From contig NC_021219.1 of NCBI RefSeq assembly GCF_000392435.1, positions 540,001 to 572,000 on the forward strand: a stretch of DNA of 32,000 nucleotides, written 5' to 3'. The translations under genes and the position numbers were made by a program. Source of the stretch: Candidatus Saccharimonas aalborgensis. Its GTDB lineage: Bacteria; Patescibacteriota; Saccharimonadia; Saccharimonadales; Saccharimonadaceae. The first letter of the stretch is position 1; each line of letters begins with the position of its first letter. The notes under the pieces are model-generated. The model was not told the origin of the DNA, searched no databases, and was given only the letters and a program-made list of their open reading frames with translations. This document shows positions 1 to 32,000 of the stretch, piece by piece.

Positions 1-2073
1 CTCACTGCGTCCTTCAGAAATTGCACCAGCCAGGACATTGTCTTTGTGACCAATTCCGGTCGCATACTCATTGAGTGACCTGCCGTCAATAGCGCGGACC
101 TGACCGCTAAAGATTGGCTTACCGTCAGCATCGCGGCGAATCACGCCGTGCTCGTCGCGCTGGTGGACTTGGCCATTGCTGAGTAGTTCGTCATTGATTT
201 GGTTCTTGAGTCGGTGTTCGGCCTGAGATTTTCGGATAGCGGTGAGAGAGATTCCCTCGGCTGTCTCAAAGGCAGTGGCTGCGAGTTGCTGCATCGCAGG
301 GGTGGCAATAGGTGCGTGGCCCACGCGCAGCTCATCGTAGGCCGCTTCAATTTGTTCGCCGGCAAGTTTGGCCCGATCGCCCGCCAAGCGGACACTCAGT
401 TCCTTTTCAAGCTCTGATGCGTCTGTTTTTATCTTGACGTGCCAGTTTTCGTCCAAACTATGCTGGATACGCTGTTTATCCCGTTCAGTTTGGCGAGTGG
501 CGGTATCAATGCGTCGACCTTCCATCGAGTCGTTAAAGAGGTTGTCATAGGTAGATTCGTTTACTTTTTTCCATGCTTCACGACGACGACGGTTATAGTT
601 GACGTTACGTGTGGTACGATTTGCCCAGTTGTTACGACCCTTGCCGGCGAGTACGCGGGCTTTTTCTTGCTCGGCCCGCTCCTTTGCCCAGTTGCGAGTA
701 CGATCCATAATGCCAGCTTTTGGATTATTGACCATACCGGCAATGCGCCCAAGGAGTGATCCGCTAAACTTAATGAGCATTGGTGTAATAGCAACCGGTG
801 CTATCTGAACGGCCATACCGAGGATAATGAGGTTAAATGAGTCGGCGTTTTGTATGATGGCCATGCCGGCAAGTTGTGAGCCACCAAATATGACGGCAAA
901 TATCGGGAACATCAGGAGCATTGTAGTGAGTAGCTCGCGCCATTTTGTGAAGTATTTTTCGGTATTTGGGAGGATGTAGGCGACAAATGCTAGCGGTGAG
1001 ACGATGATGAGAACAGTGATGAGTGCCTGTCGAGCTGCCATTACCAGGAGTGCGACGAGAACAGCCATCAATATCCCAACCAGGATCGGTATCAAGAGGT
1101 AGAGGGCGCCAGGGAGTGAACCGCCGAGGACGACAAACTTAGCGTAGAGTCCCAAGGCAGTGACCGCTGTTCCTCCTGAGAGGACAGCACTTGCAACACT
1201 TGACCAGCTGAGTGCAGTGATGTTGCCATAGTTTTCGGTAGTGCTCATGGCGTTGAAAATACCAAGGAACATATCGTGAATCGCATAGCCAAGATAATTT
1301 GAAACGTCTACTGCCAGTGCGCAGATCCAGTATGAGATGTTTACGAGAACGGCGGTGATAATGAGGCGAGGCAACATTTTTTTGATACCGTAGTTGCTGA
1401 TACCGACATTTGATATCTGAGAGTAAATAACAACCAGAAATGCGACGACGAAGAGAGCGTTGGCGATATCTCGTACGATTACCCACATCCTGTAGAGAGA
1501 GTTAGTAGTCGAGGTTTGGACTGGGCGGACGGTGAGAAATGACGACAACGCGTTATAGAGGTGGTCCATGCCGCTTGCTAAGAAATTGACGATCGGACAG
1601 ATAAACCAACCCAGGCCATTAGTGACTGATCCACTACAGGTGCTGGGGGTGGGAGAACTGGTGTTGTTTGTAATGCCGTTGACGATAGCAACGGCGACAG
1701 GTGGTGAAGGATTGCTATACTGGCCAGAATTGAAATCATACACAATGTACTGTGCGCTCGTTGCCTTGGTGGGATCTTGAGCTGTGTCAATGATAATCGC
1801 CTCACGTTTGTTGGTTTGAGGATTTTGGAATTCAAAGACGTGCGTTCCGACCGGTAATTGGCGGCTATCACCAGCTTGAATATCGGCAGTTTGGGTGAAA
1901 CTGCCGTTATTGTAGGTGATGGTGTTTCCGTTACGGACCGCATCGGCGGCGCTAACAGGGGCACTAAGCAAGAGATTGCAGGAAAAAACAGCCACAAGGA
2001 GACTTGTGACAATCAACACTAAATTCCGCAGGTGTATTCTACCGTGCGGGAGGATGGTGCGCAGTTCCCACAT
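1..2073 (-). CDS. VirB6/TrbL-like polytopic T4SS membrane protein (N-terminal 691 codons; 3' end lies beyond window start)
   Basis: Absent from the ORF track because it is open-ended. I read every codon of the minus frame whose top coordinate is divisible by 3, from 2073 down to 1, and found no stop. ATG at 2073-2071. N-terminal signal-like segment (RNLVLIVTSLLVAVFSCNLLLSAPVSAADA), then a ~150-aa Thr/Asn/Pro-rich exposed region. At least 6 hydrophobic helices follow (e.g. MWVIVRDIANALFVVAFLVVIYS, LPRLIITAVLVNISYWICALAV, LIPILVGILMAVLVALLVMAA, ITVLIIVSPLAFVAYIL, TTMLLMFPIFAVIFGG, LIILGMAVQIAPVAITPMLI), then a long charged tail. Divergent from the pilin operon. Family call rests on topology and context only. 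Confidence 0.6.
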   Translation of the reverse strand, partial: MWELRTILPHGRIHLRNLVLIVTSLLVAVFSCNLLLSAPVSAADAVRNGNTITYNNGSFTQTADIQAGDSRQLPVGTHVFEFQNPQTNKREAIIIDTAQDPTKATSAQYIVYDFNSGQYSNPSPPVAVAIVNGITNNTSSPTPSTCSGSVTNGLGWFICPIVNFLASGMDHLYNALSSFLTVRPVQTSTTNSLYRMWVIVRDIANALFVVAFLVVIYSQISNVGISNYGIKKMLPRLIITAVLVNISYWICALAVDVSNYLGYAIHDMFLGIFNAMSTTENYGNITALSWSSVASAVLSGGTAVTALGLYAKFVVLGGSLPGALYLLIPILVGILMAVLVALLVMAARQALITVLIIVSPLAFVAYILPNTEKYFTKWRELLTTMLLMFPIFAVIFGGSQLAGMAIIQNADSFNLIILGMAVQIAPVAITPMLIKFSGSLLGRIAGMVNNPKAGIMDRTRNWAKERAEQEKARVLAGKGRNNWANRTTRNVNYNRRRREAWKKVNESTYDNLFNDSMEGRRIDTATRQTERDKQRIQHSLDENWHVKIKTDASELEKELSVRLAGDRAKLAGEQIEAAYDELRVGHAPIATPAMQQLAATAFETAEGISLTAIRKSQAEHRLKNQINDELLSNGQVHQRDEHGVIRRDADGKPIFSGQVRAIDGRSLNEYATGIGHKDNVLAGAISEGRSE

Positions 2074-2180
2074 AACCGTATTTATACTACCATTTTTAGG
2101 ATAAAAAGTCAATGCTTTTGGGGAGATAGCAGTTTGTTTTTTTGAGAGAGATGTGTACACTGAAATCCAGAGGATAAATT

Positions 2181-2534
2181 ATGCGGCGATATATAGCGTT
2201 TACTGGTTTCGGTCTAGCCCTTATGGCTCTCGTGCTGTTTTCGACTGAAAATGCTTCAGCGGCTGCACAGTGTTCCATTTTGCCTCAGTCTGTCTGTGAC
2301 GGTGGAGTGATGGGCCTGATAAAGTTCGCATTGCAGATTTTGACGGCAGGTGTCGGTATTGTGGCGGTGGGCACGGTTATTTTTGCTGGTATTCTCTACA
2401 CCAGTGCTGGAGATAATGCAAACCAAGTGAGCCAGGCAAAAACGCTGATCACCAACGTCATTATCGGGGTGATTTCTTATGGTCTGATGGCCCTCATTCT
2501 CAACTTCTTAATTCCCGGAGGAGTATTCGGATGA
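2181..2534 (+). CDS. VirB2/TrbC-like T4SS pilin paralog P1 (117 aa, divergent member)
   Basis: AGAGGA RBS about 8 nt upstream. Signal peptide (..STENASA/AA), Cys pair CSILPQSVC, and two TM helices flanking the polar loop YTSAGDNANQVSQAK. Confidence 0.65.
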   Translation: MRRYIAFTGFGLALMALVLFSTENASAAAQCSILPQSVCDGGVMGLIKFALQILTAGVGIVAVGTVIFAGILYTSAGDNANQVSQAKTLITNVIIGVISYGLMALILNFLIPGGVFG

Positions 2535-2953
2535 TACGTTCTATCTATCTCGCGCTGAGCCTTATCGTTGTCTCTATCACAACATCATTTATGATTGCAT
2601 CAACTCCCGTAAGTGCTGCCTGCAGCCCCGATACATTGCTTGGGGTCCCAGCGTGGTACCGAAACCTACAAAATGGTGATTGTAGTATCAAGTTCCCCGG
2701 AAACGCCGACGGTGATATGTCGCGCTTTATCTGGATGATAGTGCTCAATATCCTCCAGGCGGCACTCGTCGTTGTGGCGTATATTGCGATATTCTTCATC
2801 ATAAAGGGCGGCTTCATGTATATTACTAGCGCAGGCTCAACCGATGGTATGGCAAGCGCAAAAAAAACAATCACCAATGCAATCATTGGTTTGATCATCT
2901 GTATTGCTGCCGCGTCAATCGTTAATGCAATCGCGGGGCTCATAAAGGGATAA
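2531..2953 (+). CDS. VirB2/TrbC-like T4SS pilin paralog P2 (140 aa)
   Basis: ATGA start/stop overlap with P1 (2531-2534) and a GGAGGAG RBS. Signal peptide (..TPVSA/AC) and a Cys pair 20 residues apart. TM-loop-TM core FIIKGGFMYITSAGSTDGMASAKKTITNAIIGLII. Confidence 0.65.
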   Translation: MIRSIYLALSLIVVSITTSFMIASTPVSAACSPDTLLGVPAWYRNLQNGDCSIKFPGNADGDMSRFIWMIVLNILQAALVVVAYIAIFFIIKGGFMYITSAGSTDGMASAKKTITNAIIGLIICIAAASIVNAIAGLIKG

Positions 2954-2955
2954 CT

Positions 2956-3240
2956 ATGAATACACTATTTGCAGCGGTCTTTAATTCTACCAGTGAAATT
3001 GGCTTCAAGGGTCCAACCAAGTCGATAGACGTCAAAAACGATATCCTCTACCCTGTCTATTTTTGGGCAGGCATTGTCGCAGTTATCGTCATTATTATTG
3101 CTGGTTTCTTCTACGTCACTTCTCAAGGAGAGGCGCAAAATGTTGTGCGAGCAAAAAATGCTATCCTCAGTGCAATTATTGGCCTTGCTATCATTATGGG
3201 TGCGTTTGTCATCACTAAGTTTGTCGTAGGAGGACTTTAG
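2956..3240 (+). CDS. VirB2/TrbC-like T4SS pilin paralog P3 (94 aa, no signal peptide)
   Basis: Starts 2 nt after the P2 stop. Core IIIAGFFYVTSQGEAQNVVRAKNAILSAIIGLAII matches the family motif. The N-terminus is hydrophilic, with no signal peptide and no Cys. Confidence 0.6.
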   Translation: MNTLFAAVFNSTSEIGFKGPTKSIDVKNDILYPVYFWAGIVAVIVIIIAGFFYVTSQGEAQNVVRAKNAILSAIIGLAIIMGAFVITKFVVGGL

Positions 3241-3243
3241 GAG

Positions 3244-3642
3244 ATGATGAGGACTCTTCGACGTATAGTCACTGGGGTGGCAATGATTGCAGGAATACTC
3301 ATCGTTGTACCGACAGCGGGGGCTCTCGATCTCTCACCCATATGTTCAGACCCAAATATTCCCGCGGAACAAAAGGCTGGCTGTAGTGTAGTGGGTGAAA
3401 ACAAGCTCGGTCAAAACGGTAATGCATCTCTCGTTATGAATGGGATCAGAACTGCTTTGATAGCATTGGGCTCGATCGCTGTCCTTATGATCGTTATCGG
3501 GGGCTTTAAGTATGTCACGTCACAAGGCGATCCGAATCATATCAAGGCAGCAAAAGACACTATTCTCTACTCTGTGATTGGGTTGATCGTGGCGATTCTT
3601 TCGTTTGCAGTTGTTCAGGCAGTAGCAAGTAGGTTTAGTTAA
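3244..3642 (+). CDS. VirB2/TrbC-like T4SS pilin paralog P4 (132 aa)
   Basis: GGAGGA RBS at 3229-3234. Signal peptide (..PTAGA/LD) and a Cys pair (CSDPNIPAEQKAGC). Core VLMIVIGGFKYVTSQGDPNHIKAAKDTILYSVIGLIVAIL. Confidence 0.75.
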   Translation: MMRTLRRIVTGVAMIAGILIVVPTAGALDLSPICSDPNIPAEQKAGCSVVGENKLGQNGNASLVMNGIRTALIALGSIAVLMIVIGGFKYVTSQGDPNHIKAAKDTILYSVIGLIVAILSFAVVQAVASRFS

Positions 3643-3665
3643 TAGTAATAAGGAGTTACAAAAAA

Positions 3666-4043
3666 ATGAAGAAAGTCGTTCAAGCTACCAGCATCATCGC
3701 TCTAGTAGTGGGAATAGGTTTAGTTGTTGGATCGACAACGTTTGCCGCTGACTGTACATCCGCCGCGACGTGTATCGGGACGGGTGCAAACACGGCGGGC
3801 GGTAGTGGACAGAATGGTGATCTTGGTGGACTCATCAAGACAGTTGTTAATACCCTGTTGTATGTACTTGGTGCTGCCGCAGTCCTTATGATTGTCATTG
3901 GTGGTATTCGCTATGTTACCTCGCAGGGCGATCCAGCGCACATTAAATCGGCAAAAGACACCATTCTCTACTCTGTTATTGGGTTGATTGTTGCCATTCT
4001 CGCCTACGCGCTTGTCAATTTTGTCGTGACAAATGTGAAATAG
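3666..4043 (+). CDS. VirB2/TrbC-like T4SS pilin paralog P5 (125 aa)
   Basis: AAGGAG RBS. Signal peptide (..STTFA/AD) and a Cys pair (CTSAATC). Core VLMIVIGGIRYVTSQGDPAHIKSAKDTILYSVIGLIVAIL. Confidence 0.75.
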   Translation: MKKVVQATSIIALVVGIGLVVGSTTFAADCTSAATCIGTGANTAGGSGQNGDLGGLIKTVVNTLLYVLGAAAVLMIVIGGIRYVTSQGDPAHIKSAKDTILYSVIGLIVAILAYALVNFVVTNVK

Positions 4044-4057
4044 TATTTAACACGCTA

Positions 4058-4086
4058 TTAACATTTGCCTGCAAGTTTGTTATATA
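4058..4086 (+). promoter_or_regulatory. Candidate sigma70-type promoter for P6 (TTAACA-N17-TATATA)
   Basis: TTAACA at 4058-4063, 17-nt spacer, TATATA at 4081-4086, about 40 nt upstream of the ATG at 4126. Confidence 0.4.
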
Positions 4087-4125
4087 TAGAAGCAAGAGTA
4101 TATTCCAATAATGAAAGGATATTTC

Positions 4126-4551
4126 ATGAAGTTATCTATCAAACAGCATCTCCTAGGGCTCTTAGCAGTACCCGCCCTTGTGTTGAGTGTGAGCTCGGCT
4201 CCGGTATTCGCAGCCAATAATATCTCACTGAGCCAAGGTGCTGGCTCTGCAAAGGGTGATGACCAAACATCCTGTCTCTTTGGAACAGAGGCGGGCTGTA
4301 GTGGTCAGACCCCGCTCTTCAAAACGATTACCAACGTTCTCCTGTTTATCATTGGTGCTGTATCGGTGATTATGCTGATCATTGGCGGTATTCGTTACAC
4401 TGTCTCTCAGGGTGATAGCACAGCAATCCAAAATGCCAAAAATACGATCTTGTATGCGATCGTCGGTATCGTTGTCGCCATACTTGCCTTTGCCCTTGTC
4501 AACTTTGTCATTAGTAACTTCGCATCGGCCAACAACAGTACGACCCCATAA
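4126..4551 (+). CDS. VirB2/TrbC-like T4SS pilin paralog P6 (141 aa)
   Basis: The ATG at 4126 has an AAAGGA RBS 7-8 nt upstream; the track start at 4111 adds 5 aa and has no RBS. Signal peptide (..SAPVFA/AN) and a Cys pair (CLFGTEAGC). Core VIMLIIGGIRYTVSQGDSTAIQNAKNTILYAIVGIVVAIL. Confidence 0.75.
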   Translation: MKLSIKQHLLGLLAVPALVLSVSSAPVFAANNISLSQGAGSAKGDDQTSCLFGTEAGCSGQTPLFKTITNVLLFIIGAVSVIMLIIGGIRYTVSQGDSTAIQNAKNTILYAIVGIVVAILAFALVNFVISNFASANNSTTP

Positions 4552-4575
4552 TATAAAGGCTATAAATAGTCGCTT

Positions 4576-4616
4576 AATGCAATACGCCACCCCCTACCGG
4601 AGCGGCGTATTGCATT
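4576..4616 (+). terminator. Hairpin downstream of the pilin operon
   Basis: Perfect 13-bp stem, AATGCAATACGCC (4576-4588) with GGCGTATTGCATT (4604-4616), and a 15-nt loop. No T-run follows. Confidence 0.4.
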
Positions 4617-4642
4617 GCAGGCACGTATGCTCTTGGAGGGCT

Positions 4643-4681
4643 AACAAAAAACGACCTATAATATCTCGGTCGTTTTTTGTT
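4643..4681. terminator. Bidirectional rho-independent terminator between the pilin operon and hsp20
   Basis: AACAAAAAACGACC (4643-4656) pairs with GGTCGTTTTTTGTT (4668-4681). A/T runs sit on both sides, between convergent genes. Confidence 0.7.
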
Positions 4682-4691
4682 AGCAAGATGA

Positions 4692-5168
4692 TTACTGAAT
4701 AGTAATTTTCTTCGCCTGCTCTTGTTTCACCTTTGAAAACGTGATGCTCAGAACACCATCTTTAAGTATGGCAGCGACTTCATCCTCCTTTACGGCCACG
4801 GGAAGGGCCAATGTTCGGCTAAATTCGCCCCAATAGCATTCCTGAATGTGCCAGTTGGTTGCGTGACTATCGTCACCGCTACTCAACGTACCACTAATAG
4901 TTAAAATCCCGTCGCTGATACTGACATCCAGATCTTCCTTGTTGACGCCAGCTGTTCTTGCCTTGACGATGAGCTGTTCCTCGGTCTCGTATACATCAAC
5001 TGCTAACTGGCCAGGAAAATCATCCTCGGCTTCTCCCCAGGCAGTATCGTCACCTGAAGATTGAATTGGTGATACAGATGTCTGATCATCTGAAACGCTG
5101 TCGTCATTTAAAAATGCAGCAGCTAGTTCGTCCTCGATCAATAGATCGTCGTTTTGCTTACGTGCCAT
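4692..5168 (-). CDS. Hsp20/alpha-crystallin family small heat-shock protein (158 aa)
   Basis: Alpha-crystallin-like core (LAVDVYETEEQLIVKARTAGVNKEDLDVSISDGILTISG...FSRTLALPVAVKEDEVAAILKDGVLSITFSK). Start set at ATG 5168, preceded by GGAGG (GTGGAGGATATCATG). The track start at 5234 lies inside the promoter. Confidence 0.85.
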   Translation of the reverse strand: MARKQNDDLLIEDELAAAFLNDDSVSDDQTSVSPIQSSGDDTAWGEAEDDFPGQLAVDVYETEEQLIVKARTAGVNKEDLDVSISDGILTISGTLSSGDDSHATNWHIQECYWGEFSRTLALPVAVKEDEVAAILKDGVLSITFSKVKQEQAKKITIQ

Positions 5169-5216
5169 GATATCCTCCACTTTTCTCGCTGGCTTGTTGA
5201 CAAATAGTCGAGATTT

Positions 5217-5245
5217 ATTATAACTAATCAGCACGGTATAATCAA
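5217..5245 (-). promoter_or_regulatory. Candidate sigma70 promoter of hsp20 (TTGATT-N17-TATAAT)
   Basis: On the minus strand, TTGATT lies at 5245-5240, then a 17-nt spacer, then TATAAT at 5222-5217. A plus-strand TTGACA (5197-5202)-N16-TATAAC (5219-5224) facing comFC overlaps the same -10 region. Confidence 0.45.
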
Positions 5246-5276
5246 TAAGTACACCGATGAAAACGTAAAAAATACA

Positions 5277-5957
5277 ATGCTCGATATCGTTGGAAATGTT
5301 TTAGCACCACACTACTGTTGCTCTTGCGGAGAGATTGGCACTGTTTTTTGTGATTATTGTAAATACGACATCATTTGTGACCCATTTGAGCGATGTATCA
5401 TGTGTCTCGGGCCCGTCGAGGATCGCGGAGCCCACTGCTCACGCTGCGCTGCACCGTATGTGCGTGCCTGGTGTGTTGCTGAACGTGCGGGAGCAGTTAA
5501 GGTCCTTATCGATGCATTCAAGTTTGATGGCTTGAGGGGTGCTGCAAAACCACTCGGTGAGTTTATTTCCAGTGCTCTCCCTGACCTGCCTGACAACCTT
5601 GTGATTGCCAGTGTTCCCACTGTATCTACCCACATTCGTCAACGCGGTTATGATCATGCTGCCCTCATAGCACGAGAAGTGGCACGGCAGCGTGGCGTAA
5701 AATACCAGGCTCTCTTGAAACGGCGAACCACGACAGTTCAGCAAGGGGCACGCAGGAAAGAGCGACTAAAACAAGCGGAGGGGGCGTTTGAGGCTGTTCG
5801 CCGTATTGATGGTGGCACAGTTCTTATCATTGACGACATCTTTACAACTGGCGCAACGCTACACTACGCGGCAACAACACTTTTGGCTGCTGGTGCCAGA
5901 GAGGTATGGGTGGCGGTGGCTGCTCGTCAACCACTCGACGACCCCGTTTCTCTCTGA
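5277..5957 (+). CDS. comFC: ComF family protein (ComFC-type; phosphoribosyltransferase domain with N-terminal Cys-rich zinc-finger region)
   Basis: N-terminal CCSCG..CDYC..CIMC..CSRC cysteine pairs. C-terminal PRTase motif VLIIDDIFTTGATL. Confidence 0.8.
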   Translation: MLDIVGNVLAPHYCCSCGEIGTVFCDYCKYDIICDPFERCIMCLGPVEDRGAHCSRCAAPYVRAWCVAERAGAVKVLIDAFKFDGLRGAAKPLGEFISSALPDLPDNLVIASVPTVSTHIRQRGYDHAALIAREVARQRGVKYQALLKRRTTTVQQGARRKERLKQAEGAFEAVRRIDGGTVLIIDDIFTTGATLHYAATTLLAAGAREVWVAVAARQPLDDPVSL

Positions 5958-5974
5958 TATAGTAAGCATACTAT

Positions 5975-6062
5975 GGAGAGGTGACCGAGTGGTTGATGGT
6001 AACGGTCTTGAAAACCGTCGTGGGGCAACTCACCGCGAGTTCGAATCTCGCCCTCTCCGCCA
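5975..6062 (+). tRNA. tRNA-Ser (anticodon UGA), CCA encoded
   Basis: Acceptor GGAGAGG/CCTCTCC, 3-bp class II D stem, anticodon arm ACGGT-CTTGAAA-ACCGT, long variable arm, T arm GCGAG-TTCGAAT-CTCGC, then G-CCA. Confidence 0.92.
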
Positions 6063-6097
6063 GAGAAAAGACACCCGAACGGGTGTTTTTTCTCTGG
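6060..6097 (+). terminator. Rho-independent terminator that includes the tRNA CCA end
   Basis: 17-bp stem, 6060-6076 (CCAGAGAAAAGACACCC) with 6081-6097 (GGGTGTTTTTTCTCTGG), loop GAAC. The descending arm carries a T-run. Confidence 0.7.
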
Positions 6098-6231
6098 CGG
6101 AATAGGCGCTTAGATTTGAACTCGCGGGCGCGGCGTTAGCCGCGCAAACCGCGATTTCGTGAAGCGACGCGCAGCAAAACTTGCTTGCTTGTTTTGCAAG
6201 CGAGCGGAAATAGGGATCATAAGTGACCGCT

Positions 6232-6283
6232 ATCTCGCCCTCTCCGCCAAGCAAAGTGACCCCAACGGGGTCTTTTTGTTTGG
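6232..6283 (+). repeat. Second copy of the tRNA-Ser(UGA) 3' end (18 nt) plus a terminator-like hairpin
   Basis: ATCTCGCCCTCTCCGCCA at 6232-6249 is identical to 6045-6062. It is followed by a 17-position stem, 6247-6263 with 6267-6283, homologous to the 6060-6097 hairpin but carrying compensatory changes. Confidence 0.8.
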
Positions 6284-6326
6284 CGTGGTGATGCGCGAAG
6301 AATTTCACTCATGCTATACTGTGCAC

Positions 6327-6926
6327 ATGGATAGCGATCAGCGTCAGCAAGTTCAAGAACTGCCTAGCGAGGAAGTGCCAGAAGAGGTGCAGCCCATGTC
6401 CAGTGATGCCCCTGCTGAGGACGCACAACCGCTCTCACAATCCCCTGAGGCAGGTGACGAGGACGAGGAGACGCTTCTGAGATGGGAGTCACCCGAATAT
6501 GTTCAACATGAACGCCCGGTAGTGTGGTATATCATCATGACTGTCGTTGTTGCCGCACTGATGGCGGTTGCTATTTTTTGGATGAACTCAATCTCATTTG
6601 CACTGCTTATACCGGTCATGGTGGTGGCACTTCTTGTGTATGTTAGGCGACCGCCAGCCGTCGTACATTATACGCTAAGCCGTAAGGGGCTTCATGTTGA
6701 TGATCGATTGTTGCCTTACGACACATTCAAATCCTTTGGTGTTATTGTTCAAGGCGGCCATAACAGCATCATATTAACACCTCGGAAGCGATTCCAACTG
6801 GCACAAGTCCTGTATTTTCCTGAGGACGTTGGTGAACCACTCGTTGATATGCTTGCTGCTCGTCTGCCAATGAAGGAAGTAAAACCAGACCTCTACGACA
6901 GAATTACCTCTAAACTTCGTATTTAA
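6327..6926 (+). CDS. Hypothetical membrane protein (acidic disordered N-terminus, 2 TM helices, C-terminal PH-like soluble domain), 199 aa
   Basis: Start set at ATG 6327; the upstream part of the track ORF overlaps the repeat and terminator. TGCTATACT at 6312-6320 sits 6 nt from the ATG. TM helices VVWYIIMTVVVAALMAVAIFW and ISFALLIPVMVVALLVYV. Confidence 0.6.
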   Translation: MDSDQRQQVQELPSEEVPEEVQPMSSDAPAEDAQPLSQSPEAGDEDEETLLRWESPEYVQHERPVVWYIIMTVVVAALMAVAIFWMNSISFALLIPVMVVALLVYVRRPPAVVHYTLSRKGLHVDDRLLPYDTFKSFGVIVQGGHNSIILTPRKRFQLAQVLYFPEDVGEPLVDMLAARLPMKEVKPDLYDRITSKLRI

Positions 6927-6928
6927 AG

Positions 6929-6950
6929 CAGCCCCCTAAGGAGGGGGCTG
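6929..6950. terminator. Bidirectional hairpin between convergent genes
   Basis: CAGCCCCCT (6929-6937), loop AAGG, AGGGGGCTG (6942-6950). Confidence 0.55.
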
Positions 6951-6976
6951 AGATAGGATCTACCCTGTAAGTTCTC

Positions 6977-7360
6977 TTACGAGCCGTAGATGGTAGAGTA
7001 GTTTCCGTTGGTACGATACATGCGTGCTCCAGCGATTTGGGCATACATATCGTATGGCTGTAGGTTATCAACGTTAAAGGACGCGATTGGACCACAAGAG
7101 ATGGCTGCCCGTATACCGGGCCATACCTCATCTGCTCTTCTTAATCGCACTTCAACACAATAGCCGTCGGTCTTTATATCCTGCACCTCGCCATAAACGC
7201 GGTGTCCAGGAATATCAAGTCGGAAGCCTATCCACGCCCTCCCCCAGGTTGTGTACTTCCACTGGTAGTCGACAGCGTGGGCCACATTAAATGGCATGCC
7301 GCTGAGTGAAACCATAACAGCAGCACAGATCGCCACTAGCACTCTTTTTATACTAGTCAT
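6977..7360 (-). CDS. Hypothetical secreted protein (127 aa, signal peptide, 2 Cys)
   Basis: Strong RBS AAGGAGGTGAT directly upstream of ATG 7360. Signal peptide MTSIKRVLVAICAAVMVSLSGMPFNVAHA. No family recognised. Confidence 0.6.
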   Translation of the reverse strand: MTSIKRVLVAICAAVMVSLSGMPFNVAHAVDYQWKYTTWGRAWIGFRLDIPGHRVYGEVQDIKTDGYCVEVRLRRADEVWPGIRAAISCGPIASFNVDNLQPYDMYAQIAGARMYRTNGNYSTIYGS

Positions 7361-7482
7361 ATCACCTCCTTATTATTGTGATATCTCTACTATATGTCGT
7401 TTGTTCTACAACAGCAAGGATACTTTTAAGTATATGATATCTTGTACTGACCTCTTAAATATGCTACTATATGCGAACGTAT

Positions 7483-7559
7483 GCACCCGTAGCTCAGCTG
7501 GATAGAGCGTTGGCTTGCGGAGCCAAAGGTCGCACGTTCGAATCGTACCGGGTGTACCA
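7483..7559 (+). tRNA. tRNA-Arg (anticodon GCG), CCA encoded
   Basis: Acceptor GCACCCG/CGGGTGT (G1-U72 wobble), D arm GCTC-AGCTGGATA-GAGC, perfect anticodon stem TTGGC/GCCAA with loop TTGCGGA, T arm GCACG-TTCGAAT-CGTAC (one C-A mismatch), then A-CCA. Confidence 0.8.
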
Positions 7560-7562
7560 TAG

Positions 7563-7590
7563 AAAAATCCCATGGCTTCATGGGGTTTTT
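7563..7590 (+). terminator. Rho-independent terminator after tRNA-Arg
   Basis: AAAAATCCCATG, loop GCTT, CATGGGGTTTTT. Confidence 0.7.
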
Positions 7591-7655
7591 CTATGGGTGC
7601 TGGCAGATTGCGAGGCGAATTGCAGGCTACTAGCATAAGTGATATCATCAAAGTG

Positions 7656-8381
7656 ATGAAAAATCTATTCTTGGTGCGAATTCGCTTATCTACCTATTTT
7701 ATCTTTATTTTTATCTCGATGACCGTTGTGTCGCTATTTTTACCGAAAGCAAAGTTTGATTCGGCAGCTCTCACCCTATTCTCCGTTAACTCGTTTTTGT
7801 ATGGGTTTTATATCGCGCCAATCCTTAGTGCTCAGAAAACTCGTATTGAGGAAATGCATAAGATAGTTCGCGCCGAAGCCAACGCGGTTTTTGCACTTAT
7901 GATTGCCGTAAAGCGTTTGCCAGATGGAGCGAGAGAACGGCTCGGTGTACTAGTAAGAGAGTATTTATCGTTGTGTATAAGACAACGAAAAGCTGCTGAG
8001 GGTGAGGAAAAATATGAAGAAATCATTAGCTATTGCATAGCCTATGGGGGTGAATCTCCCGAAGCGGTAGCTGATATCCTAGATAAGGTAGTCGCAAATC
8101 AAAAAAACCGTACGGATTTTTCCATGCAGATTGCGAATAAGGTATATTCCAATGAATGGATGGTGATGTTGGTACTATTTGGCGTTACTCTCTCGTTTAT
8201 ATTGCTGCTTGATACGGGCGAAAACGTCATTTTCCGTGTTCTTGCTGCCCTTGTGTCGACCGGACTTACGATGCTAGTTGTTATTCTTGTGAAGATGTCC
8301 ACCCTCACCCACAAAAAGGCGAAGCAGATTTGGGACCCGTACAAACGATTACTTGAGACAAACTTTTATCGTATTGACTAA
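7656..8381 (+). CDS. Hypothetical membrane protein (241 aa; 2 N-terminal and 2 C-terminal TM helices around a helical soluble region)
   Basis: Start set at ATG 7656; the track start at 7572 lies inside the tRNA terminator. TGATATCAT at 7640-7648 sits 7 nt upstream of the ATG. No family recognised with confidence. Confidence 0.6.
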   Translation: MKNLFLVRIRLSTYFIFIFISMTVVSLFLPKAKFDSAALTLFSVNSFLYGFYIAPILSAQKTRIEEMHKIVRAEANAVFALMIAVKRLPDGARERLGVLVREYLSLCIRQRKAAEGEEKYEEIISYCIAYGGESPEAVADILDKVVANQKNRTDFSMQIANKVYSNEWMVMLVLFGVTLSFILLLDTGENVIFRVLAALVSTGLTMLVVILVKMSTLTHKKAKQIWDPYKRLLETNFYRID

Positions 8382-8392
8382 GCACACATCAT

Positions 8393-8423
8393 AAAAAAAT
8401 GACCCAACGTAGGTCATTTTTTT
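8393..8423. terminator. Bidirectional terminator
   Basis: AAAAAAATGACC (8393-8404) pairs with GGTCATTTTTTT (8412-8423), between a plus-strand CDS and a minus-strand tRNA. Confidence 0.7.
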
Positions 8424-8424
8424 A

Positions 8425-8517
8425 TGGCGGAGGAGGGGAGATTCGAACTCCCGCTGCAGGTCTCCCCACACTAACGATTTAGCAAACCGTCCCCTTCAGC
8501 CACTTGGGTACTCCTCC
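8425..8517 (-). tRNA. tRNA-Ser (anticodon GCU), CCA encoded
   Basis: Minus-strand read: GGAGGAG acceptor, anticodon arm ACGGT-TTGCTAA-ATCGT, long variable arm, T arm GGGAG-TTCGAAT-CTCCC, then ..CTCCTCC-G-CCA. Confidence 0.9.
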
Positions 8518-8624
8518 GTATCGACCATGCTACTGTCGTAGACGATCGCTTCAGATTGTTAATTGAACCATAGTAGTATACCATACCAACACCTTAGCGT
8601 ATAGAGACATGCTATAGTTGGCTA

Positions 8625-9983
8625 GTGAGGCTATCTCTCTTTAAACGAGTTTTTGTATGGAACCCAATCGTCACTGGCGGGGTGGTGTTTGTTCTCTATC
8701 TCATTCCCTGCCTATTTGCTCTCGATCCCGACGCGGGATGGCATATACGTTCAGGTGGTGACATCTTGTCGCATGGTATCCCTGCGCACGACCTCTATTC
8801 TTATACGGCGACGGATTTTCCCTGGATACATCACGAATGGCTCGCAGATGTCATTAACTATCTAATATACCAACTTGGTGGTTTCGTGCTGCTTTCTGTC
8901 GTGTATGCGAGCGCATGGACGGCTGCAACACTTGTATTCCTGAGGAATTGGCGATATGGTGCCCTAGCTGTCATAGCTACACTGGCCGTTCTGCCTTACG
9001 TTGGAGTACGCGCAACGACATGGACAGTGGGATTCATGGCGCTTTTATCTTGGTTAATTGATAGCTCTCATCGGTGGCGGATTGCAGCCATCCTCGCCCT
9101 CTTTCTAGTGTGGGCAAATATCCATGGCGGCTTTGTCCTAGGGCTTGTCTATCTGTTATGGATTACTATTTGGCGTCGGTCGGCGTTACTTGGGATTGCA
9201 TTTGTCGGAGCAGTTGCTCTGACGGGTGTTACTCCCTATGGCTATCGGATCTATGAGGAAGTATTTCGCACCCTCCTAGATACTTCCTTGCATCACCGAA
9301 TCGACGAGTGGCGTTCATTTGCATTCGAGCCCTCCATCGTGCCCTACTTGGGCATATGGGCAAGCACTATTGTATTACGGGGGCGAAAGTGGCGGACGAT
9401 TCCGTGGTTTGATGGCCTACTCCTCGTAAGCGCCGTTCTCAGTGTGCGGAATGTCCCGCTCTTTGTACTGATGTCCCTGACTTCTACGCAGCGCTCCTTT
9501 AGCACACTTGCTGCTACCCTGCCAAAGAAGATAACCCTTGTCCATCAATGGTTATTGCCGCTCACGCTTAGTATAGGCGGGATGGTGTTGGGAGCATGTC
9601 TACTGTACGACTATCAATTTCTGGCTCATCCAGAAAAGACCCAGTACCCTGAGGGGGTTGTCGAGAAGCTTCGTCAGCAACCCTGCGAAGGTCGAATCTT
9701 TAATTCTTACAATGTTGGGGGATATCTAATCTGGAAACTACCAGATACAGAGGTGTATATTGATGGCAGGATGCCAAGTTGGGAGCTTGGTGGCCGGAAA
9801 TATATGGACGACTACTATCGTATTCTCCGAGATGACACGTTTCGGCGACAACAGTTTGAGCACTATGGAGTCCGCTGCGTTATTTGGGAGGGATCGGACG
9901 CGTTTGCACGCAAACTTCAATCAGAGGGTTGGCAGACAACTCGCGATGAGAGTACACTAGTGCTATTACGCAGGCCAGCGTAA
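8625..9983 (+). CDS. Large polytopic membrane protein, GT-C-type glycosyltransferase-like (452 aa)
   Basis: At least 10 hydrophobic helices. An early loop carries acidic/His residues (DPDAGWHIRSGGD, FPWIHHEWLAD). C-terminal soluble domain (IFNSYNVGGYLIWKLPDTEVYIDGRMP). GTG start at 8625, 6 nt after TGCTATAGT (8610-8618). The family call is a resemblance only. Confidence 0.45.
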   Translation: MRLSLFKRVFVWNPIVTGGVVFVLYLIPCLFALDPDAGWHIRSGGDILSHGIPAHDLYSYTATDFPWIHHEWLADVINYLIYQLGGFVLLSVVYASAWTAATLVFLRNWRYGALAVIATLAVLPYVGVRATTWTVGFMALLSWLIDSSHRWRIAAILALFLVWANIHGGFVLGLVYLLWITIWRRSALLGIAFVGAVALTGVTPYGYRIYEEVFRTLLDTSLHHRIDEWRSFAFEPSIVPYLGIWASTIVLRGRKWRTIPWFDGLLLVSAVLSVRNVPLFVLMSLTSTQRSFSTLAATLPKKITLVHQWLLPLTLSIGGMVLGACLLYDYQFLAHPEKTQYPEGVVEKLRQQPCEGRIFNSYNVGGYLIWKLPDTEVYIDGRMPSWELGGRKYMDDYYRILRDDTFRRQQFEHYGVRCVIWEGSDAFARKLQSEGWQTTRDESTLVLLRRPA

Positions 9984-9987
9984 TCAC

Positions 9988-10016
9988 TCGACAAAATACA
10001 CTTTTTTTGCTATAAT
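9988..10016 (+). promoter_or_regulatory. Strong candidate promoter of pilin paralog P7 (TCGACA-N17-TGCTATAAT)
   Basis: TCGACA at 9988-9993, 17-nt spacer, extended -10 TGC-TATAAT ending at 10016. GAGGAG RBS before ATG 10043. Confidence 0.55.
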
Positions 10017-10042
10017 ACGACACAAATGAGGAGATCCAACAG

Positions 10043-10465
10043 ATGAAAAGACAATCCCTGACAAACTATGCTGCGGTCTTAAGTGCTACTGTTGTTGTGG
10101 CTGCGCTCAATGTTGCACAGGCGTACGCTGTCGGTTCTGTCACTCAAGGGGTGGACGCGGCACACGGTGACCAGCAGCCATCAAATCTTTTTGGAAATGC
10201 CGGAGTCTTTTCGACAATCAGCAACGTCCTTCTCTTTATTGTCGGTGCGGTTGCCGTCATTATGATTATCATCGGCGGCTTGCGCTATGTCGTATCTGGA
10301 GGCGATGCTTCCCAGGTACAAGCGGCAAAAAATACGATTCTTTATGCGCTTATCGGTGTCATTGTGGCTATTCTCGCCTATGCGGCGGTCAATTTCGTCG
10401 TGGCGAGTTTCGTTCCAAATGCCGCAACGAACGGACAGAGCGTTACCGGTACTTCTGCCCGATAA
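10043..10465 (+). CDS. VirB2/TrbC-like T4SS pilin paralog P7 (140 aa, dispersed copy)
   Basis: Signal peptide (..NVAQAYA/VG) and no Cys pair. Core VIMIIIGGLRYVVSGGDASQVQAAKNTILYALIGVIVAILAYAAVNFV, closely matching P4-P6. Confidence 0.75.
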   Translation: MKRQSLTNYAAVLSATVVVAALNVAQAYAVGSVTQGVDAAHGDQQPSNLFGNAGVFSTISNVLLFIVGAVAVIMIIIGGLRYVVSGGDASQVQAAKNTILYALIGVIVAILAYAAVNFVVASFVPNAATNGQSVTGTSAR

Positions 10466-10517
10466 TCAGACCATTCTCAATAAAATAGCAAAGACGTAAA
10501 AGCCTTTGCTATTTTAT

Positions 10518-10607
10518 TGGCGGAGAGGGGGGGATTCGAACCCCCGATACGTTTGCGCGCATACACGATTTCGAGTCGTGCGCCTTCAACCACTCGGCCA
10601 CCTCTCC
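10518..10607 (-). tRNA. tRNA-Ser (anticodon CGA), CCA encoded
   Basis: Minus-strand read: GGAGAGG acceptor, anticodon arm CACGA-CTCGAAA-TCGTG, long variable arm, T arm GGGGG-TTCGAAT-CCCCC, then CCTCTCC-G-CCA. Confidence 0.9.
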
Positions 10608-10650
10608 ATGGTACTCTCATTTTAACAGAGGCGGGGTGTATAATGAAATC

Positions 10651-11049
10651 ATGGAAGACTCAATCTTTACAAAAATTATTAAAGGGGAGATCCCTTGCCA
10701 CAAGATATACGAGGATGAATACACCTTCGCCTTCCTCGATATACACCCGATTCAGCCGGGCCAAGTACTTGTGGTACCAAAGACACAAATCGCTACTGTG
10801 TGGGATATGCCCCCAGATGAATACCATCATTTTATGGATACGGTACTGCGTATCGGCAAGCGGCTGTGCGAGGTATATCCAGATAAAGCCAAAGTTGGTC
10901 TCATGATCGAGGGGCTAGAGGTAGATCATGTTCATGCCAAGCTGTTTGCTTTTTCGACGGGTGAAGAATATCGTCGCTTGCCGGATATAGCTGAACAGCC
11001 CGATCAGAGCGCATTGGCGCGCGAAGCGGAAAAGATCCGGATTACATGA
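10651..11049 (+). CDS. HIT (histidine triad) family protein (132 aa)
   Basis: [44 protein letters not shown] is a typical Hint N-terminus; His-containing motif VDHVHAKLF. Start set at ATG 10651, because the track's GTG at 10636 lies inside a TATAAT box (10639-10644) 6 nt upstream. Confidence 0.8.
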
Positions 11050-11501
11050 TCACCCTCGTTACTGTCGGCAAGAAGCATGATGCCTTACTCGTTGATGCCA
11101 TACAACGATATCAGCAGCGTCTGAGAGCTCCCTGGAATGTTAAGTGGGAGGTTTTGCCACACAGTTCAATGAACGCGCTAAAAGCCGTTCAGGAAGAGTC
11201 TAGGCGCATACTAAAACGTATACAGCCGTCTGATTATGTCATCTTGCTCGACGAAAACGGCTTACCAGTTGATTCCCCCGCTATGTCGCGAGTGCTTAAA
11301 CAACAACTTGCGAGCTCTCGTCACGTGAGCATCGTGATAGGCGGTGCCTACGGAGTGTCCAGCGCCCTAAAGGAACGTGCCAATAGTAGTTGGTCACTTT
11401 CACCGCTTGTATTTCCCCACCAACTGGTACGGCTTATCATCATCGAACAGCTCTACCGTGCTCAATCAATTGCAAATCACACCCCCTATCACCACGATTA
11501 G
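11046..11501 (+). CDS. rlmH: 23S rRNA (pseudouridine1915-N3)-methyltransferase RlmH (SPOUT family)
   Basis: ATGA overlap with the HIT stop. Typical ~150-aa length. Motifs [15 protein letters not shown], and the C-terminal [23 protein letters not shown]. Confidence 0.8.
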
Positions 11502-11569
11502 TATCATAGTATTGACAAAACATAAAGTTTATGCTAAATTTTATGGAGTAGTCTAAATGAAAACAAAAA

Positions 11570-11923
11570 ATGAATACGACAAAAAGAATCATTACTTCCC
11601 TGACCGCGCTTCTCAGTGCACTGTTATCTCTTGGCCTCGTATTTCACGATAGCCAGGCAGAGCATGCCTTTGCTGTGGCAGTCAGCCGGCCACTCCTTTC
11701 GGCATATCATGAATCTGAAACCACAAAACCGCTTGATGAGATTAAACCGCTTCATGTTCATAGTGACTACAACCCCTTGTTGAGCACACTTGCCAACAGC
11801 TTTAATTATCAGCAACCAAGTCTCATGCCCCGTCGGAATAGTCATCACAAGGAGCTATTGCGCATGTTTGAGGTAGGCAGCAGACACGCGTTTGATAACG
11901 CCAATCTCCCTATAATTGACTAG
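11570..11923 (+). CDS. Hypothetical small secreted protein (117 aa)
   Basis: Signal peptide MNTTKRIITSLTALLSALLSLGLVFHDSQA. Upstream promoter TTGACA (11513-11518)-N17-TGCTAAATT. The 3' end overlaps the convergent valS by 14 nt. Confidence 0.5.
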   Translation: MNTTKRIITSLTALLSALLSLGLVFHDSQAEHAFAVAVSRPLLSAYHESETTKPLDEIKPLHVHSDYNPLLSTLANSFNYQQPSLMPRRNSHHKELLRMFEVGSRHAFDNANLPIID

Positions 11924-14501
11924 AATCAGAACTATCTTCTGAGATAACCTGGAGTTCGCGGGCGAGCCGTTCGACGAGGGAATGCTTGGCTTGTAGCTGT
12001 TCGCGTGATTGCTCCACGAGCTCGGGGGGAGCTTTTGTAATATATTGATCGTTCGCTAATCGTTTTTCGAGCGCTTCACTTTCGGCACGTGCTTCTGCTA
12101 ATCGTTTTTCGAGATTGGTCTGATGTTCGTATAGTATCTCAGGGGAAATGTCGAGCCAAGCATCACGACCACTACTAGCGAGACGTAGACCCCGGGCCTG
12201 ATCGACATGTTCAACAGTTTCCAGTTTGGCAAGGTGTTGGATGAGGCCAGCGTTGTCGGCCACAAGAGAGTCATCCATATAAAGCAGGCTATAGCGCTCA
12301 TTACCTGGTAGTTCTGAAGTGACATAGCGTGTTTCTGCCACCAGTCGTTTGAGACGCCCAAATTCGGCTGCTTCAAGCTCGTTGCAGTCCTTTTGCTCTG
12401 GCCATGCGGCACCAGCGAGGACATCACTATGCCAGTTGAGACTTTGCCAGATGGTTTCGGTGACGAAGGGAGCAAACGGGTGCGCTAGACGTAAGCTAGT
12501 GTCCAGCACCCAGGCGAGCATTGAGGTGTGCTTCTCAATCTTGCTGACCTCTATATACCAGTCAGCGACATCATCCCAGATCACGTGGTAGAGAGTTTCG
12601 GCGGCCTCTGCGAAGCGGTAATCATCAAGCTGTTGTTCAACCGTGCTGATTGCTTGGTTAAGTCGATGGATGATCCAATGATCAGCCATCGAATGTAGAT
12701 CTGGGTGGGGAGTGGGCTGCGAATCCCCTACTTGACCCTCAATGAATCGTGCAATGTTCCACAATTTGTTACAGAAATTGCGTCCGGCAATTACCTTACC
12801 CCGACTGAATGCTTGATTTTGAGCGGCGCTACGGCTAGAGACGATCCCCATGCGCAGTGCGTCAGACCCATATTCACTGATTGTTTCCATGGGGTTGATA
12901 ACATTTCCCTTACTTTTGCTCATCTTGATGCCCTTTTCATCAAGAACAAGGCCGTGCAGGTAGACATGGCGAAATGGAACCTGTCCAGTTCGGTAGAGGC
13001 CGAGCATGAGCATACGGGCGACCCAGGCAAAGAGGATATCACCTGCTGTTTCCATGACTGCATTTGGAAAATAGCGAGCGAGCGGTCCATTAGTCAGATA
13101 ATCAGTGGTAATAAACGGCCACTGGCCACTGCTAAACCAGGTATCGAGCGTGTCCTCCTCGCGCACATATGTCGTGCCATCTACATCAATATGCGTTTCG
13201 TCAACACGACGATCGAACAGCCAGGTCTCTGGATCGGTTGTTGAGTGAAACATGGGAATTGGGATGCCCCAAGGGATCTGACGGCTAATATTCCAGTCAC
13301 GAAGTTCCTTGAGATAATTGATAACCACTTGAGCTTTGTTGTGTGGGGTAAAGGATATATCACCCTTCTCGATAGCCGTAATGGCGTTTTTGGCAAGCTC
13401 TTGCATCTTTACAAACCACTGTTCCTTGACTAAGGGTTCTATGATGCTGCCGCACTTATAACAATGTCCCACGGCATGTTCGATTTCTTGTTCGCCCCGC
13501 AGTGCTTCCTCAATCGAGAGCGCCGACAATACTTTTTTGCGAGCTTCTTCGGCTGTGAGCCCAGCGTACTGAGGCGGCACGTTTATCATAGTGCCGTCGT
13601 AGTTGATGACCTGGATGCGCTCGAGCTGATGACGCTCGGCGATAGCGAAATCATTTGGATCATGAGCTGGTGTAATCTTTACCGCTCCGGTACCAAAAGA
13701 CCTATCGACGTAGTCGTCGGCAATAATGGGGATTTCTCTACCAATGAGTGGAAGTTGCACTTTTGTACCGATCAGATCCTTGTAGCGCTCATCATCGGGG
13801 TGAACGGCGATAGCGGTGTCACCAAGCATTGTCTCGGGGCGGGTTGTTGCGACGATAATCTCCCCTACCTTGTCGAGTGTTGGGTAGGCAATGCTCCACA
13901 ACTTCCCTTTCTCGTTTTTATGAACTACCTCGATGTCGGCAAAGCTTGTCTGATGCTTGACACAGAAGTTTACCATTCGTTCGCTGCGGTAGATCAACTG
14001 ATCTTGCCACATCTTTTCAAAGCTATCATAGACACTATCTATTACTTTTTTGTCGAGGGTAAAGACAAGCGTATTCCAATCGACGCCGGCGCCGAGAGCC
14101 CGGAGTTGGAGTTCCATGTTGCCGCGCTGTTCGTCGACAAAGTTCCACACCTGACTATACAGTTGTTCGCGCGTGTAATCAAAGCGCGTTTTCCCCTGTT
14201 TCTCAAGCTCTTTCTCGTACACAACCCAGGTTTCAAAGCCAGCATGGTCGGCACCGGGGATATACAGAGCATCATCACCTCTCATGCGGCGGTAGCGAAT
14301 CAGGATATCTTGCAGAGCGCTGCCAAGTGCATGTCCAACATGCAAGTTGCCATTGGCGTTCGGTGGCGGCATGATGATGCTGTAGGGTGTCCCCTGCCCC
14401 TTTGCCTTAAATACTCCCGACGACTCCCAGAGGGCATAAATGGTCGGCTCGTAATCATTGGGAGTGTAGGTTTTTGCGAGATTCATGGATGGTCTGGTCA
14501 T
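11910..14501 (-). CDS. valS: Valine--tRNA ligase
   Basis: 863 aa. HIGH-type motif PPPNANGNLHVGHAL, KMSKS motif (KMSKSKGN), editing-domain region, and a C-terminal coiled coil. Confidence 0.95.
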   Translation of the reverse strand: MTRPSMNLAKTYTPNDYEPTIYALWESSGVFKAKGQGTPYSIIMPPPNANGNLHVGHALGSALQDILIRYRRMRGDDALYIPGADHAGFETWVVYEKELEKQGKTRFDYTREQLYSQVWNFVDEQRGNMELQLRALGAGVDWNTLVFTLDKKVIDSVYDSFEKMWQDQLIYRSERMVNFCVKHQTSFADIEVVHKNEKGKLWSIAYPTLDKVGEIIVATTRPETMLGDTAIAVHPDDERYKDLIGTKVQLPLIGREIPIIADDYVDRSFGTGAVKITPAHDPNDFAIAERHQLERIQVINYDGTMINVPPQYAGLTAEEARKKVLSALSIEEALRGEQEIEHAVGHCYKCGSIIEPLVKEQWFVKMQELAKNAITAIEKGDISFTPHNKAQVVINYLKELRDWNISRQIPWGIPIPMFHSTTDPETWLFDRRVDETHIDVDGTTYVREEDTLDTWFSSGQWPFITTDYLTNGPLARYFPNAVMETAGDILFAWVARMLMLGLYRTGQVPFRHVYLHGLVLDEKGIKMSKSKGNVINPMETISEYGSDALRMGIVSSRSAAQNQAFSRGKVIAGRNFCNKLWNIARFIEGQVGDSQPTPHPDLHSMADHWIIHRLNQAISTVEQQLDDYRFAEAAETLYHVIWDDVADWYIEVSKIEKHTSMLAWVLDTSLRLAHPFAPFVTETIWQSLNWHSDVLAGAAWPEQKDCNELEAAEFGRLKRLVAETRYVTSELPGNERYSLLYMDDSLVADNAGLIQHLAKLETVEHVDQARGLRLASSGRDAWLDISPEILYEHQTNLEKRLAEARAESEALEKRLANDQYITKAPPELVEQSREQLQAKHSLVERLARELQVISEDSSDSSQL

Positions 14502-14511
14502 TCTTTCATTG

Positions 14512-14566
14512 TTTTCACGCGAAAAAAAACATTAGCAAACTCACCAGAACTTTTCACGTGAAAAGT
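14512..14566. promoter_or_regulatory. Two copies of the motif TTTTCACGnGAAAA in the valS/femAB divergent intergenic region
   Basis: TTTTCACGCGAAAA at 14512-14525 and TTTTCACGTGAAAA at 14551-14564. The second lies within a perfect 18-bp palindrome, ACTTTTCACGTGAAAAGT (14549-14566). Start-to-start spacing is 39 bp. Confidence 0.4.
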
Positions 14567-14652
14567 CCAGCGTGTTATCTCTACCTCTGTTATCTCCGCG
14601 TGTTTGTGTTCACACCTAAGTATAGCACAAACAATGTATAATAGTTACAGTC

Positions 14653-15642
14653 ATGATTGGTGCAACACCGTGCGAGAGTAGAGTAGACTGGGACGAGTTT
14701 GTTTCGGTGACGAATGGTCACCCTTTGCAACTGTGGGGTTGGGGAGACGTAAAGACGGCACATCATTGGACGGCACATCGTATACTTGTTAACGATGGTT
14801 CAGAGGTTATCGGTGGTGCCCAGCTCCTAGTAAGAAAACTACCTGGGGCATTTCGTCGCTTTGTCTACATTCCGCGTGGGCCAGTTAGCCGCACGGGAAG
14901 GGAAGTAGATACGCTCAATGCCCTTGCCTCATACGTACGGCACCATTTGCCCGGAACAGTCCTCAGTGTCGAACCCAATACACGTGTGTTTCCTGATATA
15001 AAGGGATGGCGACATTCAAATCGAACGATTTTGATACCGAATACGCTTGTCCTCGACCTGACACGCACCGAGAGTGAGCTTCAGGCTGATATGACAAAAA
15101 AGACCAGGCAGTACATCCGCAAATCTCAGCGCGCGGAACTTGATTTTCGTCAAATTACTACTGATGAAGAGCTTAACGAATGTCTACATATTTACCATGA
15201 AACGGCTGGACGTGCTGAGTTTGCTCTCCATAGCGACGCGTATTATCGTGACGTCCATAGAAATCTTGGTGATGCATCTGTCATCATGGCAGCCTTTTAT
15301 GAAGACAAGCCGGTTGCTTTTTTGTGGCTTGCAGTGAGCCAAGAGGTGGCATTCGAGCTATACGGAGGTATGAATGAGGAAGGACAGCGACGAAGGGCAA
15401 ATTATGCACTCAAGTGGCAGACGATCTTACTCTGTAAACAGCGTGGGGCTAAGCAGTATGACATGAATGGGCTTTTAAACGATGGAGTTAGTACCTTCAA
15501 GAAGGGGTTTGCCAGTCAGGAGACGATGCTTGCGGGAACCTACGACTATCCGTTATCGCCGCTCTATACAATTTGGAACCGAGCACTACCGATAGCAAAA
15601 AAACTTGTTCGCACTACTGGAAAGGTGTTGAGAAGACCCTAA
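14653..15642 (+). CDS. FemAB-family peptidoglycan interpeptide-bridge aminoacyltransferase (FemX-like), 329 aa
   Basis: Family-typical N-terminus (HPLQLWGWGDVKTAHHWTAHRILV..GGAQLLVRKLP..FVYIPRGPV) and C-terminal block (YGGMNEEGQRRRANYALKWQTILLCKQRGAKQYDMNGL). Confidence 0.8.
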   Translation: MIGATPCESRVDWDEFVSVTNGHPLQLWGWGDVKTAHHWTAHRILVNDGSEVIGGAQLLVRKLPGAFRRFVYIPRGPVSRTGREVDTLNALASYVRHHLPGTVLSVEPNTRVFPDIKGWRHSNRTILIPNTLVLDLTRTESELQADMTKKTRQYIRKSQRAELDFRQITTDEELNECLHIYHETAGRAEFALHSDAYYRDVHRNLGDASVIMAAFYEDKPVAFLWLAVSQEVAFELYGGMNEEGQRRRANYALKWQTILLCKQRGAKQYDMNGLLNDGVSTFKKGFASQETMLAGTYDYPLSPLYTIWNRALPIAKKLVRTTGKVLRRP

Positions 15643-15661
15643 AACGGCAGAGGCTGTGTCG

Positions 15662-16264
15662 TTACAAAATGGGAACGGCGCCCTGTCGGTAAACGATAAT
15701 CTCGCCGGCACTGTCGAATCCGATAATTGTTGACGGAGGTCGGTCGCCAAGAGGACCGATATCGACATAAAAGTCTATTTTCTCACCGAAATAGTCGATT
15801 GCTTGGTCGATACTTTGTGAGGTAGGCGCATTTGGTGTGTTTGCGCTCGTTGTCATAAGTGGGCCGGTCGTAAGTAAAAGCTTCTGAAGATCAGAGTGTG
15901 CGGGAATACGTGCCGCCATGTGTTCTTGCCCGTCGCTAAGATATCTCGGAAGGGAAGCGGCGCTCATTTCCACGCTTACGGCATTTGGCCAGAAGCGAGC
16001 TGCTTTTAAAACTTCTGCTCGAGGAAACCCTAGTGCGATGAGCTGATCTGTGGTTGCGGCTATAGTGGTACCTGGTTGCCGAGCGCGTGACTTGAGATGG
16101 TAAAGGCGAGTGATTGCCAGTTGGTTGTTGGCAATACCTACCAACCCATACACAGTATCTGTTGGCATAACGCCGATAGCGCCGTTTTTTAATAGATCGA
16201 TAAGACGAGGATCACTCAGTGCTGAGATCCGCAGTGCTGGCATGGTTAGTCCGCCATTACCCAT
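15662..16264 (-). CDS. tsaC: L-threonylcarbamoyladenylate synthase (TsaC/YrdC/Sua5 family)
   Basis: YrdC motifs (GVMPTDTVYGLVG, KSRARQPGTTI, MTTSANTPNAP). An alternative ATG at 16243 lies 2 nt after the tsaD stop. Confidence 0.8.
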   Translation of the reverse strand: MGNGGLTMPALRISALSDPRLIDLLKNGAIGVMPTDTVYGLVGIANNQLAITRLYHLKSRARQPGTTIAATTDQLIALGFPRAEVLKAARFWPNAVSVEMSAASLPRYLSDGQEHMAARIPAHSDLQKLLLTTGPLMTTSANTPNAPTSQSIDQAIDYFGEKIDFYVDIGPLGDRPPSTIIGFDSAGEIIVYRQGAVPIL

Positions 16265-17358
16265 GAAGTACGGGTCATTGATAGTGAAGGAATTACCTCA
16301 AGTGACAAGGGGTCTGCGGGAGGTACAGCGGTGGCATGAAAATAGCCTAAGGTAGCGATCATCGCTGCGTTGTCGGTACAGAGGGCAAGAGGAGCGTACT
16401 CGATCTCGATCGAAAGCTGCTCTCGCAGGCGATCGCGCAGAGGCTGACAGGCCGCAACGCCACCGGCAATGACGACTGAATTGGGCAGATACTGCTCATA
16501 GGCCGCCACCGTCTTGTCGACCAAACACCGAACTGCCACTTTTTGGAAACTGGCTGCGATATTTTGTCGCTGAAGGTCGTTTAACAGCCCTGGGAGCTCG
16601 TGGGAGGGAAAAGTGTGATCTTTGCCTACTTCACGCTGAGTTGCCCTCAGAACGGCTGTCTTGAGGCCAGAGAAGGAAAAATCATAGGTGCCTTGAGTCC
16701 GAGGAGTGGGAAACTGATAGGTTGATGAATCACCAAGCAGTGCCGCCTTGTCGACCGATACTCCTCCGGGGTAGGGAAGACCGATCATCTTTGCCACCTT
16801 GTCAAATGCTTCTCCGACTGCATCATCCATGGTTTGTCCTAGTAGTTCGTATGTTCCATGACCATGAAATAAAACCAGTTGCGTATGACCACCAGATACG
16901 ATGAGCGCTAATAGAGGAAAAGAAGGCTGGCGAGTGGGAAGCGAGAGCTGCGGTGTCATGGTTGGTGATTGCTCGGTAATGAAGTTGGCATAGACGTGCG
17001 CCTCCACGTGGTGAATCGGATACAGCGGCTTGTTATGGATAATGGCAAGTGTGCGAGCCGCCAACGTACCAACCAAAAGAGATCCAACTAAACCAGGTGC
17101 GTAGGTGACAGCGATCGCATCGATATCATCCCAGCTACAGTTGGCATCTGTCAAAGCCTTGTCGATGACGGGGTTGATTGCCTCGATATGACTGCGAGCC
17201 GCAATTTCCGGTACAACCCCTCCGTAATGGGCATGAATATCGATCTGTGATTGGACGACATTGGATAGCAGATGAAATCCATCCTCTACAACGGCGGCAG
17301 CGGTTTCGTCACAACTACTCTCGATTCCTAGGATTCTCACTAGAGATGAGTATAACAT
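16246..17358 (-). CDS. tsaD: tRNA N6-adenosine threonylcarbamoyltransferase TsaD (Kae1/Qri7/YgjD family)
   Basis: ILGIESSCDETAAAVV N-terminus, HxxxH metal motif (HHVEAHVY), ALIVSGGHTQL, VIAGGVAAC. Start set at ATG 17358 (MLYSSLVRILGIESS); the track start at 17436 would cross the divergent promoter. Confidence 0.9.
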   Translation of the reverse strand: MLYSSLVRILGIESSCDETAAAVVEDGFHLLSNVVQSQIDIHAHYGGVVPEIAARSHIEAINPVIDKALTDANCSWDDIDAIAVTYAPGLVGSLLVGTLAARTLAIIHNKPLYPIHHVEAHVYANFITEQSPTMTPQLSLPTRQPSFPLLALIVSGGHTQLVLFHGHGTYELLGQTMDDAVGEAFDKVAKMIGLPYPGGVSVDKAALLGDSSTYQFPTPRTQGTYDFSFSGLKTAVLRATQREVGKDHTFPSHELPGLLNDLQRQNIAASFQKVAVRCLVDKTVAAYEQYLPNSVVIAGGVAACQPLRDRLREQLSIEIEYAPLALCTDNAAMIATLGYFHATAVPPADPLSLEVIPSLSMTRTSWVMAD

Positions 17359-17392
17359 CTTTTTCTGTCTCACGGGGTGGTAAAATAGAGGT

Positions 17393-18685
17393 ATGAAGCA
17401 GACGGCAGTCAAACTTGTGAGGCGTGTTGTATCCAAGAGGGCGATTAGCCGACTTGAAGATACATATCGAAAGAACCGCGCTCGGCTGCTTGGTATGCGT
17501 TATGGTCATCCGGCCAAGCACCTCCGAGTAATTGCCGTGACGGGAACGAACGGAAAGACCACAACAGTCAATTATCTCAACGAAATTCTCAAGGAAGCCG
17601 GTTACACCACTGCTATGTTTAGTACGTCGACGATTGAAGTAGCGGGTGTATTAACACCAAATGACCTCAATGCCACCGTGGCTTCAACAGGGCGAATGCA
17701 GCAGTTTTTTCGCGACGCAAAGCGTTCTCAGGTAAACTTTGTGGTCATGGAGTTCCCTAGCCACGCCATTCATCAGCACAAACTCTACGGGGTACCGGTC
17801 GATATGGCGATCATGACTAATCTCACCCAAGATCACCTTGACTACCACGGCACAATGGAGGCGTACGCTGAGGTAAAGGGAAGGTTATTTGCGATGGAAC
17901 CGCAATACGTCGTGCTCAACCGCGATGATACGTGGTTTGAGTATTTCAACCAGTTTCCGGCAGCAAGCCAAAAGATCACCTACGGCAAGCATGAAGAGGC
18001 TGAGGCCCACATTGACTCAGTCACCCTCTACCGCAAAGGTACTGAAGCCGTTGTCACTGTCGATCACCAGACAAAATTGGAACTTGCTACCAATTTGCCT
18101 GGCGAATTCAATGCCTACAACATGACGGCCGCCGCCGCTGCTGCCTATTTGCTTGGAGTGGAACTTGACGATATCGTCGAGGGAATTGCCAATCTCGAGA
18201 CTGTGCCGGGGCGCTTTGAGCGAGTTGCCGAGGGACTGCCCTATGATGTCATTGTTGACTATGCGCACACACCTGATGGGCTGGAAAAACTACTTACAGC
18301 AGCGAAAGCTATCACCAAAAACCGCGTGATCCTCGTATTTGGTGCCTGTGGTGACCGCGACAAGAGTAAACGCCCTCTGATGGGTGAGATTGCCGCTAGA
18401 CTGGCCGATCGCATCATCCTAACTGATGAGGAGAGTTACAACGAAGACCCTGCTCAGATAAGAGCGATGATTTACGACGGTATCGAAAGAACAAAGGGTG
18501 GCGCGATGAAGACCACCGAGATAGATGATCGGCGCGAAGCAATTTCCAAAGCACTGGGGGTCGCCACCAAGGGCGATACCATCCTTATCACTGGTATGGG
18601 ACACGAAGTCTACCGCATCATAGGTGGTAAACGAGTACCGTGGAATGATGCGGCAGTAGTACGGGAATTACTTGGCAAGAAGTAA
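17393..18685 (+). CDS. Mur ligase family protein, MurE-like but N-terminally short (430 aa)
   Basis: P-loop IAVTGTNGKTTT at residue ~46. MurE-like C-terminal blocks DYAHTPDGLEKLL and FGACGDRDKSKRPLMGEIAARLADRIILTDEESYNEDP, with DEES(Y) where canonical MurE has DNPR/DNPA. TGGTAAAAT (17378-17386) sits 6 nt before the ATG. Confidence 0.7.
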   Translation: MKQTAVKLVRRVVSKRAISRLEDTYRKNRARLLGMRYGHPAKHLRVIAVTGTNGKTTTVNYLNEILKEAGYTTAMFSTSTIEVAGVLTPNDLNATVASTGRMQQFFRDAKRSQVNFVVMEFPSHAIHQHKLYGVPVDMAIMTNLTQDHLDYHGTMEAYAEVKGRLFAMEPQYVVLNRDDTWFEYFNQFPAASQKITYGKHEEAEAHIDSVTLYRKGTEAVVTVDHQTKLELATNLPGEFNAYNMTAAAAAAYLLGVELDDIVEGIANLETVPGRFERVAEGLPYDVIVDYAHTPDGLEKLLTAAKAITKNRVILVFGACGDRDKSKRPLMGEIAARLADRIILTDEESYNEDPAQIRAMIYDGIERTKGGAMKTTEIDDRREAISKALGVATKGDTILITGMGHEVYRIIGGKRVPWNDAAVVRELLGKK

Positions 18686-18701
18686 GTAGGAGCTGAGTAT
18701 G

Positions 18702-18977
18702 TTATCCACGAGGCGTGCGCCAGTGATCAGCAGCAATATCCTCAGTTATTGTGGTGGCCTCGCCATTTCTGCGCTTACCAAAGCCGGCGACCTTGACCAC
18801 TTCGGCACCAACTTTACCTTCTGGGCCGCCTAGATCACTTGCGAGCATTTCACGCAACGCGTCAATTTCATCAGGGTTACCTGCTGCCAGTTCAGCTAAT
18901 TGTCGGGCGGCTGCGAGATCTGCTTCGGTGAAAGCACTTGTTTTGTTTGTGTCTGTGGTGGGGATTTCTTTATTCAT
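18702..18977 (-). CDS. Hypothetical small acidic protein (91 aa)
   Basis: Driven by the promoter in the next feature. No family recognised. Confidence 0.55.
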   Translation of the reverse strand: MNKEIPTTDTNKTSAFTEADLAAARQLAELAAGNPDEIDALREMLASDLGGPEGKVGAEVVKVAGFGKRRNGEATTITEDIAADHWRTPRG

Positions 18978-18983
18978 GACATG

Positions 18984-19012
18984 ATGATAGCATAAACATT
19001 ACGATATGTCAA
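18984..19012 (-). promoter_or_regulatory. Near-consensus promoter TTGACA-N17-TGCTATCAT, 6 nt from the ATG (leaderless candidate)
   Basis: On the minus strand, TTGACA lies at 19012-19007, then a 17-nt spacer, TATCAT at 18989-18984 with an upstream TGC, then CATGTC and ATG at 18977. Confidence 0.55.
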
Positions 19013-19030
19013 TAAGGTGAAGCAATATAG

Positions 19031-20077
19031 TTAAAACCACTGGCGTCGTTTGAGCCGGTAACTCAAACTTACGGTGGCGCGCTGACCAATTTTTTGCCAA
19101 CGACGATAGGCTGATTGATTCACCACGAGGTCATAACAACCGATATAATCCGTCACTTTTTTGTTGAAGCTCGTCTTGAACCTTCCGATGCCATAAAAGG
19201 GATGAGTCGTGTCTTGTATGTCGCTGCTATGCGGTGCGCCGCAGAGGTCGTACTCACTAACGCCTTTTGCTTTCATCCACTTGATAATCTCCCACTGCAA
19301 CAAATGGCTGGCGCCGTAGACAGTGCGTTCGCGGACCGAGGCGCCATCTTTATAGAGACCCCTTTTGCCGAGGTACATGCAGTAGGCAGCTGCCACGAGC
19401 CTAGACTCGTGGTAGGCAAAGAAAAGCTGCCCGTGATCGGCATCTGCTAGACGTTTCCAAAAAGCGGAATAGTACTGATAGCTCTTGAGGGAGCTCTCGA
19501 AGCGACCTGAGGCGGTGCTGCTAAGGAGGGTGAACATTTCGCGCATGGTTTGTTCAGTCAGAGAAACTGGTGCCACAGTCACGCCATCGCGCTCGGCACG
19601 GTGAATGGCATGCCTGCCTTTTTGATTGAGTGAGGCCATTATTTCGTCCTCGGAGCCAGAAATATCAAGTAGTACCGTCGAAACATTAGGCTGGATGGCT
19701 GCGGTGTGAACCAGGCCTAAGGTGCTGAGGCGCTCATGGAGTGGCTTGCTCTCGAGGAGCTCGGGCTCAATTTTTACAGCAAAAACAGATTGGGTACGTG
19801 CCAGTTGACGGAGGGAATCGAGTAACGATGTCAATTCAGTTTCATTCACGACGCCGGGGCCCTTGGGAATATACCAGTAGTTTCCGAGTAGCGGGACGCG
19901 TTTTTGGAGTACCGTGACGGCAAGGCCTTTCACTATGAGATAGCGGGGGAGCCATCCGTTGAGACGCTTGGTTTCAGCCAATTCTCTTAGTTGAAATACG
20001 TTTCCACCATCGGGGTTGTTAGAGAGGAGCGAGTCCCATCGCTCGATTTCTTCAGTAGTGGCGAAGCGTGCATCCAT
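19031..20077 (-). CDS. FemAB-family peptidoglycan interpeptide-bridge aminoacyltransferase, second paralog (348 aa)
   Basis: Family blocks (GGNVFQLRELAETKRLNGW, YWYIPKGPGV, YGASHLLQWEIIKWMKAKGVSEYDLCGAP). Start set at ATG 20077 (MDARFATTEEIERW), 6 nt after TGCTATACT (20092-20084, minus strand). The track's 41-aa N-terminal extension would lie inside the promoter region. Confidence 0.8.
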   Translation of the reverse strand: MDARFATTEEIERWDSLLSNNPDGGNVFQLRELAETKRLNGWLPRYLIVKGLAVTVLQKRVPLLGNYWYIPKGPGVVNETELTSLLDSLRQLARTQSVFAVKIEPELLESKPLHERLSTLGLVHTAAIQPNVSTVLLDISGSEDEIMASLNQKGRHAIHRAERDGVTVAPVSLTEQTMREMFTLLSSTASGRFESSLKSYQYYSAFWKRLADADHGQLFFAYHESRLVAAAYCMYLGKRGLYKDGASVRERTVYGASHLLQWEIIKWMKAKGVSEYDLCGAPHSSDIQDTTHPFYGIGRFKTSFNKKVTDYIGCYDLVVNQSAYRRWQKIGQRATVSLSYRLKRRQWF

Positions 20078-20108
20078 ATCATTAGTATAGCAGCCGATGA
20101 GGAGCACA

Positions 20109-20137
20109 TTGACAAAATAGCATAAGTGTGATAGCAT
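20109..20137 (+). promoter_or_regulatory. Candidate promoter TTGACA-N17-(TGA)TAGCAT for the 160-aa acidic protein gene
   Basis: TTGACA at 20109-20114, 17-nt spacer, TG at 20129-20130, TAGCAT at 20132-20137. AAGGA RBS before ATG 20184. Confidence 0.45.
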
Positions 20138-20183
20138 ACCTATATCAGATATCACTAACACAAACAAAAAAGGAATTACGATA

Positions 20184-20666
20184 ATGAACGAATATAACAA
20201 ACCAGATCAGGGCGCGCTGCCGCGAGGCGGTACGATGCTGCTCGAGAAAGCGGATCCAGTACCTGAGACGGAAACAAAAGGTGAAGGCGTCCCACCGGTG
20301 CCACCACGTGAAACGATGGTGGACGGAGCAGATGACAATGATGCTGCATTTGAGCGTGTGCTTGGTGAGACCGGTATGACACCAGAGGAAAAAGCAGGGT
20401 TTGGAAGTGGCGTCTTAGACGCATTTGCCGCCGAGGAGGCAGCTAAAGATTTAGGTGATACTGGGGATGCGGTGCCTGAAGGCGAGCTGTCTGGAAAAGA
20501 AGGTCATCCGGGAGCTGATATCGTTGACCTCGCTGAGTACCGACAACGACGAGCAGCGGAAACAGCACCTGTTCTTGGTAGTGATGCAAGTGTAACGGAT
20601 ATAGCGGATGCACCAAGCATGCGTGGTGACGCTCCAGAGGATCATGAACCAACACCAGCAGCCTAG
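20184..20666 (+). CDS. Hypothetical acidic, low-complexity (likely disordered) protein (160 aa)
   Basis: Rich in Asp/Glu/Pro/Ala/Gly, with no TM segment and no recognised motif. Has its own promoter and terminator. Confidence 0.5.
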   Translation: MNEYNKPDQGALPRGGTMLLEKADPVPETETKGEGVPPVPPRETMVDGADDNDAAFERVLGETGMTPEEKAGFGSGVLDAFAAEEAAKDLGDTGDAVPEGELSGKEGHPGADIVDLAEYRQRRAAETAPVLGSDASVTDIADAPSMRGDAPEDHEPTPAA

Positions 20667-20683
20667 AAGGGCGCGTGACAAAC

Positions 20684-20708
20684 AAAAACGGGGATAGTCC
20701 CCGTTTTT
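20684..20708. terminator. Bidirectional rho-independent terminator
   Basis: AAAAACGGGG (20684-20693), loop ATAGT, CCCCGTTTTT (20699-20708), between convergent genes. Confidence 0.75.
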
Positions 20709-20726
20709 TGGTGAGGTGCTTATTTA

Positions 20727-21197
20727 CTACTGTGGATGCGAGAGAAAATCGATTTCTTTGATGATATCGAGTAACGCTTGAGCACGACGTGCCTCATCGA
20801 CAATCGCTTTGGCTGCTTCGTGCGCTGGGGCGATAAGCGTTTTGTCGTCGGTTGAACGGATAAGTAAGAGGTAGGTATCGAACTTCTCCTCTGGGGCCAG
20901 GGTGAGTTTGTCGACAAGTGGCCGTAGCTCGGTGATTGCCTCTTGCTTGACGCTATCGAGGTTATCAGATGAAGTGGGCATGGTGAGCGGCGTAGTAGGA
21001 TCGGTGGCTGGCGGGACGGGTGGTTCCACTGACGCAGTCGGATCATCGGCAGCAGGAGCAGCTGGCATTGGAGGTAGCGGTGGGATCACTGTTTGTTGTG
21101 CGGCGGCCTCGTCGGCCTCGCCGCTCACACCTGCTAACACTTTAGCAAGTTCCTGGTCGTCACTAATTGATTGCTGCAGTTGCGGTTTAATATCCAT
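20727..21197 (-). CDS. Hypothetical protein with a Pro/Ala-rich central linker and a helical C-terminal domain (156 aa)
   Basis: Start set at ATG 21197 (MDIKPQ) with a GAGGTG RBS; the track begins at GTG 21203. No family recognised. Confidence 0.5.
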   Translation of the reverse strand: MDIKPQLQQSISDDQELAKVLAGVSGEADEAAAQQTVIPPLPPMPAAPAADDPTASVEPPVPPATDPTTPLTMPTSSDNLDSVKQEAITELRPLVDKLTLAPEEKFDTYLLLIRSTDDKTLIAPAHEAAKAIVDEARRAQALLDIIKEIDFLSHPQ

Positions 21198-21288
21198 ACC
21201 CACCTCTGATAGTTAGATTATTCTTATGCTTACTTACTACATACTGTATCATAGAAGGAGAATAACTCGCAAGACGAATGGTGGGAAA

Positions 21289-22338
21289 ATGCTTGACGAC
21301 GTAAATGTTTTGAAACAACGCGATGCGAAAGGGCTGCTTGAGGATGCGGCTGCACTGTGTCAACAGGTCTCGTACCAAGCTGTTATTGAAGATAGTGAGC
21401 ACGATGGCCGACATATCACACATGTCGTGGTGGCAGGTATCGATGTACCTGCGCTGGCGGGTGATTTGGTAAAGACGATGTTGGGGGATCAGCTCACTGT
21501 TCCGTATGAGGTAGTGAGAGAGCATACGTTGCCAGCATCGGTGAGTTCAACGACGCTTGTTGTTGTTTGTAGCTATAAAAACGACAGCGACCAGGCGCGT
21601 GCGTGTTTGGAACAAGCGTTGGCGCATCATCAGCGTCCGCAAGTGGCCTTGATTGCAGCAGAAAAAGAGCTTCTAGAGAGGGCGGCGACTCACCACGTTG
21701 CGCGCGTCGCACTATCACCTGAAGGAAGGGCGCAACTGAATGTGATTGTCATCGCTCGGTCGCTCCTGCGCATCTTGGTTCAGTTTGGTGTTGTGCCCGT
21801 TAGTACCTATGATGCACTTGAGCGAACAAAAGCGTTTTTGGCGCACGAAAGTGAACAGTGGAGCAAGGAGACAGTGATTCAACATAATTACGCTAAACAA
21901 CTTGCCCTACTGGCTGTCGGTAAAACACTGGTATTCTACGCTCCCGAGACGTTTGGTTTTGTGGCGCACGCCTGGAAGAATGCTTGGAACAAAACTGCCA
22001 AAAATATCGCATTTTGGAACACGTTTCCGGAAGCGGCCTATGGTGAGCTACTGGGATGGACATCTCACCCCATTGAGAAACCATTTGCCATTTTTGATCT
22101 GAGAAGTTCACTCGAGAGCACTCGGGCGACAAGAGGATTTGATGCGACCGACAAACTATTGAGCGGTCGCCGTCCCAAATCGACATCAGTCTACTTGCCA
22201 GGGGAGACACTTATGGAGCAAGTGGTGGCGGGCTATGTACTCGCTCAGTTTGTGAGCATATACGTTGCTATCCTCAACAATGCTAACCCATCGGACGATA
22301 CGCTGATCGAGCGCTACCAAAAAGAGACTCAGGTTTAG
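21289..22338 (+). CDS. SIS-domain protein, bifunctional phosphoglucose/phosphomannose isomerase family (349 aa)
   Basis: Start set at ATG 21289 (MLDDVNVLKQRD). The block HAWKNAWNKTAKN resembles the family's RWKxQxNENAK, and the two-domain length fits. Confidence 0.55.
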   Translation: MLDDVNVLKQRDAKGLLEDAAALCQQVSYQAVIEDSEHDGRHITHVVVAGIDVPALAGDLVKTMLGDQLTVPYEVVREHTLPASVSSTTLVVVCSYKNDSDQARACLEQALAHHQRPQVALIAAEKELLERAATHHVARVALSPEGRAQLNVIVIARSLLRILVQFGVVPVSTYDALERTKAFLAHESEQWSKETVIQHNYAKQLALLAVGKTLVFYAPETFGFVAHAWKNAWNKTAKNIAFWNTFPEAAYGELLGWTSHPIEKPFAIFDLRSSLESTRATRGFDATDKLLSGRRPKSTSVYLPGETLMEQVVAGYVLAQFVSIYVAILNNANPSDDTLIERYQKETQV

Positions 22339-23561
22339 TGATATTGACGGAGTGACTCAATGGTGTCTTTTCGGGCAGCTCGTAGGGCAGGGTAGAGGCC
22401 AAATATAATGCCTACCCCCGTCGACATCGTGAATGCCGCCAGAGCAGTTGACCAGGTGATAGCGGGAGCAAAAAATAGAAAATTACAAATAATGAACGCT
22501 GCGACGTAGCCGAGCAGATAGCCAAAGAACCCGCCAAGCAGACTGATCATGAGCGATTCGATCAAGAACTGAGTGATAATCGTGTGATTGCTGGCGCCAA
22601 CTGCCTTACGGATACCGATTTCACGAGTTCGTTCGGCGACCCCCACAAGCATAATATTCATAATCCCAATGCCGCCAACGAGAAGTGAGATGGCGGCGAT
22701 AGCGGTCATTACCTGTATGAGGGCGCGGAATAATTGGCTCGTTGGCGTGCCAATGTCTTTGCCTGATATAAGCGTGAAATCTTCCTCGCCCTGATGATTG
22801 TTGCGCAGCGTTTCACGAATAGCCGCGCTGAGAGCTGTAAGGTTCTGCGGTGAGTCGGCCTGGACGTTTATCTGTTGAATTTGTGGTCTGCCCTGGTGAA
22901 GTTGTTTACCGCTCGTCAGACTAATGAGGGCGGCATGATTGAAGTCGACGTTGTTGTAATTGATCGGATTTGGAATTGTATTGAGAACGCCGCTGACCAT
23001 GAAACGCTGCCCCCGCAAGGTAAATGTCTGGCCGATGGGGCGTTCGGTGCCAAATAGGTCGATAGCGAGTTGGTGTCCCAGGACAGCGGTCGGAATAGCC
23101 GTGTCGGAGTCGATAAACTGTCCTTCCCGCACCGATAGTTTGCTCACCGTAGTAAAGTTAGTTGTTGTGGCAACAACAACAGTATTGCTTACCGACGTTT
23201 TTCCCGCCGTGAGTGTTCCTTCAATTGTCATAAGAGGGACAACGGCAGCAGCGTGAGGAAGCTGTGAAAGTGTTGCTACATCCTCCTCAGTGAGGGTGCT
23301 TGTACCAAAGGCAGTTTGCGCGACAGGGTTGGCATAGGAGTTGATACCTCTGAGTGTTGGTGCGCCAGGACGGATAAGGGTGAGGTTACCACCGAGTGCC
23401 TCTACTTGCCGATCAATGACGCGACTGGCGCCGCCGCCGAGTGCCAAAATAGTAACGACGCTGGCGACACCGATGGCAATACCAAGGGTAGTGAGGATGC
23501 TACGACCCCTGTTTCGTCTGAGTGAACGATAGGCGTTTTCGATATGATCAGTGAGCATCAT
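22335..23561 (-). CDS. ABC transporter permease, MacB/FtsX type (408 aa)
   Basis: N-terminal TM helix, a large extracytoplasmic domain, and a C-terminal FtsX-like 3-TM bundle (REIGIRKAVGASNHTIITQFLIESL). 4-nt overlap with the upstream ATPase gene. Confidence 0.85.
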   Translation of the reverse strand: MMLTDHIENAYRSLRRNRGRSILTTLGIAIGVASVVTILALGGGASRVIDRQVEALGGNLTLIRPGAPTLRGINSYANPVAQTAFGTSTLTEEDVATLSQLPHAAAVVPLMTIEGTLTAGKTSVSNTVVVATTTNFTTVSKLSVREGQFIDSDTAIPTAVLGHQLAIDLFGTERPIGQTFTLRGQRFMVSGVLNTIPNPINYNNVDFNHAALISLTSGKQLHQGRPQIQQINVQADSPQNLTALSAAIRETLRNNHQGEEDFTLISGKDIGTPTSQLFRALIQVMTAIAAISLLVGGIGIMNIMLVGVAERTREIGIRKAVGASNHTIITQFLIESLMISLLGGFFGYLLGYVAAFIICNFLFFAPAITWSTALAAFTMSTGVGIIFGLYPALRAARKDTIESLRQYH

Positions 23562-24421
23562 GATGCTTTTACCTTCTTTTTTGTCGCTGACTTGCGTGGC
23601 TTTCTTTTGCGTGTAGCCTTTTTGGGTGGGTCATCTTGCGTCGGTTCTGCTGGGACTATCTGCTCTTCACGAGCTTTGCGGTTTAGGGGAATAGAGACCG
23701 ATTCCTCATCGGCGAGTTGTACTTTGATCTTGATATCACTGGCAATTTTGCCATCCAACATCTTGATTACTCGGCTTGCATAGCTTGTGAGCGAGGGGTT
23801 GTGGGTCACCATGATAATTGTGTTTCCGCGCTTATGAAGGTCAGAGAGTTCTTCCATGATGACATGACTACTGCGGCTATCGAGATTGCCTGTTGGCTCG
23901 TCCGCCAAGATAATCGAAGGCTGGTTGACCAATGCCCGTGCAATAGCAACGCGCTGCATTTGGCCACCAGAGAGTTGCCAGGGCATGTAGTATTCGCGTT
24001 CACCAAGGTGAAAAGTTTTTAAGATTGCACTAGCAGCTTCGAGACGTTTTGTCCGTCCGATACCTTTATAAGTGAGGGGTAAGGCAACGTTTTCGAGTAC
24101 CGAGAGGCGGTTGATGAGATTGAAGCTTTGAAAGACAATTCCTATCTGCTGAGAACGGATGCGGGCGTGTTGTTTGCTCGAGAGGCTATCGACTGGCTTG
24201 CCGTCGAGCAGATAGTCACCCGCATCGGCACGGTCGAGCAGTCCGATAACGTTGAGAAGTGTTGTTTTACCACATCCGCTGGGTCCCATAATGGCGATAA
24301 ACTCACCTCTGTCGATTCGCAGATTGACGGTATCGAGTGCATTATGCTCAGCGTCGCCAATCCCATAACGCTTTGTTAGCGCCCTGAGTTCTATGACCGG
24401 CGTGGTGGAATTTTTTGGCAT
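23558..24421 (-). CDS. ABC transporter ATP-binding protein, MacB/LolD type, with a ~60-aa Lys/Arg-rich C-terminal tail
   Basis: Walker [10 protein letters not shown], signature [15 protein letters not shown], Walker [13 protein letters not shown]. Tail ..[23 protein letters not shown]. Start set at ATG 24421 ([12 protein letters not shown]), 9 nt after a TATACT box. Confidence 0.85.
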
Positions 24422-24506
24422 CTGGAGCTTAGTATACGGGCGGGCAAAAAGAGAATGCAAGCGGAATGGCGAGGTTAAAAATACAACTGCTATACTGGGA
24501 TGGTAT

Positions 24507-24533
24507 GGAGAGGTGACCGAGTGGTTGAAGGTG
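24507..24533 (+). pseudogene. Orphan 5' fragment of tRNA-Ser (27 nt, acceptor 5' strand plus D arm)
   Basis: GGAGAGGTGACCGAGTGGTTGAAGGTG is identical to 24677-24703. No anticodon arm, T arm or 3' acceptor strand follows. Preceded by TGCTATACT (24488-24496). Confidence 0.75.
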
Positions 24534-24676
24534 AGAGCTGCCAGTCGGCAGCTCGCAAGATGATGTCACAGATGGGCTATGCACATCTGCCTGACTCATG
24601 GGGTCGCGGAACGTGACCACGCCTGGAGGACGTGCCCTGATGGCGTGCGGACTCAGATGGTACAATCGATATATAC

Positions 24677-24768
24677 GGAGAGGTGACCGAGTGGTTGAAG
24701 GTGCACGCCTGGAAAGTGTGTGTGCGGGGCAACCCGCACCGTGAGTTCGAATCTCATCCTCTCCGCCA
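24677..24768 (+). tRNA. tRNA-Ser (anticodon GGA), CCA encoded
   Basis: Acceptor GGAGAGG/CCTCTCC, anticodon arm CACGC-CTGGAAA-GTGTG, long variable arm (GCGGGGCAACCCGCACC), T arm GTGAG-TTCGAAT-CTCAT, then G-CCA. Confidence 0.9.
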
Positions 24769-24888
24769 AGACTATAGCGATGGACTAAGCAGCAGTCGTT
24801 ATAAAATAAATGATCTTAAGATATGACAGTGCCCCGTTCCCTCTCGCGAGGAAACGGGGCTACCATCATCAGCGTGTTGCGCCGGTCG

Positions 24889-25539
24889 TCAGTAGACGAC
24901 GACGCGCGTACCGATCGGCGACGAGTCGAACACCCGCTTGGCGCCTGTCATGTCGCGCAGGTTCACGCAGCCGTGGCTGCCTCCAGACGGACTGCTCCAA
25001 CCCCACTCGGCGAACTCGTCGCTGAAGTGGATGGCGTAGCCGCCGATGAAGAACAATGAGAAGGGCATGCGCGCGCCATATTTGTAACTGTAAGCCGCGG
25101 GGTTTCGGTAGTAGACCCGGAAGACACCCCGCGGGGTGTTCATGCCGGGGCGACCGAAGCGCGCGTCGAGCGTGCCGGTGACTTGACCGTTCACGACGAC
25201 GAACAGCTTGTTGGCACCGGTGCTCGCGCAGAGCGCGATGCCCTTGATCTGGCAACGCGGGTCGATGCCGCTGATCGCGGGGTAGGCCGGCGCGGCCGGC
25301 TTGACGACCTTCTTCTTCGTCTTCTTCTTGGCTTTCTTTTTCGCCTTCTTGACCTTCTTCTTGGCGGTCGTCTTGGTCGCCACCACGCTGTGGTAGGCGG
25401 TGGTGACACCGGACGAGACCGGCGCGGCTGTGGCCGAGCTGGCGCCGACGAAGCCACCGAGCAAGCTGACGACGAGCGAGAGGATGGCGATGAAGGCGAG
25501 ACGGATACCGAACTTGTTTTTGCTGATGATGGGGTGCAT
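24889..25539 (-). CDS. L,D-transpeptidase (YkuD) domain protein with signal peptide and Lys-rich linker (216 aa)
   Basis: Catalytic motif ..YAIHFSDEFAEWGWSSPSGGSHGCVNLRD. N-terminal signal/anchor IRLAFIAILSLVVSLLGGFVGASSATA. Linker TAKKKVKKAKKKAKKKTKKKVVKP. ATG at 25539 is preceded by AAGGAGG (8-nt spacer); the track begins at GTG 25548. Terminator-like hairpin at 24831-24860. Confidence 0.8.
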   Translation of the reverse strand: MHPIISKNKFGIRLAFIAILSLVVSLLGGFVGASSATAAPVSSGVTTAYHSVVATKTTAKKKVKKAKKKAKKKTKKKVVKPAAPAYPAISGIDPRCQIKGIALCASTGANKLFVVVNGQVTGTLDARFGRPGMNTPRGVFRVYYRNPAAYSYKYGARMPFSLFFIGGYAIHFSDEFAEWGWSSPSGGSHGCVNLRDMTGAKRVFDSSPIGTRVVVY

Positions 25540-25639
25540 CCCCACCACCTCCTTTTCTTTGGAGTCGGGGACTGACTGTGCTACTTTAACATGTTATAGA
25601 TAGTTTGTCTATATAAGAAGCCGAACTCTATAAAAAGCG

Positions 25640-25669
25640 AATGGCCCACCCCGTGAGGGATGGGCCATT
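25640..25669 (-). terminator. Rho-independent terminator of the 199-aa island gene
   Basis: AATGGCCCA (25640-25648) pairs with TGGGCCATT (25661-25669). On the minus strand it is followed by CGCTTTTTA. Confidence 0.65.
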
Positions 25670-25683
25670 GCCTGGATGGGGTA

Positions 25684-26283
25684 CTAGCGGCGCGTGAGGG
25701 TTGCGCCCTCGGGCAGTGCTTCGAACTGGGCGTATTCGGGTCGCGGCGTGTTGTCGCCACCAGCCCAGTACTGCCCCTCGCCACGCTTGGCGATCTGGGC
25801 CGAGCAGTGACGTGCAATGCCGTCCGTGAGCTTGTCGAGGAATTCGACCATGACCTTGCGGTCGTTGGCCTGACTCAGCCCGCTGCCGGCACCGGGGAAG
25901 CCGCGGTGAACCACGGCGTGCCCGAAGCGGAACTGCCCGCTGCCGAGTCGCCAGGGCTCCTCGGCGAAGACGGTCTCCATGGACACGCCGGGGTTCAACT
26001 GCATCCAGTCCAGTTTGGCCGCGGCGTTGACCAGGCGACGACGCGGTCCATCACCGAGGTGGAACTCCAGTAACACGTCGTCGAGGTAGGGCCGGCCGTG
26101 CTCGCGTACGGGGCTACAGACCAGGCCGCTGTAGGTGGCGCCAGGTTGTTCCTCGCCCTGCTCGATGAGCCAGGCGAGGTACCAGTGCACGTTGAACATG
26201 GCTCGCCTGACGGCCTGATCAAACACGTCGATGTCGCAATCGAAGGGAAGGGCGTCGACGTGCAGACGGAAGCTGTCGGTCAT
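25684..26283 (-). CDS. Hypothetical cytoplasmic protein (199 aa), high-GC, no family recognised
   Basis: Start set at ATG 26283 (MTDSFRLHVDALPF) with a GAGGAAA RBS; the track start at 26325 adds 14 aa. No signal peptide or TM segment. GC3-rich codon usage like the neighbouring ldt gene. Confidence 0.6.
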   Translation of the reverse strand: MTDSFRLHVDALPFDCDIDVFDQAVRRAMFNVHWYLAWLIEQGEEQPGATYSGLVCSPVREHGRPYLDDVLLEFHLGDGPRRRLVNAAAKLDWMQLNPGVSMETVFAEEPWRLGSGQFRFGHAVVHRGFPGAGSGLSQANDRKVMVEFLDKLTDGIARHCSAQIAKRGEGQYWAGGDNTPRPEYAQFEALPEGATLTRR

Positions 26284-26400
26284 GATTTCCTCACAGGATC
26301 GAGCTCTGAACCCCCATGGTTCCAAGCAATATGCTAATTATAGCATAAAAACTATAAAACAACAATACCCTAAGGAGTACAAAGCAAAACAGCCCGCTCG

Positions 26401-27609
26401 TTATTGACGGGCAAAAATCTCTTTGAGGCTGAGTTTGCGGCTGTATTCGAGTGCGCCAAAGCGGAAAATACGAACGGCAATGCTCATTACAATAAAGGTG
26501 GTGATGCTCAGAATGACGATAGACAGCCCAATTTCCCATCCCTGGAGATTGCCCAGAGCATTTCGGAGGAGGAGGGGAATAGGAGCGGTGAAAGGAAATA
26601 GTGTGAGAAATACAACGAACGAGCTGGTAGGAGCGGATACAAACAACGAAGCGGCGTAGAGGGGCCCAAAGATGAGCATCATGACAATGCCAAAGAACCC
26701 GCCTGCTTCTTTGGCTGTTGGCACAGCGGCGCCAATGGCGACAAGGAGTCCAGTAAACAGCAAGAAGCTAAGGATGAAGAACAGCGCTCCGAGCAAGATG
26801 CGGGTTGGGTCAACTGGCAGGGCAGTGAGGTCGATTGAAGGGAGTGAGAGTTTTTCGCGGAAGCCAAAATAGCCGATGAGCGCGGGGACGACAATAACGA
26901 CCGCCTGGATTACTGCCAGTATGACAAGCGAAATGATCTTTCCAATGATGAGCGTGCGAGCCTCAATGGTGGTGAGAATCATCTCGATAACGCGATTTTC
27001 TTTTTCTTCGGTGGTGCTTGTCAGCATTTGGTTGCCAAAGAATGCGATAAGGAGATAAAACAGCACAAGAAAGACTCCTGGCAAGATCATCTGCTTCACT
27101 GCATCGTAGGGGGCACCATTACGGTAGATAATAGTGTTGTATGTCGTTGTATCTTGCACAACGGATTTGACTTCTGGTGAGACAGTGGCATTTGCTGACA
27201 TGCTGAGCAAGTTCTTGGCAACCCCCTCGTAGCGCCCGTTATCAAAGAGGCTGACGTCTTTTCCATAGACTTCAACGGGAGTCTTATCGATGTTCTCGGG
27301 GTAGTAGAAATAGGCATCTGTCTTGCCAGCCTTGACATCCTCGATGCCTTGGTTTTTGTCAGTTACCTGCTTGATATTGAGGCCACTCGCAATAGTAGGA
27401 TTGATAAGTTTCGAACGGTCGGTCATCTCAATAGTGAAAGACTGCTTCTCGAGTTGTTTGGTGGCATCGTCCGTCGTCTTGTTTGAAAAAAAGATGATAC
27501 CAAACAGTGCTACAAGCATAATGGGGAACCCAAGCGCCATAATCCAAAATGATTTTTTCTTGAGCGTGCGGAGTATTTCAAATTTGATGACAGTCGTAAG
27601 ATTATGCAT
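26401..27609 (-). CDS. ABC-2 type transporter permease (NatB-like, 402 aa)
   Basis: N-terminal TM helix, a large external domain, and 5 C-terminal TM helices. Start set at ATG 27609, which overlaps the ATPase stop by 8 nt (ATGCATAA). Confidence 0.75.
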   Translation of the reverse strand: MHNLTTVIKFEILRTLKKKSFWIMALGFPIMLVALFGIIFFSNKTTDDATKQLEKQSFTIEMTDRSKLINPTIASGLNIKQVTDKNQGIEDVKAGKTDAYFYYPENIDKTPVEVYGKDVSLFDNGRYEGVAKNLLSMSANATVSPEVKSVVQDTTTYNTIIYRNGAPYDAVKQMILPGVFLVLFYLLIAFFGNQMLTSTTEEKENRVIEMILTTIEARTLIIGKIISLVILAVIQAVVIVVPALIGYFGFREKLSLPSIDLTALPVDPTRILLGALFFILSFLLFTGLLVAIGAAVPTAKEAGGFFGIVMMLIFGPLYAASLFVSAPTSSFVVFLTLFPFTAPIPLLLRNALGNLQGWEIGLSIVILSITTFIVMSIAVRIFRFGALEYSRKLSLKEIFARQ

Positions 27610-28348
27610 TGTCTTGCTCCTCTTCTTCGTTCTCATCGCCGTATACTTGGACAAAGATATCGTCGAGTGACTTGCCGCCAAACTTCTTCTTTACTTCTGC
27701 GACCGTACCGTAGGCGTGAGCCTTACCGTCTTTGAGGAGAATGATTCGGTCGCAGAGTCGCTCGACTTCCTCCATCTGGTGCGTCACCATAATGACGGTG
27801 GCCCCTTTTTGCTGGTGCTCCTCTATAATGTTCATGAGCAAACGGCGGTTGACTGGGTCGAAGCCTTTTGTCGGCTCATCGAGAATGAGCAGTTCGGGGT
27901 TGTCCATAATCGTAATGCCAAGTTGGATCTTTTGTTGCTGTCCGCCTGATAACTTATCGAGACGGGTTGCTGCTTTGTCGGAGAGCTTGACTCTCTCGAG
28001 GAATTTTAACGCTTCGTCTCGTGCCTCCTCGCGTGTCATGCCTTTGAGCTGGCCAAAATATACCATGACATCAAGGACCTTCTCCTTTTTGTAGAGCCCG
28101 CGCTCCTCTGGTAAATAGCCAAGCTTGATTCCGCCACTCACACTGTAGGGTGCGCCATCAACAAGTAATTTGCCGGATGTTGGCGGGTAGATACCGAGAA
28201 GGGCGCGGATGGTGGTTGTCTTGCCGCAGCCGTTACTGCCGAGCAACCCAAATGTTTCACCCCTCTTTACTTCAAAGGACAGGTCGTTGATGATCTTTGT
28301 TTTGCCAAATTGCATCGCAAAACCAGAGATTGAGATGATAGATTCCAT
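27602..28348 (-). CDS. ABC transporter ATP-binding protein (NatA-like, 248 aa)
   Basis: Walker A GSNGCGKTTT, signature LSGGQQQKIQL, Walker B LLILDEPTKGFD. Start set at ATG 28348 (MESIISISGFAMQFG); the track's 37-aa extension is Cys/Ser-rich and looks non-coding. Confidence 0.85.
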   Translation of the reverse strand: MESIISISGFAMQFGKTKIINDLSFEVKRGETFGLLGSNGCGKTTTIRALLGIYPPTSGKLLVDGAPYSVSGGIKLGYLPEERGLYKKEKVLDVMVYFGQLKGMTREEARDEALKFLERVKLSDKAATRLDKLSGGQQQKIQLGITIMDNPELLILDEPTKGFDPVNRRLLMNIIEEHQQKGATVIMVTHQMEEVERLCDRIILLKDGKAHAYGTVAEVKKKFGGKSLDDIFVQVYGDENEEEEQDNA

Positions 28349-28400
28349 ACAGCAAAGTGTAACACAAGGACTCGGTGAGGTGAGATCAAATGAGCAAGCG

Positions 28401-28416
28401 ACACTATATATAGCGT
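28401..28416. promoter_or_regulatory. NrdR-box-like palindrome ACACTATATATAGCGT
   Basis: 15 of 16 positions match ACACTATATATAGTGT, my concrete reading of the degenerate published NrdR-box consensus acaCwAtATaTwGtgt. It lies in the 330-bp ABC/nrdA divergent region. Related palindromes are at 28525-28538 (ACTACATATGTAGT) and 31383-31398. Confidence 0.35.
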
Positions 28417-28678
28417 AGTAAATACTACAATGTACACTACAAGGTGTTGTGTAAGGCATTGTGAAAAAAACATAGACAAAATGCTTGAAATCGGCACATG
28501 TAGTGGGTATAGTCTTACGCAGACACTACATATGTAGTAGTTCAGCAAAATAGACACAAAGGCAAGGATATCGTAAAGCTAGCTCACCACACTAGTGGGC
28601 GGTTTTCTTGCTTGTATGCACTGGGGGGTGTTGTGTCGAGAAGAAGGTACAAACTATAACAAAAAGGAATAGAGGGTA

Positions 28679-31090
28679 ATGAACGGAATTCATGTGGTAA
28701 AACGCGATGGCACCCGCGAACCATTTGACGCCAACAAGATCAATCTCGCGCTTGTGAAAGCAAGCGAGGGTTTGCCAGATCAGATTCAAAAAGTTGTGCA
28801 GGTAGCGACTGAACTGCAACTTACACTCTTTGATGGAATCACTAGTGAAGAGTTAGATGAAGCAGTTATTCATACGGCACTTCAGAATGTCAAAGATGAT
28901 CCTGATTTTGATACTATCGCTGCACGGCTGCTGCTCAAGAATGTCTACAAGAACATCCTGGGCGACTATAAAGACGACGCCGAGCTCAAAAAATTACACG
29001 AGAAGGCTTTTCCTCAGTACTTGAAGACAGCGGTCAAGGAGGGACTTCTCGATAAGCGAATGGTTGACCCAGCTTTGTTTGATGTTAAGAAACTTGCGGC
29101 TGCACTTGACCCGCAACGTGATGCACTGAGCAAATATCTTGGGGTTATTACCAATAAGAATCGCTATGCACTTCGTAAACAAAATGGCGAGCCGGTAGAA
29201 ACCCCGCAATTTACGCATATGCGAATTGCCATGGGATTAAGTTTCAACGAAAAGGACCCTACCGCTGCGGCACTTGATTTTTATAGGCATATGAGTAATC
29301 TCGATTATTTGCCTGGTGGAAGTACGCGAGTCAACGCCGGAGGTTCATTTCCGCAACTATCGAACTGCTTTGTGATTGATGTCGACGATGACATGGAGGC
29401 AATTGCTAAATCGATTCGCGACACGATGTGGATTGCCAAGGGTACTGGCGGTATTGGTATCAGCATGAACAAACTACGTGCCGCGGGCAGTCCTGTCAAA
29501 ACGACAAATACGGTGAGTACGGGACCATTGCCGTTTATGAAGATGATCGATACTGCTCTGTTTGCCGTTAGTCGCAAGGGCAAGAAGGCTGGTGCAGCGG
29601 CTATTTATATGGAGAACTGGCATGTCAACTTTCCTGGATTTATGGAGCTCCGTCAAAATAGCGGTGACCCCTATTTCCGAACTCGGTTTGCCAATATCGC
29701 CGTTTACATCAGTGACGAGTTTATGCGCCGTGTGCAAAAAGAGCAGGATTGGTATATGTTTGATCCCGCCGAGACGCCTGATCTGAGCGAGCTCTACGGA
29801 GACGCATTTGCAAAGCGATACAACGAGTATGTCAAACTCGCAAAGGCTGGAAAACTGCGAGAGTTTAAGACCGTGCCTGCACGCCAACAGTGGCGACAGA
29901 TTTTGACGAGTCTTCAGGCGAGCAGCCACCCCTGGATCACCTGGAAAGATACCATCAATGTGCGCGCGCTCAACAACAACCGCAGCACCATCCATAGTAG
30001 TAATCTGTGTACCGAGATTACCTTGCCAAATGACGAAAAGAATATTTCTGTCTGCAATCTCGTGAGTATAAATCTGAGCGCCTTTCTAGATGTTGATAAA
30101 AAAGTCTGGGACTGGAAGCGGCTTGAGGCGGCAACACGTAGCGCCATTCGACAGCTTGATAATTTATGTGATATTACCGACACGCCAATTCCCGAGGCGA
30201 TCAACAGCATTCAGACGACGCGTGCTCTCGGGCTTGGCATCATGGGCTTCACTGATGTCATCGAAAAATTGGGTTATAGCTATGAGAGTGAAGAGGCCTA
30301 TGATACGATGGATCAACTCGCCGAATATATTAGCTACTATGCGATTGATGAATCAGCTGAACTTGCCAAAACGCGAGGGAGCTATCCTGATTTTAAGGGT
30401 AGTGGATGGAGCAAGGGTCAATTGCCGATCGACACTGTCGATGCGCTGGCCAAAGACCGTAGTGTCGCCGTAGATGTCACTCGCAAAACTCGTCTCGACT
30501 GGGAAGCGCTACGCAAAAAAACGACAAAAGGCATGCGTAATGCAACACTTATGGCGATTGCTCCGACAGCAAATATCGCCCACGTGGCAGGTACAACACC
30601 CGGTATTGACCCACAGTTTGGACAAATATTTAGCCGCAGCACCCTCAATGGCAAGTTTCTCGAGGTTAATACCAATCTTGTGCGAGATCTGAAGGCACTA
30701 GGTATCTGGAATGAAGTAAAGGACCAACTTCTCATCGAGCAAGGTGATCTGACGAATATCGATACAGTGCCGCAACACCTGAAAGACGTCTACAAGACAT
30801 GCTTCCAGCTCAGCCCATTCGCGTTTGTCGAAGTAGCAGCGCGAGCCCAGAAATGGGTCGACCAGGCAATCAGCCGCAATATGTATCTCGAAAGCCGCAG
30901 CATCGACGACATGGAGAAGGTCTATATGGGTGCGTGGAAGCGTGGTCTCAAAACTACCTACTATTTGCACATGAAACCGCGCCATCAGGCCGAGCTCAGT
31001 ACCGTAAAGGTCAACAAAGCTGACGCAATTGTCGATAGTAGCGGCGCGCGAAAGAGCGGATTTGGATTTGCAAAGAAGCAGGCGGCATGA
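28679..31090 (+). CDS. nrdA: Ribonucleoside-diphosphate reductase alpha subunit (class I, N-terminal ATP-cone), 803 aa
   Basis: ATP-cone start (VVKRDGTREPFDANKI). Active-site blocks LSNCFVI, NLCTEITLP and VCNLVSINL. C-terminal TTYYLH tyrosine pair. AGAGGG RBS. The 40-residue tail after YY contains no Cys. Confidence 0.93.
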   Translation: MNGIHVVKRDGTREPFDANKINLALVKASEGLPDQIQKVVQVATELQLTLFDGITSEELDEAVIHTALQNVKDDPDFDTIAARLLLKNVYKNILGDYKDDAELKKLHEKAFPQYLKTAVKEGLLDKRMVDPALFDVKKLAAALDPQRDALSKYLGVITNKNRYALRKQNGEPVETPQFTHMRIAMGLSFNEKDPTAAALDFYRHMSNLDYLPGGSTRVNAGGSFPQLSNCFVIDVDDDMEAIAKSIRDTMWIAKGTGGIGISMNKLRAAGSPVKTTNTVSTGPLPFMKMIDTALFAVSRKGKKAGAAAIYMENWHVNFPGFMELRQNSGDPYFRTRFANIAVYISDEFMRRVQKEQDWYMFDPAETPDLSELYGDAFAKRYNEYVKLAKAGKLREFKTVPARQQWRQILTSLQASSHPWITWKDTINVRALNNNRSTIHSSNLCTEITLPNDEKNISVCNLVSINLSAFLDVDKKVWDWKRLEAATRSAIRQLDNLCDITDTPIPEAINSIQTTRALGLGIMGFTDVIEKLGYSYESEEAYDTMDQLAEYISYYAIDESAELAKTRGSYPDFKGSGWSKGQLPIDTVDALAKDRSVAVDVTRKTRLDWEALRKKTTKGMRNATLMAIAPTANIAHVAGTTPGIDPQFGQIFSRSTLNGKFLEVNTNLVRDLKALGIWNEVKDQLLIEQGDLTNIDTVPQHLKDVYKTCFQLSPFAFVEVAARAQKWVDQAISRNMYLESRSIDDMEKVYMGAWKRGLKTTYYLHMKPRHQAELSTVKVNKADAIVDSSGARKSGFGFAKKQAA

Positions 31091-31155
31091 GATGAAGCAG
31101 CACTTGAATTAATCCACTAACACCACATCAACAGAATAATAGGAGGGGATACCAA

Positions 31156-31329
31156 ATGAACGCATCAACTATCATCAACGACAATATGTCACTCGAGGAA
31201 AAACTTCAAGCTATCAGTGATGCTATGGAGGCTGCGCAGGCCTCGGTAAACGAGCAGGCAGCCCGCTCGGGGCAAACGGCCGCACCAATTGATCCAGCGA
31301 CGTTTACGATTTGCGACGGCTGCGAATAA
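31156..31329 (+). CDS. Small ORF (57 aa) between nrdA and nrdB, ending in CDGCE
   Basis: Below the ORF-track size cutoff. Strong RBS TAGGAGGGGAT ending 6 nt before ATG 31156. Sequence MNASTIINDNMSLEEKLQAISDAMEAAQASVNEQAARSGQTAAPIDPATFTICDGCE. Same strand as the operon, in a different frame from nrdA. Confidence 0.55.
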   Translation: MNASTIINDNMSLEEKLQAISDAMEAAQASVNEQAARSGQTAAPIDPATFTICDGCE

Positions 31330-31436
31330 CCAGTGACTGCCAGGTGTAGCGCGCTCAGTTGAGAGTTAGCTTGTTTCGTGTCATACTATATATAGATATA
31401 TTAGTGAGCAGGATAAAAGATAAGGAGGAAACAAGG

Positions 31437-32000
31437 ATGGGTAAAATCTTAGGCTCCGGCATCCAAGACGGACTATTACTGAAACCAATCAACTATCAAT
31501 GGGCGATGGACCTCTATGATCAGGCAGTTGCGAACACGTGGTTTCCTAACGAGATTCAACTGGCGCAGGATTTAGCTGACTGGGAAAAAATGACCGATGA
31601 AGAGCGTCATGCAGTGACATTTTTGATGAGCTACTTCAACCCCAACGAGCTGTTGGTCAATAAGGCGTTGGCATTTGGTGTCTATCCCTACGTCAATGCA
31701 GCGGAGTGCCACCTCTATCTTGCCAAGCAAATGTGGGAAGAGGCGAATCACTGCATGGCGTTTGAGTACGTGCTCGACACGTTTCCGATCGATCGCGAAG
31801 CCGCCTATAGTGCCCATGTTGATGAGAAGGTCATGGCAGTCAAGGAAGAGTTTGAGACGAAGTACATCAAACGGATGACCGAAGACACGATGGATATCAC
31901 GACAACTGAGGGCAAAAAAGATTTCATCCGTAACCTTATCGCCTACAATATCATTCTCGAGGGCATTTGGTTCTACTCGGGATTCATGGTGGCACTTAGT
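31437..32000 (+). CDS. nrdB: Ribonucleoside-diphosphate reductase beta subunit, class Ic-like (first 188 codons; continues past window end)
   Basis: Open-ended, so absent from the track. AAGGAGG RBS at 31422-31428. Ferritin-like R2 blocks FNPNELLV, WEEANHCMAFEYV and IILEGIWFYSGF. Phe109 (31761-31763) sits four residues after the ligand His, where class Ia has the radical Tyr. Confidence 0.9.
   Translation, partial: MGKILGSGIQDGLLLKPINYQWAMDLYDQAVANTWFPNEIQLAQDLADWEKMTDEERHAVTFLMSYFNPNELLVNKALAFGVYPYVNAAECHLYLAKQMWEEANHCMAFEYVLDTFPIDREAAYSAHVDEKVMAVKEEFETKYIKRMTEDTMDITTTEGKKDFIRNLIAYNIILEGIWFYSGFMVALS

Follow-up and report, generated by a model that had tools for sequence, protein, structure and literature searches.

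Do the six tandem VirB2-like genes at this locus of Candidatus Saccharimonas aalborgensis encode different parts of one secretion structure, or are they alternative versions of a single pilin? The function of the Saccharibacterial type IV secretion system (T4SS) has been called 'completely unknown' (PNAS 2024), yet without it the only Patescibacterium that is genetically tractable, Southlakia epibionticum, cannot live as an epibiont (PMC10633639). We analysed a stretch of 32,000 nucleotides, here called the window, together with the neighbouring T4SS genes and homologous loci. Our overall reading, which we regard as probable, is that the region is the pilin operon of a chromosomal T4SS of monoderm (MPF-FATA-like) type, the six VirB2-like subunits of which are co-assembled as a heteromeric conduit for epibiosis.

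A family HMM searched against the 412 stop-to-stop segments of the window matched exactly seven ORFs (E 1e-30 to 4e-46), in agreement with an earlier note on this sequence that had described six same-strand paralogs and a seventh further along. The features of the locus are as follows.

1-2073, minus strand: putative VirB6-like polytopic membrane protein (N-terminal 691 codons, from translation), divergent from the pilin operon
2074-2180, no strand: divergent intergenic region between the VirB6-like gene and P1, from the sequence
2181-2534, plus strand: P1, 117 aa; signal peptide; Cys31/Cys39; most divergent paralog
2531-2953, plus strand: P2, 140 aa; signal peptide, then a C-x19-C loop with an LGVPxWYRxL motif, then the hairpin
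2956-3240, plus strand: P3, 94 aa; hairpin alone, with neither signal peptide nor Cys
3244-3642, plus strand: P4, 132 aa; signal peptide; Cys34/Cys47; hairpin
3666-4043, plus strand: P5, 125 aa; Cys30/Cys36; nearest to the family consensus
4077-4104, plus strand: promoter-like site TTGTTA-16-TATATT in the P5-P6 spacer
4126-4551, plus strand: P6, 141 aa (146 aa from a start at 4111); Cys55/Cys63; final gene of the operon
4640-4684, no strand: perfect 17-nt inverted repeat with A/T runs between P6 and the convergent hsp20, from a repeat search
10043-10465, plus strand: P7, 140 aa; solitary pilin paralog without Cys, closest to P6 (49% identity)

The ATGA overlap of P1 and P2 at 2531-2534 and the gaps of 2 nt (P2-P3) and 3 nt (P3-P4) were correctly given in the note, and a Shine-Dalgarno-like motif precedes all seven pilin genes. 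For P6 the NCBI gene calls use the 141-aa version starting at 4126. The intergenic region 2074-2180 presumably holds both divergent promoters; one promoter-like site was found in it, on the minus strand at 2112-2084. A promoter of its own had also been attributed to P6; the site at 4077-4104 is a 9/12 match to the consensus, and the six promoter-like sites in the region represent no enrichment over the 5.0 +/- 2.2 found in shuffled sequences. The length of the P5-P6 spacer is kept (median 69 nt among 37 species), and no RNA structure was detected in it (z = 0.75). The inverted repeat downstream of P6 is likely a bidirectional terminator, and the repeat search revealed no invertible segments or switch-like repeats in the region.

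Hydropathy analysis placed an N-terminal hydrophobic segment with an AxA-type site in six of the seven proteins, P3 being the exception, and two long hydrophobic helices separated by a short polar loop in all seven, which agrees with the architecture proposed earlier, including signal peptides in five of the six array genes. In an AlphaFold2 model of P5 the helices span residues 53-85 and 90-123 (pLDDT >90) and a model of a P2-P3 fusion has four long helices; by hydropathy and by AlphaFold2, the two transmembrane helices and short polar loop required for PF18895 (T4SS_pilin) are present. The shared core motif described in the note is real, at an overall identity among the paralogs of 17-49%. 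Six of the proteins scored above the PF18895 gathering score of 26.6 bits, namely P2 (38.1 bits, E 1.6e-9), P3 (31.2 bits, E 2.4e-7), P4 (41.0 bits, E 2e-10), P5 (49.8 bits, E 3.7e-13), P6 (41.3 bits, E 1.6e-10) and P7 (36.8 bits, E 4e-9). P1 fell below it (21.7 bits, E 2.2e-4), and its link to the family is its match to the HMM built here (E 1.6e-30). Matches to the TrbC/VirB2 profile PF04956 (gathering score 27.9 bits) were all sub-threshold, the best being P5 (23.6 bits, E 6e-5) and P3 (19.7 bits, E 1e-3). Both profiles are annotated on many database homologs. The NCBIfam model NF045849 ('Mbov_0395 pilin-like conjugal transfer protein') was sub-threshold for all seven (18-40 bits), and a relative found by tblastn in a Pontibacillus T4SS cluster is annotated as Mbov_0395 family and adjoins a VirB4-like ATPase gene. 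Alignment by hhalign of a 72-sequence family alignment with six annotated VirB2/TrbC proteins gave a probability of 4.6% over 33 columns, with the first helices in equivalent register. A Foldseek search of the PDB with the P5 model returned generic helical hairpins only (best E 1.9), with no conjugative pilin among the top 50 matches, and a profile search of solved structures gave no match.

Immediately to the left of the window are genes for two VirB6-like proteins, PrgI/VirB3, a TraC-like protein and a VirB4-type ATPase, in line with the T4SS assignment. As seen at L001-L005, this machinery fits within 10 kb and places VirB4, VirB3 and VirB6 homologs alongside the pilins: a VirB6-like protein (TrbL_3), a protein of 1059 aa that matches TrbL weakly, PrgI, a TraC-like protein and a VirB4-type ATPase (P-loop_TraG/DUF87). 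The PrgI match was reproduced (E 7.5e-10). Neither a relaxase nor a coupling protein was found within the 10 kb left-hand T4SS region, and both are absent in most Patescibacteria according to Wang 2023 (PMC10633639) and a survey (Quinonero-Coronel 2025, PMC12102498). The evidence on the VirB6/TrbL-like character of the divergent gene is divided. On the one hand, precomputed PF19590 (TrbL_3) assignments are found on the full-length protein (944-962 aa in the source genomes) in L001-L005 and on about 85% of the 120 homologs listed; on the other hand, a local Pfam scan of the fragment, the full-length protein and 18 homologs gave no match, as did an NCBIfam scan of ORF 1-2073 and a comparison of the protein with solved structures. 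The VirB6-like label is thus a prediction that rests on the precomputed assignments to the full-length protein and its homologs.

The array is real and is not new, being a copy of a published six-gene VirB2-like cluster and orthologous to SEML1_0014-0019 of S. epibionticum on the basis of synteny and of Nanosynbacter and other loci. The window and Table S1 of Wang 2023 share the order VirB6-like gene, six pilins, Hsp20, ComF-like PRTase, tRNA-Ser, large unannotated ORF and lone pilin, so that the locus matches the synteny of SEML1_0013-0024 one gene after the other, with agreeing gene sizes, and the layout recurs in 37 species loci. In that study (Wang 2023, PMC10633639) SEML1_0013, the equivalent of ORF 1-2073, was annotated as TrbL/VirB6-like by structure and SEML1_0014, the counterpart of P1, matches PF18895. 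By Tn-seq all six array genes scored as essential (GD/ES/ES), SEML1_0019, the P6 ortholog, had 0 insertions, and SEML1_0024, the P7 equivalent, was non-essential (NE). The essentiality of the genes upstream of P6 could be a polar effect on P6, which would leave the last gene as the sole unambiguous requirement. S. epibionticum ML1 belongs to the same class (Saccharimonadia) and shares the gene order, the short third gene and PF18895 with the aalborgensis locus, but it is of another genus and comes from the oral cavity rather than activated sludge, and the essentiality data are from S. epibionticum alone. Arrays of 2-11 tandem PF18895/PF04956 pilin genes in Patescibacteria, enriched in Saccharimonadia, are described in the survey (Quinonero-Coronel 2025, PMC12102498), with a within-array identity of 25% on average and 54% at most compared with 17-49% in aalborgensis, and are also covered in a FEMS review (2025). 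The passages of the survey that were searched say nothing of orthology by position, of six genes in a set order, of conserved Cys pairs or of fusions between pilins. The additions made here are the fixed order and positional orthology of the six genes, the conservation of the cysteines, the purifying selection, and the P2-P3 fusions and polyproteins.

Each of 37 species-level genomes contained exactly six array genes in fixed order, and the overlaps or few-nucleotide gaps between positions 1 to 4 were conserved. The cross-species best match occurred at the same position in 100, 100, 79, 48, 59 and 94% of cases for positions 1 to 6, respectively, compared with 17% expected by chance. For P1 all 1332 comparisons (100%) gave position 1 as the best match, and positions 4 and 5 were weakly resolved as distinct orthologous groups. 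A fixed order of genes with orthology by position speaks against redundancy among the subunits. P3 was 93-107 aa long without a signal segment in all 37 species, P6 was the most conserved paralog (between-species median identity 57%, hairpin 71%), and identity between species was 25-43% in the exposed N-terminal segments versus 50-71% in the hairpins. A solitary pilin lies 1.3-5.4 kb from the array in 24/37 species loci. Six separate genes are not obligatory, because the L094 lineage has four array genes (five hairpins) together with a lone pilin and one VirB6-like gene. In close strains the paralogs were intact and under purifying selection, with pN/pS values of 0.06-0.17 and no frameshifts, and many of the few replacements fell in the signal peptide; the decay that would have spoken against the earlier note is thus not seen. 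Between two strains pS was 0.16-0.38 in the T4SS and pilin block versus 0.02-0.03 in the flanking genes, which suggests allele exchange.

The note had further placed a Cys pair directly after the predicted signal cleavage site in five paralogs. The pairs exist (that of P2 is C31/C51), but the spacing in P2 is C-x19-C rather than C-x20-C and the P6 pair lies about 20 residues past the predicted cleavage site. Across species, conservation of the Cys columns reaches 97-100% at positions 1, 2 and 4 (97% for the Cys31 column of P1, 100% for both columns of P2, 97% and 100% for those of P4), and the whole-protein Cys count is mostly exactly 2 at these positions and 0 or 2 at position 6. Cys30/Cys36 of P5 are not conserved between species. 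The conservation of these columns strengthens the idea of disulfides, and a disulfide-stapled exposed segment gains support as a sequence-based prediction for P1, P2 and P4.

In about 40 protein clusters with the same synteny, many of them metagenomic, P2 and P3 form a single polypeptide of 216-251 aa of which P3 is the C-terminal half. Furthermore, 69 of the best 150 family representatives carry 2-11 hairpins after one signal peptide (up to 22 TM helices). The fusions show adjacency of the pilins and are equally compatible with a membrane-embedded ring and an extruded filament.

Given the six-gene fixed order, the Cys pairs, the purifying selection and the fusions we favour a co-assembled heteromer, and of the two descriptions offered in the earlier note, 'heteropolymeric' fits the evidence better than 'switchable'. 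Each subunit consists of a Sec signal peptide (lacking in P3), a short N-terminal stretch that is exposed, and a hairpin of two membrane helices joined by a short charged loop. The six would be made together from one translationally coupled operon and would enter the membrane in an orientation that leaves both of their ends on the outer side. A disulfide may staple the exposed stretch in P1, P2 and P4. Lined up next to one another by a VirB6-like platform and the VirB4 ATPase, the subunits would then build a single heteromeric conduit, pilus-like and spanning the envelope, that may serve the epibiotic interaction with the actinobacterial host. P2 and P3 would work as a constant pair, the bulk of the structure is most likely P6, and P1-P3 may be specialised minor subunits. 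Stated most strictly, all six paralogs would be required and none could stand in for another as subunits of one heteromeric VirB2-class filament or conduit (a P2-P3 pair, stapled loops in P1, P2 and P4, bulk P6), and other Patescibacteria use polyproteins of up to 11 linked hairpins instead; this version is plausible, and we put it forward tentatively.

It seems rather unlikely to us that the paralogs are interchangeable or alternative major pilins, that is, variants of one subunit used singly or in varying mixtures for different host strains or for surface variation. The low identity among the paralogs, exposed segments that vary more than the hairpins, the close relation and blurred orthology of positions 4-6 and P7, and the signs of allele exchange in the block would fit such variants, and the survey suggests such use for Patescibacteria, with host-range versatility as its proposal (Quinonero-Coronel et al., PMC12102498), whereas the present evidence leans to co-assembly. 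Positions 1, 2, 3 and 6 are ancient separate orthologous groups kept in fixed order in 37 species, translational coupling implies co-expression, switch-like elements are absent from the region, replacements between strains are few and often confined to the signal peptide, the P2-P3 and multi-hairpin fusions force the subunits to be present together, and all six genes are insertion-depleted in S. epibionticum (PMC10633639). Alternative-pilin use of this kind parallels proposals for the VirB2 paralogs of Bartonella and Anaplasma.

Another reading, which we consider unlikely, is that the hairpins never leave the cytoplasmic membrane and that they and the VirB6-like proteins together make up a hetero-oligomeric pore or a ring resembling a stator. 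ATP synthase c subunits form hairpin rings of this type and are also found as fused multi-hairpin polypeptides. Polyproteins of up to 11 hairpins would be awkward to extract from the membrane, no pilus has been observed in any Patescibacterium, the Foldseek matches include ATP synthase c subunits (4v1f, 1a91, 1l6t) at non-significant E values, and SEML1_0018 has been assigned to the ECOD group 'F1F0 ATP synthase subunit C' (Wang 2023, PMC10633639). However, these fold matches are generic, the sequence family is that of T4SS pilins (PF18895, NCBIfam), the conserved and putatively disulfide-stapled segments suggest a role outside the membrane, and PrgF, the nearest experimentally studied monoderm analogue, behaves in labelling tests as a lumen-lining pilus subunit (10.64898/2025.12.18.695078). 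Very improbable is the view that the proteins are small Sec-exported effectors delivered to the host. The signal peptides of six of the seven proteins agree with it, as do the labels 'Sec secreted array' and 'putative effector genes' for the TM7x locus, some genes of which shift expression between infection phases, and the term 'effector gene cluster' in a 2025 activated-sludge study, but about 70 of about 125 residues form two hydrophobic TM helices, the Pfam match is to T4SS_pilin, P3 has no signal peptide, and the conserved portion is the hairpin and not the exposed part.

Compared with the VirB2/TrbC pilins of diderms (Agrobacterium VirB2, R388 TrwL, F TraA), the Saccharibacterial proteins are likewise small, with a signal peptide, two hydrophobic helices and a short charged loop, and their genes sit alongside VirB3, VirB4 and VirB6 homologs in a T4SS cluster. 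In contrast, the diderm systems usually have one major pilin, the Saccharibacterial cell is a monoderm, its pilins show marginal sequence similarity to VirB2/TrbC and carry Cys pairs in the N-terminal segment, and a VirB5-like tip protein was not identified in its system. The PrgF (Enterococcus pCF10)/Mbov_0395 family provides a two-helix hairpin in a monoderm MPF-FATA-type T4SS; PrgF is essential for conjugation, has been modelled as polymerising on a VirB6 pentamer, and has loop residues that membrane-impermeant labels can reach (preprint 10.64898/2025.12.18.695078). Those systems have one or at most two such genes rather than six plus one, and conjugate with a relaxase and a coupling protein, neither of which is recognisable in the Saccharibacterial T4SS (Wang 2023, PMC10633639). 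The minor pilins of type IV pili and type II secretion pseudopili also comprise several diverged, co-transcribed subunits, each separately conserved and several with disulfides, which are thought to supply, besides a bulk subunit, a complex of defined make-up for priming or for the tip. They differ in having an unrelated fold with a single N-terminal helix, a prepilin peptidase and PilB/PilC, and the analogy is one of function, with no homology claimed.

The aalborgensis locus does not represent a new kind of system, but the comparative results sharpen the question of the role of the Saccharibacterial T4SS into a testable form, given that the P2-P3 and multi-hairpin fusions predict subunit contacts and the conserved Cys pairs are precise targets for mutagenesis. 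[quoted passage not shown] A heteromeric VirB2-type structure, if true, would alter the textbook view of conjugative-type pili as homopolymers, and would be the first heteropolymeric conjugative-type pilus as well as the first made of concatenated pilin domains.

Seven pilin genes were located in the window, six in tandem (P1 to P6, here called the array) and one standing alone (P7).

Pilin genes in the window
2181-2534, + strand, P1, 117 aa
2531-2953, + strand, P2, 140 aa
2956-3240, + strand, P3, 94 aa
3244-3642, + strand, P4, 132 aa
3666-4043, + strand, P5, 125 aa
4111 or 4126-4551, + strand, P6, 146 or 141 aa
10043-10465, P7, 140 aa

P1 and P2 overlap by ATGA, the gaps between P2 and P3 and between P3 and P4 are 2 nt and 3 nt, respectively, and a Shine-Dalgarno-like motif was found upstream of all seven genes. 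The C-terminal part of each protein consists of two long hydrophobic helices linked by a short polar loop with the motif (Y)(V/T)(T/S)SxGD (in the AlphaFold2 model of P5, based on a 72-sequence alignment, helices 53-85 and 90-123 with pLDDT >90), and every protein except P3 has a basic N-terminus followed by a hydrophobic segment and an AxA-type site. When 412 stop-to-stop segments of the window were compared with the family HMM, exactly P1-P7 matched (E 1e-30 to 4e-46), which indicated that the seven-member family is not a chance finding.

The pilins were assigned to a known T4SS family. Six of seven were above the gathering score of the Pfam family T4SS_pilin (PF18895, E 3.7e-13 to 2.4e-7), in line with the pilin reading of the earlier note, and P1 was slightly under it. 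All seven matched the NCBIfam entry 'Mbov_0395 family pilin-like conjugal transfer protein' under its cut-off, and P5 and P3 gave sub-threshold matches to TrbC/VirB2 (PF04956). The hhalign probability for the pilin family against six annotated plasmid-encoded VirB2/TrbC proteins was 4.6%. A profile search of the PDB sequences with the pilin alignment gave no match, and a Foldseek comparison of the P5 model with the PDB returned generic helical hairpins and no pilin, the fold being too simple to be informative. None of these comparisons established that the pilins are homologous to diderm VirB2.

The T4SS context was examined by reading the DNA to the left of the window in genomes that encode an identical P1 (the 1-Mb CP065015, CP065017 and several metagenome contigs). 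In order, this DNA encodes the rest of the VirB6-like protein that is divergent from P1, a protein of ~300 aa, a 1059-aa protein, the VirB3-like PrgI, a TraC-like protein and the VirB4-type ATPase that the earlier note had proposed to look for. The full VirB6-like protein is 944-962 aa long and carries a precomputed TrbL_3 match that was not reproduced by the local Pfam scan; it had no match in NCBIfam, nor in a profile search of the PDB sequences with the VirB6-like alignment. Over this protein the best genome match was Ca. Saccharimonas aalborgensis (98%). The 1059-aa protein (L003:2749-5928) is a second VirB6-like polytopic protein (weak TrbL match, E 0.009) whose counterpart in locus L096 carries TrbL_3. 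The 20 kb at the right end of the window, checked for T4SS ATPases, contained only housekeeping genes.

The pilin array as such is already published and our comparative additions are incremental. In Southlakia epibionticum (Wang 2023, PMC10633639, Table S1) the locus corresponds gene for gene to the window: SEML1_0013 is VirB6-like (- strand), SEML1_0014-0019 are six + strand genes of 399, 558, 312, 381, 384 and 417 bp, and these are followed by Hsp20, a ComFC-like gene, tRNA-Ser, a 1392-bp ORF and the lone pilin SEML1_0024. The two VirB6-like paralogs per locus correspond to SEML1_0011 and SEML1_0013. All six array genes were scored GD/ES/ES and SEML1_0024 was scored NE (PMC10633639); this essentiality was published for a relative and may include polar effects. 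In Quinonero-Coronel 2025 (PMC12102498), 383 Patescibacteria assemblies were found to contain 441 arrays, each of 2-11 pilin genes, with a mean within-array pilin identity of 25%. The array products are named 'pilins' in these two papers and 'putative effectors' or 'effector gene cluster' in TM7x-based studies. The publications also disagree on the coupling protein: none could be recognised according to Wang 2023, but a VirD4-like component is listed in a FEMS review.

A scan with the VirB6-like alignment, using one genome per species, gave 80 loci. In 37 of these the tandem array was complete, with exactly six pilin genes whose sizes followed the same pattern; a lone pilin was present 1.3-5.4 kb from the array in 24 of the 37. 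For positions 1 to 6, the best cross-species match shared the array position in 100, 100, 79, 48, 59 and 94% of comparisons, respectively, indicating that the paralogs are ancient and separately maintained. Among the array loci the overlaps and tiny gaps of positions 1 to 4 and the ~69-nt spacer before position 6 were conserved. No RNA structure was detected in the P5-P6 spacer (z = 0.75), and the promoter of its own that was previously suggested for P6 came down to a site matching 9/12 consensus positions, in a region without enrichment of such matches. A search of 1900-4800 for a switch (inverted or direct repeats, invertible segments) recovered only paralog-derived repeats and a likely terminator hairpin, and the window matched Rfam at tRNAs only.

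The exposed N-terminal segments were less conserved between species (25-43%) than the hairpins (50-71%). The Cys pairs described from the sequence are present, but the spacing in P2 is C-x19-C rather than x20 and the pair of P6 lies ~20 residues past the cleavage site instead of directly after it. Conserved Cys columns were C31 of P1 (97%), C31 and C51 of P2 (100% each) and C34 and C47 of P4 (97% and 100%); the pairs of P5 and P6 were not conserved and P3 has none. P1-P6 were intact with pN/pS 0.06-0.17 against a strain that is 88-94% nucleotide-identical across these genes, and decay of the paralogs was rejected, all being intact in six strain-level contigs (pN/pS <=0.17). With a pilin profile, a nearby VirB4-type ATPase and intact paralogs, the earlier multi-pilin T4SS reading was real and correctly interpreted.

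Compared with a Ca. S. aalborgensis MAG (L007), synonymous divergence was 0.16-0.38 in the VirB6-like gene and P1-P6, 0.13 in hsp20 and 0.02-0.03 in the ComF-like gene, the 452-aa ORF and P7 (window 1-5168 against 5277-10465). This pattern suggests that a divergent allele of the T4SS and pilin block was acquired by recombination, though the block is under purifying selection.

Several other features of the window were recorded.

Other features of the window
5975-6062, 7483-7559, 8425-8517, 10518-10607 and 24677-24768, tRNA genes, four tRNA-Ser (tga, gct, cga, gga) and tRNA-Arg (gcg)
6977-7360, - strand, 127-aa protein with an N-terminal signal-like segment, no family match
8625-9983, 452-aa hydrophobic ORF with long apolar stretches, no Pfam match
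24889-25548, - strand, YkuD L,D-transpeptidase, GC 0.63, GC3 0.88
25684-26325, - strand, unannotated 213-aa ORF, GC 0.65

Three of the four tRNA-Ser genes fall between the array and just past P7. The 452-aa ORF is immediately upstream of P7, and SEML1_0023, of similar size and non-essential, is upstream of the S. epibionticum lone pilin. The last two genes form a GC-rich island (24869-26325) adjoining the tRNA-Ser gene at 24677-24768, compared with GC 0.48-0.52 in the other window genes measured. For the transpeptidase, all named homologs come from actinobacteria (Intrasporangiaceae and Aestuariimicrobium, 36-45% identity). Base composition and homologs suggest that the island was acquired from a high-GC donor, possibly of the host phylum.

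Natural fusions of P2 and P3 were represented by ~40 protein clusters of 216-251 aa (about 235) among P0126-P0224. They consist of the conserved C...LGxPPWYRGL...C loop with the P2 hairpin, a ~25-residue linker and the P3 hairpin, and they share the array synteny beside the VirB6-like gene (L025:8766-9470, L094:8001-8714, L096:8001-8729); L094 has four array genes only and one VirB6-like gene. The fusions explain how P3 does without a signal peptide and would put its N-terminus outside the cell. An exhaustive profile search gave 63,871 pilin-family clusters (E up to 0.001), and 69 of the best 150 were multi-hairpin, with 2-11 hairpins after one signal peptide. In these polyproteins a single Cys pair also precedes the tandem hairpins, which are connected by short linkers (e.g. 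6 hairpins in 552 aa and 11 in 1147 aa; P0241, P0243, P0244, P0245, P0248 and P0285 set), and they occur within arrays of single-hairpin pilins in other uncultured lineages (L098:10001-11095, L099:1777-3435). The literature searched gave no description of such multi-hairpin polyproteins.

A Bacillota relative of the pilins was found on the Pontibacillus megaplasmid NZ_CP062975.1 (L093:8743-9198, tblastn E 7e-4). It carries the annotation 'Mbov_0395 family pilin-like conjugal transfer protein', and its cluster also encodes a peptidoglycan hydrolase and a CD1110-family VirB4-like ATPase. Given this relative within a T4SS cluster, the pilin family may be part of a monoderm T4SS heritage and may have come with the monoderm T4SS. 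This would differ from a borrowing from diderm systems, which Quinonero-Coronel 2025 (PMC12102498) leaves open.

The best-supported reading is that the pilins are co-expressed, non-redundant subunits packed side by side. That they are instead interchangeable, serving host range or antigenic variation, is disfavoured by the positional orthology, the translational coupling, the purifying selection and the fusions. The polyproteins also fit a c-ring-like assembly of hairpins embedded in the membrane, which we consider less probable. Secretion of the array products as effectors is unlikely given that the pilins are mostly transmembrane helix.

If the pilins are indeed side-by-side subunits, they would be assembled by the VirB6-like and VirB4 machinery into a single heteromeric structure, pilus-like and spanning the envelope, in which the Cys pairs may form disulfides. 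A monoderm precedent is PrgF of pCF10, a VirB2-like protein modelled as polymerising on a VirB6 pentamer. P6 is a candidate for the bulk subunit because it is the most conserved, is encoded last behind its own spacer and has an ortholog with zero insertions, and P1-P3 are candidate specialised subunits. The comparative additions make the choice between one heteromeric structure and alternative pilins directly testable.

Follow-up and report, generated by a model that had tools for sequence, protein, structure and literature searches.

Two G+C-rich genes beside tRNA-Ser(GGA) vary independently among Candidatus Saccharimonas aalborgensis and close strains

The closest described relatives of the wall enzyme studied here are actinobacterial L,D-transpeptidases (Ldts) that combine a PG_binding_1 with a YkuD domain (PF01471 and PF03734), for example, those of Aestuariimicrobium ganziense, Intrasporangiaceae, and Nocardioides. 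The catalytic motif of YkuD enzymes is H-x(14-17)-[ST]-H-G-C-h-N, with the cysteine as the nucleophile. We analyzed a 32,000-nt stretch of the genome of Candidatus Saccharimonas aalborgensis, a wastewater epibiont (NC_021219.1, positions 540,001 to 572,000; hereafter, the window) in which an Ldt gene and a second G+C-rich gene, ORF2, lie next to tRNA-Ser(GGA). The Ldt resembles the actinobacterial enzymes in its catalytic domain (35 to 54% identity), its H-x16-SHGCVN motif, two conserved upstream cysteines, and high GC3. Unlike them, the Saccharibacteria copies lack PG_binding_1 and in its place carry a signal-like segment plus ~20 residues of poly-Lys linker, and the host here is an epibiont with a genome of roughly 1 Mb and 0.49 GC.

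For ORF2, the family used for comparison is HbpS-like/GlcG/PduO-C/EfgA/NahX (PF03928, formerly DUF336). Conserved positions of the two are similar in order and spacing, and G-x-SGLS-x2-QD in ORF2 may correspond to GAIGVSG-x4-D at the junction of a β-hairpin and the C-terminal helix. Unlike members of that family, ORF2 is ~60 residues longer, has extra N- and C-terminal elements, and lacks a Pfam match. The locus as a whole recalls tRNA-adjacent islands in its variable DNA at the tRNA 3′ end, its two cassettes of anomalous composition, and their strain-variable presence, but differs from them in the lack of an integrase, a tRNA 3′-end repeat, and mobility genes, and in that the cassettes are single genes of 0.7 to 0.9 kb. 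Because comparative genomics of the cultivated Saccharibacterium TM7x gave no strong signal of transfer from the actinobacterial host (PMC7427843), the Saccharimonas Ldt is a useful counterexample.

Composition of the locus and its variation among strains

Over positions 24831 to 26330, the G+C content is 0.625 versus 0.49 in the remaining window, with a peak of 0.65 to 0.68 in 300-nt windows. Two co-oriented minus-strand coding sequences account for the entire rise: the Ldt gene (24889 to 25539; GC 0.63; GC3 0.877, z = 8.2) and ORF2 (locus tag L336_0568, by identity; 25684 to 26283; GC 0.658; GC3 0.83, z = 7.2), where z refers to the 33 other open reading frames (ORFs) of the window (GC3 0.491 ± 0.047, maximum 0.576). 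The intergenic stretches around the two genes are host-like (GC 0.42, 0.49, and 0.50), and long spurious (shadow) ORFs cluster in every frame across the two genes. tRNA-Ser(GGA) lies on the plus strand at 24677 to 24768 (ARAGORN; Rfam tRNA, 53.5 bits).

Expression signals flank each gene on the minus strand. Upstream of the Ldt gene (25548 to 25611), a promoter scan and sequence reading located a sigma-70-like promoter (25583 to 25611) and the Shine-Dalgarno sequence AAGGAGG (25548 to 25554), and this promoter/intergenic region is 98.6 to 100% conserved among strains. A long hairpin 3′ of Ldt (24823 to 24869; −42.2 kcal/mol, z = −6.5 versus shuffles) is a probable terminator, although the T-rich tract is set off from the stem and a strict terminator scan did not call it. 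The region upstream of ORF2 (26284 to 26400) is AT-rich (GC 0.42) and reads as containing a Shine-Dalgarno sequence, GAGGAA, and a TATAAT-like hexamer (26337 to 26342). Downstream, the terminator scan identified an intrinsic terminator with a 13-bp stem and a T-run (25640 to 25669; −29.3 kcal/mol, z = −3.8), which, in alignments, is kept both in strains without ORF2 and in the strain without Ldt.

The genes in the 4 kb to each side of the locus encode RNR, an ABC ATPase, an ABC2 permease, a further ABC ATPase, MacB/FtsX, and PGI, with no integrase called. Likewise, a search of 24300 to 26500 found no second copy of the tRNA 3′ end at the far border. The only repeat of tRNA sequence that it found, a 30-nt direct repeat on the plus strand (24504 to 24533, partner 24674 to 24703; 97% identity), copies the 5′ part of the tRNA and lies on the side of the tRNA away from the cassettes. 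The 170-bp segment between the repeats is absent from the related lineage L001, as its alignment shows, and present in L110; an interpretation of this duplicated segment as a pseudo-tRNA or known RNA was unsupported by Rfam or ARAGORN. Thus, a preliminary description made from the letters of the window is borne out regarding the G+C jump over two co-oriented genes with G/C-ending codons, the cluster of spurious ORFs, the adjacent tRNA-Ser(GGA), a strong hairpin at the end of each gene, the absence of an integrase or far-border repeat, and the recipient-like inter-gene DNA, a property that extends to all intergenic stretches.

That description had also proposed a single two-gene island and suggested that its presence be surveyed in related genomes. 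This proposal did not survive comparison: strains that are 92 to 97% identical display three haplotypes at the locus, in which the two genes vary separately. In L006/L007 (94 to 97% identical strains), Ldt is present and a segment with most of ORF2 and its promoter (25714 to 26399) is absent by BLAST and alignment. There, ~85 bp remains, including a decayed ORF2 3′ end; this remnant has diverged by ~40%, whereas the DNA next to it is 100% identical. In L110, ORF2 is present and the segment with Ldt, its promoter, and its hairpin (24771 to 25633) is replaced, according to BLAST and ORF comparison, by ~734 bp of normal-GC DNA carrying an unrelated 227-aa ORF for which no Pfam or PADLOC match was found. 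The replacement stops 2 nt past the tRNA 3′ end, with homology restarting at window position 24770, and this end forms the fixed edge of the variable interval; upstream of ORF2, L110 homology starts only at 26314. Since each gene is found without the other in close strains, the pair is not one island. We conclude that cassettes turn over at a hot spot running from the ABC-transporter gene to the 3′ end of the tRNA. A defense-island reading was rejected, as PADLOC returned no matches.

The L,D-transpeptidase and its relatives

The earlier identification of a YkuD-type Ldt with an SHGCVN motif and a poly-Lys linker was upheld. In the 219-aa translation from GTG at 25548, residues 107 to 218 match PF03734 at 55.6 bits (gathering score, 23.4), and PDB matches include 5bmq and 4lpq (ErfK/YbiS family). 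We rejected this GTG as the start codon in favor of the ATG at 25539, which gives a protein of 216 aa preceded by the Shine-Dalgarno sequence given above. The catalytic motif, H174-x16-S191-H-G-C194-V-N, is invariant in 12 aligned homologues, as are two further cysteines in the homologue alignment, and dN/dS between strains is 0.08. Judged by its sequence, Ldt is a genuine YkuD enzyme. Its N terminus reads as a basic n-region, a hydrophobic LAFIAILSLVVSLLGGFVG, and then ASSATA/AP, which together resemble a Sec signal. Short-period repeats on the minus strand (25297 to 25376) encode the poly-Lys linker (KKKVKKAKKKAKKKTKKKVVK), which is common to the Saccharibacteria homologues P0003 and P0004 and takes the place of the actinobacterial PG_binding_1 domain.

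To place Ldt among its relatives, we scanned 185,579 species genomes with peptide patterns from the query alignment and considered the best 80 of at least 595 relatives. One of the 80 was a Saccharibacteria MAG (77% identity); the other 79 loci, at 30 to 46% identity, were all labeled as Actinomycetota or as an actinobacterial genus or family except for one “uncultured bacterium.” These 79 loci had a median locus GC of 0.70 (range, 0.62 to 0.75) and a median gene GC3 of 0.96. Named matches in the protein search came from Intrasporangiaceae and Aestuariimicrobium; the closest homologue found outside Saccharibacteria was 54% identical, and the viral-contig scan gave no match to Ldt. In a neighbor-joining tree (121 columns, no outgroup), the Saccharibacteria Ldt clade was monophyletic in 100/100 bootstraps, with L002 (GC 0.69) and Aestuariimicrobium as its neighbors; a sister relationship to L002 received 32% support in this unrooted tree. 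The Actinomycetota labels of the nearest relatives outside the Saccharibacteria clade indicate an actinobacterial-type ancestry, and, on these sequence relationships, the proposal of a high-GC, actinobacteria-like donor holds for Ldt.

Regarding age, the comparison argues against a recent import. In the Saccharibacteria lineage of L001/L016, Ldt is syntenic (ABC2, 144 aa, Ldt, DAGK, tRNA-Ser, ABC ATPase) and has a GC3 of 0.84, and four-fold sites of the genes beside it have reached saturation. A syntenic and still GC-rich gene in a lineage with saturated flanks indicates that the transfer is old, not recent, and would have preceded the split from the L001 lineage. Polarized strain SNPs in Ldt (seven GC>AT, three AT>GC) are too few to separate amelioration from equilibrium.

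The ORF2 family and its codon bias

ORF2 encodes a cytoplasmic protein of 199 aa with a dN/dS of 0.28 between strains. Neither ORF2 nor 22 family members matched any Pfam family at E ≤ 10, PF03928 included; ORF2 and the neighboring small GC-rich ORFs had no match in NCBIfam or PADLOC; and family alignments used as sequence profiles against the PDB returned only noise. A single-sequence AlphaFold model (pLDDT 41) was discarded. In the structure search proposed in the preliminary description (AlphaFold plus Foldseek), the AlphaFold2 model reached a pLDDT of 89.8, and the HbpS/GlcG fold family accounted for four of the six top Foldseek matches (2a2l, 5cx7, 9jth, and 4nkp), but E values were only 0.02 to 0.35 (TM 0.39 to 0.50). 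With hhalign, G(A/G)GSGLSxxxD of ORF2 aligned to GAIGVSGxxxxD at E = 0.005 to 0.011 over just 28 to 30 columns, with a probability of 4 to 7%. The predicted fold of ORF2 thus weakly suggests a remote resemblance to HbpS/GlcG (DUF336).

The ORF2 family is rare and unannotated, with ~25 clusters located mostly on moderate-GC contigs, of which two are named Saccharibacteria. Among 1.84 billion representative proteins, ORF2 had 10 matches at E ≤ 0.001; P0047 and P0051 are repeat proteins and were judged spurious as relatives. No actinobacterial relative was found among these representatives or in a 5.8-billion-cluster collection, and Ca. S. aalborgensis was the sole organism name on ORF2 matches in either. 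The scan of species genomes gave no ORF2 match and did not recover S. aalborgensis itself either, whose genome is apparently absent from that set or masked in it; tblastn against phage and plasmid records and the viral-contig scan also gave no match. The two closest homologues lie on contigs of 0.50 to 0.53 GC, one of them a verified Saccharibacteria contig with synteny to the window; the context in L014 is syntenic (RNR, ABC, ABC2, ORF2 homologue, tRNA-Ser), and L011 also carries a homologue. The preliminary description had named homologues in Patescibacteria at comparable GC as evidence that would refute its transfer from a high-GC donor; for ORF2, such homologues exist. The suggested homology and phylogeny checks therefore support an actinobacterial-like donor for Ldt (79 of the 80 best loci, one without a taxon label; tree without an outgroup) and not for ORF2.

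Several family members lie beside tRNA-Ser genes. L010 carries tandem ORF2-family paralogues beside tRNA-Ser(CGA), and linkage to tRNA-Ser genes recurs in three lineages. BLAST of the window proteins against L009, L010, and L096 to L099 revealed no housekeeping genes in common; the taxonomy of L009 and L096 to L098 is read from gene content only. Other small GC3-rich orphan genes are present on related moderate-GC contigs.

Across eight of eight moderate-GC contexts, the ORF2-family gene ranks first or second in GC3. Its GC3 follows host GC, at 0.63 to 0.73 in 0.45-GC genomes and 0.81 to 0.89 in 0.50- to 0.56-GC genomes, and its four-fold sites are saturated, yet GC4 is 0.81 to 0.91. The G/C-ending codons of the two genes are more than an unameliorated donor signature; in ORF2, the bias survives complete synonymous saturation. 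Between strains, synonymous divergence in both ORF2 and Ldt is 2- to 2.5-fold below that of the flanks (p = 0.004 and 0.001), which points to synonymous-site constraint, cassette exchange among strains, or both. Given the high GC4 at saturated sites and the reduced synonymous divergence, a speculative reading, less likely than not, is that ORF2-family genes, and perhaps other GC3-rich orphans, are accessory genes whose G/C-ending codons are actively maintained against the mutational equilibrium of the genome. Selection on synonymous sites could be responsible, as could, at tRNA-Ser hot spots, ongoing exchange of cassettes or GC-biased gene conversion. Accessory genes of bacteria are usually AT-leaning; if maintenance is true, the bias of the ORF2 family would be the opposite of this lean and might point to a gene pool associated with life on high-GC hosts.

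A rather unlikely alternative for the same bias is that an unsampled reservoir of high GC repeatedly supplies ORF2-family genes to hot spots beside tRNA-Ser, so that the copies are young and their GC3 is that of the donor. Such a reservoir could be, for example, organisms resembling the source of contig L099 or an undescribed mobile element. The recurrent tRNA-Ser linkage and the low synonymous divergence agree with reimport, as does the diverged ORF2 remnant beside identical DNA in L006/L007, which fits allele replacement, and genomes that share 87% identity in RNR share 42% in ORF2. Moreover, one member of family clade C, on contig L099, is surrounded by 0.64-GC DNA that does not look CPR-like. 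However, the L099 gene is GC-poorer than its neighbors, and family members from high-GC contexts are no more than about 21 to 31% identical to genes in moderate-GC genomes. The absence of phage, plasmid, or viral-contig matches also counts against reimport, and GC3 that follows host GC is what long residence predicts.

Origin of the G+C-rich stretch

Taking these results together, we favor, with moderate confidence, an explanation in which the stretch comprises two separate single-gene cassettes, an old actinobacterial-type Ldt and the rare-family ORF2, each with its own putative promoter and terminator, in a recombination hot spot between the ABC2-type transporter gene and the tRNA-Ser(GGA) 3′ end. 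An ancestor common with the UBA669/IPM09 Saccharibacteria lineage would have gained the Ldt cassette from a high-GC donor, and the actinobacterial peptidoglycan-binding domain would later have been swapped for a signal sequence and poly-lysine tether. The enzyme may form 3-3 cross-links or attach substrates in the Gram-positive-type wall of the epibiont, where the polybasic linker could hold it on anionic wall polymers. The second cassette may encode a divergent HbpS/GlcG-like protein that binds a small ligand, as its structural model suggests. Among strains, the cassettes would have been gained, lost, and replaced independently of each other, and, because there is no integrase, the likely route is recombination, either homologous or illegitimate, with the conserved flanks as anchors.

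The alternative that one 1.5-kb, two-gene block was recently imported from an actinobacterial host at tRNA-Ser, with only the expression signals adapted since, is improbable. It would account for the sharp GC3 jump over adjacent, co-oriented genes, for the actinobacterial relatives of Ldt, and for the position of the locus against the tRNA 3′ end, and Saccharimonadales of activated sludge do co-occur with Actinobacteriota (PMC12592800). Nevertheless, it is contradicted by the three haplotypes, in which the genes occur apart in near-identical strains. Ldt was already in place before the L001 lineage diverged, with a best outside match of 54% identity. ORF2 has no actinobacterial homologue in the collections searched, and its closest relatives are on Saccharibacteria-like contigs, one in the same syntenic slot. 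Finally, the GC of all the intergenic DNA resembles that of the host, and neither an integrase nor an att-type 3′ repeat accompanies the genes.

It is very improbable that Ldt and ORF2 form a functional module, that is, a transpeptidase and a cytoplasmic partner or regulator inherited and used together. The reference strain and at least 10 assemblies have the two genes side by side in one orientation, but a terminator and a promoter separate them, and both close strains and other lineages include carriers of only one of the two. A two-gene operon was rejected on the same intervening signals and on the presence of ORF2 without Ldt in L110. An assembly chimera or contamination by actinobacterial reads, which the anomalous composition might suggest, can be dismissed, since the same gene arrangement recurs in numerous assemblies made independently from different samples with short or long reads, among them the complete genomes CP065015.1 and CP064959.1, and the junctions run on into host-like intergenic DNA.

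Under the two-cassette explanation, an actinobacterial-type wall cross-linking enzyme would have become fixed in an environmental Saccharimonas lineage, and the exchange of a peptidoglycan-binding domain for a poly-Lys segment offers a concrete hypothesis for how a borrowed wall enzyme may be adapted to an epibiont envelope. The locus also carries a caution regarding method: a sharp GC3 jump was taken for a recent island, and comparison yields two unrelated cassettes, one of which kept its high GC through full synonymous turnover. If the persistence of high GC reflects selection or biased conversion, compositional detection of horizontal gene transfer in Patescibacteria would need recalibration. 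Because three haplotypes occur within one species population, the locus is a tractable natural experiment through which the turnover of cassettes can be followed in a ~1-Mb genome where mobile-element machinery is not obvious.

Composition and turnover of the tRNA-Ser(GGA) locus

The G+C content of positions 24831-26330 is 0.625 versus 0.497 for the whole window, with 300-nt windows reaching 0.65-0.68, which confirms the jump noted in the preliminary description. The excess is confined to two co-oriented minus-strand coding sequences: the L,D-transpeptidase gene (Ldt; YkuD type, 24889-25539) and ORF2 (25684-26283), whose 199-aa product is identical to L336_0568 of Candidatus Saccharimonas aalborgensis. 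Their GC3 values (0.877 and 0.83, respectively) lie more than 7 standard deviations from those of the 33 other ORFs of the window (0.491 ± 0.047, maximum 0.576). As previously claimed for the stretch between the genes, composition around them is host-like (G+C of 0.42, 0.49, and 0.50 in the three intergenic stretches), and each gene has its own terminator, a strong hairpin at its end; the two are autonomous transcription units. Ldt starts at the ATG at 25539, with AAGGAGG upstream, and encodes 216 aa, the length also called in related assemblies. Many independent assemblies, two closed genomes among them, share this arrangement, and an assembly artefact is therefore ruled out. The adjacent tRNA-Ser(GGA) lies at 24677-24768 on the plus strand. 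Serine tRNAs make up four of the five tRNA genes in the 32-kb window (5975-6062, 8425-8517, 10518-10607, and 24677-24768), with four different anticodons (TGA, GCT, CGA, and GGA).

Ldt and ORF2 had been proposed to form a single island, and the strains 92 to 97% identical to the window contradict this. Three haplotypes were detected among them. Both genes occur together in the window and in at least 10 assemblies. Two contigs (L006/L007) have Ldt and lack ORF2 and its promoter (about 25714-26399), with ~85 bp left; a third contig (L110) keeps ORF2 (96% nucleotide identity), and 24771-25633, comprising Ldt and its signals, is swapped for ~734 bp of normal-GC DNA. Ldt and ORF2 are not one island: they were gained or lost apart, and each is present or absent independently of the other. 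The distal part of the 85-bp remnant is a decayed, stop-containing ORF2 3′ end ("...RPEGVGITS*" versus "...LPEGATLTRR*"), ~40% diverged yet abutting 100%-identical DNA. The replacement in L110 runs precisely from the ORF2 terminator to the tRNA 3′ end, and its Ldt slot (806-1539) holds a normal-GC 227-aa ORF, unrelated to Ldt, with no match in Pfam or PADLOC. The L110 contig begins ~30 bp upstream of ORF2, and its positions 1-125 contain a divergent gene start (MKKASKLTDAERSEIDILHGKGYSAH...) that may resemble an IS30-type transposase N-terminus.

Counting these haplotypes together with two more distant contigs, L001 (144-aa gene, Ldt, and DAGK) and L014 (an ORF2 homologue only), no fewer than five different cassettes occupy the interval between the ABC2-type permease gene (ABC2) and tRNA-Ser. 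The locus is thus variable beside a tRNA, as are tRNA-adjacent integration hot spots; unlike them, it lacks both an integrase within 4 kb and a repeated copy of the tRNA 3′ end, as the preliminary description had also found. Recombination on the conserved flanks would be the simplest mechanism of cassette turnover. A 30-nt direct repeat (97%; 24504-24533 and 24674-24703) places a copy of the 5′ part of tRNA-Ser(GGA) 170 bp upstream, on the side away from Ldt and ORF2. The 170-bp segment that it bounds, in which Rfam and ARAGORN call nothing, is absent from the L001 lineage and present in L110, and may be what an earlier integration or duplication event left behind at the tRNA. Another contig, L103, is 100% identical to the window over ORF2, Ldt, tRNA, and the ABC ATPase gene and only 95.5 to 96.9% identical over the upstream ribonucleotide reductase (RNR), ABC ATPase, and ABC2 genes; the breakpoint falls near the ABC2/ORF2 border, and L103 represents either a strain that has recombined or a metagenome assembly that is chimeric.

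Origin and age of the L,D-transpeptidase

Ldt matches Pfam YkuD at 55.6 bits (cutoff, 23.4), and its intact active-site motif (H174-x16-SHGCVN), with two conserved cysteines upstream, marks it on sequence grounds as a bona fide YkuD enzyme. In a 5.8-billion-cluster protein collection, the only relatives with names, apart from a few close copies, were actinobacterial (Intrasporangiaceae and Aestuariimicrobium). Among 185,579 species, each represented by one genome, the best 80 of at least 595 relatives comprised one Saccharibacteria MAG (UBA669, 77% identity) and 79 loci at 30 to 46% identity (median GC, 0.70; median gene GC3, 0.96). All 79 but one "uncultured bacterium" were labelled Actinomycetota or with an actinobacterial genus or family, including Nocardioides, Propionibacteriaceae, Kribbella, Streptomyces, Jiangella, and Lapillicoccus. 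The Saccharibacteria copies form one clade (100/100 bootstraps), closest to a 0.69-GC contig group (54% identity) and Aestuariimicrobium. Since this tree was built without an outgroup, and support for the sister node stands at 32%, our claim is an ancestry of actinobacterial type, supported by these relationships, short of formal nesting. PG_binding_1 precedes YkuD in most actinobacterial homologues; the Saccharibacteria copies share YkuD with these enzymes and differ in having a signal-like N-terminus and a linker of type KKKVKKAKKKAKKKTKKK in its place. Masked bases (read as X) occur within the poly-Lys region of the UBA669 copy.

The L001 contig, on which a neighbour gene is annotated Candidatus Saccharibacteria (1.01-Mb genome), is syntenic with the window (ABC2, 144-aa gene, Ldt, DAGK, tRNA-Ser(GGA), ABC ATPase). 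Between the two, four-fold sites of flanking genes are saturated (observed identity of 0.31 and 0.29 versus 0.27 and 0.29 expected from composition), whereas those of Ldt are less so (0.57 versus 0.41), and GC3 of the L001 Ldt is still 0.84. The transfer of Ldt thus appears to be old, not recent. Its GC3 in Saccharibacteria (0.84 to 0.88 versus ~0.96 for the donor type) fits an old import, partly ameliorated. A literature search found no paper reporting this transfer. A comparative study of TM7x saw no strong sign of gene transfer from its Actinomyces host (PMC7427843), and Saccharimonadales of activated sludge co-occur with Actinobacteriota (PMC12592800).

The ORF2 family and the persistence of GC3 richness

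The proposed high-GC actinobacterial-like donor holds for Ldt and does not extend to ORF2, which appears from its homologues to have no actinobacterial link in the collections searched. A word-indexed protein search returned ORF2 alone, and HMMER run exhaustively against 1.84 billion representative proteins returned 10 proteins at E ≤ 0.001, two of which (P0047 and P0051) are repeat proteins judged spurious. A profile search gave 22 clusters, the S. aalborgensis protein being the sole organism name among them. No relative was found in phages, plasmids, or viral contigs, nor in the species genomes, where the source organism's own copy was likewise not returned (its representative is apparently absent or the stretch masked). 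One homologue (P0046, 42% identical) lies in the slot that ORF2 fills in the window (RNR, ABC ATPase, ABC2 permease, ORF2 homologue, tRNA-Ser) beside an RNR annotated Candidatus Saccharibacteria and 87% identical to that of the window; another (P0045, 46%) adjoins a DAGK gene resembling the DAGK neighbour of Ldt in L001. Remoter members (21 to 26% identical in the family alignment) lie in housekeeping contexts of 0.45 to 0.56 GC, and in one clade the surroundings of one gene have 0.64 GC and are unlike a CPR genome. Linkage to serine tRNA genes is recurrent: tRNA-Ser(CGA) lies 250 bp from the homologue in L014/L015 and directly upstream of two tandem paralogues, which belong to the remoter members, on a 0.45-GC contig (L010 6990-8621; 7187-7810 and 8001-8621, GC3 of 0.66 and 0.73).

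Two further associations were observed. Clade-B homologues in three contigs (L096 5209-5886, L097 685-1374, and L098 5283-5954) adjoin or lie within ~1.2 kb of a SRAP gene (PF02586, abasic-site processing), which could reflect conserved synteny or a functional link. The L014/L015 lineage, a carrier of the syntenic ORF2 homologue, has an IS200/IS605-type Y1 transposase gene (PF01797, weak match) immediately upstream of its two ABC transporter genes (L014 5269-5877, L015 27-635).

An AlphaFold2 model of ORF2 built on 22 sequences was confident (pLDDT, 89.8). Its best PDB matches, of the DUF336/HbpS/GlcG fold (2a2l, 5cx7, 9jth, and 4nkp), were weak (E = 0.02 to 0.35; TM of 0.32 to 0.39 query-normalised and 0.43 to 0.50 target-normalised). 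Alignment with hhalign to HbpS-like proteins covered only ~30 columns (E = 0.005 to 0.011), pairing G-x-SGLS-xx-QD of ORF2 with GAIGVSG-xxxx-D. ORF2 thus resembles the HbpS/GlcG/PduO-C family in predicted fold and differs from it in that no ORF2-family member has any Pfam match. Given these weak matches, the short alignment, and the lack of a Pfam match, we regard "HbpS/GlcG-like small-ligand binder" as a lead, not a membership call.

An ameliorating import, apt for Ldt, seems to fail for ORF2, because GC4 remains 0.81 to 0.91 in all three of the window, L011, and L014 although their four-fold sites are fully randomised (pairwise identity of 0.52, 0.40, and 0.36 versus 0.47, 0.39, and 0.42 expected). 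The ORF2-family gene has the highest or second-highest GC3 in 8/8 moderate-GC contexts examined (offset, +0.15 to +0.29), and its GC3 increases with host GC. Among close strains, dN/dS (0.28 for ORF2 and 0.08 for Ldt) shows purifying selection on both genes, and their synonymous differences are 2- to 2.5-fold below those of the flanks (Fisher p = 0.004 and 0.001). These features may reflect constraint or biased conversion toward G/C-ending codons, or else a more recent coalescence caused by exchange of cassettes, or renewed import from a high-GC pool that is so far unsampled; polarised SNPs (seven GC>AT and three AT>GC) are too few to choose between them. Other small ORFs (80 to 170 aa) on contigs with Ldt or ORF2 relatives are also GC3-rich relative to their neighbours (0.63 to 0.84; L010 10085-10597; L098 4205-4675 and 9172-9603; L097 3762-4130 and 5005-5505; L009 7567-7809; L001 136-570), with no Pfam matches. 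The genomes represented by these contigs may generally contain GC-rich orphan genes.

Proposed functions

Ldt would be exported via a putative Sec-type signal, its poly-Lys tract keeping it on anionic wall polymers as a functional stand-in for PG_binding_1. It would form 3-3 cross-links in the epibiont's own wall and might also act on the host wall. ORF2 may be a cytoplasmic ligand-binding or sensor protein of HbpS/GlcG type; this analysis gave no evidence of cooperation between the two proteins. Overall, the results point to a wall enzyme gained long ago by horizontal transfer and residing at a variable locus next to a tRNA gene. Persistent GC3 richness together with low synonymous divergence is the most interesting lead.

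Follow-up and report, generated by a model that had tools for sequence, protein, structure and literature searches.

To our knowledge, textbook class I ribonucleotide reductases (RNRs) all keep the cysteine pair that re-reduces their active site on the catalytic subunit. The nrd locus of Candidatus Saccharimonas aalborgensis raises the question of where this pair resides when the catalytic subunit ends without it. The locus lies in the 32,000-nucleotide stretch analysed here (hereafter the window; contig NC_021219.1, positions 540,001 to 572,000 of the forward strand), and all coordinates below are those of the window. A first-pass annotation had proposed that the shuttle dithiol tail of NrdA had become a separate small subunit, encoded by a 57-aa ORF between nrdA and nrdB and acting in trans.

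The cysteine-free NrdA tail and its 57-residue neighbour

The following features were delineated in the window:

28679..31090, + strand: nrdA, class I RNR catalytic subunit (803 aa) with ATP-cone, all-alpha domain and barrel; catalytic C230, C444 and C459
30971..31090, + strand: truncated NrdA tail after TTYYLH, 39 residues, 0 Cys, conserved GFGFAKK end and then the stop (sequence; comparable ends in relatives)
31140..31150, + strand: Shine-Dalgarno-like TAGGAGGGGAT, 5 nt 5' of the small-gene ATG (sequence; AGGAG/GGGG-type sites also upstream in relatives)
31156..31329, + strand: small gene, 57 aa, probable detached NrdA redox tail (ORF, conservation, dN/dS, operon linkage)
31192..31269, + strand: predicted single helix, residues 13-38, with a conserved L-E-E-K-L-x-A-I block (alignment, AF2 model, dN/dS)
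31285..31326, + strand: terminal dithiol motif P-I-D-P-x5-C-x-G-C-E, residues 44-57 (homologous to the last residues of unsplit NrdA)
31359..31387, + strand: promoter-like site TTGAGA-17-CATACT with TG, 5' of nrdB (consensus match only)
31437..32000, + strand: nrdB, 348 aa in the genome and running past the window end, with a class Ic-like signature

NrdA possessed the barrel (PF02867, E 6e-161), all-alpha (PF00317) and ATP-cone (PF03477) Pfam domains and scored 1270 bits against NCBIfam NF005101 (cut-off 988). Its translation contained five Cys in total, namely C230 (QLSNCF), C444 (SNLCTEI), C459 (SVCNL) and two in the core at positions 497 and 708; the three catalytic blocks listed in the first-pass annotation were therefore all located, and C230, C444 (NLCTE) and C459 were invariant across 33 aligned NrdA sequences. 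The protein thus had the domain set and catalytic Cys of a class I NrdA, but not the redox Cys pair on the same polypeptide: the 39 residues past TTYYLH, ending GFGFAKKQAA, were free of Cys, as had been noticed initially.

The small gene begins with an ATG at 31156, 65 nt past the nrdA stop and in a different frame, and ends in ..FTICDGCE before a stop at 31327-31329, which agrees with the earlier description of an ORF closing on C-x-x-C (here C-D-G-C-E). The strong ribosome-binding site described ahead of it was also found (TAGGAGGGGAT). Rejoining of NrdA and the small ORF in expression, by frameshifting, read-through or another form of recoding that would leave the covalent tail normal, would suit basal members of the group, where the small gene lies just 10-25 nt past the nrdA stop. 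In the window, however, another in-frame stop (TAA) comes 10 codons beyond the nrdA stop (TGA, 31088-31090), and the small gene is equipped with an ATG and a strong ribosome-binding site of its own, in line with the initial view that it is no simple read-through product. In relatives, both the start codon and a purine-rich site ahead of it were conserved, nrdB separated the two genes in 42/80 species, and phage copies of the small gene stood alone, so that recoding appears extremely improbable.

Within the small protein, the alignment showed invariant E14, K16, L17, I20 and Q28 in the helix block and invariant D46, P47, C53, G55 and C56 in the terminal motif. The AF2 model consisted of one helix (residues 13-38, pLDDT 73-81) followed by a low-confidence tail. 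No family was found in Pfam, NCBIfam or PHROGs, where the sole match was a weak one of the helix to phrog_14482 (function unassigned there), and relatives in the ESM Atlas fell only in "hypothetical protein" clusters, one of them viral. A thioredoxin fold is not indicated, as there was no Pfam or NCBIfam match to it, the model is a single helix and the C-x-x-C lies at the extreme C-terminus, not at the start of helix 1 as in NrdH, glutaredoxin and thioredoxin. The label "unannotated", given to the ORF at first, does not extend to relatives, whose homologues are named "hypothetical protein" in NCBI and JGI records.

In the nrdB translation, the first ligand position is occupied by Glu (NELLV), and in EEANHCMAF a Phe follows the ligand His at a distance of four residues; with Phe at the radical-Tyr position and Glu in place of the first Asp ligand, NrdB has the signature that would place it in class Ic. 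NrdJ and NrdD were absent from this closed genome, and NrdAB is its sole RNR.

Probable descent of the small gene from the NrdA tail

The closest database matches to NrdA were all Saccharibacteria; the informative outgroup sequences were obtained by a phylum-wide genome search. The nearest unsplit NrdAs came from other CPR lineages, were 53-58% identical, and had long tails ending in P-V-D-P-x5-C-x-S-C-Q (..CPVDPQERLQCDSCQ at 58% identity, ..VPVDPQEKFLCESCQ at 55% and ..CPVDPQERLNCESCQ at 53%). The last ~15 residues of the small protein bear the same ancestral motif, P-[IV]-D-P-x5-C-x-[GS]-C-[QE], and the split NrdA tail followed by the small protein aligned collinearly with the unsplit tails. 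The linker of the unsplit tails showed no recognisable counterpart of the small protein's helix.

When the small-protein profile was run against three genomes with unsplit NrdA, its sole match in each was the last residues of the NrdA frame. Each of these matches covered just 15-26 residues and was weak when taken singly (E 0.009-0.15 per genome); their weight comes from their position, their repetition and the results of two other comparisons. By BLASTP, a basal small protein and a full unsplit NrdA matched end to end over the last 24 residues of both (13/24 identical, E 1e-8), and hhalign of the small-protein profile with another unsplit NrdA gave E 2.7e-4 over the last 18 residues. In a tree computed without the tail columns, all 18 Cys-less NrdAs formed one clade (SH-aLRT 100) nested among unsplit NrdAs. 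Cultured phages offered only distant NrdA sequences (at most 38% identity), of no help for the sister group.

The common terminal motif, profile matches confined to NrdA ends and the single clade therefore lead us to consider it likely that the 57-aa gene is the C-terminal redox tail of a class I NrdA, detached by a single ancestral gene fission. The evolutionary half of the initial proposal, that the shuttle tail became a separate small gene, is strongly supported by the C-terminal homology to unsplit NrdA, by the single clade and by the co-occurrence described below.

An origin from a class II NrdJ tail was also considered and rejected: NrdJ tails of other Saccharimonadales end in C-x-N-C-G-N..C-Y-V-C-T-x-C-G-S-T-x-G-C-S, a different Cys-rich element. 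One NrdJ-like row in the order-level tally came from an unpublished genome (G069), on which no claim is based.

Conservation, operon linkage and phage copies

The small gene was conserved far beyond chance and free of internal stops in 36/36 genomes of the genus, with the exception of a single frameshifted copy, whose assembly has frameshifts throughout. In that 4-contig assembly (G036), nrdA, the small gene and nrdB were all riddled with frameshifts, which looks like indel error, and their joint decay was rejected as evidence. Across GTDB, the small gene was encoded in 316 species genomes. Clustering of the family gave 3234 clusters at 90% identity and, at 50%, 161 representatives; its members were nearly all free-standing and about 40-110 aa long, the full-length ones ending in C-x-[GS]-C-[QE], and a profile search over 1.84 billion proteins recovered almost only small free-standing relatives. 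The lineage with split NrdA included Saccharibacteria from the mouth and from wastewater, one of them a MAG labelled Nanosynbacter.

The median dN/dS of the small gene was ~0.18 overall, 0.16 in the helix and 0.11 in the terminal motif, with synonymous sites near saturation. Judging from these ratios and its conservation, the small gene is real and under purifying selection. A decaying, untranslated remnant of the old tail was considered as an alternative. A remnant would hardly keep a dN/dS of 0.18 even with near-saturated synonymous sites, nor an intact frame over 316 species and to below 40% identity, nor an intact motif after relocation and capture by phages, and this explanation is scarcely credible.

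The correlation between a Cys-free NrdA tail and the small gene held without exception in the genomes examined. NrdA ended without tail Cys (GFGFAK-type end) in 74/74 species loci where nrdA was visible, and in those loci the small gene lay in the RNR operon, in the order nrdA-nrdB-small (42) or nrdA-small-nrdB (29).

The small gene was also present in phage records with an estimated completeness of 99-100%, which possessed terminase and portal genes but no RNR large subunit. In phages L070, L086 and L088-L090, its end overlapped the start of a gene for NrdH (CVQC, WSGFRPD). Saccharibacteria phages would presumably use the small gene to make the host reductase turn over faster while they replicate.

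These distributions also bear on a possible role in metal handling, in which the two Cys would bind a metal, perhaps as four Cys over a helix-mediated dimer, and the small protein, as a metallochaperone or an assembly factor, would serve the class Ic-like Mn/Fe cofactor of NrdB. The Glu/Phe signature of NrdB, the adjacency of the small gene to nrdB in both gene orders and the frequency of metal binding by C-x-x-C pairs are consistent with it. The motif, however, was inherited from NrdA tails and is also present in distant CPR NrdAs, phages without any NrdB possess the small gene, some of them beside NrdH, and a chaperone would leave unexplained the exact match between loss of NrdA tail Cys and gain of the small gene. 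We therefore judge a metal role very unlikely.

Proposed function and relation to known systems

The canonical class I tail (E. coli C754/C759; CX2C in eukaryotic R1) is disordered; its Cys pair reduces the disulfide of the active site and is in turn reduced by thioredoxin or glutaredoxin (PMC4078304, PMC9669993). Related CPR NrdAs have such tails, to which the terminal motif of the small protein is homologous; the difference is that the canonical tail is covalently attached through a variable linker, whereas here it is free and a conserved helix takes the place of the linker. From this homology we infer that the small protein acts in trans as a dithiol shuttle for NrdA. The C53/C56 dithiol of the free protein would reduce the NrdA active-site disulfide C230-C459 after each turnover, and the oxidised protein would be re-reduced by the cellular thioredoxin, thioredoxin reductase or glutaredoxin-like system; the genome encodes a thioredoxin (WCPPC), a thioredoxin reductase (CATCDG) and a glutaredoxin-like protein (CAFC). 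The conserved helix, in place of a disordered linker, probably docks the small protein on NrdA, which would keep the tail close to the active site without a covalent tether. Complex prediction for NrdA and the small protein, both with alignments, gave a score of 0.11 (mark, 0.32), which is weighed on neither side of the question of binding. Phage-borne copies would boost host reductase turnover during replication.

The helix shows no recognisable similarity to the linker of unsplit tails, so that the small protein may have taken on an additional role or another one. A tail-derived protein with a changed job could regulate or inhibit RNR in a redox-sensitive manner, by a logic like that of Sml1, or serve as a sensor, with thioredoxin or the glutaredoxin-like protein reducing NrdA directly. 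The helix without a recognisable counterpart fits such a role, as do the shifts of the gene within the operon and onto phages, where regulators of host nucleotide metabolism are common; by these moves the small gene behaves as an independent module. Artificial small dithiols reduce RNR active sites directly, but poorly (PMC4520616), which makes direct reduction of the active site by thioredoxin compatible with the sequence. Against a changed job, the strongest constraint falls on the ancestral terminal dithiol motif (dN/dS 0.11, invariant C53, G55, C56, D46 and P47), the small gene was never missing where the NrdA tail was without Cys in the genomes examined, and in phages its overlap with the NrdH gene suggests a redoxin substrate. 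We regard a changed job as unlikely, and retain the trans-acting shuttle as the preferred reading.

The closest precedent for the split is the class II NrdJa/NrdJb of Pseudomonas aeruginosa, in which NrdJb serves mainly in thiol-disulfide exchange via its C-terminal Cys and is required in vivo (Crona et al. 2015, PMC4520616). In both systems the catalytic subunit is without redox tail Cys and a separately encoded polypeptide has them, in NrdJa/NrdJb downstream and here in the same operon. NrdJa/NrdJb, however, is class II and AdoCbl-dependent, and NrdJb is much larger and folded, whereas the present case involves a class I, Ic-like enzyme with an NrdB and a 57-aa partner made of a helix and a flexible tail, of independent origin, operon-mobile and phage-borne; membership in class II or the NrdJb group is further contradicted by the different Cys-rich end of the NrdJ tails of other Saccharimonadales. 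The first-pass statement that no precedent had been described would stand for class I enzymes, for which the literature searched contained no report of a detached-tail arrangement, but not for RNRs at large.

Two further systems resemble the locus in part. The class I nrdA of Aeromonas phage Aeh1 is said to have been split by a homing-endonuclease insertion that cut the catalytic core into two large fragments, with no tail-only peptide. Like the present gene pair, it is a split class I nrdA whose two polypeptides are translated separately; those of Aeh1 must reassemble (Crona et al. 2011, PMC3045599). Dedicated electron donors of RNR are encoded in or beside nrd operons, such as NrdH redoxins and, in Facklamia ignava, a glutaredoxin fused to NrdB (PMC6187632). 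The small protein is likewise RNR-linked, and its phage copies adjoin nrdH; these donors, however, have a thioredoxin fold and reduce the tail, whereas the small protein has no thioredoxin fold and would be the tail itself.

A broader reading is that a class I redox tail has become a free, diffusible 57-residue electron shuttle and a mobile module, which phages without an RNR of their own carry alone or beside NrdH to speed the host's only reductase. We see the case for this reading as evenly balanced. If true, the phage copies would be "tail-only" auxiliary metabolic genes, a type of nucleotide-metabolism gene new among phages, and the lineage would be a natural experiment in which the tail can do without its covalent tether.

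For the hosts, the Cys pair of the only RNR appears to reside on a separate mini-protein throughout the lineage. These epibionts depend on NrdAB alone for dNTPs, which probably makes the small protein essential. The locus would offer a natural system for how the tail finds the active site, what tethering contributes and which redoxin feeds the tail, and it gives a likely function to a large family whose members are called "hypothetical protein" where they are named at all. RNR surveys that score tails on NrdA alone would misjudge these enzymes.

NrdA with a cysteine-free tail and its small neighbour

The nrdA product of Candidatus Saccharimonas aalborgensis matched NCBIfam NF005101 with 1270 bits (cut-off 988), and its gene is followed by a small gene and nrdB:

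28679-31090, + strand: nrdA, class I catalytic subunit of 803 aa with ATP-cone, all-alpha and barrel domains
31156-31329 (ATG at 31156), + strand: small gene of 57 codons, in a different frame from nrdA, product ending in ..FTICDGCE
start at 31437, + strand: nrdB, with a class Ic-like signature in its translation

NrdA possessed five cysteines, namely the catalytic set C230, C444 and C459 and a core pair at positions 497 and 708, and none in the 39 residues past TTYYLH, its C-terminal end being GFGFAKKQAA. A 65-nt gap containing TAGGAGGGGAT separates nrdA from the small gene. The first-pass annotation had described a tail devoid of redox cysteines, an intact catalytic set, an ORF of 57 aa in another frame 65 nt downstream and a further in-frame stop past that of nrdA, all of which were borne out. 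Recoding that would rejoin NrdA and the small protein across this second stop and change of frame explains less of the evidence than a separate protein.

A basic G-F-G-F-A-K-K-type motif (window 31050-31087) invariably closes the truncated NrdA; it is conserved in relatives and represented by K-G-F-G in unsplit NrdAs, i.e. those with a cysteine-bearing tail on their own polypeptide, and the small protein could dock on it with its acidic helix. The class Ic-like signature of NrdB is made up of a Glu as first ligand and a Phe at the class Ia radical tyrosine position. Between the small gene and nrdB (31359-31395) lies a promoter-like site, with an extended -10, that overlaps an AT-rich palindrome; nrdB may hence be transcribed from a regulated promoter of its own, and the small gene may be co-transcribed with nrdA.

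Conservation and linkage of the small gene

The small gene was present in 36/36 genomes of the genus, with identity down to 42% and no internal stops save in one copy from an assembly frameshifted throughout. At locus L034 (genome G036, four contigs), nrdA, the small gene and nrdB were all broken by many frameshifts, which most likely reflect long-read indel errors and not pseudogenes. Across 13 diverse aligned members, E14, K16, L17, I20, Q28, G39, D46 and P47 were invariant along with the terminal C53, G55 and C56. Median dN/dS was 0.18 overall (helix 0.16, middle 0.48, terminal motif 0.11), demonstrating purifying selection; an untranslated remnant explains less of the evidence than a functional gene.

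The family comprised 3234 clusters at 90% identity (161 representatives at 50%) and was encoded by 316 species-representative genomes. Nearly all relatives were free-standing proteins of roughly 40-110 aa, full-length members ending in C-x-[GS]-C-[QE]. No curated family matched the small protein, and homologues named in records were called 'hypothetical protein'. AlphaFold2 predicted a single helix (residues 13-38) followed by a low-confidence C-terminal tail.

Of the 316 species loci, the best 80 were inspected; nrdA was visible in 74, and every one of these (74/74) encoded a tail free of cysteine, with a GFGFAK-type end. In 42 of the 80 loci the small gene came last (nrdA-nrdB-small), in 29 it lay in the middle (nrdA-small-nrdB), and the others were cut by contig ends or stood alone. 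Additional genus and family members gave the same picture, and no genome examined combined a cysteine-less tail with absence of the small gene. The correlation with cysteine loss proposed initially thus held without exception among the genomes examined, and the small gene is associated exclusively with tail-less NrdA. Set beside this association, a metal chaperone explains less of the evidence than a redox partner of NrdA. Two loci carried unexpected labels: L156, from a MAG labelled Verrucomicrobiia, is probably mis-binned, as it bears a full Saccharibacteria-type nrdA-small-nrdB operon, and L211 (MAG labelled Cellvibrionaceae), with the small gene and no RNR nearby, may be a phage contig.

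The small protein was also encoded on 23 IMG/VR contigs, with neighbours including terminase, portal, RusA, amidase and RNA ligase genes; the RNR large subunit was absent from the five viral records checked, three of them estimated 99-100% complete. On four viral contigs and one phage-like metagenome contig (L070, L086, L088-L090), the small gene overlaps at its end with the beginning of a gene encoding a canonical NrdH redoxin (C-V-Q-C and W-S-G-F-R-P-D motifs), and both such records checked (L086, L088) lacked an RNR gene. This overlap connects the small protein with a redoxin and shows it to function as a module in its own right. Phage contig L073, which carries the small gene, also encodes an 871-aa ORF (9201-11816) with Hint, intein-splicing and LAGLIDADG domains, an intein-containing gene.

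Origin of the small gene from the NrdA tail

A phylum-wide search retrieved three long-tailed NrdAs of other CPR lineages (58, 55 and 53% identity), ending in ..CPVDPQERLQCDSCQ, ..VPVDPQEKFLCESCQ and ..CPVDPQERLNCESCQ, respectively; NrdAs of ~39% identity had related end motifs, e.g. GDPNLNICESCQ. The small protein ends in APIDPADLTMCEGCQ in most species and in CPIDPQERLLCEGCQ in one basal member. Unsplit tails aligned collinearly with the NrdA tail plus the small protein, the break falling directly after the shared K-G-F-G block. Across the genomes of these three unsplit NrdAs, the small-protein profile matched nothing but the final 15-26 residues of the NrdA frame. With a basal small protein as BLASTP query and a full-length unsplit NrdA as subject, the two C-terminal stretches of 24 residues aligned from end to end (E 1e-8); hhalign gave E 2.7e-4. 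In a maximum-likelihood NrdA tree built after removal of the tails, 18/18 cysteine-less NrdAs formed one clade (SH-aLRT 100) nested among unsplit ones. Together these analyses show that the small gene originates from the NrdA tail, upholding the initial idea of a tail turned separate protein.

In basal members (G145 and two metagenome contigs) the small gene lies 10-25 nt past the nrdA stop. The most parsimonious scenario starts with a single gene fission within the tail linker, followed by replacement or remodelling of the linker into the conserved helix and, in many lineages, a later move of the gene to the far side of nrdB. Genome G272, from another CPR family, encoded an NrdA with an intact tail (..GDPNLNICEDCQ) and, directly past nrdB (L115:5014-5130), a 38-aa ORF ending in ..GDPNLNICESCQ, so that the tail end occurs there a second time as a free-standing ORF. 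Since four related genomes lacked it, this copy seems to have arisen by duplication in that lineage and may be the opening stage of an independent split.

Known splits and the proposed shuttle

The initial view that no precedent existed stood in part. NrdJb of Pseudomonas aeruginosa, part of a split class II RNR, contributes the C-terminal cysteines that carry out thiol-disulfide exchange and is required in vivo (PMC4520616). The present arrangement would work alike; however, the enzyme is class I, outside that family, and its partner is 57 residues of one helix plus tail, of independent origin. Phage Aeh1 nrdA is split into two separately translated parts (PMC3045599). In reviews of RNR extensions, the tail of class I enzymes belongs to the alpha chain, and a detached form is not mentioned (PMC9669993). 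No description of a detached class I tail was found in the literature searched, a limited library, and one may exist elsewhere. The Aeh1 split reportedly divides the catalytic core, whereas here the tail is released.

The host genome is closed (1,013,781 bp, 99.9% complete), and the NrdAs closest to its own carry the labels Candidatus Saccharimonas or Saccharibacteria. Most other Saccharimonadales searched (L038-L064) possessed instead a class II NrdJ-like RNR of ~930 aa, ~25% identical, with a cysteine-rich, zinc-finger-type tail. Among the genomes of the order searched, the class I operon was restricted to a few families, a distribution suggesting replacement through transfer within CPR. As the RNR barrel family matched the host genome only once, and neither NrdD nor an NrdJ-like second match turned up, NrdAB is the sole RNR of this genome. 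Thiol reductant systems are present, with thioredoxin, thioredoxin reductase and a glutaredoxin-like protein all encoded elsewhere in the genome.

We consider it likely that the small protein is the detached NrdA tail acting as a dithiol shuttle in trans; a changed, regulatory role explains less of the evidence. In such a shuttle, the helix would provide docking on NrdA, the C53/C56 dithiol of the free protein would reduce the C230-C459 disulfide, and thioredoxin, or an NrdH- or glutaredoxin-like protein, would recycle it.
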